Part shown: piece by piece, positions 1-33,053 of the stretch
Layout of the letters: the number at the start of each line of letters is the position of its first letter
Numbering within the stretch: position 1 is the first letter of the stretch
Sequence record: SRR31156797_3523
DNA length: 33,053 nucleotides
Direction: 5' to 3' (one strand)
Program-made: the position numbers and the translations under genes
Notes under the pieces: model-generated
What the model was told of the DNA's origin: nothing
The model's database searches: none
What the model saw: only the letters and a program-made list of their open reading frames with translations

Positions 1-1
1 A

Positions 2-508
2 GGATATCGCAAACTGGGGAGACCCACAGACCAGCGTTTGGCTATACTTCGAAATCAAGTTACAGCACTACTGGAAAATGGCAGTATTAAGACTACATTA
101 CATCGTGCTAAAGAAGTTAGAAGAATCGCTGAGAAGCTAATCACATTAGCTGTAAAAGAATGTGATAATGATATTAAAGTAACTAAGGACATAAAAAATG
201 CTAAAGGTCAGATTGAGCAGCTTGAAGTTGTAAACGATAGCCCCAGTAAACTTGCTGCACGCCGTAAGATTATGTCCAAAACATATGATGTAAAGCCACG
301 TCGTGAGGACGGTGAGAGCAAAACTCAATATAAAGAGCGTATGGACGGTATGAATCATCCGCTGGTTGAGAAAATGTTTAAGGAAATCGGACCTCATTAC
401 AAGGAAAGAGCCGAAGAGTCGGGTACAGGCGGCGGATATACACGTATCCTAAAACTTGGACCACGTAAAGGTGACGGCGCAGAAATGGTTATACTTGAGT
501 TAGTGTAA
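2..508 (+). CDS. rplQ: 50S ribosomal protein L17 (5'-truncated by window edge; long form with insertions)
   Basis: Frame is open from nt 2 ([18 protein letters not shown]..., the L17 N-terminal motif) to [25 protein letters not shown]. It precedes ecfAAT-truA as is typical in Firmicutes. The true start lies upstream of the window, not at the TTG at 38. Confidence 0.97.
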
Positions 509-531
509 TCTTGAAAAATAAAATTTATTTT

Positions 532-564
532 GAGGATTATAGGTTAACTTATAATCCTCTTTTT
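532..564 (+). terminator. Rho-independent terminator after rplQ
   Basis: GAGGATTATA-ggttaact-TATAATCCTC followed by TTTTT. Confidence 0.85.
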
Positions 565-580
565 GTAAATTGATGAAATT

Positions 581-589
581 TGTTATACT
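581..589 (+). promoter_or_regulatory. Possible extended -10 promoter for ecfA1
   Basis: TGTTATACT (TGn-TATACT) between the rplQ terminator and the ecfA1 start; no well-spaced -35. Confidence 0.4.
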
Positions 590-615
590 ATTAATAAAAA
601 TATAAAGGCATTGAT

Positions 616-1446
616 ATGAATAAAATCGTTTTTAACAACGTTACATATAAATATACAAACTATGAAGGAGAGCAAAAAATTGCTCTTAAAGATTTGTCAC
701 TTACTATAAATGAAGGTGAATTTATAGCTGTAGTAGGTTCAAATGGTGCGGGTAAATCTACATTGGCGAAGCATATAAATGCACTTTTAACACCTGATGA
801 AGGAAGTGTCGCAGTTAATAATTTGGATACAAAAGACCAAAAGAATCTTTGGAATATTAGGAAAGCTGTTGGTATGGTCTTTCAGAATCCTGATAATCAG
901 ATAGTCGCAACAATTATTGAAGATGATGTGGCTTTTGGTCCGGAAAATTTAGGCATTGCTCCTCAAGAAATCCGTAAGAGAGTAGACACAGCTCTTAGTA
1001 TTGTAGAGATGACAAAGTATAAAAACAAGGCATCAAATATGCTATCAGGAGGACAAAAGCAAAGAGTTGCTATTGCTGGTGTATTAGCTTTGGAGCCGGG
1101 AATAGTAGTTTTTGACGAATCAACTGCAATGCTTGACCCAAAGGGTAGAGCAGAAGTAATTCAAGTAGCAAAGACTCTCCATGAAAGCGGAAAGACAGTG
1201 ATATTAATAACACATTTTATGGATGAAGCAATGTTAGCTGACAGGATAGTTGTTATGTCAGACGGCAAAATAGTACTTAACGATAAACCCGAAGAAATAT
1301 TTACAAAATCTGATATTTTGGAAGAATTATCATTGACTATTCCTCCAGTTGTTAAGCTTAAAAAGAAATTAAAAGAAATCGGTATAGATGTTCCATACAG
1401 TCATGATTTGGATAATATTGTGGAGAAATTATGTCAACAGTTATAA
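616..1446 (+). CDS. ecfA1: Energy-coupling factor transporter ATPase A1
   Basis: Walker A GSNGAGKST, Q-loop VFQNPDNQ, signature LSGGQKQR, Walker B VVFDE; canonical synteny. Confidence 0.95.
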   Translation: MNKIVFNNVTYKYTNYEGEQKIALKDLSLTINEGEFIAVVGSNGAGKSTLAKHINALLTPDEGSVAVNNLDTKDQKNLWNIRKAVGMVFQNPDNQIVATIIEDDVAFGPENLGIAPQEIRKRVDTALSIVEMTKYKNKASNMLSGGQKQRVAIAGVLALEPGIVVFDESTAMLDPKGRAEVIQVAKTLHESGKTVILITHFMDEAMLADRIVVMSDGKIVLNDKPEEIFTKSDILEELSLTIPPVVKLKKKLKEIGIDVPYSHDLDNIVEKLCQQL

Positions 1447-2321
1447 TAGATAATATAGAAAATATAATCGAGTTTAATAATGTCAGCTATATTTATATGG
1501 AAAAAACCCCTTATGAAACCCGTGCGCTGGACAGCATTAACCTAATAATAGAAAAAGGTGAATTTATCGGTATCATCGGGCACACTGGAAGCGGGAAGAC
1601 TACATTGGTACAGCATATTAATGCTCTATTAGTACCTCACGATGGTAAAGTCGTAGTGAAGGGTATTGATACTTTAGAAGACAAAAAGATGCTTGCAAAA
1701 ATGCGTAAAACTGTTGGTTTGGTATTTCAATATCCAGAGTATCAGCTCTTTGAGGAAACAGTTATTCAGGACATTGGATTTGGCCCTAAGAACTTAGGAC
1801 TGGATGACGAAGAAATCAAAGCGAGAGTTGAACGTGCGCTAGTAAAAGTTGGTTTGGATATTGATGAAGTAGGAGAGAAATCGCCCTTTGAGTTATCAGG
1901 CGGTCAGAAGCGAAGAGTTGCTTTTGCCGGAGTTATCGCTATGGAACCTGATGTACTAATTTTGGATGAACCTACGGCAGGACTAGATCCGGAGGGTAGG
2001 GAGAGCGTACTCGAATTGCTGAACACGTTGAATAAAGACAGCAATATGACCATTATAATGATCAGCCACTACATGGATGAGGTTGCAAAGTCTGCAAGCC
2101 GTGTTATAGTAATGGATAAGGGGAAAATCGTGATGGATGATATACCGAGGAAAGTATTTGCTCGATACGATGAACTTAAATCTATGGGGTTAGACGTTCC
2201 ATTCACAGCTAAAGTGGGTAATAAAATGAGTAACCTTGGCATTAATCTAGAAAGTACGCCACTGAGTATTGATGAGCTTATTATAGAGATAAAGAAACTT
2301 ACAGGAGAAGATAATGCTTAA
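1431..2321 (+). CDS. ecfA2: Energy-coupling factor transporter ATPase A2
   Basis: GHTGSGKTT, VFQYPEYQLFEETV, SPFELSGGQKRRVA, LILDEPTAGLDP. Confidence 0.95.
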   Translation: MSTVIIDNIENIIEFNNVSYIYMEKTPYETRALDSINLIIEKGEFIGIIGHTGSGKTTLVQHINALLVPHDGKVVVKGIDTLEDKKMLAKMRKTVGLVFQYPEYQLFEETVIQDIGFGPKNLGLDDEEIKARVERALVKVGLDIDEVGEKSPFELSGGQKRRVAFAGVIAMEPDVLILDEPTAGLDPEGRESVLELLNTLNKDSNMTIIMISHYMDEVAKSASRVIVMDKGKIVMDDIPRKVFARYDELKSMGLDVPFTAKVGNKMSNLGINLESTPLSIDELIIEIKKLTGEDNA

Positions 2322-3120
2322 AAATATTACAATTGGTCAGTTTTTTCCTGGTGACTCAGTAATCCACAGAGCTGACCCTAGAACGAAGATAGTACTTGTT
2401 ACATTCTATATAGTTGGAATATTCTTAGTAAAATCATTCTGGGCATATGCACTGATAACGGTGTTTTTATTCTATGTCATAAGCCTTACTAAGATTCCTC
2501 TTAGTTATATATTAAAGGGAATAAAGCCTATATTCTTTATTATACTTATTACATTTTTCCTTAATGTATTAATGGGACAGGGAGAGGATGTATTGGTTAA
2601 GTTCTGGAGGATAACTATCTATCGAGAAGGACTTTACTTAGGATTCTATTTTGCTGTAAGGCTGCTTCTTTTGGTAATTGGCTCTCAGGTACTGACACTA
2701 TCAACATCCCCGTTGGCACTTACTGACGGGCTGGAGCATCTCCTTAATCCTTTGAAAAAGATAGGATTGCCTGTTCATGAACTTGCAATGATGATGACAA
2801 TTGCTATAAGGTTTATTCCAACTCTTTTGAATGAAACTGATAAGATAATGAAAGCGCAGATGAGCCGTGGTGCAGACTTTGAAAGCGGAAATATAATAAA
2901 TCGTGCAAAAGCGTTAGTTCCAGTAATGATACCTCTTTTTATTTCTGCATTTAAGCGTGCGGACGAACTGGCACTTGCTATGGAATCCAGATGCTACAGA
3001 GGAGGAGAAGGCAGAACAAGAATGAACAGGCTTCAGTTTTCATCTGCTGATATTATTGTTACTCTGGCATTTATAATTATGGCTGCGGCTATTATAGCTT
3101 TGGAAATTTTTGTGACATGA
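2314..3120 (+). CDS. ecfT: ECF transporter transmembrane component T
   Basis: IGQFFPGDSVIHRADPRTK N-terminus, IAIRFIPTL, AQMSRG and AMESRCY motifs, multiple hydrophobic helices. Confidence 0.95.
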   Translation: MLKNITIGQFFPGDSVIHRADPRTKIVLVTFYIVGIFLVKSFWAYALITVFLFYVISLTKIPLSYILKGIKPIFFIILITFFLNVLMGQGEDVLVKFWRITIYREGLYLGFYFAVRLLLLVIGSQVLTLSTSPLALTDGLEHLLNPLKKIGLPVHELAMMMTIAIRFIPTLLNETDKIMKAQMSRGADFESGNIINRAKALVPVMIPLFISAFKRADELALAMESRCYRGGEGRTRMNRLQFSSADIIVTLAFIIMAAAIIALEIFVT

Positions 3121-3851
3121 AGCGTATAAAGGTAATAGTCGAATATGACGGTACGAACTATGCCGGCTGGCAAAGGCAGGAGAATGCCATTGCAATTCAG
3201 CAGATTATTGAGGAGACATTATATAAATTAACAGGTAGAACTATAGTTATTTATGGTGCAGGAAGAACTGATACAGGCGTACATGCTTACGGTCAGGTTT
3301 TTCATTTTGATGATGATACTATGCCTCCTGAGAGATATGCAGGAGCTCTTAATTCTAAACTACCTTTTGATATTCGAGCTATCAGTTCCTGTGAAGTTAA
3401 TAAGGACTTTCACTCCAGATTCGATGCAAAAGGTAAAACATATGTATATAATATCATAAACGTAAATAAACCTATTGCCATAAAGCGTAACTATGCATGG
3501 AAAGTATTTCAAACACTTGATATAACTCGGATGAGAGATGGGGCAAAGCATTTAATAGGTGAACATGATTTTGCTAGTTTTATGGCGGCAAGAAGCTTTG
3601 TACATACTTCTGTCAGAAGGATTGACAAGGTAGATATTGAAAAAGATGGTGATAATATTACTATTACTATTACTGGTAATGGTTTCCTTCGGTCTATGGT
3701 AAGAATTATTGCAGGTACACTGGTTGAAATAGGCTATGGAAAACGGAATCCAGAGGATATGATTGAAATTATTAATGCAAGATGCAGGAAAGCGGCAGGT
3801 ATTACTGCCCCAAGCTGTGGATTGTATTTGATGGAAGTATATTATGATTAA
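3117..3851 (+). CDS. truA: tRNA pseudouridine(38-40) synthase TruA
   Basis: YDGTNYAGWQRQ, catalytic GAGRTDTGVHA, GEHDFASF, GNGFLRSMVRII. Confidence 0.97.
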   Translation: MKRIKVIVEYDGTNYAGWQRQENAIAIQQIIEETLYKLTGRTIVIYGAGRTDTGVHAYGQVFHFDDDTMPPERYAGALNSKLPFDIRAISSCEVNKDFHSRFDAKGKTYVYNIINVNKPIAIKRNYAWKVFQTLDITRMRDGAKHLIGEHDFASFMAARSFVHTSVRRIDKVDIEKDGDNITITITGNGFLRSMVRIIAGTLVEIGYGKRNPEDMIEIINARCRKAAGITAPSCGLYLMEVYYD

Positions 3852-3875
3852 AAAGACTGCTTTATAAGCAGTCTT
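3850..3875. terminator. Likely bidirectional terminator between convergent truA and serpin
   Basis: 10-bp stem AAGACTGCTT-tat-AAGCAGTCTT; the A-run on the left gives a U-tract on the minus strand. Confidence 0.75.
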
Positions 3876-3879
3876 AATT

Positions 3880-5133
3880 CTATTGTTCAATAGGATTACT
3901 CATTGCACCAAGCAGAAGTATTCCACTGGTTTCCTCATCAATAAGTGCAAATACAAATGATCGCTGAACCTTGAAGAAATCCTCATTATTATTATTAGCC
4001 CTGGTTATGTCAACTGGCATAATGTCAGATTCTACTAGCCCTGTTTCCTCAATTCTTATCTGTGCAGTCTGATAGAATTCACTCAGATATAAGTTCCTGC
4101 CTATGTTTTCTAAGCTGGCATTTTCAGCATCAAATATATCGACTGCTCCCATTGCCTTTAATTCATTTGACAGTTCCAAAGTACGAGGAGTAGAAAATGT
4201 TACCTTTGGTATATAGAGCCATTTCTCCACATCATAGGCTAGGGTTCTCCATAATATCAAATCCTCACCTGTGAATTTTTCTAAGAATTTTTCCAGTGTA
4301 TCGTCACCAGGCGGTATCAGAATTGCTAGAGTTGTCTGTCCGCCAGCAAGAGGCAGGAAGCCAACAGTAACATCTTCGCTTTCATAATATCCAATTTCCA
4401 TTTTACCTCTTAAGGTAGGTACTGCAATACTATCGCCTGCATCTGTTGTAAAGGGTAGTGTTCTGGTATTCGCTGTATTAAAAGCCATATCCCATATGCA
4501 CTCGACAGCACTTACTGAAAGCAGAAATGAATTGTAATCATGATTTATTGCATCTTCTCCAAAAACAGAGTCTATTCGTCCTGATGTGGCTTCTACAGCC
4601 CATTCGTTAATATCTGTTTCAAGTTCATCATTATCAAATTGAACAAAATCCAGATTCAGCTTGAAGTAGTCTTCCATTCGTACTGCAAAGTCCTCTCTGA
4701 TAGATGGTCCTTCATTGACGTATAATGAGAAACTATTGTCAAACCATACACCGTCCATCTGCAGTAGTTCCTGCATAACTGCGCTGGATGTTGATGTCAA
4801 AGAATTCGCATCGCCAAGATTCATATCCAGAGCAGTTTCTATCCCCTCCAAAGTACCATCTTGTGCACCTATTCCGAACATAGTAAGTGCGATACCAATC
4901 ATAATAGGATTGATAACGTAGTTACCTTCACCGCCTCTTACCTGCTTTAGTAGTGCAATAGAGAAGTCGTTATATGTAGTAAGGTCTACTGTATCTGTTA
5001 AAATAATTGGTTCGGGGGTAGGCGTTGCCTCAATTTCAGGCTGTGAGGAATTACAGCCTGATAGTATAGTACTAACTAGTATTATAAATATTAAAATAAT
5101 TGTTATAGTTGGTTTGTTTCTTGTATTTTTCAT
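3880..5133 (-). CDS. Serpin-family lipoprotein (degenerate hinge)
   Basis: Lipobox LSGC after a hydrophobic stretch. Serpin-like segments: NDFSIALLKQ, INEWAVEATSGRID, WDMAFNTANTRTLPF, LYIPK, LKAMGAVDIFD and C-terminal FKVQRSFVFALIDEETSGILLLGAMSNP. Confidence 0.85.
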   Translation of the reverse strand: MKNTRNKPTITIILIFIILVSTILSGCNSSQPEIEATPTPEPIILTDTVDLTTYNDFSIALLKQVRGGEGNYVINPIMIGIALTMFGIGAQDGTLEGIETALDMNLGDANSLTSTSSAVMQELLQMDGVWFDNSFSLYVNEGPSIREDFAVRMEDYFKLNLDFVQFDNDELETDINEWAVEATSGRIDSVFGEDAINHDYNSFLLSVSAVECIWDMAFNTANTRTLPFTTDAGDSIAVPTLRGKMEIGYYESEDVTVGFLPLAGGQTTLAILIPPGDDTLEKFLEKFTGEDLILWRTLAYDVEKWLYIPKVTFSTPRTLELSNELKAMGAVDIFDAENASLENIGRNLYLSEFYQTAQIRIEETGLVESDIMPVDITRANNNNEDFFKVQRSFVFALIDEETSGILLLGAMSNPIEQ

Positions 5134-5221
5134 GTTATAAGTATATCATAGAATAGATGGTTTGTGTTTACAAATACTATTACTAAATATCCGATTTTTA
5201 AAAAGAAAGGCTGGTAAGATT

Positions 5222-5758
5222 ATGAAAGACTTAACAGGCACAAAAACATTGGACAACCTAAAGGCAGCATTCAGCGGTGAATCAGAAGCTAGAAATAAGT
5301 ACACTTATTTTGCAAGCACAGCAAAAAAAGAAGGCTATGTGCAGATTGCAAAATTCTTTGAAGAGACTGCTGCAAACGAAAAGGAACATGCTGAAATATG
5401 GTTTAAATTAATGAATGGCATTGGTACTACAAAGGAAAATCTGCTAGCAGGTGCATCAGGTGAACTTTATGAGCATAGCGAAATGTATCCTATAATGGCA
5501 AAGGAAGCTCGAGAAGAGGGATTTGAAGCAATAGCAGTATTATTTGAAGGCGTTGCAGCTATTGAAAAAGAACACGAAGCAAGATACAGAGCACTTCTCA
5601 AAAACATTGAAGATAATAAAGTATTTGAAAAAGACGAAGAAATCACTTGGATATGTTCCAACTGTGGACATAAGCATACTGGGATAAGCGCTCCTACTGT
5701 ATGTCCAGTTTGTGCGCATGCACAAGGCTATTTTCAAATGGATTGTAAGAACTATTAA
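5222..5758 (+). CDS. rbr: Rubrerythrin
   Basis: NLKAAFSGESEARNKYTYFA, EKEHA and EKEHE diiron ExxH motifs, C-terminal rubredoxin CSNCG...CPVC. ATG at 5222 preceded by GAAAGG is preferred over the TTG at 5162. Confidence 0.95.
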   Translation: MKDLTGTKTLDNLKAAFSGESEARNKYTYFASTAKKEGYVQIAKFFEETAANEKEHAEIWFKLMNGIGTTKENLLAGASGELYEHSEMYPIMAKEAREEGFEAIAVLFEGVAAIEKEHEARYRALLKNIEDNKVFEKDEEITWICSNCGHKHTGISAPTVCPVCAHAQGYFQMDCKNY

Positions 5759-5804
5759 ACAATTAATCAATCGTAATATTATGAGGTATCTATCTATTTT
5801 ATTG

Positions 5805-5859
5805 TTGACTTTATGGATAAAGTGTAGTACACTGTCAAGGCAAAATACTTGACAGTGTA
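5805..5859 (+). promoter_or_regulatory. SigA-type promoter of ylxM-ffh operon overlapped by a 12-bp perfect inverted repeat
   Basis: TTGACT(5805-5810)-17 bp-TACACT(5828-5833); IR TACACTGTCAAG-N8-CTTGACAGTGTA at 5828-5859. Confidence 0.7.
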
Positions 5860-5868
5860 TGGTGTTTT

Positions 5869-6219
5869 ATGAGTGATAATATTAGAATGAATTATCTGCT
5901 GGATCATTACAGCAGTCTGTTGACTGACAGGCAAAAGGATGTGATGGAGCTGCACTTTGGTGAAGATTTGTCATTATCTGAGATTGCAGAGGAATTAAAA
6001 ATTTCTCGTCAGGCTGTTCATGATTCTATACAGCGTGGAGAAGCAAAGCTGAACGAATTGGAAACAAAACTGGGATTTGCAAAGCTGCATAGAAAGATAC
6101 AGTCAACCATAGAGATGGCTAGAGATGCTGTAAACAGCATTGACAAAAGAGACAATGAATCATGGGAAAAGCTGACGCAGGTAGTTGAGTGGCTTGACCA
6201 GATTGACATGGATAAATAA
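5869..6219 (+). CDS. ylxM: YlxM/UPF0122 family HTH protein (sigma-70 region 4-like)
   Basis: LLDHYSSLLTDRQ...EDLSLSEIAEELKISRQAVHDSIQRG; directly upstream of ffh. Confidence 0.93.
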   Translation: MSDNIRMNYLLDHYSSLLTDRQKDVMELHFGEDLSLSEIAEELKISRQAVHDSIQRGEAKLNELETKLGFAKLHRKIQSTIEMARDAVNSIDKRDNESWEKLTQVVEWLDQIDMDK

Positions 6220-6230
6220 AGGATATTTAA

Positions 6231-7562
6231 ATGGCATTTGAAGGCTTAACAGAGAAGCTAAATGCAGTATTTAGCAGAATAAAGGCTAGAGGTAAATTAT
6301 CAGAAGCCGATGTTAAGGAGGCGATGCGGGAAGTTCGCAGAGCACTCCTAGAAGCAGACGTTAACTTTTTGGTAGCAAAGAAGTTTGTAAAAGCCGTTTC
6401 TGAGAGAGCTGTAGGCACTGAAGTTATGGAGTCATTGACTCCGGGGCAGCAGGTAATTAAGATAGTTAATCAGGAACTGACAAATATAATGGGCAAAAAG
6501 AGGGAGAAAATCGTTTATTCCTCTAATCCTCCCACTGTAATATTAATGTGCGGTTTACAGGGTGCTGGTAAAACAACAATGTGTGCAAAGCTTGCAAAAC
6601 ATATGAAGGAAAAGGACCATAAGCGTCCGATGATCGCAGCATGTGATATTTACCGTCCTGCAGCTATAGATCAATTGAAGGTAATTGGTGAACAAGCTGG
6701 TGTACCAGTATTCGAAATGGGTCAGAAAGATCCTGTGAAAATAGCTAAGGAAGCACTAAGAGCAGCAAAAAAGGACGGTCGTGATGTATTAATAGTTGAT
6801 ACAGCAGGTCGTCTTCATATAGATGAAACTTTGATGGGTGAATTAAAGAACATCAAGAAAGCTATAAAGCCAGATGAAGTTATGCTGGTAGTTGATGCTA
6901 TGACGGGTCAGGATGCCGTAAATGCCGCAAAGGCGTTTGATGAGGCTATGGAAATTGATGGTGTTATTCTTACAAAATTAGATGGTGATGCCAGAGGCGG
7001 TGCGGCACTTAGTGTGCGTGAAGTAACTGGAAAGCCAATTAAATACGCTGGTATCGGTGAAAAGCTTGAAGATATTGAGCCATTTCATCCAGACAGAATG
7101 GCATCCAGAATTCTTGGTATGGGTGATGTACTTTCATTAATTGAAAAGGCAGAAGCCAGCTTTGACGATAAGAAATCCAAAGAACTAAATGAGAAAATGC
7201 GAAAAGCATCATTTACCTTAGAGGATTTCCTTGATCAGTTTGAGCAGATGAACAAAATGGGCGGTATGGGAGCAATTATGAGTATGCTTCCAGGTGGTGC
7301 AAATATTAATGCAGATTCTATTGATGATAAGCAGTTAGGCAGAACTAAGGCTATAATATTGTCAATGACCAAAAAGGAAAGAAGAAATCCAAAGATACTG
7401 AATGCTTCAAGAAAAAAGAGAATTGCAAGAGGATGCGGACAAGAGGTACAGGATATTAACCGTCTTATAAAGCAATTCGAAGCTACAAAGAAGCTGATGA
7501 AACAATTTACTAATAAGAGAGGCAGAGGACGCGGCGGTATGCCGTTTAATATGCCCTTTTAG
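6231..7562 (+). CDS. ffh: Signal recognition particle protein Ffh
   Basis: GLQGAGKTT, DTAGR, TKLDGDARGGAALS, FHPDRMASRILGMGD, Met-rich M domain. Confidence 0.98.
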   Translation: MAFEGLTEKLNAVFSRIKARGKLSEADVKEAMREVRRALLEADVNFLVAKKFVKAVSERAVGTEVMESLTPGQQVIKIVNQELTNIMGKKREKIVYSSNPPTVILMCGLQGAGKTTMCAKLAKHMKEKDHKRPMIAACDIYRPAAIDQLKVIGEQAGVPVFEMGQKDPVKIAKEALRAAKKDGRDVLIVDTAGRLHIDETLMGELKNIKKAIKPDEVMLVVDAMTGQDAVNAAKAFDEAMEIDGVILTKLDGDARGGAALSVREVTGKPIKYAGIGEKLEDIEPFHPDRMASRILGMGDVLSLIEKAEASFDDKKSKELNEKMRKASFTLEDFLDQFEQMNKMGGMGAIMSMLPGGANINADSIDDKQLGRTKAIILSMTKKERRNPKILNASRKKRIARGCGQEVQDINRLIKQFEATKKLMKQFTNKRGRGRGGMPFNMPF

Positions 7563-7614
7563 ATAAAAACAATTAAAAGGACGCAGCAAAATGCGCCACA
7601 GAAAGGAACAAACT

Positions 7615-7857
7615 ATGGCAGTAAAATTAAGATTAAAGAGAATGGGTGCAAAGAAGAAGCCATTTTATCGTATAGTTGCAGCTGACTCCAGAGCTCCTAG
7701 AGACGGTAAATTTATTGAACAAATCGGTTACTTTAACCCAATGACTGAGCCAAATGAATTGAAAATCGATGCTGAAAAAGCAGAAAAATGGCTCAAGACA
7801 GGTGCGCAGCCAACAGATACAGTTAAAGCATTGCTAAAGAAACAAGACATACTTTAA
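7615..7857 (+). CDS. rpsP: 30S ribosomal protein S16
   Basis: [40 protein letters not shown] upstream of ATG 7615. Confidence 0.98.
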
Positions 7858-7883
7858 TACAACAACAGGTAAGGAAAATAATA

Positions 7884-8123
7884 ATGGATAGAACAAAAGA
7901 ATTGGTTGAATATGTTGCTCGGTCCCTAGTTAGTGAACCGGATGAAGTTGTTGTAAACAGAGTGGAAAAAGACAAACTTGTTGTTCTAGAATTACGTGTT
8001 GCACCAGATGATATGGGCAGAGTTATTGGAAAACAAGGAAGAATTGCTAAGGCTATAAGAACCTTGGTACGTTCAGCAACAAATCATGCAAGCAAAAAAT
8101 ACGTAGTGGAAATACTTGATTAA
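7884..8123 (+). CDS. khpA: KH-domain RNA-binding protein KhpA (YlqC)
   Basis: DMGRVIGKQGRIAKAIR GxxG KH motif; located between rpsP and rimM. Confidence 0.95.
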   Translation: MDRTKELVEYVARSLVSEPDEVVVNRVEKDKLVVLELRVAPDDMGRVIGKQGRIAKAIRTLVRSATNHASKKYVVEILD

Positions 8124-8124
8124 A

Positions 8125-8637
8125 ATGGGTAGAATGAATTTCCTAGTAGGTAAAGTTCTGAAAGCACAAGGCATTAAGGGTGAGGTAAAAGTACAGTCCT
8201 ATATGGATACTTCTGATGTTTTGTGCAGTTTGCCATATTTAATAATTGATGGTAAAAGGTATCTGATACAAAAATCAAGACGGGATAAAAACTCCGCTGT
8301 TTTGTTGTTGGATGACATTACTGACAGAAATACTGCTGAACTTCTTAGTAATAAGAATATTTATGTGGAAAAACAAGATGCACCAGAGCCTGAGGAAGGT
8401 ATGCACTATATTGATGATTTACTTGGATGCAAGGTATCAGATGATGAGGGTGCTGAAATCGGAAAATTGACTGATATACTCCAAAGCGGTGCTGTAGATG
8501 TATATACTATAAAGAATAACCAGGGAATTATTATGATACCTGCTCTAAAGACTGTGATAAAAGAAATAGACATTGCTGACAAGAGGATTATTTTGATAAA
8601 AGATAAGCTAGAGGAAGTTGCAGTATATGAATATTAA
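8125..8637 (+). CDS. rimM: Ribosome maturation factor RimM
   Basis: VGKVLKAQGIKGEVKV, HYIDDLLGCKV, DILQSGAVDVY. Start is uncertain (8125 or 8134). Confidence 0.93.
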   Translation: MGRMNFLVGKVLKAQGIKGEVKVQSYMDTSDVLCSLPYLIIDGKRYLIQKSRRDKNSAVLLLDDITDRNTAELLSNKNIYVEKQDAPEPEEGMHYIDDLLGCKVSDDEGAEIGKLTDILQSGAVDVYTIKNNQGIIMIPALKTVIKEIDIADKRIILIKDKLEEVAVYEY

Positions 8638-9367
8638 TGTTCTTACACTTTTTCCAGATTTGATTGATAATTATTTTACTCACTCCATTGGGCAAAGAGC
8701 AGTAAGCAATGATTTGATAAAAGTAAATACACTTAATATCAGAGATTTTACCAATGATAAGCATGGTAAGGTGGATGATACACCATACGGAGGCGGTTCA
8801 GGTATGCTGATGACACCACAGCCTCTTTTTGATAGCGTCGATTTTGTTAAAAGTAAAGAACCAGAATCATATGTGATTTACCTTTCGCCTAGGGGTAAGG
8901 TCTTAACCAATACTATTGCAAGAGAACTGGCACAGTATAAATCTATTACATTCGTATGTGGTCATTATGAGGGAGTTGACCAGAGATTTATCAACCAAAA
9001 GGTTGATATGGAATTATCTATTGGAGATTATGTATTGACCGGCGGTGAATTAGCTTCGCTTGTAGCTATAGATGCAATCATGCGATTTATCCCTGGAGTT
9101 TTGGGAGCAGACAATGTTCATGATGAGGAGAGTTTTGAGGATTATCTACTTGAATATCCCCAGTATACCAGACCATTTACCTACTCTAATGAGGATGTAC
9201 CTGAAGTTCTTATATCAGGTCACCATGCAAATATAAAGAAGTGGCAGAGAGAGAAACAATTGGAGATTACGAAGAAGATGCGCCCTGATTTACTCAATAA
9301 AGCAAGTCTATCTGCAGAAGATAAAAAATATTTAGCCAAAATCCACTCAGAAACCTCTGACGAATGA
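8627..9367 (+). CDS. trmD: tRNA (guanine37-N1)-methyltransferase TrmD
   Basis: MNINVLTLFP, VDDTPYGGGSGM, CGHYEGVDQR, SIGDYVLTGGE, LEYPQYTRP; SD GAGG upstream of ATG 8627. Confidence 0.97.
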   Translation: MNINVLTLFPDLIDNYFTHSIGQRAVSNDLIKVNTLNIRDFTNDKHGKVDDTPYGGGSGMLMTPQPLFDSVDFVKSKEPESYVIYLSPRGKVLTNTIARELAQYKSITFVCGHYEGVDQRFINQKVDMELSIGDYVLTGGELASLVAIDAIMRFIPGVLGADNVHDEESFEDYLLEYPQYTRPFTYSNEDVPEVLISGHHANIKKWQREKQLEITKKMRPDLLNKASLSAEDKKYLAKIHSETSDE

Positions 9368-9493
9368 TTTTAATTTCACTTAATTAAATAATAAATACAT
9401 AATACAATCTTTTCACCCAAGTGAATATATGCTATTATTATCGCATATATATAACTAATATTTAATGTACTTTATAATATTGAAGCGATAATA

Positions 9494-9536
9494 TTGAAAA
9501 TTTGTTACAACCATGATATAATTGCGTAACAAATTT
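9494..9536 (+). promoter_or_regulatory. SigA-type promoter for M1/M23 peptidase cluster with flanking 11-bp inverted repeat
   Basis: TTGAAA(9494-9499)-17 bp-TATAAT(9517-9522) with extended TG; IR AAATTTGTTAC(9498-9508)/GTAACAAATTT(9526-9536). Confidence 0.7.
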
Positions 9537-9603
9537 GATATATAGTCCTGCTTATGGTAGGACTATAGAGCTAGTCAGTGCTTTTAAGATTGAGGTAGTA
9601 TTA

Positions 9604-11130
9604 ATGAAGGTTAAGTATAATCAAAAACCATATATAAAGTATATATTGTTTGCTGTGCTTGGATTTGCAGCTTTGTTTACTCTAGTAGAGCTGATTAAAT
9701 CAGGAAAAGGTTTAAATACTGCACAAGATTGGGTAGATGTAAAGAGCCATACTGATAAAGCCGAAAATTATACATATGATTTTAGGATGAATCTTGATGT
9801 AGATGAAATGAAGATGGATGGTGAATTAGAGTTCACATATGTCAATAATAATGATGAAGATATGAGTACTCTGGTATTCTACCTATATGCAAACAGTTTC
9901 AAAGAAGAGGGCTACGAAGCCATTGATCCAGAAGAATATTATCTTGCTTATCCAAATGGGTTTACACCAGGCAGTATTGATATTAAGTCAATACAGATTG
10001 AAAATGGCGGAAGTTATGAAGTGAAGGGCAATCAGGAGCACCTACTGGAAATTACGCTAAATGAGCCAGTTAAATCGGGTAAAACTCTTGATATAGTAAT
10101 GGAATATACTGTACAAATCCCTAATTGTATCGGCAGATTCGGTTACGGTGAAAGCACAATATCATTGGTTAACTGTAATCCTATTATGGCTGTGTATGAT
10201 GAAGGTTATTATAGTTATGAATATAACAATATGGGAGATCCTTTTTATTCTGAATGTGCAGACTACTCCGCAGTAATTACTGTAGATGAGGATTATCTAG
10301 TAGCTGTTACAGGCGATATCTACAAGGAAGAAACAGCAGATGGTAAAAGGAGCATTGCAGTATTAGCAGAGAATATGAGAGATTTTGGATTTGTTGCATC
10401 TAACGATTTCGATGTTGCTAGTACACAAATAAACGGAATTACTGTGAATTCCTTTGGATTCACTAATCATAGAATGACAGAAAAAGCATTAGAAGCAGGT
10501 GTGAATGCAATTGATACCTTTTCTAAACTATATGGTGAATATCCATATAATACATTTAACGTAGTAGAGAGTAATTTCTACGTAGGGGGTATGGAGTATC
10601 CAGGTATGGTACTGATAGATTCATCGTACTATAATAATCTTAATAAGAGTATTATGGAGATGATTATCGCTCATGAAACTGCTCACCAATGGTGGTATGC
10701 ACAGGTAGGGAGCGATCAGGTGGCAGAACCTTGGTTGGATGAAGCCCTTACTGAATTTTCTACAAGGATGTACTACGAAACAGTCTACCCCAATTCCTAT
10801 GAAGTAAGGATTGACGAGGCTGTTGACAATAGTTATGATTATATGAATGCTAATATAGCTCACGCTGAAGTTGATATAAACTCTCATACAATGATGTTTG
10901 ACAGCTCGTGGCAATATTCTCTGGTGGTATATGGCAAGGGCATGGAGATGTTTGATAATTTGCGCCAAGAGATAGGCGATGACGCATTTTTTGCTGGTTT
11001 GCAGGATTATCTTGAGGATAACAGATATGAAATTGTAGATGAATACAACCTATATGATGCTCTGCAGGGGCACACAGATATAGATATTGAGAAATGGTTT
11101 GAAAATAATTTTACAGTAGAAATAGGATAA
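9604..11130 (+). CDS. Membrane-anchored M1-family (gluzincin) zinc metallopeptidase
   Basis: GGMEYP exopeptidase motif, HETAH (HExxH) plus WLDEAL third ligand, VYGKG; N-terminal TM helix; SD GAGG upstream of ATG 9604. Confidence 0.88.
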   Translation: MKVKYNQKPYIKYILFAVLGFAALFTLVELIKSGKGLNTAQDWVDVKSHTDKAENYTYDFRMNLDVDEMKMDGELEFTYVNNNDEDMSTLVFYLYANSFKEEGYEAIDPEEYYLAYPNGFTPGSIDIKSIQIENGGSYEVKGNQEHLLEITLNEPVKSGKTLDIVMEYTVQIPNCIGRFGYGESTISLVNCNPIMAVYDEGYYSYEYNNMGDPFYSECADYSAVITVDEDYLVAVTGDIYKEETADGKRSIAVLAENMRDFGFVASNDFDVASTQINGITVNSFGFTNHRMTEKALEAGVNAIDTFSKLYGEYPYNTFNVVESNFYVGGMEYPGMVLIDSSYYNNLNKSIMEMIIAHETAHQWWYAQVGSDQVAEPWLDEALTEFSTRMYYETVYPNSYEVRIDEAVDNSYDYMNANIAHAEVDINSHTMMFDSSWQYSLVVYGKGMEMFDNLRQEIGDDAFFAGLQDYLEDNRYEIVDEYNLYDALQGHTDIDIEKWFENNFTVEIG

Positions 11131-11133
11131 AAG

Positions 11134-12756
11134 ATGAGTTACAACAGAAAAAGTCCTAAAAGGCGATATTCGTCAAAGGAGTACAAGAAGCTCTATATCG
11201 CCGATAAGGATGAATTGGATGCAAAGAAAAAAGCAGAAGAGGAACGTTTGACTGAAGCCAGAACTTCTCTGATGGAGGAGGGCGGCTATGTAGACGGCTA
11301 TATCAAATCCCAAAGAAAGAAAAAGAGAAATGAACACCTAAAAAAATCCACAGACTTTGGAATAAAAATAGGATTTATTACTCTTAGTCTTGTGCTGGCT
11401 GTAATTGCGGTTATTACTCTAATACCAAAGAATGTAAGTGCAAAATATGTACAAGGTTATGAGGTACTGCTAAATAATACAGTACTTGGTGTTACTGATA
11501 ATGCTGAGCCAATCAGTAATGCTCTGGACGATATTCGTGAAGAATTCAAAAACGATTACAATATGAATGTGTTCGATGATACTACATTGGAATACAGACC
11601 CGTAATGATAGAGATGCAGTTTATCTGTCCACCTGAATATTTTGTTAAAATACTCAAAGAGTGTGTGGACGTAAAGGTAATGGCATGGGTAATTCAGGTT
11701 AATAATTCACCTGCAGCTGCTGTCAAAACAAAGGAAGAGGCAGAATCGGCTCTTGCAAGAGTTTTGGAGCCATTTGAAGATATACCTACAGACAGACAGA
11801 GAATAGAAATTGATTTTGTTGAGAATGTAGAAGTACTAGAAATGGCTATTGAGTATTCTCAGGTATCAGATGAGGAATATGCGTACAAGCTCCTACGATT
11901 TGGCGGAGATATTGATGAAAAACACCATACTGTTGTAAAGGGAGAGACATTATCTAAAATCAGCAAAACATATGGACTCAAAGTTGCTGACTTGCAAAAT
12001 GCTAATCCTGAACTTGCATCAACCAGTAAAATCTATCCTGGAGATGTATTGCTTATAGCCGAGACTAATTCCAGAGTGAATGTAAAATATATTGAAGTAG
12101 TCGACAGGGTTGAGTCAATGGATTATGAAACTGAAACAATAGATGATGATACGATGTATATAACTGAGACTATTGTTGTACAAGAAGGAGTAGAAGGTAC
12201 TCACGATATTAACGCAGAAATAACCTACATAAATGGCAGAGAGACTGAAGTAAATATAATCAGCGAGGTTATTATTACTCAGCCTGTCAATAAAGTAATC
12301 AGAAAGGGTACGAAGGAAGTACCAAGGATACAGGAATTAGCTGCTGAAGGTGATATGCCTATTCCACTAAAAAGCGGTTCATACAGAGTATCCTGTAAGT
12401 TTGGACCTCGTGATTTAGATATAGCAGGTGCATCAAAGTGGCATAAAGGGGTAGACCTTGCTGCTAATAAAGGAACACCAATCTATGCATCTATGTCTGG
12501 TACAGTAACTCACTCAGGTTCAGGTACAGGATATGGATTGTATATTAAGATAAATCACGGTGACGGTGTTGAAACAAGGTACGCTCACTGCTCTGAATTA
12601 CTTGTTAAAAAGGGTGATAAAGTAGATGCAGGAGACTTAATTGGATTAGTTGGGAATACAGGCATTTCTAGCGGTTCTCACCTTCATTTTGAGGTAAGAA
12701 TCAACGGTGTTGCTTATGACCCATTAGGCGAATATGAAGGTACTGCTCCATCATAA
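11134..12756 (+). CDS. LysM-G5-M23 peptidoglycan DD-endopeptidase (paralog 1)
   Basis: Basic N-terminus plus single TM; LysM HTVVKGETLSKISKTYGL; G5-like VVQEGVEG...PVNKVIRKGTK; M23 HKGVD and HLHFEVR. Confidence 0.9.
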   Translation: MSYNRKSPKRRYSSKEYKKLYIADKDELDAKKKAEEERLTEARTSLMEEGGYVDGYIKSQRKKKRNEHLKKSTDFGIKIGFITLSLVLAVIAVITLIPKNVSAKYVQGYEVLLNNTVLGVTDNAEPISNALDDIREEFKNDYNMNVFDDTTLEYRPVMIEMQFICPPEYFVKILKECVDVKVMAWVIQVNNSPAAAVKTKEEAESALARVLEPFEDIPTDRQRIEIDFVENVEVLEMAIEYSQVSDEEYAYKLLRFGGDIDEKHHTVVKGETLSKISKTYGLKVADLQNANPELASTSKIYPGDVLLIAETNSRVNVKYIEVVDRVESMDYETETIDDDTMYITETIVVQEGVEGTHDINAEITYINGRETEVNIISEVIITQPVNKVIRKGTKEVPRIQELAAEGDMPIPLKSGSYRVSCKFGPRDLDIAGASKWHKGVDLAANKGTPIYASMSGTVTHSGSGTGYGLYIKINHGDGVETRYAHCSELLVKKGDKVDAGDLIGLVGNTGISSGSHLHFEVRINGVAYDPLGEYEGTAPS

Positions 12757-12902
12757 AGGAGTTAACAAGAAATGTTAGCAAACAAGTAAAGCGATAAAGG
12801 ACAAAATAGCTGTGGTTCATTTCTAAAGAAATGGAATGAACTAAAAGTGGTTATGTGTAAAACACATATTTAATGATATGTTCATTATACAAGGAATTGT
12901 TT

Positions 12903-14465
12903 ATGCCAAAGAAAGATATAAAAAAAGATAGTTCTCGCAAAAGGATAGAATTCCCTAGTAAAGTAGTCAAAGTACCAGACAGCGAGAAAAAGAATATTAG
13001 ATTAAATACAGTTACTGAATTCTCTGAAAAAAAGGGAAAAGTGAAAAAAGATAGGTCTGAAAAGCAAAACGCCAGTGTATTAAAGAATTTGGACTACGGA
13101 AGAATAGGAATAGTTGTACTGCTGATAGCTGTAATTTTTTCCTTATTCACATTTGGTATTCCTTATGCGGTAAAAGCTCAGTATACTGATGCATTCGAGG
13201 TTTATTTGGATGAAGATACATGTATTGGTATTGTAGATAATATTGAAGAAATGGATGCAGTATATCAAAAGATATTTGATGATTTCAGTTCCTATTACGG
13301 CATGGATGTTCCAAAGGAATATGAATTGACTTATAAAGAAGTGCAGGTGCGCTCACTGAATATATTTCCTGTTGATCAGTATGACAGTATCTTAAGACAA
13401 AGCCTGGATGTAGGTGTTATGGCTTGGGCTATAATGGTCAATAATGCACCAGCTGCTGTACTTGCTACAGAAGAAGAAGCAACATGGGTATTAGAGCAGG
13501 TATTAGCACCCTATGAAGAGGATGCGGAATCAAAGCAAAGAACTGATATTCACTTTTTAGAAGACGTTCAAATAGTAAATACGTCTATTGAGTATAAATC
13601 TATAGTTGATCAGGAAACAGCACTGAGCCTGCTGAAATACGGTGAGGATGTAGAGATTAAGAGACATACAGTCGTTTCTGGTGAAACACTATACAGTATT
13701 GCGAAGAATTATAATTTGCGTGTCTCGGATATTATCAAAGCAAACCCTTGGCTTGAGCAGAATGACAAACTTTATAGGAAAGATGTATTGACAATAGCTA
13801 AGGTAAATAATCGGGTAAATGTTGTCTATACTGAGTACATTTCCAGAACTGAACAATTGGACTATGAAACCATTTATCTACAGGATGATTCAATGTATGA
13901 GACTGAGAGCAAAGTGCAGATAGAAGGCAAATACGGTGAACGTCAGATAACAGGAAATGCAACTTATATTAACGGTTACGAATCAGATGTAGAAGTGCTT
14001 ACTGAGAATATAGTATCAGAGGCTGTAGACAGAGTCGTTGTTGAGGGAACAATAGAAGTACCAAAGACGCTGAAACTAGCCCAGTCAGGTAATATGATGC
14101 TTCCATTGAAGTCATATACAATTACATCACCTTTTGGTAAAAGGAATACTGGAATCGATGGAGCATCTACATTTCACAATGGCGTGGACTTAGCGGCATC
14201 AAAAGGTACACCTATATATGCCAGTGCTGATGGTAAAGTCAAGTTTGCAGGCTCATCAGGAGGCTATGGTTTATTGGTAAAGATAACTCATGAAGGAAAT
14301 GTTGAGACAAGATATGGTCACTGCTCTCAATTGTTAGTTTCCAGCGGTCAGTACGTCGAGCAGGGTGATATTATTGCTTTGGTTGGTTCGACAGGAGTAT
14401 CCTCAGGTAATCATGTACACTTTGAAGTTCGAGTAAATGGAACACCTGTAAATCCAATTGATTAA
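12903..14465 (+). CDS. LysM-G5-M23 peptidoglycan DD-endopeptidase (paralog 2)
   Basis: Same architecture: LysM HTVVSGETLYSIAKNYNL, G5-like, M23 HNGVD and HVHFEVR; SD AAGGA upstream of ATG 12903. Confidence 0.9.
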   Translation: MPKKDIKKDSSRKRIEFPSKVVKVPDSEKKNIRLNTVTEFSEKKGKVKKDRSEKQNASVLKNLDYGRIGIVVLLIAVIFSLFTFGIPYAVKAQYTDAFEVYLDEDTCIGIVDNIEEMDAVYQKIFDDFSSYYGMDVPKEYELTYKEVQVRSLNIFPVDQYDSILRQSLDVGVMAWAIMVNNAPAAVLATEEEATWVLEQVLAPYEEDAESKQRTDIHFLEDVQIVNTSIEYKSIVDQETALSLLKYGEDVEIKRHTVVSGETLYSIAKNYNLRVSDIIKANPWLEQNDKLYRKDVLTIAKVNNRVNVVYTEYISRTEQLDYETIYLQDDSMYETESKVQIEGKYGERQITGNATYINGYESDVEVLTENIVSEAVDRVVVEGTIEVPKTLKLAQSGNMMLPLKSYTITSPFGKRNTGIDGASTFHNGVDLAASKGTPIYASADGKVKFAGSSGGYGLLVKITHEGNVETRYGHCSQLLVSSGQYVEQGDIIALVGSTGVSSGNHVHFEVRVNGTPVNPID

Positions 14466-14539
14466 ATTGAAATTTTAGATTATAAAAATCTCTTTTGCAG
14501 TAAATACTAGAAATGTATTTATTCAAAGGAGGTTTTTTT

Positions 14540-15571
14540 ATGCGAAAAAACACGATTATTCTGATTATTATGATATTTATACTGATGATTTCTGCCGCTG
14601 CCTGTGGTGAAGAGGACAGAGGTAAGCCATTGGCTTCATCAGAAGTCGAGGACGAGGAAACTCCACAGGTAACTGAAGATAAGGACAGTGATGCACTGGA
14701 TGTTAAAAAAGAAGATATTGAATTGCCGGATCCTATTAAGGACGGAAAAGAGTCTACAATCAAGGTATATGATATAGATACTAAAGAGATACAGGAAATG
14801 GCAGTAAATGAATATCTCTACGGTGTAGTAGCAGGAGAAGTAGGTAATGACTGGCCTGAGGAGGTATTAAAGGCGCAGGCGGTTATTGCCAGAACATATA
14901 TGGTTAATTACTTTATAGAAGGTGACAGCTCAAAGTATGAAGGAGCAGATATATCAACTGATGTATCTGAAAGCCAAGCGTATAGCAAAGATGATATTAA
15001 TGATGCAATTAAAAAAGCTGTAGACGATACTGTAGGAATTGTTATTACATATCAGGGTGAACCAATAAAGGCGTTTTTTCATTCATGCTCTGGAGGCATT
15101 ACTGCAACTGCAACTGAGGGGCTGGAAAATAAAGATGAACTTCCATACACTGAGAATGTGGAAAGTGATGATTCCTCTGCACCTGCTGATGTACGTGAAT
15201 GGACAGGTGAATATACAAAGGATAAGCTGATCGCAGCATTAGCGTCTATGGAGGAGGATATTGGCGGCTTTGAAACTGTAGAAATCGGAGAAAAAGGTCC
15301 GTCAGGCAGAGCTTTGACACTAAAATTCGATGACGCAGAGGTATCGGCTCCCCAGTTTCGTTTAGCAATTTCTGCATCAGATTTTCGTTCAACATTAATT
15401 ACGGATTTATCATATGAAAATGATGTACTTACTGTTTCTGGAAAAGGCTTCGGGCATGGTGTTGGTATGCCTCAGTGGGATGCCAAAGCACTAAGTGAAA
15501 ATGGTGCTGATTACGAAGAAATCATTAATACATATTTTCGGGACGTCGACATTGTTAAAGCTTGGGAATAA
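14540..15571 (+). CDS. SpoIID/LytB-domain lipoprotein (lytic transglycosylase)
   Basis: Lipobox AAAC; EYLYGVVAGE (catalytic Glu), LKAQAVIARTY, FHSCSGG, GFGHGVGMPQ; SD AAGGAGG upstream of ATG 14540. Confidence 0.88.
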   Translation: MRKNTIILIIMIFILMISAAACGEEDRGKPLASSEVEDEETPQVTEDKDSDALDVKKEDIELPDPIKDGKESTIKVYDIDTKEIQEMAVNEYLYGVVAGEVGNDWPEEVLKAQAVIARTYMVNYFIEGDSSKYEGADISTDVSESQAYSKDDINDAIKKAVDDTVGIVITYQGEPIKAFFHSCSGGITATATEGLENKDELPYTENVESDDSSAPADVREWTGEYTKDKLIAALASMEEDIGGFETVEIGEKGPSGRALTLKFDDAEVSAPQFRLAISASDFRSTLITDLSYENDVLTVSGKGFGHGVGMPQWDAKALSENGADYEEIINTYFRDVDIVKAWE

Positions 15572-15602
15572 ACAAATAAGATATATTAAATAAAATATGA
15601 AA

Positions 15603-15636
15603 GGCCACTGACTGTTTATTAGTCGGTGGTTTCCTT
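15603..15636 (+). terminator. Probable terminator after SpoIID/LytB gene
   Basis: GGCCACTGACT-gtttatt-AGTCGGTGGTT (with G-U pairs) followed by TCCTT; weak U-tract. Confidence 0.55.
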
Positions 15637-15840
15637 ATGCAGATGTTTTTTTGGACAACTGATTGATGTTTTGATAATTTTTATTACCAAAACATGAGTT
15701 TTTCATATATAATAACTATAATATGTATATGGGAAAAGTGTATCATTGAAATATTTAATATAAAAAGGTAACTCTTTTCAAATTTATCTTTATTTAATAA
15801 TTATGGTATAATATAATAAGAACAGAGAACAGGTGGTTTT

Positions 15841-16470
15841 ATGGATAATAATTTAGGCGAAATAATCGGGGTAATAATAGTAATCGGATTAATAGTTTTA
15901 TTTTGGAAATATTTTCTGATTGTAGTAGGCATAGTGGCAGTTGCTATTGCTGTTTATTTTATTGTAAAAGGTATAAAGCAGGAAAAAGCAAAGGGCATGA
16001 TGATAACTGATGGTTATACCAAAGGTGATTTGGATAAATACAAAGAAGATATTAAAACAAAGATACAGGATTTGCGTAGATACTATTACAAAATGAAAGA
16101 TGATGAAATGAGGGATAAGCTTGATGCTGTTACAAACAGCTTCAAGGATTTGATGAAAACAATTGAGGAAGAACCAGCGTATTTTTCAATTGTGAGGAGA
16201 TTTTTGAATATCACAATGAAAAGCTGTGATAATATCTTGAAGCAGTCAGCCATGATATATACTCTGGATAGTCCAAGTGAAAGTAATATTCAGGCATTGG
16301 AAGATAGCAAGGAAGGATTGGACTTGATTTCAACCGCTACAGTTAATCAGATAAATAAACTATATGATAATAATGCAGTCAATATAGATATTGAGCTGGC
16401 GGTACTAAAAAAGAGCTTACAAGCCAAAGGCTTGCTGGATAATGATAATACAAAGGAGAACATAGAATGA
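15841..16470 (+). CDS. XpaC-like (5-bromo-4-chloroindolyl phosphate hydrolysis family) membrane protein
   Basis: Two N-terminal TM helices then a helical domain ending NKLYDNNAVNIDIELAVLKK; overlaps the TelA-family gene (ATGA), the usual xpaC-yaaN arrangement. Confidence 0.75.
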   Translation: MDNNLGEIIGVIIVIGLIVLFWKYFLIVVGIVAVAIAVYFIVKGIKQEKAKGMMITDGYTKGDLDKYKEDIKTKIQDLRRYYYKMKDDEMRDKLDAVTNSFKDLMKTIEEEPAYFSIVRRFLNITMKSCDNILKQSAMIYTLDSPSESNIQALEDSKEGLDLISTATVNQINKLYDNNAVNIDIELAVLKKSLQAKGLLDNDNTKENIE

Positions 16471-17558
16471 GTGAAACTAAAAAAACAGAAGTTGCAGAAA
16501 TCGAAAACGAAATTGCAGTATTAACAGATGCAGAGTTGGTAGAGGTTAAGGAAAAAGCGAATGAATTAGATATTAATGATTCCCAGTCAATCATATTGTT
16601 TGGCAGCGGAACACAGACAGATATTGCTGACTTTTCTAATACAATGCTAAACCAAGTAAAAACAAAGGATTCTGGATATGTTGGGGATATGCTCACATCT
16701 TTGGTTAATAATCTAGGGCAGGTAGATGCGAAGAGCTTGACAGATGCTAAAGGCGGATTGTTTAACAGTCTTAAATCAAGAGCTAAAAAATTCATCGGAC
16801 AGTATGAAAAATTGTCCACTCAAATAGAAGGTATTGTGGATAAACTAGAGGTAGCACAGCAGGAATTATTGAAAGATGTTGAATTGCTGGACAAACTATA
16901 TGTCAAAAACGGTGAATATATTAAGGAATTGGATGTTTATATTGAAGCTGGCAAGATAGCAATCAAGGATGCAGAAGATAATGTTGTGCCAAAGCTTGTT
17001 GTAAAAGCAGAGGAGAGCAATGACGCTCTGGACACACAGGCTGCCAGAGATATGCAGGCAAATATTGAAAAGCTTGACAAGAAAATCGGTGATTTGCAGC
17101 TTTCCAGAATGGTTGCTGTTCAATCTATGCCTCAGTTACGATTAGTTCAAAAAAATGATGAAGTTCTGGCAGAAAAAATTCAATCTTCATTAGTAAATAC
17201 AATTCCTCTGTGGAAGAATCAAATGGTAATAGCATTAACTATAGTGCGTCAGAATGCCGCTCTAAAGCTACAGAGAGATGTTACTGATACAACTAATGAA
17301 TTGCTGAAGAAAAACGCTGAGATGCTAAAAGTGGGCTCAATAGAGACTGCTATTGAAGCAGAAAGAGGTATTGTAGAGTTGGAAACACTGCAGCAGGTTA
17401 ATAGTGATTTGATTGAAACTGTTACTGAGGTTATTAGAATTCAACAAGAAGGCAGAGCAGCCAGAGCAAACGTTGAGAAGGAAATTGCAAATATGGAAAA
17501 TCAGCTTAAGGATAACCTTCTTAGACTGCATAAAGAAAAGAATGCATTGGAGAAATAG
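16467..17558 (+). CDS. Toxic anion resistance protein, TelA/YaaN family
   Basis: FGSGTQTDIADFSNTML, QSMPQLRLVQKND, NTIPLWKNQMVIAL, DTTNELLKKNAEMLK, ERGIVELETL. Confidence 0.92.
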   Translation: MSETKKTEVAEIENEIAVLTDAELVEVKEKANELDINDSQSIILFGSGTQTDIADFSNTMLNQVKTKDSGYVGDMLTSLVNNLGQVDAKSLTDAKGGLFNSLKSRAKKFIGQYEKLSTQIEGIVDKLEVAQQELLKDVELLDKLYVKNGEYIKELDVYIEAGKIAIKDAEDNVVPKLVVKAEESNDALDTQAARDMQANIEKLDKKIGDLQLSRMVAVQSMPQLRLVQKNDEVLAEKIQSSLVNTIPLWKNQMVIALTIVRQNAALKLQRDVTDTTNELLKKNAEMLKVGSIETAIEAERGIVELETLQQVNSDLIETVTEVIRIQQEGRAARANVEKEIANMENQLKDNLLRLHKEKNALEK

Positions 17559-17584
17559 AATAATAAATAAACCGTGTACGTAAG

Positions 17585-17618
17585 AAAAAAGGGTGTAATC
17601 ATTGTGATTGCACCCTTT
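17585..17618. terminator. Bidirectional terminator between TelA and oppF
   Basis: AAAGGGTGTAATCA-ttg-TGATTGCACCCTTT with A/T runs on both sides. Confidence 0.85.
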
Positions 17619-17633
17619 GAAATACTACTACAT

Positions 17634-18557
17634 TTATTTTACCCATTTAGCAAATTCCTCGTCATTTGCTAAGACTTTATGGTCATTGGATACAATTTTT
17701 AATTCCCTGTCAGCATAATCAGCTGTAGTTGCTGAATATTTTATTCTTACACGTCCTCTTTCATAATCAGGGTCTGGCAGAGGAATAGCTGACAGCAAGC
17801 TTTTTGTATACGGATGCTTTGGATTACGATAGATTTCGTTAGAATTACCAATTTCAACGATTTTACCCAAGTGCATAACAGCAATTCTGTCACTGATATA
17901 CTTAACCATGGATAAATCATGAGCAATAAACATATATGTCAAGCCAAGCTCTTTCTGTAGATTTTTCATTAGATTTACAACCTGTGCCTGGATAGATACG
18001 TCAAGAGCAGATATTGGCTCATCTGCTATAATAAAGTCTGGCTCTGTGATAAGCGCACGAGCAACACCAATACGCTGTCTTTGTCCACCAGAGAATTCGT
18101 GGGGATATCTGTTCGCATGCTCCTTGCTAAGACCAACTGTCTTTAGCATTTTGTATACACGTTCTTTGACTTCGCTCTTTGGCATACTCTTAAAATGGAT
18201 ATTCAAACCTTCAGCGATTATATCTTCTACCTTCATCCTTGGGTTTAGAGAAGCCATTGGATCTTGAAATATCATCTGCATTTTCTGGTTCAGTAATTGC
18301 TTTGAATCTTTGTTTAATTTATTTGATATATCTTGACCTTGGAATTCAATATATCCTGCAGTAGGCTTGTATAGTCTGATAAGGCTTCTTCCAGTTGTTG
18401 ATTTACCGCTTCCGCTCTCACCAACCAGACCAAAAACTTCACCTTTATACATTTCAAAAGATATATCATCAACAGCCTTTACTACGCTGCCTCTTTTCAT
18501 AGGAAAATATTGCTTTAATCCCTCTACTTTTAGAATTAATTCTTTATTTTTGCTCAT
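17634..18557 (-). CDS. oppF: Oligopeptide ABC transporter ATPase OppF
   Basis: GESGSGKST, IFQDPMASLNPR, RYPHEFSGGQRQRIG, DEPISALDVSIQAQV, PKHPYTKSLLSA. Confidence 0.95.
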   Translation of the reverse strand: MSKNKELILKVEGLKQYFPMKRGSVVKAVDDISFEMYKGEVFGLVGESGSGKSTTGRSLIRLYKPTAGYIEFQGQDISNKLNKDSKQLLNQKMQMIFQDPMASLNPRMKVEDIIAEGLNIHFKSMPKSEVKERVYKMLKTVGLSKEHANRYPHEFSGGQRQRIGVARALITEPDFIIADEPISALDVSIQAQVVNLMKNLQKELGLTYMFIAHDLSMVKYISDRIAVMHLGKIVEIGNSNEIYRNPKHPYTKSLLSAIPLPDPDYERGRVRIKYSATTADYADRELKIVSNDHKVLANDEEFAKWVK

Positions 18558-19596
18558 TATTACCCTCCTTAGCAGCTTTAAATTTCTTATTACGTCTCTG
18601 TATTGCTACAGGAGGCTGAACTTCTGGTGCATGCTCGTGGAGCAGCCAGGAAGCGACGTAATGAGTATCTGATATTTGGAAAAATGGAGGTTCCATCTCG
18701 AAGTCAATATCCATAGCATACTCGCTTCTTAATGCAAAAGCATCACCCTTTGGAGGTTCAAGTGCATTTGGAGGAGTACCAGGAATAGCATAAAGTTCGT
18801 CTTCTTCGTCCATATCTGGCATTGATGCCAGTAGACCCCATGTGTATGGATGCATTGGATTGTAAAATATTTCATTTACTGTACCTTTTTCAACTATTTT
18901 ACCAGCGTACATAACTGCAACTCTGTCAGCAACGTTTGCTACAACGCCCAGGTCATGGGTAATGAAGATAACTGATGTATTTGTTTTCTTTTGAAGTTCA
19001 TCTATGAGTTCCAAAATTTGAGCTTGAATTGTTACGTCAAGAGCAGTTGTAGGCTCATCGCATATCAATATCTTTGGATTGCATGCGAGAGCAATAGCTA
19101 TGACTATTCTTTGACGCATACCGCCTGAGAATTGATGAGGAAATTGTTTGGCTCGTTTTTTGGGATTGTCTATTCCAACCATTTCAATGAGTTCGTAGAC
19201 TCTTTTCATAGCGTCTTTTTTTGACAAATCATTATGAAGCAGTACTGCCTCTAATACTTGTTTTCCAATATTCATAGTAGGATTCAAGCTGGAGATAGGG
19301 TCTTGGAATATCATAGCGATTTCACCGCCCCTGTATTTGTATATCTCTTTGTCACTCATCTTTGCAAGGTCTTCATCACCATACATAATAGAGCCGCCTG
19401 TAATCTTACCGTTTTCGCCTAATAAACCCATTACGGATTTTATTGTTACTGATTTACCACTTCCGCTTTCGCCAACGATAGCAAGAGTCTCTCCCTTGTA
19501 CACATCAAGGTCTACTCCTCGCACAGCATATACCGTACCGCCTTCTGTAGTAAATTCTACTTTTAAATCCCTTATTTCTAAAATATTATTATTCAT
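18544..19596 (-). CDS. oppD: Oligopeptide ABC transporter ATPase OppD
   Basis: GESGSGKSVT, FPHQFSGGMRQR, DEPTTALDVTIQAQIL, HPYTWGLLASMP. Confidence 0.95.
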   Translation of the reverse strand: MNNNILEIRDLKVEFTTEGGTVYAVRGVDLDVYKGETLAIVGESGSGKSVTIKSVMGLLGENGKITGGSIMYGDEDLAKMSDKEIYKYRGGEIAMIFQDPISSLNPTMNIGKQVLEAVLLHNDLSKKDAMKRVYELIEMVGIDNPKKRAKQFPHQFSGGMRQRIVIAIALACNPKILICDEPTTALDVTIQAQILELIDELQKKTNTSVIFITHDLGVVANVADRVAVMYAGKIVEKGTVNEIFYNPMHPYTWGLLASMPDMDEEDELYAIPGTPPNALEPPKGDAFALRSEYAMDIDFEMEPPFFQISDTHYVASWLLHEHAPEVQPPVAIQRRNKKFKAAKEGNNEQK

Positions 19597-19608
19597 TGCT
19601 CATACCCC

Positions 19609-20736
19609 CTATTTCATCTTTGGATCTAATGCATCACGCAGACCATTAGAAAATAGGTTGATTGCTAACATTAATACACAAATTAAAATAGTTGGGATAA
19701 ACAACATATATGGACTTGTCTGCATAAAGTCATAACCGTCAGTACAAAGTGTTCCAATTGATGGAATTGGCTTTGGCATTCCCAATCCGATAAAGGCTAG
19801 GAAAGCTTCGTAGAAAATAGCAGATGGAATAGTGAATGTTATCATAACTATCATTTGACCGATAACGTTTGGAAGAAGATGTGTAAAGATTAATCTGCCG
19901 TGGGAAGCACCCAAAGTTCTGGATGCAAGTACAAATTCCTGATCCTTTAGCTTTAGAAACTGCGAGCGAACGACACGTGCTGCACTCATCCAGCCTGTAA
20001 CGCCGACGGCTATTGAAATAGCTCCTAAACCAGGTTCCATAAACATAAGTAATAAGCATAAAATAACAAGAGATGGTATACCACCGAAGATTTCACTGAA
20101 TCTCATCATTAGTGTATCAATTCTAGTACCGCCGAAATAGCCAGCAATACCGCCGTATACAACACCAATTGTAAGGTCTAGGAATGCTGCAAATAATCCA
20201 ATGTATAGTGATATACGTGCTCCATACCAAACCCTTGTCCATAGGTCACGACCTAAGTCGTCAGTTCCGAACCAGAAATATTTGTCTTGAATATCTTTTA
20301 ATCCATACACATCAACTTTTACAGTGTAATATGATTGACCTGCTTCATCAAATTCCTTAATTACTTCATAATACTGTAAGTCTTCGTCGTCTATTCTTTC
20401 ATATTCTTTTACAGAAATATCACGATTGACAGTACCATTAAATATACCTAGCTTTTCTAATCCCTTTATTCTAGGAGGAATTTTTGTAGAAAGCGATTTG
20501 TTGTCCATCACTCTTTCCTGGAAATCGTATTCATTCACCATAGGTCCTATAATTGACATTATAATAATTAGTATAATGACAAATAATGATGCCATTGCTA
20601 TTTTATTCTTCCATAATCTGCGTCTGGCATCTTTCCAGAAGCTGACACTCTCACCGGCTATTGCTTCAGCCATTTCAAATGTATTCTTTCTAATTTTAAA
20701 TAGATTTTTATCTAATTTTCGTATTTCAACTGACAT
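19609..20736 (-). CDS. oppC: Oligopeptide ABC transporter permease OppC
   Basis: SFWKDARRRLWKNK, FGTDDLGRDLWTRVWYGARISL, EFVLASRTLGA, NLFSNGLRDALDP. Confidence 0.95.
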   Translation of the reverse strand: MSVEIRKLDKNLFKIRKNTFEMAEAIAGESVSFWKDARRRLWKNKIAMASLFVIILIIIMSIIGPMVNEYDFQERVMDNKSLSTKIPPRIKGLEKLGIFNGTVNRDISVKEYERIDDEDLQYYEVIKEFDEAGQSYYTVKVDVYGLKDIQDKYFWFGTDDLGRDLWTRVWYGARISLYIGLFAAFLDLTIGVVYGGIAGYFGGTRIDTLMMRFSEIFGGIPSLVILCLLLMFMEPGLGAISIAVGVTGWMSAARVVRSQFLKLKDQEFVLASRTLGASHGRLIFTHLLPNVIGQMIVMITFTIPSAIFYEAFLAFIGLGMPKPIPSIGTLCTDGYDFMQTSPYMLFIPTILICVLMLAINLFSNGLRDALDPKMK

Positions 20737-21698
20737 TACTTGTTACCTCCTGCTAAACGTATTCTTGGGTCGATTACACCATACAGCAGGTCAACTATTA
20801 GTATAACTGTTACCAGCATAAAGCTGTATGCAAATGAAATACCTAAAATAAGGAAGTAATCTCTGGTTGCAATAGCGTTAATTAACATTTGTGCAAGACC
20901 AGGTGCACCGAAAAATCTCTCAATAACTGTAGAACCAGATATAAGCATAACTGTCATAGGGCCGACAACTGTAATAACAGGTATCATAGCATTTCTGAAT
21001 GCGTGCTTATAAATAACCTTTTTTTTCTTTAAGCCTTTTGCCTTTGCTAGCATAATATAATCTGAGTTTAGAACCTCAACTAATTCGCTTCGCATATAGC
21101 GCATTGTAGTAGAGATTACGTAAACTGATAAAGAAAATGACGGTAAAATCATTGAATAGATATGATCCCAGTAAGTTATGCCCTTGTTTGCATTAACAGA
21201 CTGATATAAAAATGGGAATATATCAAGTTTATAACTTAGATAGTACTGCATCAAAGCAGCCAAAACAAATGATGGTATTGATACACCGATAACTGCTAAA
21301 ATAGTAGTGGCGTGATCGGCTATGCCATTCTTTCTGATGGCAGCAATTGTGCCAAGAATAATTCCCAGCGGAAGTCCCAATAACAGTGCGATGCTTCCTA
21401 TCTGCACGGTAGTCGGTAGCTTTTGTAGTATTAGTTCTGTAACATTTCTATTTCTAAATTTGAAGGAAATACCAAAGTCAAATTTGGTTACAATTCCCTT
21501 AACATACCTGAAATACTGTAAATACACAGGTGCGTTTAGTCCATATAGATTTTCGATTTTTTCCAGCTGAGCATCTGTCATTTTTGGATTGTTAAATGGT
21601 GATCCTGGCAGTACCTGCAGCAATAAAAATGTGATTGTTACAATTAAGAAAAGGGTGATGACCATCATACCCAGTCTTTTTAAAGTATATCGTAACAT
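20736..21698 (-). CDS. oppB: Oligopeptide ABC transporter permease OppB
   Basis: MLRYTLKRL...LPGSPF, DYIMLAKAKGL, HAFRNAMIPV, VDLLYGVIDPRIR. Confidence 0.95.
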   Translation of the reverse strand: MLRYTLKRLGMMVITLFLIVTITFLLLQVLPGSPFNNPKMTDAQLEKIENLYGLNAPVYLQYFRYVKGIVTKFDFGISFKFRNRNVTELILQKLPTTVQIGSIALLLGLPLGIILGTIAAIRKNGIADHATTILAVIGVSIPSFVLAALMQYYLSYKLDIFPFLYQSVNANKGITYWDHIYSMILPSFSLSVYVISTTMRYMRSELVEVLNSDYIMLAKAKGLKKKKVIYKHAFRNAMIPVITVVGPMTVMLISGSTVIERFFGAPGLAQMLINAIATRDYFLILGISFAYSFMLVTVILIVDLLYGVIDPRIRLAGGNK

Positions 21699-22121
21699 AA
21701 AAAGTGCGTCTCTCCTTTGTTAAATTCTCCGTACATAAAACAACATTTATCCTCATTAAATGCTTTTTTTATTAGTGCATTTATTAATATGTTTAACTAT
21801 AATACCTAGTTTTTTAATGTGATTTGTTATATAATATACCTAGTAATTCTACATCAAACAATGTAAAATTGCAAACTAATATCTACATAATTTCATTTAT
21901 TGTTAACATTTGAAAACCTAGTAATTTAGCACTTTAAAGCAAAAAGCATTAATATACACAATTAAATTATTTTAGTGCGTATTAATGCTAAAATCAGGAT
22001 ATTTCAAAAAGTATTTAATACGGTATAATACTTCTGCTTTTATAATAATTAAGTAAATACAATCGAACATTAAATGATAATAAATCAATATTTCATCTAA
22101 TAATTGTAGTAGTGTATGTGC

Positions 22122-22162
22122 AAAAAAATATGGCAAGGAGTGTATATCGACATCCTTGCCAT
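22122..22162 (-). terminator. Rho-independent terminator after oppA
   Basis: Minus strand: ATGGCAAGGA...TCCTTGCCAT-A-TTTTTTT. Confidence 0.85.
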
Positions 22163-22207
22163 TGTTTGTTTATTTAATTGTTAATTAATTACTTAAATGA
22201 GTTATTT

Positions 22208-23887
22208 TTAATAATCAGCAATGTTAAACATTAGATAGAAACATACTGTTTCGCCGAAAGGTGATGCATCGTCACGATCTTTATATTTAGCAACGTTTTC
22301 GCCTGACAGACCTACTCTGTCGATTTCACCGTCTAAGTACATTTGAACAGCTGTGTTGTTTTCAACACCTGTGATGTATCTTGTGTAAATTTCATCAAGA
22401 TTAACAACGTCAGCGTCCCAATACTCATCGTTCTTTAGGCAAGTTGTATGTGAAGTTAATTCCCACTCGTTTAGATAGAATGGACCGTTGAACAGCATTG
22501 TATCAACAGTTTTACCATATAGTTCAGAAGTAACTTCTGTTACGAATGCTTCGTTAACTGGGAAGAATGCTGGGAATGCCATCAATGCCTTGAATAGCTC
22601 AGATTCTTTTGCAACTACTTTGAATGTATAGTCATCAACTGCTTCATAGCTTTCGATACCTAGTAGAGGCAGAGTAGCTAGGAATGAATATTGTGCAGCT
22701 AATTCTTCTGATTGTAGACGATTCCATGAATATACATAGTCGTGAGCTGTTACGTTGCCGTATACTGTGCCGTCAGCTTTTACCCAAACTGCATCTTCAC
22801 GTAGTTTGAAAGTATATGCTCCGTCAGCATATTCGAATGATTCAGCTCCGCCTAATACTGGAAGGTCACCGTCTGATAAGCGCATTAAGCCTTCACAAAC
22901 GTTGTTTAGCATTTCAAATGATAGAGTATCTGTTGTTGCGTTTTGGTCTAAATCAGGAATATCTGTGTTTTCTAATAAACTTAGAACTTTTCTTCCGTCG
23001 TCGCCTGCAGCTTTGTCTGTCCACTTATATGTATAGTCAGGACCGAAACCATGTTTGTACATATCAGTAATATCTTCAGCTATAAGACTTACGCCACCTC
23101 TTTGATATAGTGGAGCGATAGGGTATTCAGTAGTAACTAGCTCTTCAGCAGCTACCATAGCAGCCCATACTTCGTCTGGGTCTGTAGAAGTTTGTGCTGT
23201 TTCGATTAATGCATCATACTCAGCGTTTGACCAGTGACCTTCATTATATTCACCATCTGTTACCCACATGTCTAAGAATGTTAGAGCATTTGGATAGTCA
23301 GGACCCCAACCAGCAAAGTTAAGATCGAAGTCACCAGCTTGTGAAAGCTCTAGCTTTTCAGCAAATGGTAGAGCTTTGATTTCAACTGTTAAACCTTCTA
23401 GATTTCTTTCAAGTTCTTCCTTGATGTGCTCACCGATTTTACCTGCTGAATCTGAGTCATAGTTTAGTAATTCGATTACAGCTGTTTCAAATCCTAGTTC
23501 TTCCTTAGCTGCTGCCCATAGTTCAGCTGCTTCTGCTGGATCATATGTTGGAGCTTCAGCAATAGCGTCACGGAAATCAACACCTTCGTAGTAAGTGAAT
23601 CCAACTGGTACAAAGCTGTCTGAAGCTAATGAACCGTTGTCACCTAAGATTTCTACGATGATGAACTCTTTGTCATATCCGATAGCGATAGCTTTACGAG
23701 CATCAACACTCTTGAACAGTACGTCAGCACCGATCTCAACTGAATCTGCTGATACTTCCTCTGTCTCAGCTGGAGCTTCTGTTGCTTCTGAAGCAGTAGT
23801 TTCTTCTGGCTCATCAGTTGTAGTACAACCAGCAAACATACCCAGAACAAGAACAAGAACTAATAGCATTGTTAATAATTTTTTCAT
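22208..23887 (-). CDS. oppA: Oligopeptide-binding lipoprotein OppA (SBP family 5), circularly permuted motif order
   Basis: Lipobox FAGC; SD AGGAGGA. The recognisable family-5 motifs are present (RKAIAIGYDK, GWGPDY, WSNAEYD, PIAPLYQ, NNVCEGL, YTFKLR, VTAHDYVYSW, NGPFYL, KNDEYWD, YLMFN), but the two halves are swapped. Confidence 0.9.
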   Translation of the reverse strand: MKKLLTMLLVLVLVLGMFAGCTTTDEPEETTASEATEAPAETEEVSADSVEIGADVLFKSVDARKAIAIGYDKEFIIVEILGDNGSLASDSFVPVGFTYYEGVDFRDAIAEAPTYDPAEAAELWAAAKEELGFETAVIELLNYDSDSAGKIGEHIKEELERNLEGLTVEIKALPFAEKLELSQAGDFDLNFAGWGPDYPNALTFLDMWVTDGEYNEGHWSNAEYDALIETAQTSTDPDEVWAAMVAAEELVTTEYPIAPLYQRGGVSLIAEDITDMYKHGFGPDYTYKWTDKAAGDDGRKVLSLLENTDIPDLDQNATTDTLSFEMLNNVCEGLMRLSDGDLPVLGGAESFEYADGAYTFKLREDAVWVKADGTVYGNVTAHDYVYSWNRLQSEELAAQYSFLATLPLLGIESYEAVDDYTFKVVAKESELFKALMAFPAFFPVNEAFVTEVTSELYGKTVDTMLFNGPFYLNEWELTSHTTCLKNDEYWDADVVNLDEIYTRYITGVENNTAVQMYLDGEIDRVGLSGENVAKYKDRDDASPFGETVCFYLMFNIADY

Positions 23888-23948
23888 TGTGTCCGTTTCC
23901 TCCTAAAGAAATATTATGTGTGTTTATTTATACACTACTTAATTACCT

Positions 23949-23977
23949 ATTATAGCACGTACATTAAATAGAGTAAA
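23949..23977 (-). promoter_or_regulatory. SigA-type promoter of oppA
   Basis: Minus strand TTTACT-17 bp-TATAAT with extended TG (TGCTATAAT). Confidence 0.65.
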
Positions 23978-24199
23978 TATTTTTCTATTATTGTACTGCA
24001 CTATGTATCATTATGTATAAATATCCTAACACTGCACTGTGTGCATGGAGATATAATATCATCAAATTGAAATATGTTCAAACAAAAATCTCATATTTTT
24101 TCAACTACAAGTCATTTTAGTTAATTATTTAAGTTTTTTTGAAGGAAGAATTTTTTCTCATAGGCATTTTTGTAATATTACCTTTGTTTTCTCAGTAGC

Positions 24200-24228
24200 T
24201 TTACTACATCAATATTAAGTGCTATAAT
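24200..24228 (+). promoter_or_regulatory. SigA-type promoter of DUF3899-like gene (probably leaderless)
   Basis: TTTACT-17 bp-TATAAT (TGCTATAAT); ATG 6 nt downstream. Confidence 0.6.
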
Positions 24229-24234
24229 CACGTT

Positions 24235-24642
24235 ATGATAAAAAGAATTGCTATACACGTAGGTATTTCTTTAGTTATTTGCTTGATTTTACAAGTGACC
24301 GGAATTATAAGTCACCTAGAATTTTATGAGAAATTATTTATTGCTGCACTTTTGTATTTGTTGGCAGGAGGATATATATTTCTTTGTAGTGCAGGATATT
24401 TTGCAATACAGAAATATTCATTTCATAAGGTTTCATCCAAGCTTCCATTTCTCTCTAAATTGTTTTTGGGTGCAAATGCAAGAAATCAAGAAATAGGTGA
24501 TGAGAAAGAAACTGCAAAAGATTTTGTAGACTATAGAGATAATTTCATGAAAAAAACTTCAATGGCTGACTGCGTACCGTTGCTGTTGACCTTCACAATA
24601 CTTACTTCTATCTCGGTTGCATGGGGTATGCTAGCAGTATAG
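24235..24642 (+). CDS. Small membrane protein, DUF3899-like
   Basis: Three hydrophobic segments; LFIAALLYLLAGG...GYF...YSFHK resembles DUF3899, a family often found beside opp operons. Family assignment is from recall only. Confidence 0.55.
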   Translation: MIKRIAIHVGISLVICLILQVTGIISHLEFYEKLFIAALLYLLAGGYIFLCSAGYFAIQKYSFHKVSSKLPFLSKLFLGANARNQEIGDEKETAKDFVDYRDNFMKKTSMADCVPLLLTFTILTSISVAWGMLAV

Positions 24643-24708
24643 TATTATTTGAAATTGAAATATACTAATACTAATTTATTAAGTAATTGAAAACTGAAAA
24701 TAAACATA

Positions 24709-25185
24709 CTATTTTTCGTATTCATAATATTTTGATTCTAGTTTACCTTCAATAAAAATTTCTATTAAAGTAAAACTAGATTTTTCAAGAACTTTAATAG
24801 ACGCTATATTATGGGAATATGTAAACGCACCGATTTTACTAATATTGTATTTTTGGAAAATTATATCTATGAATTTTTTTATTGCAATAGCTGCAATCCC
24901 TTTGTCCCAGTAATTCTTGTCAAATATTACGACGGAGAGCATTGCCATTTTCTCGTCAATTTCATCAATCCCATAGCACCAGATATCTCCAATGTATTTA
25001 TTATCTACAAGGATAATTTTGCCAAAGCTTTTTGCATCAACTTTTAGTGATTCCTGAAATAATAATAGAGACTCTTCCAAGGAATTATTAGTAAAAGGAA
25101 AAAGATTCCTGATTTCTTTGTCTTGAGTTCTATGGTAGAATTCTATTACATGGACTTTCTGTCTGTCTGCTAATAATACATTCAT
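24709..25185 (-). CDS. GNAT acetyltransferase, RimJ/RimL-like
   Basis: YIGDI, acetyl-CoA motif YWDKGIA, C-terminal HNIASIKVLEKSSF. Confidence 0.85.
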   Translation of the reverse strand: MNVLLADRQKVHVIEFYHRTQDKEIRNLFPFTNNSLEESLLLFQESLKVDAKSFGKIILVDNKYIGDIWCYGIDEIDEKMAMLSVVIFDKNYWDKGIAAIAIKKFIDIIFQKYNISKIGAFTYSHNIASIKVLEKSSFTLIEIFIEGKLESKYYEYEK

Positions 25186-25542
25186 TTCAAAAATTATTCC
25201 TTTATGTTTGCTGAAAATATGAACTTATATAGTAAAAATATATCTCTTATCTATTATATATTAATAATAGTAGTATTGATAGCTATTAGCAGGTAAATGC
25301 TGCTGCTTTTAGATTATATTATTTAAAAATGTTCATCTAATATAAATAATATATATTTATATGTTGTTTATGCAATCATTAGCTACACTTATATTATTTA
25401 TTATGAGAATTTGATTCTAATAAATGTGAAGAAAGCATGCAAAATTTGAAGAAAGACTTTCTATTTTTTAGACTATATATGTTAAGATGCAATAGTATCA
25501 TAGCTTGTATGTTTTCTACTGTAAGCCCCATCCAAACCTTTA

Positions 25543-26958
25543 TTAGGTTTCTTGCTTAGCAATATCTTTTATATTTATCATATTTGTATACATAGGATTT
25601 TGCTTAATCTTTATTATTACTATCAAACCGATAATAATTGCTGTGAGTCCTACCAAACCGTTACTTACCATCATAGCTATACCGACACTCTCACTGCCAA
25701 GACTTGAGAAATGAATTAGTAAGTACAGTGTTGGTATTCTAAATGCAAACAGTCTAAGACTATTGATTAATAGCGCAAGCTTTGTATAGCCAAAGCCATA
25801 CAGCATACCCATAACCGTAGCACTGACTGCTAGAGTAACAGATGCAATTCGTTCATATTTGAATATCTTATAAATCTCAGATGCAAAGACTTCATCCCCA
25901 TTGGCAAAAAAACCAATCATAATATTCGTTGCAAAAAACATAATTAGGAGTCCAACGAAAGTGATTGCTACATTAAACAATAGAGATTTTTTAAATGTTT
26001 CTAATGCTCTATTCATATTATTATTGCCTAGATTTTGACTAATAATTGTGGCCTCACCGTCTTGAATGCCAAGTGTTGGTGAAGTAAGGCAGCCACCAAG
26101 ACGATTAGAAACGCCTAGTGCACCAACTGTCATACTACCATAATAAACGCTCATAGAATTCACCAAGACTTTTCCAAATGAGAATACGAATTTCTGAACA
26201 AATATAGGGAAGGCTAGCTTTACAATTGCCCATACTCTTTTTTTATCTGGCTTCATATAGCTAAGTTCCATTTTAAGTATGTTGTTAGGACTTCTTAAGT
26301 TATATACTCCAACAATGGTAAGGCTAAGTTGAGCTAGCAATGAGGCTGCTGCAACCATATTGATTCCAAATTCTAGAACATATACAAACAATGCTGTCAA
26401 ACTCAATTTAATGCCAAAAACCATGATGTTGTACCATAGGATTCTCTTGGTATTACCTTTGGACTTTTCGACTGCTATATAGACATTATTAATGAAAATT
26501 GAAACCATCATAATAATTTCCAGACGGAAATAGCCTGTTCCCACTGCAATAAGCTCTTCTGGGGTGTTGGCTAGACGTAGTATTGGAACTGCAAAGGGTA
26601 CCACAGTGCAAATTAACAGAGCACTAACTGCTAGTGCTAGGGTCATCATAATATTACTGTATTTTTTTGCCTCTTTGTAATCTCCGGCTCCAATAAACCT
26701 AGCTGACAATATACCTCCGCCAAGAGCCAATCCTGTTCCAAGAGCAGATATCATGATATGTATCTGATTCATATAGGCAACGGCAGATACTGTTTCTCTT
26801 CCTATATGCGCAACCATCAATGTGTCAAAGAAACCAAAATAATGGTTTAGACTATTATACAAAAGCAGGGGTAAGGATATCCTGAATATCACTTCCCAAA
26901 CAGGACCATTTAATATAAATTCTCTTTGTTTTATTTCTTTTTTTTGCGAGCTATGCAT
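25543..26958 (-). CDS. MATE family efflux transporter
   Basis: ILNGPVWEVIFRISLP, DTLMVAHIG, ARFIGAGD, KGNTK, ISQNLGNN; about 12 hydrophobic segments. Confidence 0.9.
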   Translation of the reverse strand: MHSSQKKEIKQREFILNGPVWEVIFRISLPLLLYNSLNHYFGFFDTLMVAHIGRETVSAVAYMNQIHIMISALGTGLALGGGILSARFIGAGDYKEAKKYSNIMMTLALAVSALLICTVVPFAVPILRLANTPEELIAVGTGYFRLEIIMMVSIFINNVYIAVEKSKGNTKRILWYNIMVFGIKLSLTALFVYVLEFGINMVAAASLLAQLSLTIVGVYNLRSPNNILKMELSYMKPDKKRVWAIVKLAFPIFVQKFVFSFGKVLVNSMSVYYGSMTVGALGVSNRLGGCLTSPTLGIQDGEATIISQNLGNNNMNRALETFKKSLLFNVAITFVGLLIMFFATNIMIGFFANGDEVFASEIYKIFKYERIASVTLAVSATVMGMLYGFGYTKLALLINSLRLFAFRIPTLYLLIHFSSLGSESVGIAMMVSNGLVGLTAIIIGLIVIIKIKQNPMYTNMINIKDIAKQET

Positions 26959-27055
26959 GTAGTTAAACCTATTACCTTGTTTTATTCAATACGACAAAGT
27001 ATACATGCAATTATATTAAAATTCTATTGATATATTGTCTATTATTGATGATTTT

Positions 27056-27922
27056 CTATAATATTTGCTGTATATTTTTTCTATATTTGATTGGCGTTGT
27101 ATTTTTGGCTTTTTTAAATACCCTGCCATAATGTGAATGGCTGTCAAAACCAATACGCTGTGCTACTTCGCTGATAGGCATATTTGTATTCCGCAGTAGT
27201 TTTTCAGATTCTAATATTCTAACATTGTTGATATATTCGTTGAGTCCAAATCCGGTAATCCGTTTGAAATTGCGACTTAAATAATATGTGCTAAAGTAAA
27301 ACTTTTTAGCAATGAGTTCAAGGCTCAGGGATTCCATATAATATTCGTTTATATAGATTGCTACGTTGCTCATACGCTTATAGAGAGAATTACTCGCTTC
27401 TGCTTTAGTATCAAGTATCATTTGCTCACCGGAAGCAATATCATTGATTAGCATCAATGTTTCCAGTACACCAAGCATTGCTCTGTTCATCTGAGGCTTT
27501 GGGGTGCTGTTCAGACAGTGATCCACTTGAAACATGGCCTCTCTAATTGCACTTTGCTGGGTTACATTTGGTATCAATATATGACTAGTATTTTCAAAGC
27601 TTTTGAACCAGTCATATTGCTCAAAACCAGAAACGAAATCTTCTAAAAAAGATTTACTTATAACTAGCAAAAGCCTCTCGTGCATTGGGTTATCCGCTTC
27701 GACAGTTCGATGTATTACAGAAGGTTTGACTAACACAATCATGCCCTTTTTTATATGGTAGGTTCGATCGTGTATGAAAAAGTGCCGTTCACCGTCCAGA
27801 AGGTAATAGATTTCATAGCTATCGTGAATATGTGGCTTCTTCATGCTGCCAAAGTTTGTACTTGATGGTCTGTATTTTAGTGTGATGAGACCATCATAAT
27901 GAATATGATTAAAATCTTTCAT
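27056..27922 (-). CDS. AraC family transcriptional regulator with N-terminal cupin domain
   Basis: HIHDSYEIYYLLDGER cupin; LSRNFKRITG, ISEVAQRIGFDSHSHYGRVFKK, TPIKYRK. Confidence 0.93.
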   Translation of the reverse strand: MKDFNHIHYDGLITLKYRPSSTNFGSMKKPHIHDSYEIYYLLDGERHFFIHDRTYHIKKGMIVLVKPSVIHRTVEADNPMHERLLLVISKSFLEDFVSGFEQYDWFKSFENTSHILIPNVTQQSAIREAMFQVDHCLNSTPKPQMNRAMLGVLETLMLINDIASGEQMILDTKAEASNSLYKRMSNVAIYINEYYMESLSLELIAKKFYFSTYYLSRNFKRITGFGLNEYINNVRILESEKLLRNTNMPISEVAQRIGFDSHSHYGRVFKKAKNTTPIKYRKNIQQIL

Positions 27923-28138
27923 AGACGCTCCAGCTATTAAACAATTATTGTAGAAAAAGGAGACTTAATAAAAGGATAGTTAACTTTTTCTACATATTAT
28001 TATAATAATAATCACTTAAATGGTCAAGATTGATTAGCAGATAAAATAAAAACTGGAAAGCTAAGAAAATTATCAATTTGTGTTCAAATGTATAAAATAA
28101 TATTGTATCTTTTTATTCATAAGTGTAGAATTATCTGT

Positions 28139-28749
28139 ATGATTAGTAGAAATATTAAAGATTATATAGAGAAAAAAATAATACCTGAATATTACAATTT
28201 TGACGATGCTCATAATATAAGCCATGTGAATAAAGTAATTGAGAATTCATTGTCTATAGCTAAAAAAGTCAAAAATGTTAACCTAAATATGGTATATGTA
28301 ATAGCGGCATATCACGATTTAGGTCTTAGTACAGACAAAAAAACCATCACATTGAGTCGGTGAAAATATTCGATTCAGATAATTATATTAAAAGCTTTTT
28401 TAATCATAATGAAATTCGACTAATTAAAGAAGCTATATATGACCACAGAGCTAGCTCTAATATTGTTCGCAATATTTACTCTCAAATCATTTGCGATGCA
28501 GACAGAGACTATAATTTCGATAGGATAATACAGAGGTGCATTAAGTATCGCAGTGATTTGCAGGGAGATGCTCTTTACAAAGAGATATTAATTCATATTA
28601 AGGATAAGTACTCGGTTAGTGGTTATTTAGGCGAGTTTTACATTATTGAAAAGGACGAAAAAACACAGGCAAAGTTTCAAAGGTTTTGTACCGATGCTAA
28701 ATTCTCTAAAAAAGAATTTAAAAGAATTTATGATTCGCTAACTAACTAA
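28139..28749 (+). pseudogene. HD-domain phosphohydrolase split by a 1-nt frameshift in an A7 run (28337-28343)
   Basis: ORF1 has DDAHNISHV and AAYHDLG; ORF2 has AIYDHRAS and ICDAD. Adding one base restores DKKNHHIESVKIF. May be a sequencing error. Confidence 0.8.
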
Positions 28750-28916
28750 TTTGCATTGCCTTAGATATAGTACCAGAGATATCAATAGCCGTAAAAGAGG
28801 ATATAAAGGCTGAGAACATCATAAAGCATGCTAGAAAAATAGTGTTATTCAAATACTCCTAGATATGATTCTAGAAATGCTACTTAAGACTTGTGGAATT
28901 TATTATATTTCTTTGC

Positions 28917-28949
28917 AAATAAAAATGCCACACATAATGTGTGACATTT
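28917..28949 (-). terminator. Terminator-like hairpin (minus strand, possibly bidirectional)
   Basis: Minus strand AAATGTCACACA-tta-TGTGTGGCATTT-TTATTT. Confidence 0.65.
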
Positions 28950-29245
28950 AATGCTGGCTCCCCACTGTATGTCCCATCTACACTTTTTGTTTGATATTTA
29001 TATTGGGGATTCTGTACTAAGTGTTTTTGGTGATGTAAGTTCTGTAGTCAATTCCAACGGTTTATTACATTTGATTTTTCTCTTGTAAGAGTTCTTGGGA
29101 AGGTAGAAAAGTTAAACTGATTAGGTTTACAATTAAATTAGGTAGTTATGTCGCCCTTTTAGGACTAGTGATTATAGTGAGTATAAAACCAAAGATAGAT
29201 TGCTTTGAGAATAATCAATAACTAATGACTCAATTAACTATAATA

Positions 29246-30001
29246 CTATATTATTCCCAGCCATTGTTTCATCGTATTCAGCTTTTGCCTGCTTATGGGT
29301 ATGTTTATATCACAATAATCCAAAACAAGCTCCTTGTGTTTGCCTAAAACATGTATCATTTTGGATATATAATTAGCGTTAACAACAAAACTTCTATGGC
29401 ACCTAATAAAATCATCATCATAAAGCTTTTTCTCCCAAAACTGTAATCCTAGTCGTGATGTATAACTGCCGGATTTTGTAACTATATCTGTTTTTCCGCC
29501 TTCTGATTCGAAATAAAGAATATCTGCAACCTTTATTACAAAAACACTATCCCTATCTTTAACGCTTATTCTTTCAACTGCTCCGGATTTGCCTTTTACA
29601 AAAGAAGGTTCTTGTATGCTTCCGCTGTTGGTATTAATCTTTATCACCCTGTGTACTCTGTCAATGGCTTCTTGCAGTTTTTCACTAGTCAATGGCTTTA
29701 ACAGATAGTGGACTGCGCTTACCTCAAAGGCCTTCAGTGCATACTGCTCATATGCCGTAACAAATATAATTTGTATATCGGAATTGAATGCTGCTATTTT
29801 TTTAGATAACTCTATTCCGTTAAGTTCAGGCATTTCAATATCCAAAAATACAGCATCCGGTTTCATATTCTGTATTCCTTCCAAAGCCTCGTAGGGGTCT
29901 GTATATGCGCTTAATAGTTTTATTCCTTTTGACGCATTTAGCATTGCGCACAAATCGTCCAGTATTATTTTTTCATCATCTACCAGTATGCATTTTATCA
30001 T
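29246..30001 (-). CDS. LytTR family response regulator
   Basis: REC domain (LVDDE, FLDIEMP, FVTAY, YLLKP) plus LytTR domain (FIRCHRSFVVN, IPISR). Confidence 0.95.
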   Translation of the reverse strand: MIKCILVDDEKIILDDLCAMLNASKGIKLLSAYTDPYEALEGIQNMKPDAVFLDIEMPELNGIELSKKIAAFNSDIQIIFVTAYEQYALKAFEVSAVHYLLKPLTSEKLQEAIDRVHRVIKINTNSGSIQEPSFVKGKSGAVERISVKDRDSVFVIKVADILYFESEGGKTDIVTKSGSYTSRLGLQFWEKKLYDDDFIRCHRSFVVNANYISKMIHVLGKHKELVLDYCDINIPISRQKLNTMKQWLGII

Positions 30002-31239
30002 TTTTTCTTCCTCTTAAAAGGTATAGTCACAATAAACTCTGTACCTTCATCTATTTTACTATTTGCCTGTATCTGTGTGTTGTAGTGTCTCAAAAGTCTT
30101 TCATTAGTATTGCTTAATCCTATACCATTTTCTCTATTGTTTCTTTCAAGTATATCCGGCAGCCTTTTTATGTCCATTCCCATGCCGTTATCCTTAATTC
30201 GTGCAACCAAATTGTCTTTTTCCCGCTTGACAGAAATCCATAGTTTACCGCCCTTCTTTTTGGGTATTAGTCCATGGGCTACGGCATTTTCTACAATAGG
30301 CTGAAGGATTAGACACGGAATTAAAATATTACATTCTTCGTCAATATCATATTCAACCTGCAGCCTGCCCTCAAAGCGTACTTGCTCTATTGCAAGGTAT
30401 GATTTTATCAGGCTAATTTCATCCTTTAGCAATGTATACATTTCTTTCTGATTTTTGAACTTTCCTCTTAAATAAGTGCTCAATTCCACCAAAAGATGCC
30501 TTGCCTTGTCAGGGTCTATTTTGCTGCATGCTATTATTGTGTTTATAGTGTTGTACAAAAAATGGGGCTGTATCTGTGCGTGCAGAAAGTTAACCTGAGA
30601 CTCCACAGCCTTTTTATCTATCAAGAAAAACTTTTTAGCAATCACAACAGAGGATATATACAAGTACACAAAGTATGAATAGGGATGGATTTCACCAAAA
30701 GGCGAATTGATAATATTCAGTGCGTACATCACATCGTAGGCTATGCCTGCAACAAAAAATAGATTTGCAATAAAAAGCGGTATTGCAAAGTCCTTTTTGC
30801 TTATTAAGGCCGCTGTAAATATGTATGTGGCATAGAGCATAGCAGACACTATGAGAAAATCGTAAATATAATAGGATGAAAATACTTCAATCGGTGTAGC
30901 TATAACAAAAATGCTTAATAAAATATTTGCACCTATAATAATACGTGTTATTAGTTTGTGGCTGATTCTGGGGAATAGGCTATCTGCCAGAAATATATAA
31001 AATACTGGTCCCCACATAAAGGAAAAGTAGTCAAGCCTTTTTATTATAAAATAATACTGAGTTAGATTTTCAATGTCATAGGCATTGGCTGTCAATGTTC
31101 TTATTAGTGAAATTAGGCAGCCTGTAGCAAAATACAGATTATATTTTTCGCCCCTTCTCATAACGAAGTGGGTAAAAAAATACAGAAACAGTATTGTAAA
31201 CACTCCTATAAAAAACCAGTCGAAATTACCTAAATACAT
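29998..31239 (-). CDS. LytS/YehU-type sensor histidine kinase with multi-TM N-terminus
   Basis: H-box AQIQPHFLYNTINTI, IEQVRF, LQPIVENAVAHG, DNGMG, GIGLSN; SD AAGGA favours ATG 31239 (alternative 31254). Confidence 0.92.
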   Translation of the reverse strand: MYLGNFDWFFIGVFTILFLYFFTHFVMRRGEKYNLYFATGCLISLIRTLTANAYDIENLTQYYFIIKRLDYFSFMWGPVFYIFLADSLFPRISHKLITRIIIGANILLSIFVIATPIEVFSSYYIYDFLIVSAMLYATYIFTAALISKKDFAIPLFIANLFFVAGIAYDVMYALNIINSPFGEIHPYSYFVYLYISSVVIAKKFFLIDKKAVESQVNFLHAQIQPHFLYNTINTIIACSKIDPDKARHLLVELSTYLRGKFKNQKEMYTLLKDEISLIKSYLAIEQVRFEGRLQVEYDIDEECNILIPCLILQPIVENAVAHGLIPKKKGGKLWISVKREKDNLVARIKDNGMGMDIKRLPDILERNNRENGIGLSNTNERLLRHYNTQIQANSKIDEGTEFIVTIPFKRKKK

Positions 31240-31434
31240 AATATTCCTTTGCATATCATTTGTGAGTATATATTCTTATATAATAATATGTCATAAAAAT
31301 ATAGTCAATTAAGTTTCAACGAACTGCTAAATACAAGCACTAAAAAGCTGTTTTTTTTATGTGAATAGAATTTTGCTTAGTATATTTTATGCTGTATTTT
31401 TATATTTATCAATTTCATTTATGCTCTAATATCT

Positions 31435-31480
31435 GCTATTCATTGCATTTATTCAGCTATTCATTTAACTTTGGTTGACC
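31435..31480 (+). promoter_or_regulatory. Putative LytTR-binding direct repeat upstream of a -35 box
   Basis: GCTATTCATT at 31435-31444 and 31456-31465 (21-bp period), then TTGACC at 31475-31480. Confidence 0.6.
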
Positions 31481-31554
31481 GTATATATATATTTGTGCGA
31501 AGATAATTCAAATTGGTGTTTCATAAATAAATAGAGACATTTGGGAGAAAACAT

Positions 31555-33053
31555 ATGAAAAAATTCTTATTTACCTTTTTTCTTTTTGTAGTCATTATGG
31601 TCTGCATGCCTGTTGCTGCTCTGGCAGATGATGTAGGAAGTCTTAGCAGTCCGATTGACTTATCTACTATACCAGATTTTTTTGCTGTTGACAGCGGTGA
31701 TACAGCATATGTCACAACTCCTGCTGGAGTAACTGTAAAAAACAAAAGTATCCGTGTATATGAGGGAGCAACTTTAGTGCTTTGTGATGCTGACATTTCA
31801 TACATTGAAAAAGGTTGGCGTCAAGGTGCAGCAATTACTATGTATGATAATTCATCATTAAAATTAGTAGGGACAAATAATGTTACCGCATCCCAAGGCA
31901 CTTCAAGTTATACATATGCTATAGTTGCAGGAAGCTCTGTTACCATATCTGACTACGAGGCAGACAGTACAGTTGGCGAATTGGTAATAGATACTACTCC
32001 ATATGATAGTGTTTACGGAATATACATATATTTTGGTAGTCTTACTTTAGAAAGCGGTATTATTAATGTAAACAGCGGATATGGAGGGATAGCCGGGGCT
32101 AATTCTTCTACACTAACAGTAAATGGAGGTGTTATTACTGCAAATGGAGGAGTTGGTCCAATGGGGGGAAGCATTGGCATTCAAAGTGAAACGATTATAA
32201 TAAATGGAGGTATAGTGACCGGAAACGGCGGAGATTATCCAGGAGGGGGGGCGGTAACGGCATAGGCGGTAAATCAGTAACTATAAATGGAGGAAGTATA
32301 ATTGCAAATGGAGGGAATGGATATTACGGGTCATATGGAATATCTAGTCGGACTTTGGGTATTAACATTAGCGGTGGTGTAGTAGCTGCAAACGGATCCA
32401 AAGGAGGCATTTACGGAAAAGGTACAATCTCAGGTGGAGAAGTGACTGCTACAGGATTGAATGGTTTATATACAAGAGGTGATACTTTTAACATTACCGG
32501 AGGAGAAATTACCCTTATCGGCACTAATGGCGGTGTATACTCAGAGTATGATGGTGCTGCATTGAATATCAGTGATGGTGCTGTTGTATATATAGAAGGC
32601 GGTATAAGTGACTTCAGTTCAACGTATGATGACAGTTGCATTATAACAATCAGCGGTGAAGATACAATTGTACTTACAAAAGACAGTACAGGCGTTATAG
32701 ACTCTGAATTCCATATGACTTTAAACGATAGTATAGCGTTTACAAATGATACAACACAAATAAATAATACTCTCCTAAATACATTCGGTAATAGTTCACC
32801 GTATTCTAATGCGGGAGGGCTATATTATGCTGGCAATGTTGAATTTGTAACATATAATATAGGTGCTCACGGCAGCACAAACGATGTAACATACGAAAGC
32901 GTTGAAACCAATGGTTCACCAAATGCAGTACCTGATGTAATTGCAGACGATGGATACGTGTTGATAGGCTGGTATAAAGATAGCGATACAACTCTTATTA
33001 CAGATTTGTCAACTCAGATAATCACAGCTAATACCTTGTTTACAGCACAATAT
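31555..33053 (+). CDS. Large secreted/surface protein with Gly-rich beta-helix-like repeats and an InlB B-repeat (Flg_new)-like domain; frameshifted at G7 (32245-32251), 3'-truncated
   Basis: Signal peptide ending ...PVAALA; repeats (V/I)NGGx(I/V)xAxG. After the G-run the shifted frame (from 32250) stays open to the window end, continues the same repeats, and ends VTYNIGAHG...DDGYVLIGWY...TLFTAQY. Confidence 0.8.

Follow-up and report, generated by a model that had tools for sequence, protein, structure and literature searches.

An OppA-type substrate-binding lipoprotein whose two halves have changed places, encoded beside oppBCDF, and its permuted relatives

Few bacterial receptors have been studied as closely as OppA and its relatives, with which textbooks illustrate the Venus-flytrap mechanism. 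In the window analysed here, i.e., the whole 33,053-nt stretch of DNA from sequence record SRR31156797_3523, the first-pass annotation described an OppA-like lipoprotein whose C-terminal half seemed to precede its N-terminal half, and the locus raises the question of whether such a gene encodes a genuine receptor, how its chain has been rearranged and whether it stands alone. The coordinates of that annotation, 22208-23887, do hold an open reading frame of 559 aa, but the gene lies on the minus strand, with the ATG at 23887 and the TAA at 22210-22208, and the translation of the plus strand is riddled with stops. Our results indicate that this gene very probably encodes a genuine and functional substrate-binding lipoprotein of the OppA type (family 5, cluster C), whose circular permutation is natural.

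The protein opens with a lipoprotein signal peptide (aa 1-21, 23825-23887, on the minus strand like all features described below), read from the translation as MKKLLTMLLVLVLVLGMFAG-C21. Its Cys21 ends the lipobox MFAGC and is followed by an acidic linker, as first annotated; the aligned Cys and signal peptide are also visible in the rows of A1, an alignment of the query with 26 collinear homologues. The linker is a low-complexity tether of about 30 residues (aa 22-51, 23735-23824), and model residues 1-46 have a pLDDT below 50. Next comes the canonical OppA C-terminal half (aa 52-290, 23018-23734), which consists of lobe 2/domain III and the last lobe-1 segment and ends in DYTYKW, while the canonical N-terminal half with domains Ia, II and Ib (aa 301-559, 22211-22987) closes the chain. 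Both assignments are based on Listeria monocytogenes OppA (5kzt_A 282-524 and 11-278), on a canonical profile and on superposition. The gap between the two aligned stretches is the joint DKAAGDDGRK (aa 291-300, 22988-23017), which connects the old C-terminus to the old N-terminus and lies exactly where it had been placed; its length and sequence vary among the collinear homologues. The part derived from the N-terminal half stops four residues past FYLMFN, so that the protein ends in ...FYLMFNIADY, and the quoted motifs that were checked were all found in place, with LFKSVDARKAIAIGYDK starting at aa 57 and DYTYKW at aa 284-289. The canonical order is thus Ia-II-Ib-III-Ic, whereas the query carries, after signal peptide and tether, III and Ic, the 10-residue joint, and then Ia, II and Ib.

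Two alignments in exchanged order against canonical OppA, as predicted in the first-pass annotation, were obtained by phmmer, by BLAST against 120 relatives, by the profile and by structure. In the phmmer search of PDB chains, query 52-290 matched 5kzt_A 282-524 (i-E 1.7e-48) and query 296-555 matched 5kzt_A 11-278 (i-E 1.1e-41), and the identical swapped pattern was seen with 6npo_A and 8ay0_A. The best solved relatives were the oligopeptide-binding OppAs 5kzt (312 bits) and 6npo (309 bits). On the profile, which was built from 17 canonical relatives, query 57-292 falls on positions 312-549 and query 297-557 on positions 43-309, with the cut at 309/312; each of the two profile segments is covered once, so nothing was lost and nothing was duplicated. 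The PF00496 (SBP_bac_5) match also came in two stretches, as had been foreseen, with 184.9 bits in total against a cut-off of 32.4 (E 3.2e-54), which places the protein in the family by score while its chain departs from the canonical collinear order, profile 312-549 preceding 43-309. NCBIfam PRK15104 scored 103.7 bits against a cut-off of 947 and the remaining equivalog models were likewise far under their cut-offs; by these scores the query does not count as an equivalog of E. coli OppA, in a test that is biased against a permutant because a collinear profile cannot fully score a rotated chain. The swapped order is confirmed far beyond chance.

The structural analysis was based on an AlphaFold model built from the 27 rows of A1 (pLDDT 88.1, pTM 0.82, and about 88-95 at the joint, aa 291-300); the single-sequence model, with a pLDDT of 38.4, was unusable and was replaced by it. 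When the two halves of the predicted model were superposed separately on solved OppAs, residues 55-295 matched 5kzt_A 315-559 (Z 28.1, rmsd 2.9, 233 aligned) and residues 297-549 matched Bacillus subtilis OppA 8arn_A 17-280 (Z 26.0, rmsd 1.8, 241 aligned), with residue 1 of solved OppA aligning at model position 289 and the C-terminus of 5kzt at 295. Sequential Foldseek aligned only about 262 columns (TM 0.39-0.43), and such a partial alignment is expected of a permutant. The normal OppA fold is thus predicted to be kept despite the swapped halves. A passage of the study on YejA describes the cluster C topology as two lobes linked through a pair of short segments (PMC10924461). Of the two crossovers between the lobes, the first is where our protein has its new ends; the old ends, which are spatial neighbours, are fused. 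This agrees with the earlier proposal that the old termini had been joined, here by a short joint of 10 residues between the swapped blocks, that the chain had been opened anew immediately behind the FYLxFN strand (the first crossover from lobe 1 to lobe 2), and that the lipid anchor now enters the other lobe, i.e., lobe 2 (domain III).

The canonical Gram-positive OppAs used for comparison, L. monocytogenes 5kzt, B. anthracis 6npo, B. subtilis 8arn/8are and DppE 8ay0, share with the query the PF00496 domain, the blocks of a three-domain, two-lobe fold, the lipoprotein anchor and the linkage to oppBCDF, and are 37-39% identical to it per half in the structural alignments. They differ from it in that its chain is rotated, it has one inter-lobe crossover instead of two, and its tether leads into lobe 2 rather than domain Ia. 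Every solved structure matched here shares one chain order.

Full-length collinear homologues, which the first-pass annotation had proposed to look for, were readily found: 26 of the best 120 matches are collinear with the query over 89-100% of its length at 38-66% identity. Columns of A1 are on average 58% identical, and 39 of them do not vary; W194, D197 and Y198 of the GWGPDY motif belong to these. The same layout was present in 28 of the best 150 cluster representatives (50%-identity clusters) and in 52 of 261 related proteins, among which a second cut point occurred in 10, a third in one and a fourth in one. The cut varies little across the layout, with first-block starts confined to profile 300-315 and last-block ends to 305-314, and a lipobox-like motif was detected by a simple pattern in 48 of the 52 proteins. 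A scan of genome contigs with short peptide patterns returned 32 loci, all in canonical order, and is uninformative on how rare permutants are because short patterns favour conserved motifs. The permuted OppA belongs to a polyphyletic group of permutants of considerable size and is neither a one-off nor a misassembly.

One of the other types is especially instructive. The type B proteins (the P0006 group), about 660 aa in length, form a single clade of 10 with a support of 0.993 and are a permuted derivative of a canonical OppA of 650 aa with a domain-II insertion, as in Turicibacter sanguinis (P0038) and Vallitalea pronyensis (P0076). Type B and this canonical type fall together with the query in one 54-member clade in both half-trees. 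Like the query, type B proteins are lipoproteins with fused old termini and adjoining oppBCDF genes, but their cut falls within the domain-II insertion (near profile position 155), whereas that of the query is at the hinge. They carry the 80-residue insertion of their canonical 650-aa sister clade split over the new ends, and this implies a separate permutation event in that clade.

The history of the query layout itself was followed on trees. It needs nine changes on the 72-row IQ-TREE tree, of which the well-supported branches force eight, and a single clade of permutants was rejected (delta lnL 1060.8, p-AU 1e-65) in an AU test of the free against the constrained tree (iqtree2, LG+G4). Both halves of the query are placed in the same 16-member clade, which argues for one gene that was rotated and against a chimera of distant paralogues. 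It is conceivable that permutation happened only once or twice, and that the apparent polyphyly arose by reversions, or because permuted paralogues underwent gene conversion or recombination with canonical ones of the same genome. Such paralogues are often adjacent (tandem permuted pairs occur at loci L036 and L039, and three Fusibacter paralogues lie on contigs of equal length), conversion is mechanistically possible because the halves are homologous in whatever order they stand, and gain and loss of the layout are indistinguishable on the tree. Against this, permuted and canonical sister pairs are similar along the whole of both halves, with no mosaic (P0174 and P0224 are 70 and 71% identical in the two halves, P0243 and P0200 56 and 55%), the half-trees agree on where the query belongs, and the split insertion of type B can be explained only by an event of its own. 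We regard one or two origins as unlikely; this layout, and three further cut points besides, have instead probably evolved, or been reversed, several times in related Bacillota OppAs.

As to the route, the first-pass annotation had suggested tandem duplication followed by trimming. In-frame tandem fusions of two to five OppA units do exist in the wider family (P0239, P0154, P0263, P0121 and P0148), which speaks for this proposal, but they are distant, and none was found close to the query: a search of longer relatives for a close tandem-fusion intermediate, in itself weak evidence, yielded no more than two kinase-fused proteins, which are 22-23% identical to it. Neither a relic of the lost halves nor a second OppA-like or family-5 gene was found in the window. 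The inferred route of origin is permutation by duplication, in which an in-frame tandem OppA fusion would have lost its first N-terminal half and its last C-terminal half.

The surroundings of the gene bear on its expression and function. A Shine-Dalgarno sequence AGGAGG read from the sequence (23899-23904) lies 11 nt 5' of the ATG, and an intrinsic terminator, a hairpin followed by U7, lies 3' of the stop (22120-22162; RNA fold -17.4 kcal/mol, z -4.96). None of 200 shuffles gave as good a hairpin, which a simple scan had overlooked. The promoter-like site TTTACT-17-TATAAT with a TG extension (23949-23977) matches the consensus at 10 of 12 positions, and promoter-like sites are not enriched in the region (14 against 11.3 +/- 3.8 expected from shuffles). 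Among the signals cited earlier for a functional gene, the Shine-Dalgarno sequence, signal peptide, stop and terminator thus stand, and the promoter described as clean is only a consensus match; the frame is intact as well. No Rfam match was found in the window. The neighbouring genes (SpoIID) and the low GC content suggest a spore-forming member of the Bacillota.

Directly downstream on the same strand (21698-17634) are oppB (permease, 20736-21698, PF00528 and PF19300), oppC (permease, 19609-20736, PF00528 and PF12911 OppC_N), oppD (ATPase, 18544-19596, PF00005 and PF08352 oligo_HPY) and oppF (ATPase, 17634-18557, PF00005 and PF08352). The most likely role of the protein is that of receptor for this adjoining OppBCDF importer. 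With the usual bilobed Venus-flytrap fold, it would bind an oligopeptide in the cleft and hand it to the OppBCDF translocator. The residue D197 of GWGPDY, which may correspond to the Asp that binds the ligand alpha-amino group in OppA and DppA, is invariant in all 27 rows of A1. In DppA the ligand-binding Asp is D436 (PMC12136057). The lobes would be covalently joined by one crossover and not by two, and the membrane tether would pull on lobe 2 next to the hinge and not on domain Ia, so that peptide binding may be combined with an altered behaviour of hinge and tether.

A real permuted binder could still serve something other than this importer, as a receptor for pheromones or signal peptides, a protein that binds other kinds of ligand (metal chelates, opines or glutathione) or an orphan receptor for another transporter. 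The gene has its own terminator, a spacer of 430 nt with 22% GC separates it from oppB, and PrgZ (169 bits), NikA, GsiB and opine binders are among the weaker family-5 matches. We consider such a role improbable, since the closest solved relatives are oligopeptide-binding OppAs and the gene, which is the sole PF00496 gene in the window, stands directly upstream of oppBCDF; the same genes adjoin six of the 13 permuted loci found among 79 metagenome loci.

An artefact of assembly or gene calling, in which two tandem oppA genes would have been joined into a chimera or the frame would be a slice of a tandem double OppA, is very improbable. The relatives often carry tandem oppA paralogues (e.g., L040, L047, L060 and L092), and the independent contigs of X1, the one DNA run found to share sequence with the window (a fraction of 0.49 of its words; no RNA run was found), leave nt 22996-23187 with the joint uncovered, and other parts too. 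Read support, which the first-pass annotation had named as a check, was thus obtained in part: all seven contig pieces from X1 are identical to the window, and the piece at 23704-23973 runs with 0 differences from the promoter over signal peptide and tether into the old C-terminal half, so the signal-peptide boundary is bridged. The 26 full-length collinear homologues come from many sources, and some permuted members lie on contigs of up to 3.59 Mb; the frame opens with a signal peptide and lipobox and closes at a stop followed by a terminator, and the window has no further OppA-like sequence. The artefact reading is effectively refuted. That the gene is the decaying remnant of a rearranged oppA and has lost its function, a reading for which the unusual order alone speaks, is very unlikely in view of the intact 559-aa frame, the confident model, the invariant columns kept over 27 diverged sequences and the retained signal peptide, Shine-Dalgarno sequence and terminator.

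A natural circular permutation of an ABC ligand-binding lipoprotein is already known. Brautigam et al. (2016, PMC4990184) described TpMglB-2 (Tp0684) of Treponema pallidum as 'Type Ic / Cluster Bc', and the passages on this protein report that it keeps ligand binding and closure, that its type occurs mostly in organisms with a tethered binding protein, and that tethering may be the driver. TpMglB-2 differs from the query in its cluster B sugar-binding type I fold, its cut position and its lack of a family-5 sequence relation, and those same passages describe neither a series of alternative cut points nor repeated origins (PMC4990184). In the literature searched we found no paper on a naturally permuted OppA, DppA or other family-5 protein, in line with the earlier remark that none had been described. 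The accessible main text of the CIRPIN survey of circular permutation (PMC13552848) contains none of six binding-protein terms, and its supplements might list such cases. The paper on GisABCD (PMC10355420) makes no mention of a permutation. What was known already is a permuted cluster B sugar-binding protein, and a description of a permuted OppA was not found in the literature.

We tentatively suggest that the Bacillota OppAs form a natural permutant series with at least four cut points, in which the cut at the hinge came or went some eight times or more. A topology with a nicked hinge and a tether on lobe 2 would then not be neutral and might have been selected repeatedly in membrane-tethered receptors through opening and closing dynamics or through the geometry of docking to OppBC, although we consider this view as a whole somewhat doubtful. 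Receptors of this kind are likely mis-described in annotation because collinear profiles under-score them and sequential structure searches report half of the fold. With its cut hinge and moved tether, the permuted OppA offers a natural test of the role of the hinge strands in closure and of the tether in delivery. The recurrent origins, with a permuted and canonical pair that is still about 70% identical and with four cut points, provide clean material on natural circular permutation and on the cut sites it tolerates. These natural cut sites also point to tolerated sites of insertion and permutation for the design of biosensors.

The first-pass annotation described a naturally circularly permuted OppA lipoprotein at 22208-23887; the observation was confirmed and the interpretation supported. 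The ORF is real and lies on the minus strand, running from an ATG at 23887 to a TAA at 22210-22208 and encoding 559 aa by translation; the plus strand across it is interrupted by many stops. A lipoprotein signal peptide, MKKLLTMLLVLVLVLGMFAG-C21, opens the query protein, and an acidic tether rich in Thr, Glu and Ala comes next; beyond the tether the chain goes on with LFKSVDARKAIAIGYDK..., with DYTYKW at aa 284-289. The joint DKAAGDDGRK (aa 291-300, nt 23017-22988, minus strand, by translation) follows, and the chain then reads VLSLLENTDIPDLD... through to ...FYLMFNIADY and the stop; the lipobox Cys21, DYTYKW, the joint and the YLMFNIADY end had all been reported and are present in the translation. 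Among the signals earlier called clean, the SD (AGGAGG, read from the sequence 11 nt 5' of the ATG on the minus strand), the signal peptide, the stop and the terminator hold, the last being a hairpin followed by U7 after the stop (-17.4 kcal/mol, z -4.96 versus shuffles in RNA folding), while the promoter is a consensus match only, such upstream hexamers not being enriched over shuffles.

Independent comparisons of sequence, profile and structure confirmed that the chain order is really swapped, and that the protein is an OppA homologue with a rotated chain topology. The predicted pair of swapped-order alignments was obtained with L. monocytogenes OppA (5kzt_A), whose chain 11-278 matched query 296-555 (i-E 1.1e-41) and chain 282-524 matched query 52-290 (i-E 1.7e-48); the same pattern was found with B. 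anthracis OppA (6npo_A) and B. subtilis DppE (8ay0_A). As expected by the annotation, PF00496 matched in two stretches (184.9 bits). On a canonical profile of 551 positions, built from 17 canonical relatives, positions 312-549 were placed on query 57-292 and 43-309 on query 297-557; thus each core position occurs exactly once, with a clean cut and about 10 residues linking the old ends. The model from the single sequence was unusable (pLDDT 38.4), and the model built on the alignment with 26 collinear homologues was confident (pLDDT 88.1, pTM 0.82), with disorder confined to residues 1-46. Sequential Foldseek aligned only about half of this model with any OppA (about 262 columns, TM 0.39-0.43), because its halves superpose separately and in swapped order: by VIA-align, which was applied to each half of the predicted model on solved OppAs, 5kzt_A 315-559 corresponds to model 55-295 (Z 28.1, rmsd 2.9, 233 residues) and B. 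subtilis OppA 8arn_A 17-280 to model 297-549 (Z 26.0, rmsd 1.8, 241 residues). Residue 1 of Salmonella OppA (1ola_A) falls on model 289 and the 5kzt C-terminus on model 295; therefore the old termini meet at the joint of about 10 residues, as had been proposed. The correspondence of 1ola_A 1-272 to model 289-548 is consistent with the sub-domain assignment Ia/II/Ib/III/Ic, which we take over from the Salmonella OppA description. The query chain opens where lobe 2 begins and stops a few residues past the FYLxFN strand leading into the first bridge, and therefore the new termini replace the first crossover; this cut position bears out the earlier view that the chain was reopened after YLMFN near an interdomain crossover, with the anchor on the other lobe. 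Cluster C binding proteins are described as bilobed, with a pair of short segments bridging the lobes; in YejA these segments are 282-287 and 540-542, with lobe 1 formed by 1-286 and 540-579 and lobe 2 by 287-539 (PMC10924461). In the query model, the lobes would be covalently linked only via the second crossover, which runs from lobe 2 into the tail of lobe 1, and the lipid tether would enter lobe 2 beside the hinge, not domain Ia.

The query layout is that of a conserved family and not an accident. Full-length collinear homologues, which the annotation had proposed to look for, made up 26 of the best 120 database matches (89-100% of length, 38-66% identity); 10 others were differently rotated and the remaining 84 canonical. 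The 27-row alignment of the query with these homologues averaged 58% identity per column, with 39 columns invariant, and its rows shared an aligned signal peptide with the Cys and a common end directly past FYLxFN. When its profile was searched against 1.84 billion cluster representatives, 28 of the 150 best rows showed the query's layout by the canonical-profile order test; the exact query sequence was absent from a 15-billion-sequence collection. By the same test, the 266 pooled proteins (query included) comprised 197 canonical, 52 with the query's layout (type A) and 10 of type B, together with five long in-frame tandem fusions and one protein each of type C (P0155; profile 388-549 then 43-390) and type D (P0192; profile 209-548 then 43-206). 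The type A cut is tight, the first block beginning at profile 300-315 and the last stopping at 305-314, and 48 of the 52 proteins carry a lipobox-like motif; lipoprotein signals also start types C and D. Named members include unclassified Fusibacter (three paralogues) and one MAG each of Lachnospirales, Peptostreptococcaceae and Erysipelotrichales, type C comes from Anaerorhabdus sp. (recorded under several NCBI accessions), and some permuted clusters are carried on large contigs (3.59 Mb, type A; 5.1 Mb, type B). P0192, sister to the small clade that holds the query, has the arrangement obtained when the last ~107 residues of the query are placed first (residues 40-146 of P0192 match query 452-558 at 53%, and 155-549 match 57-448 at 42%). 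The type B proteins (~660 aa) run from profile ~155-550 to ~44-155 after a lipoprotein signal and tether. Type B derives from a canonical type of 650 aa that has an insertion of ~80 residues in domain II; residues 141-191 of its member P0012 match the type B C-terminal tail and 196-260 the N-terminal region (E 1e-13 to 1e-21); therefore type B is cut inside this insertion.

The natural permutants of this set appear, from sequence phylogeny, to have arisen repeatedly. Trees were based on profile-matching stretches aligned to the canonical profile and merged per protein (506 columns). In the FastTree tree of 261 proteins, type A was scattered among canonical proteins, and type B was monophyletic (support 0.993) and fell inside the canonical clade of 650-aa proteins. 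IQ-TREE (LG+C20 PMSF, SH-aLRT) was run on 72 of the 261 rows, selected so that all isolated permutants and their neighbours were covered; on this tree the type A label needs 9 changes, among which gains and reversions are not separable, and 8 are forced by branches with at least 95% support. The query grouped with P0001 and P0002 (99), then with type D (97), and its 16-row clade (97) held 10 type A, 4 canonical, 1 type C and 1 type D proteins. Sister-pair identities agree with the tree on repeated change of layout: permuted P0174 and canonical P0224 are 70-71% identical in both halves, P0243/P0200 55-56% and P0210/P0222 56-59%, while identity between the query and the type A members P0158, P0003 and P0046 is only 41-47%. 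Gene conversion among paralogues of one genome may in part account for the pattern instead of repeated permutation; however, the sister pairs are alike over their whole length, and this, with the insertion signature of type B, speaks against it as the main cause. In the separate trees of the two halves, the query fell into the same clades of 16 and 54 members, so it is one gene rotated rather than a chimera of distant paralogues. A single type A clade was rejected, the constraint costing 1060.8 log-likelihood units (p-AU 1e-65, LG+G4).

Repeated permutation could have followed the classical route, in which an in-frame tandem duplication would later lose its first N-part and its last C-part. 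Tandem forms of the kind suggested earlier do occur, with two to five complete family-5 units fused in frame (P0239, 1037 aa; P0154, 1238 aa; P0263, 1152 aa; and the larger P0121, 2704 aa, and P0148, 2843 aa), but they are distant relatives of the query, and when longer close relatives were searched for, the sole finds were two proteins fused to a kinase, at 22-23% identity. P0121 has a ~600-aa non-SBP N-terminal region, and P0148 begins with a regulator/ATPase-like region. The flanks of the query gene hold no remnant of the lost halves, which fits an old event, the nearest relative being 66% identical. On a metagenome contig, at least four canonical oppA-like genes stand in a row on one strand (L092:2386-10287), a kind of array from which fusions could arise, and a Chlamydiia MAG has three N-half matches ~1.5 kb apart on one strand (L030:1898-5708). 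Two permuted oppA genes lie in tandem on each of two metagenome contigs (L036:3-2110 and L039:1-1881), and Fusibacter has three permuted paralogues (P0008/P0011/P0022; longest contig listed for each, 100,147 bases); the adjacent permuted paralogues indicate that the permuted form itself was duplicated.

The query gene is the sole family-5 gene in the window, with oppB, oppC, oppD and oppF directly downstream on the same strand. The query gene and oppB are separated by the terminator and an unusually AT-rich spacer of ~500 nt (21699-22207, about 22% GC) with several promoter-like hexamers on the minus strand, and therefore oppBCDF may be transcribed from a promoter of its own and regulated separately. 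The family alignment was also used to collect 79 metagenome loci, of which 13 had permuted forms (10 type-A-like, 3 type-B-like); oppBCDF adjoins the permuted gene at six of these, and the other seven are mostly contigs of at most 5.5 kb without a permease. The best solved relatives of the query are oligopeptide binders, and the GWGPDY motif, whose Asp we take to be the residue binding the ligand alpha-amino group in OppA/DppA, is invariant in the 27-row alignment. DppA D436 is named in PMC12136057 as binding the ligand and the scoop loop. From this adjacency, the lack of another family-5 gene, the oligopeptide-binding relatives and the motif, we infer that the query is the peptide receptor of the adjoining Opp importer. 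Its cleft would be unchanged, its hinge nicked and its tether relocated, and its function is likely ordinary. Elsewhere in the window, a 417-aa bacterial serpin (3880-5133, minus strand; PF00079, E 1.8e-56) is flanked by truA and a rubrerythrin gene; few bacteria have serpins. Tandem paralogues at 11134-12756 and 12873-14465 (plus strand), both of LysM-G5-M23 peptidase architecture, are followed by a SpoIID-domain gene and look like a cell-wall remodelling or sporulation cluster. The ORFs 24235-24642 (135 aa, hydrophobic, membrane-like) and 31555-32265 (236 aa), both on the plus strand, had no Pfam match.

The solved cluster C proteins matching the query all have the canonical order, whereas the query is rotated. 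Among the published work consulted, the closest precedent is TpMglB-2 of T. pallidum, a glucose-binding lipoprotein of circularly permuted topology that belongs to a different structural cluster, for which its authors proposed 'Type Ic / Cluster Bc' (PMC4990184). The same paper places this topology mainly in organisms whose binding proteins are tethered and raises tethering as a possible driver. The annotation knew of no described natural permuted OppA, and full-text literature searches likewise found no permuted OppA, DppA or family-5 protein; the main text of the 2026 CIRPIN survey has no binding-protein term. The conserved set of natural permutants that includes the query is thus apparently undescribed, and the query is of interest for protein evolution, for the mechanics of hinge and tether, and for annotation.
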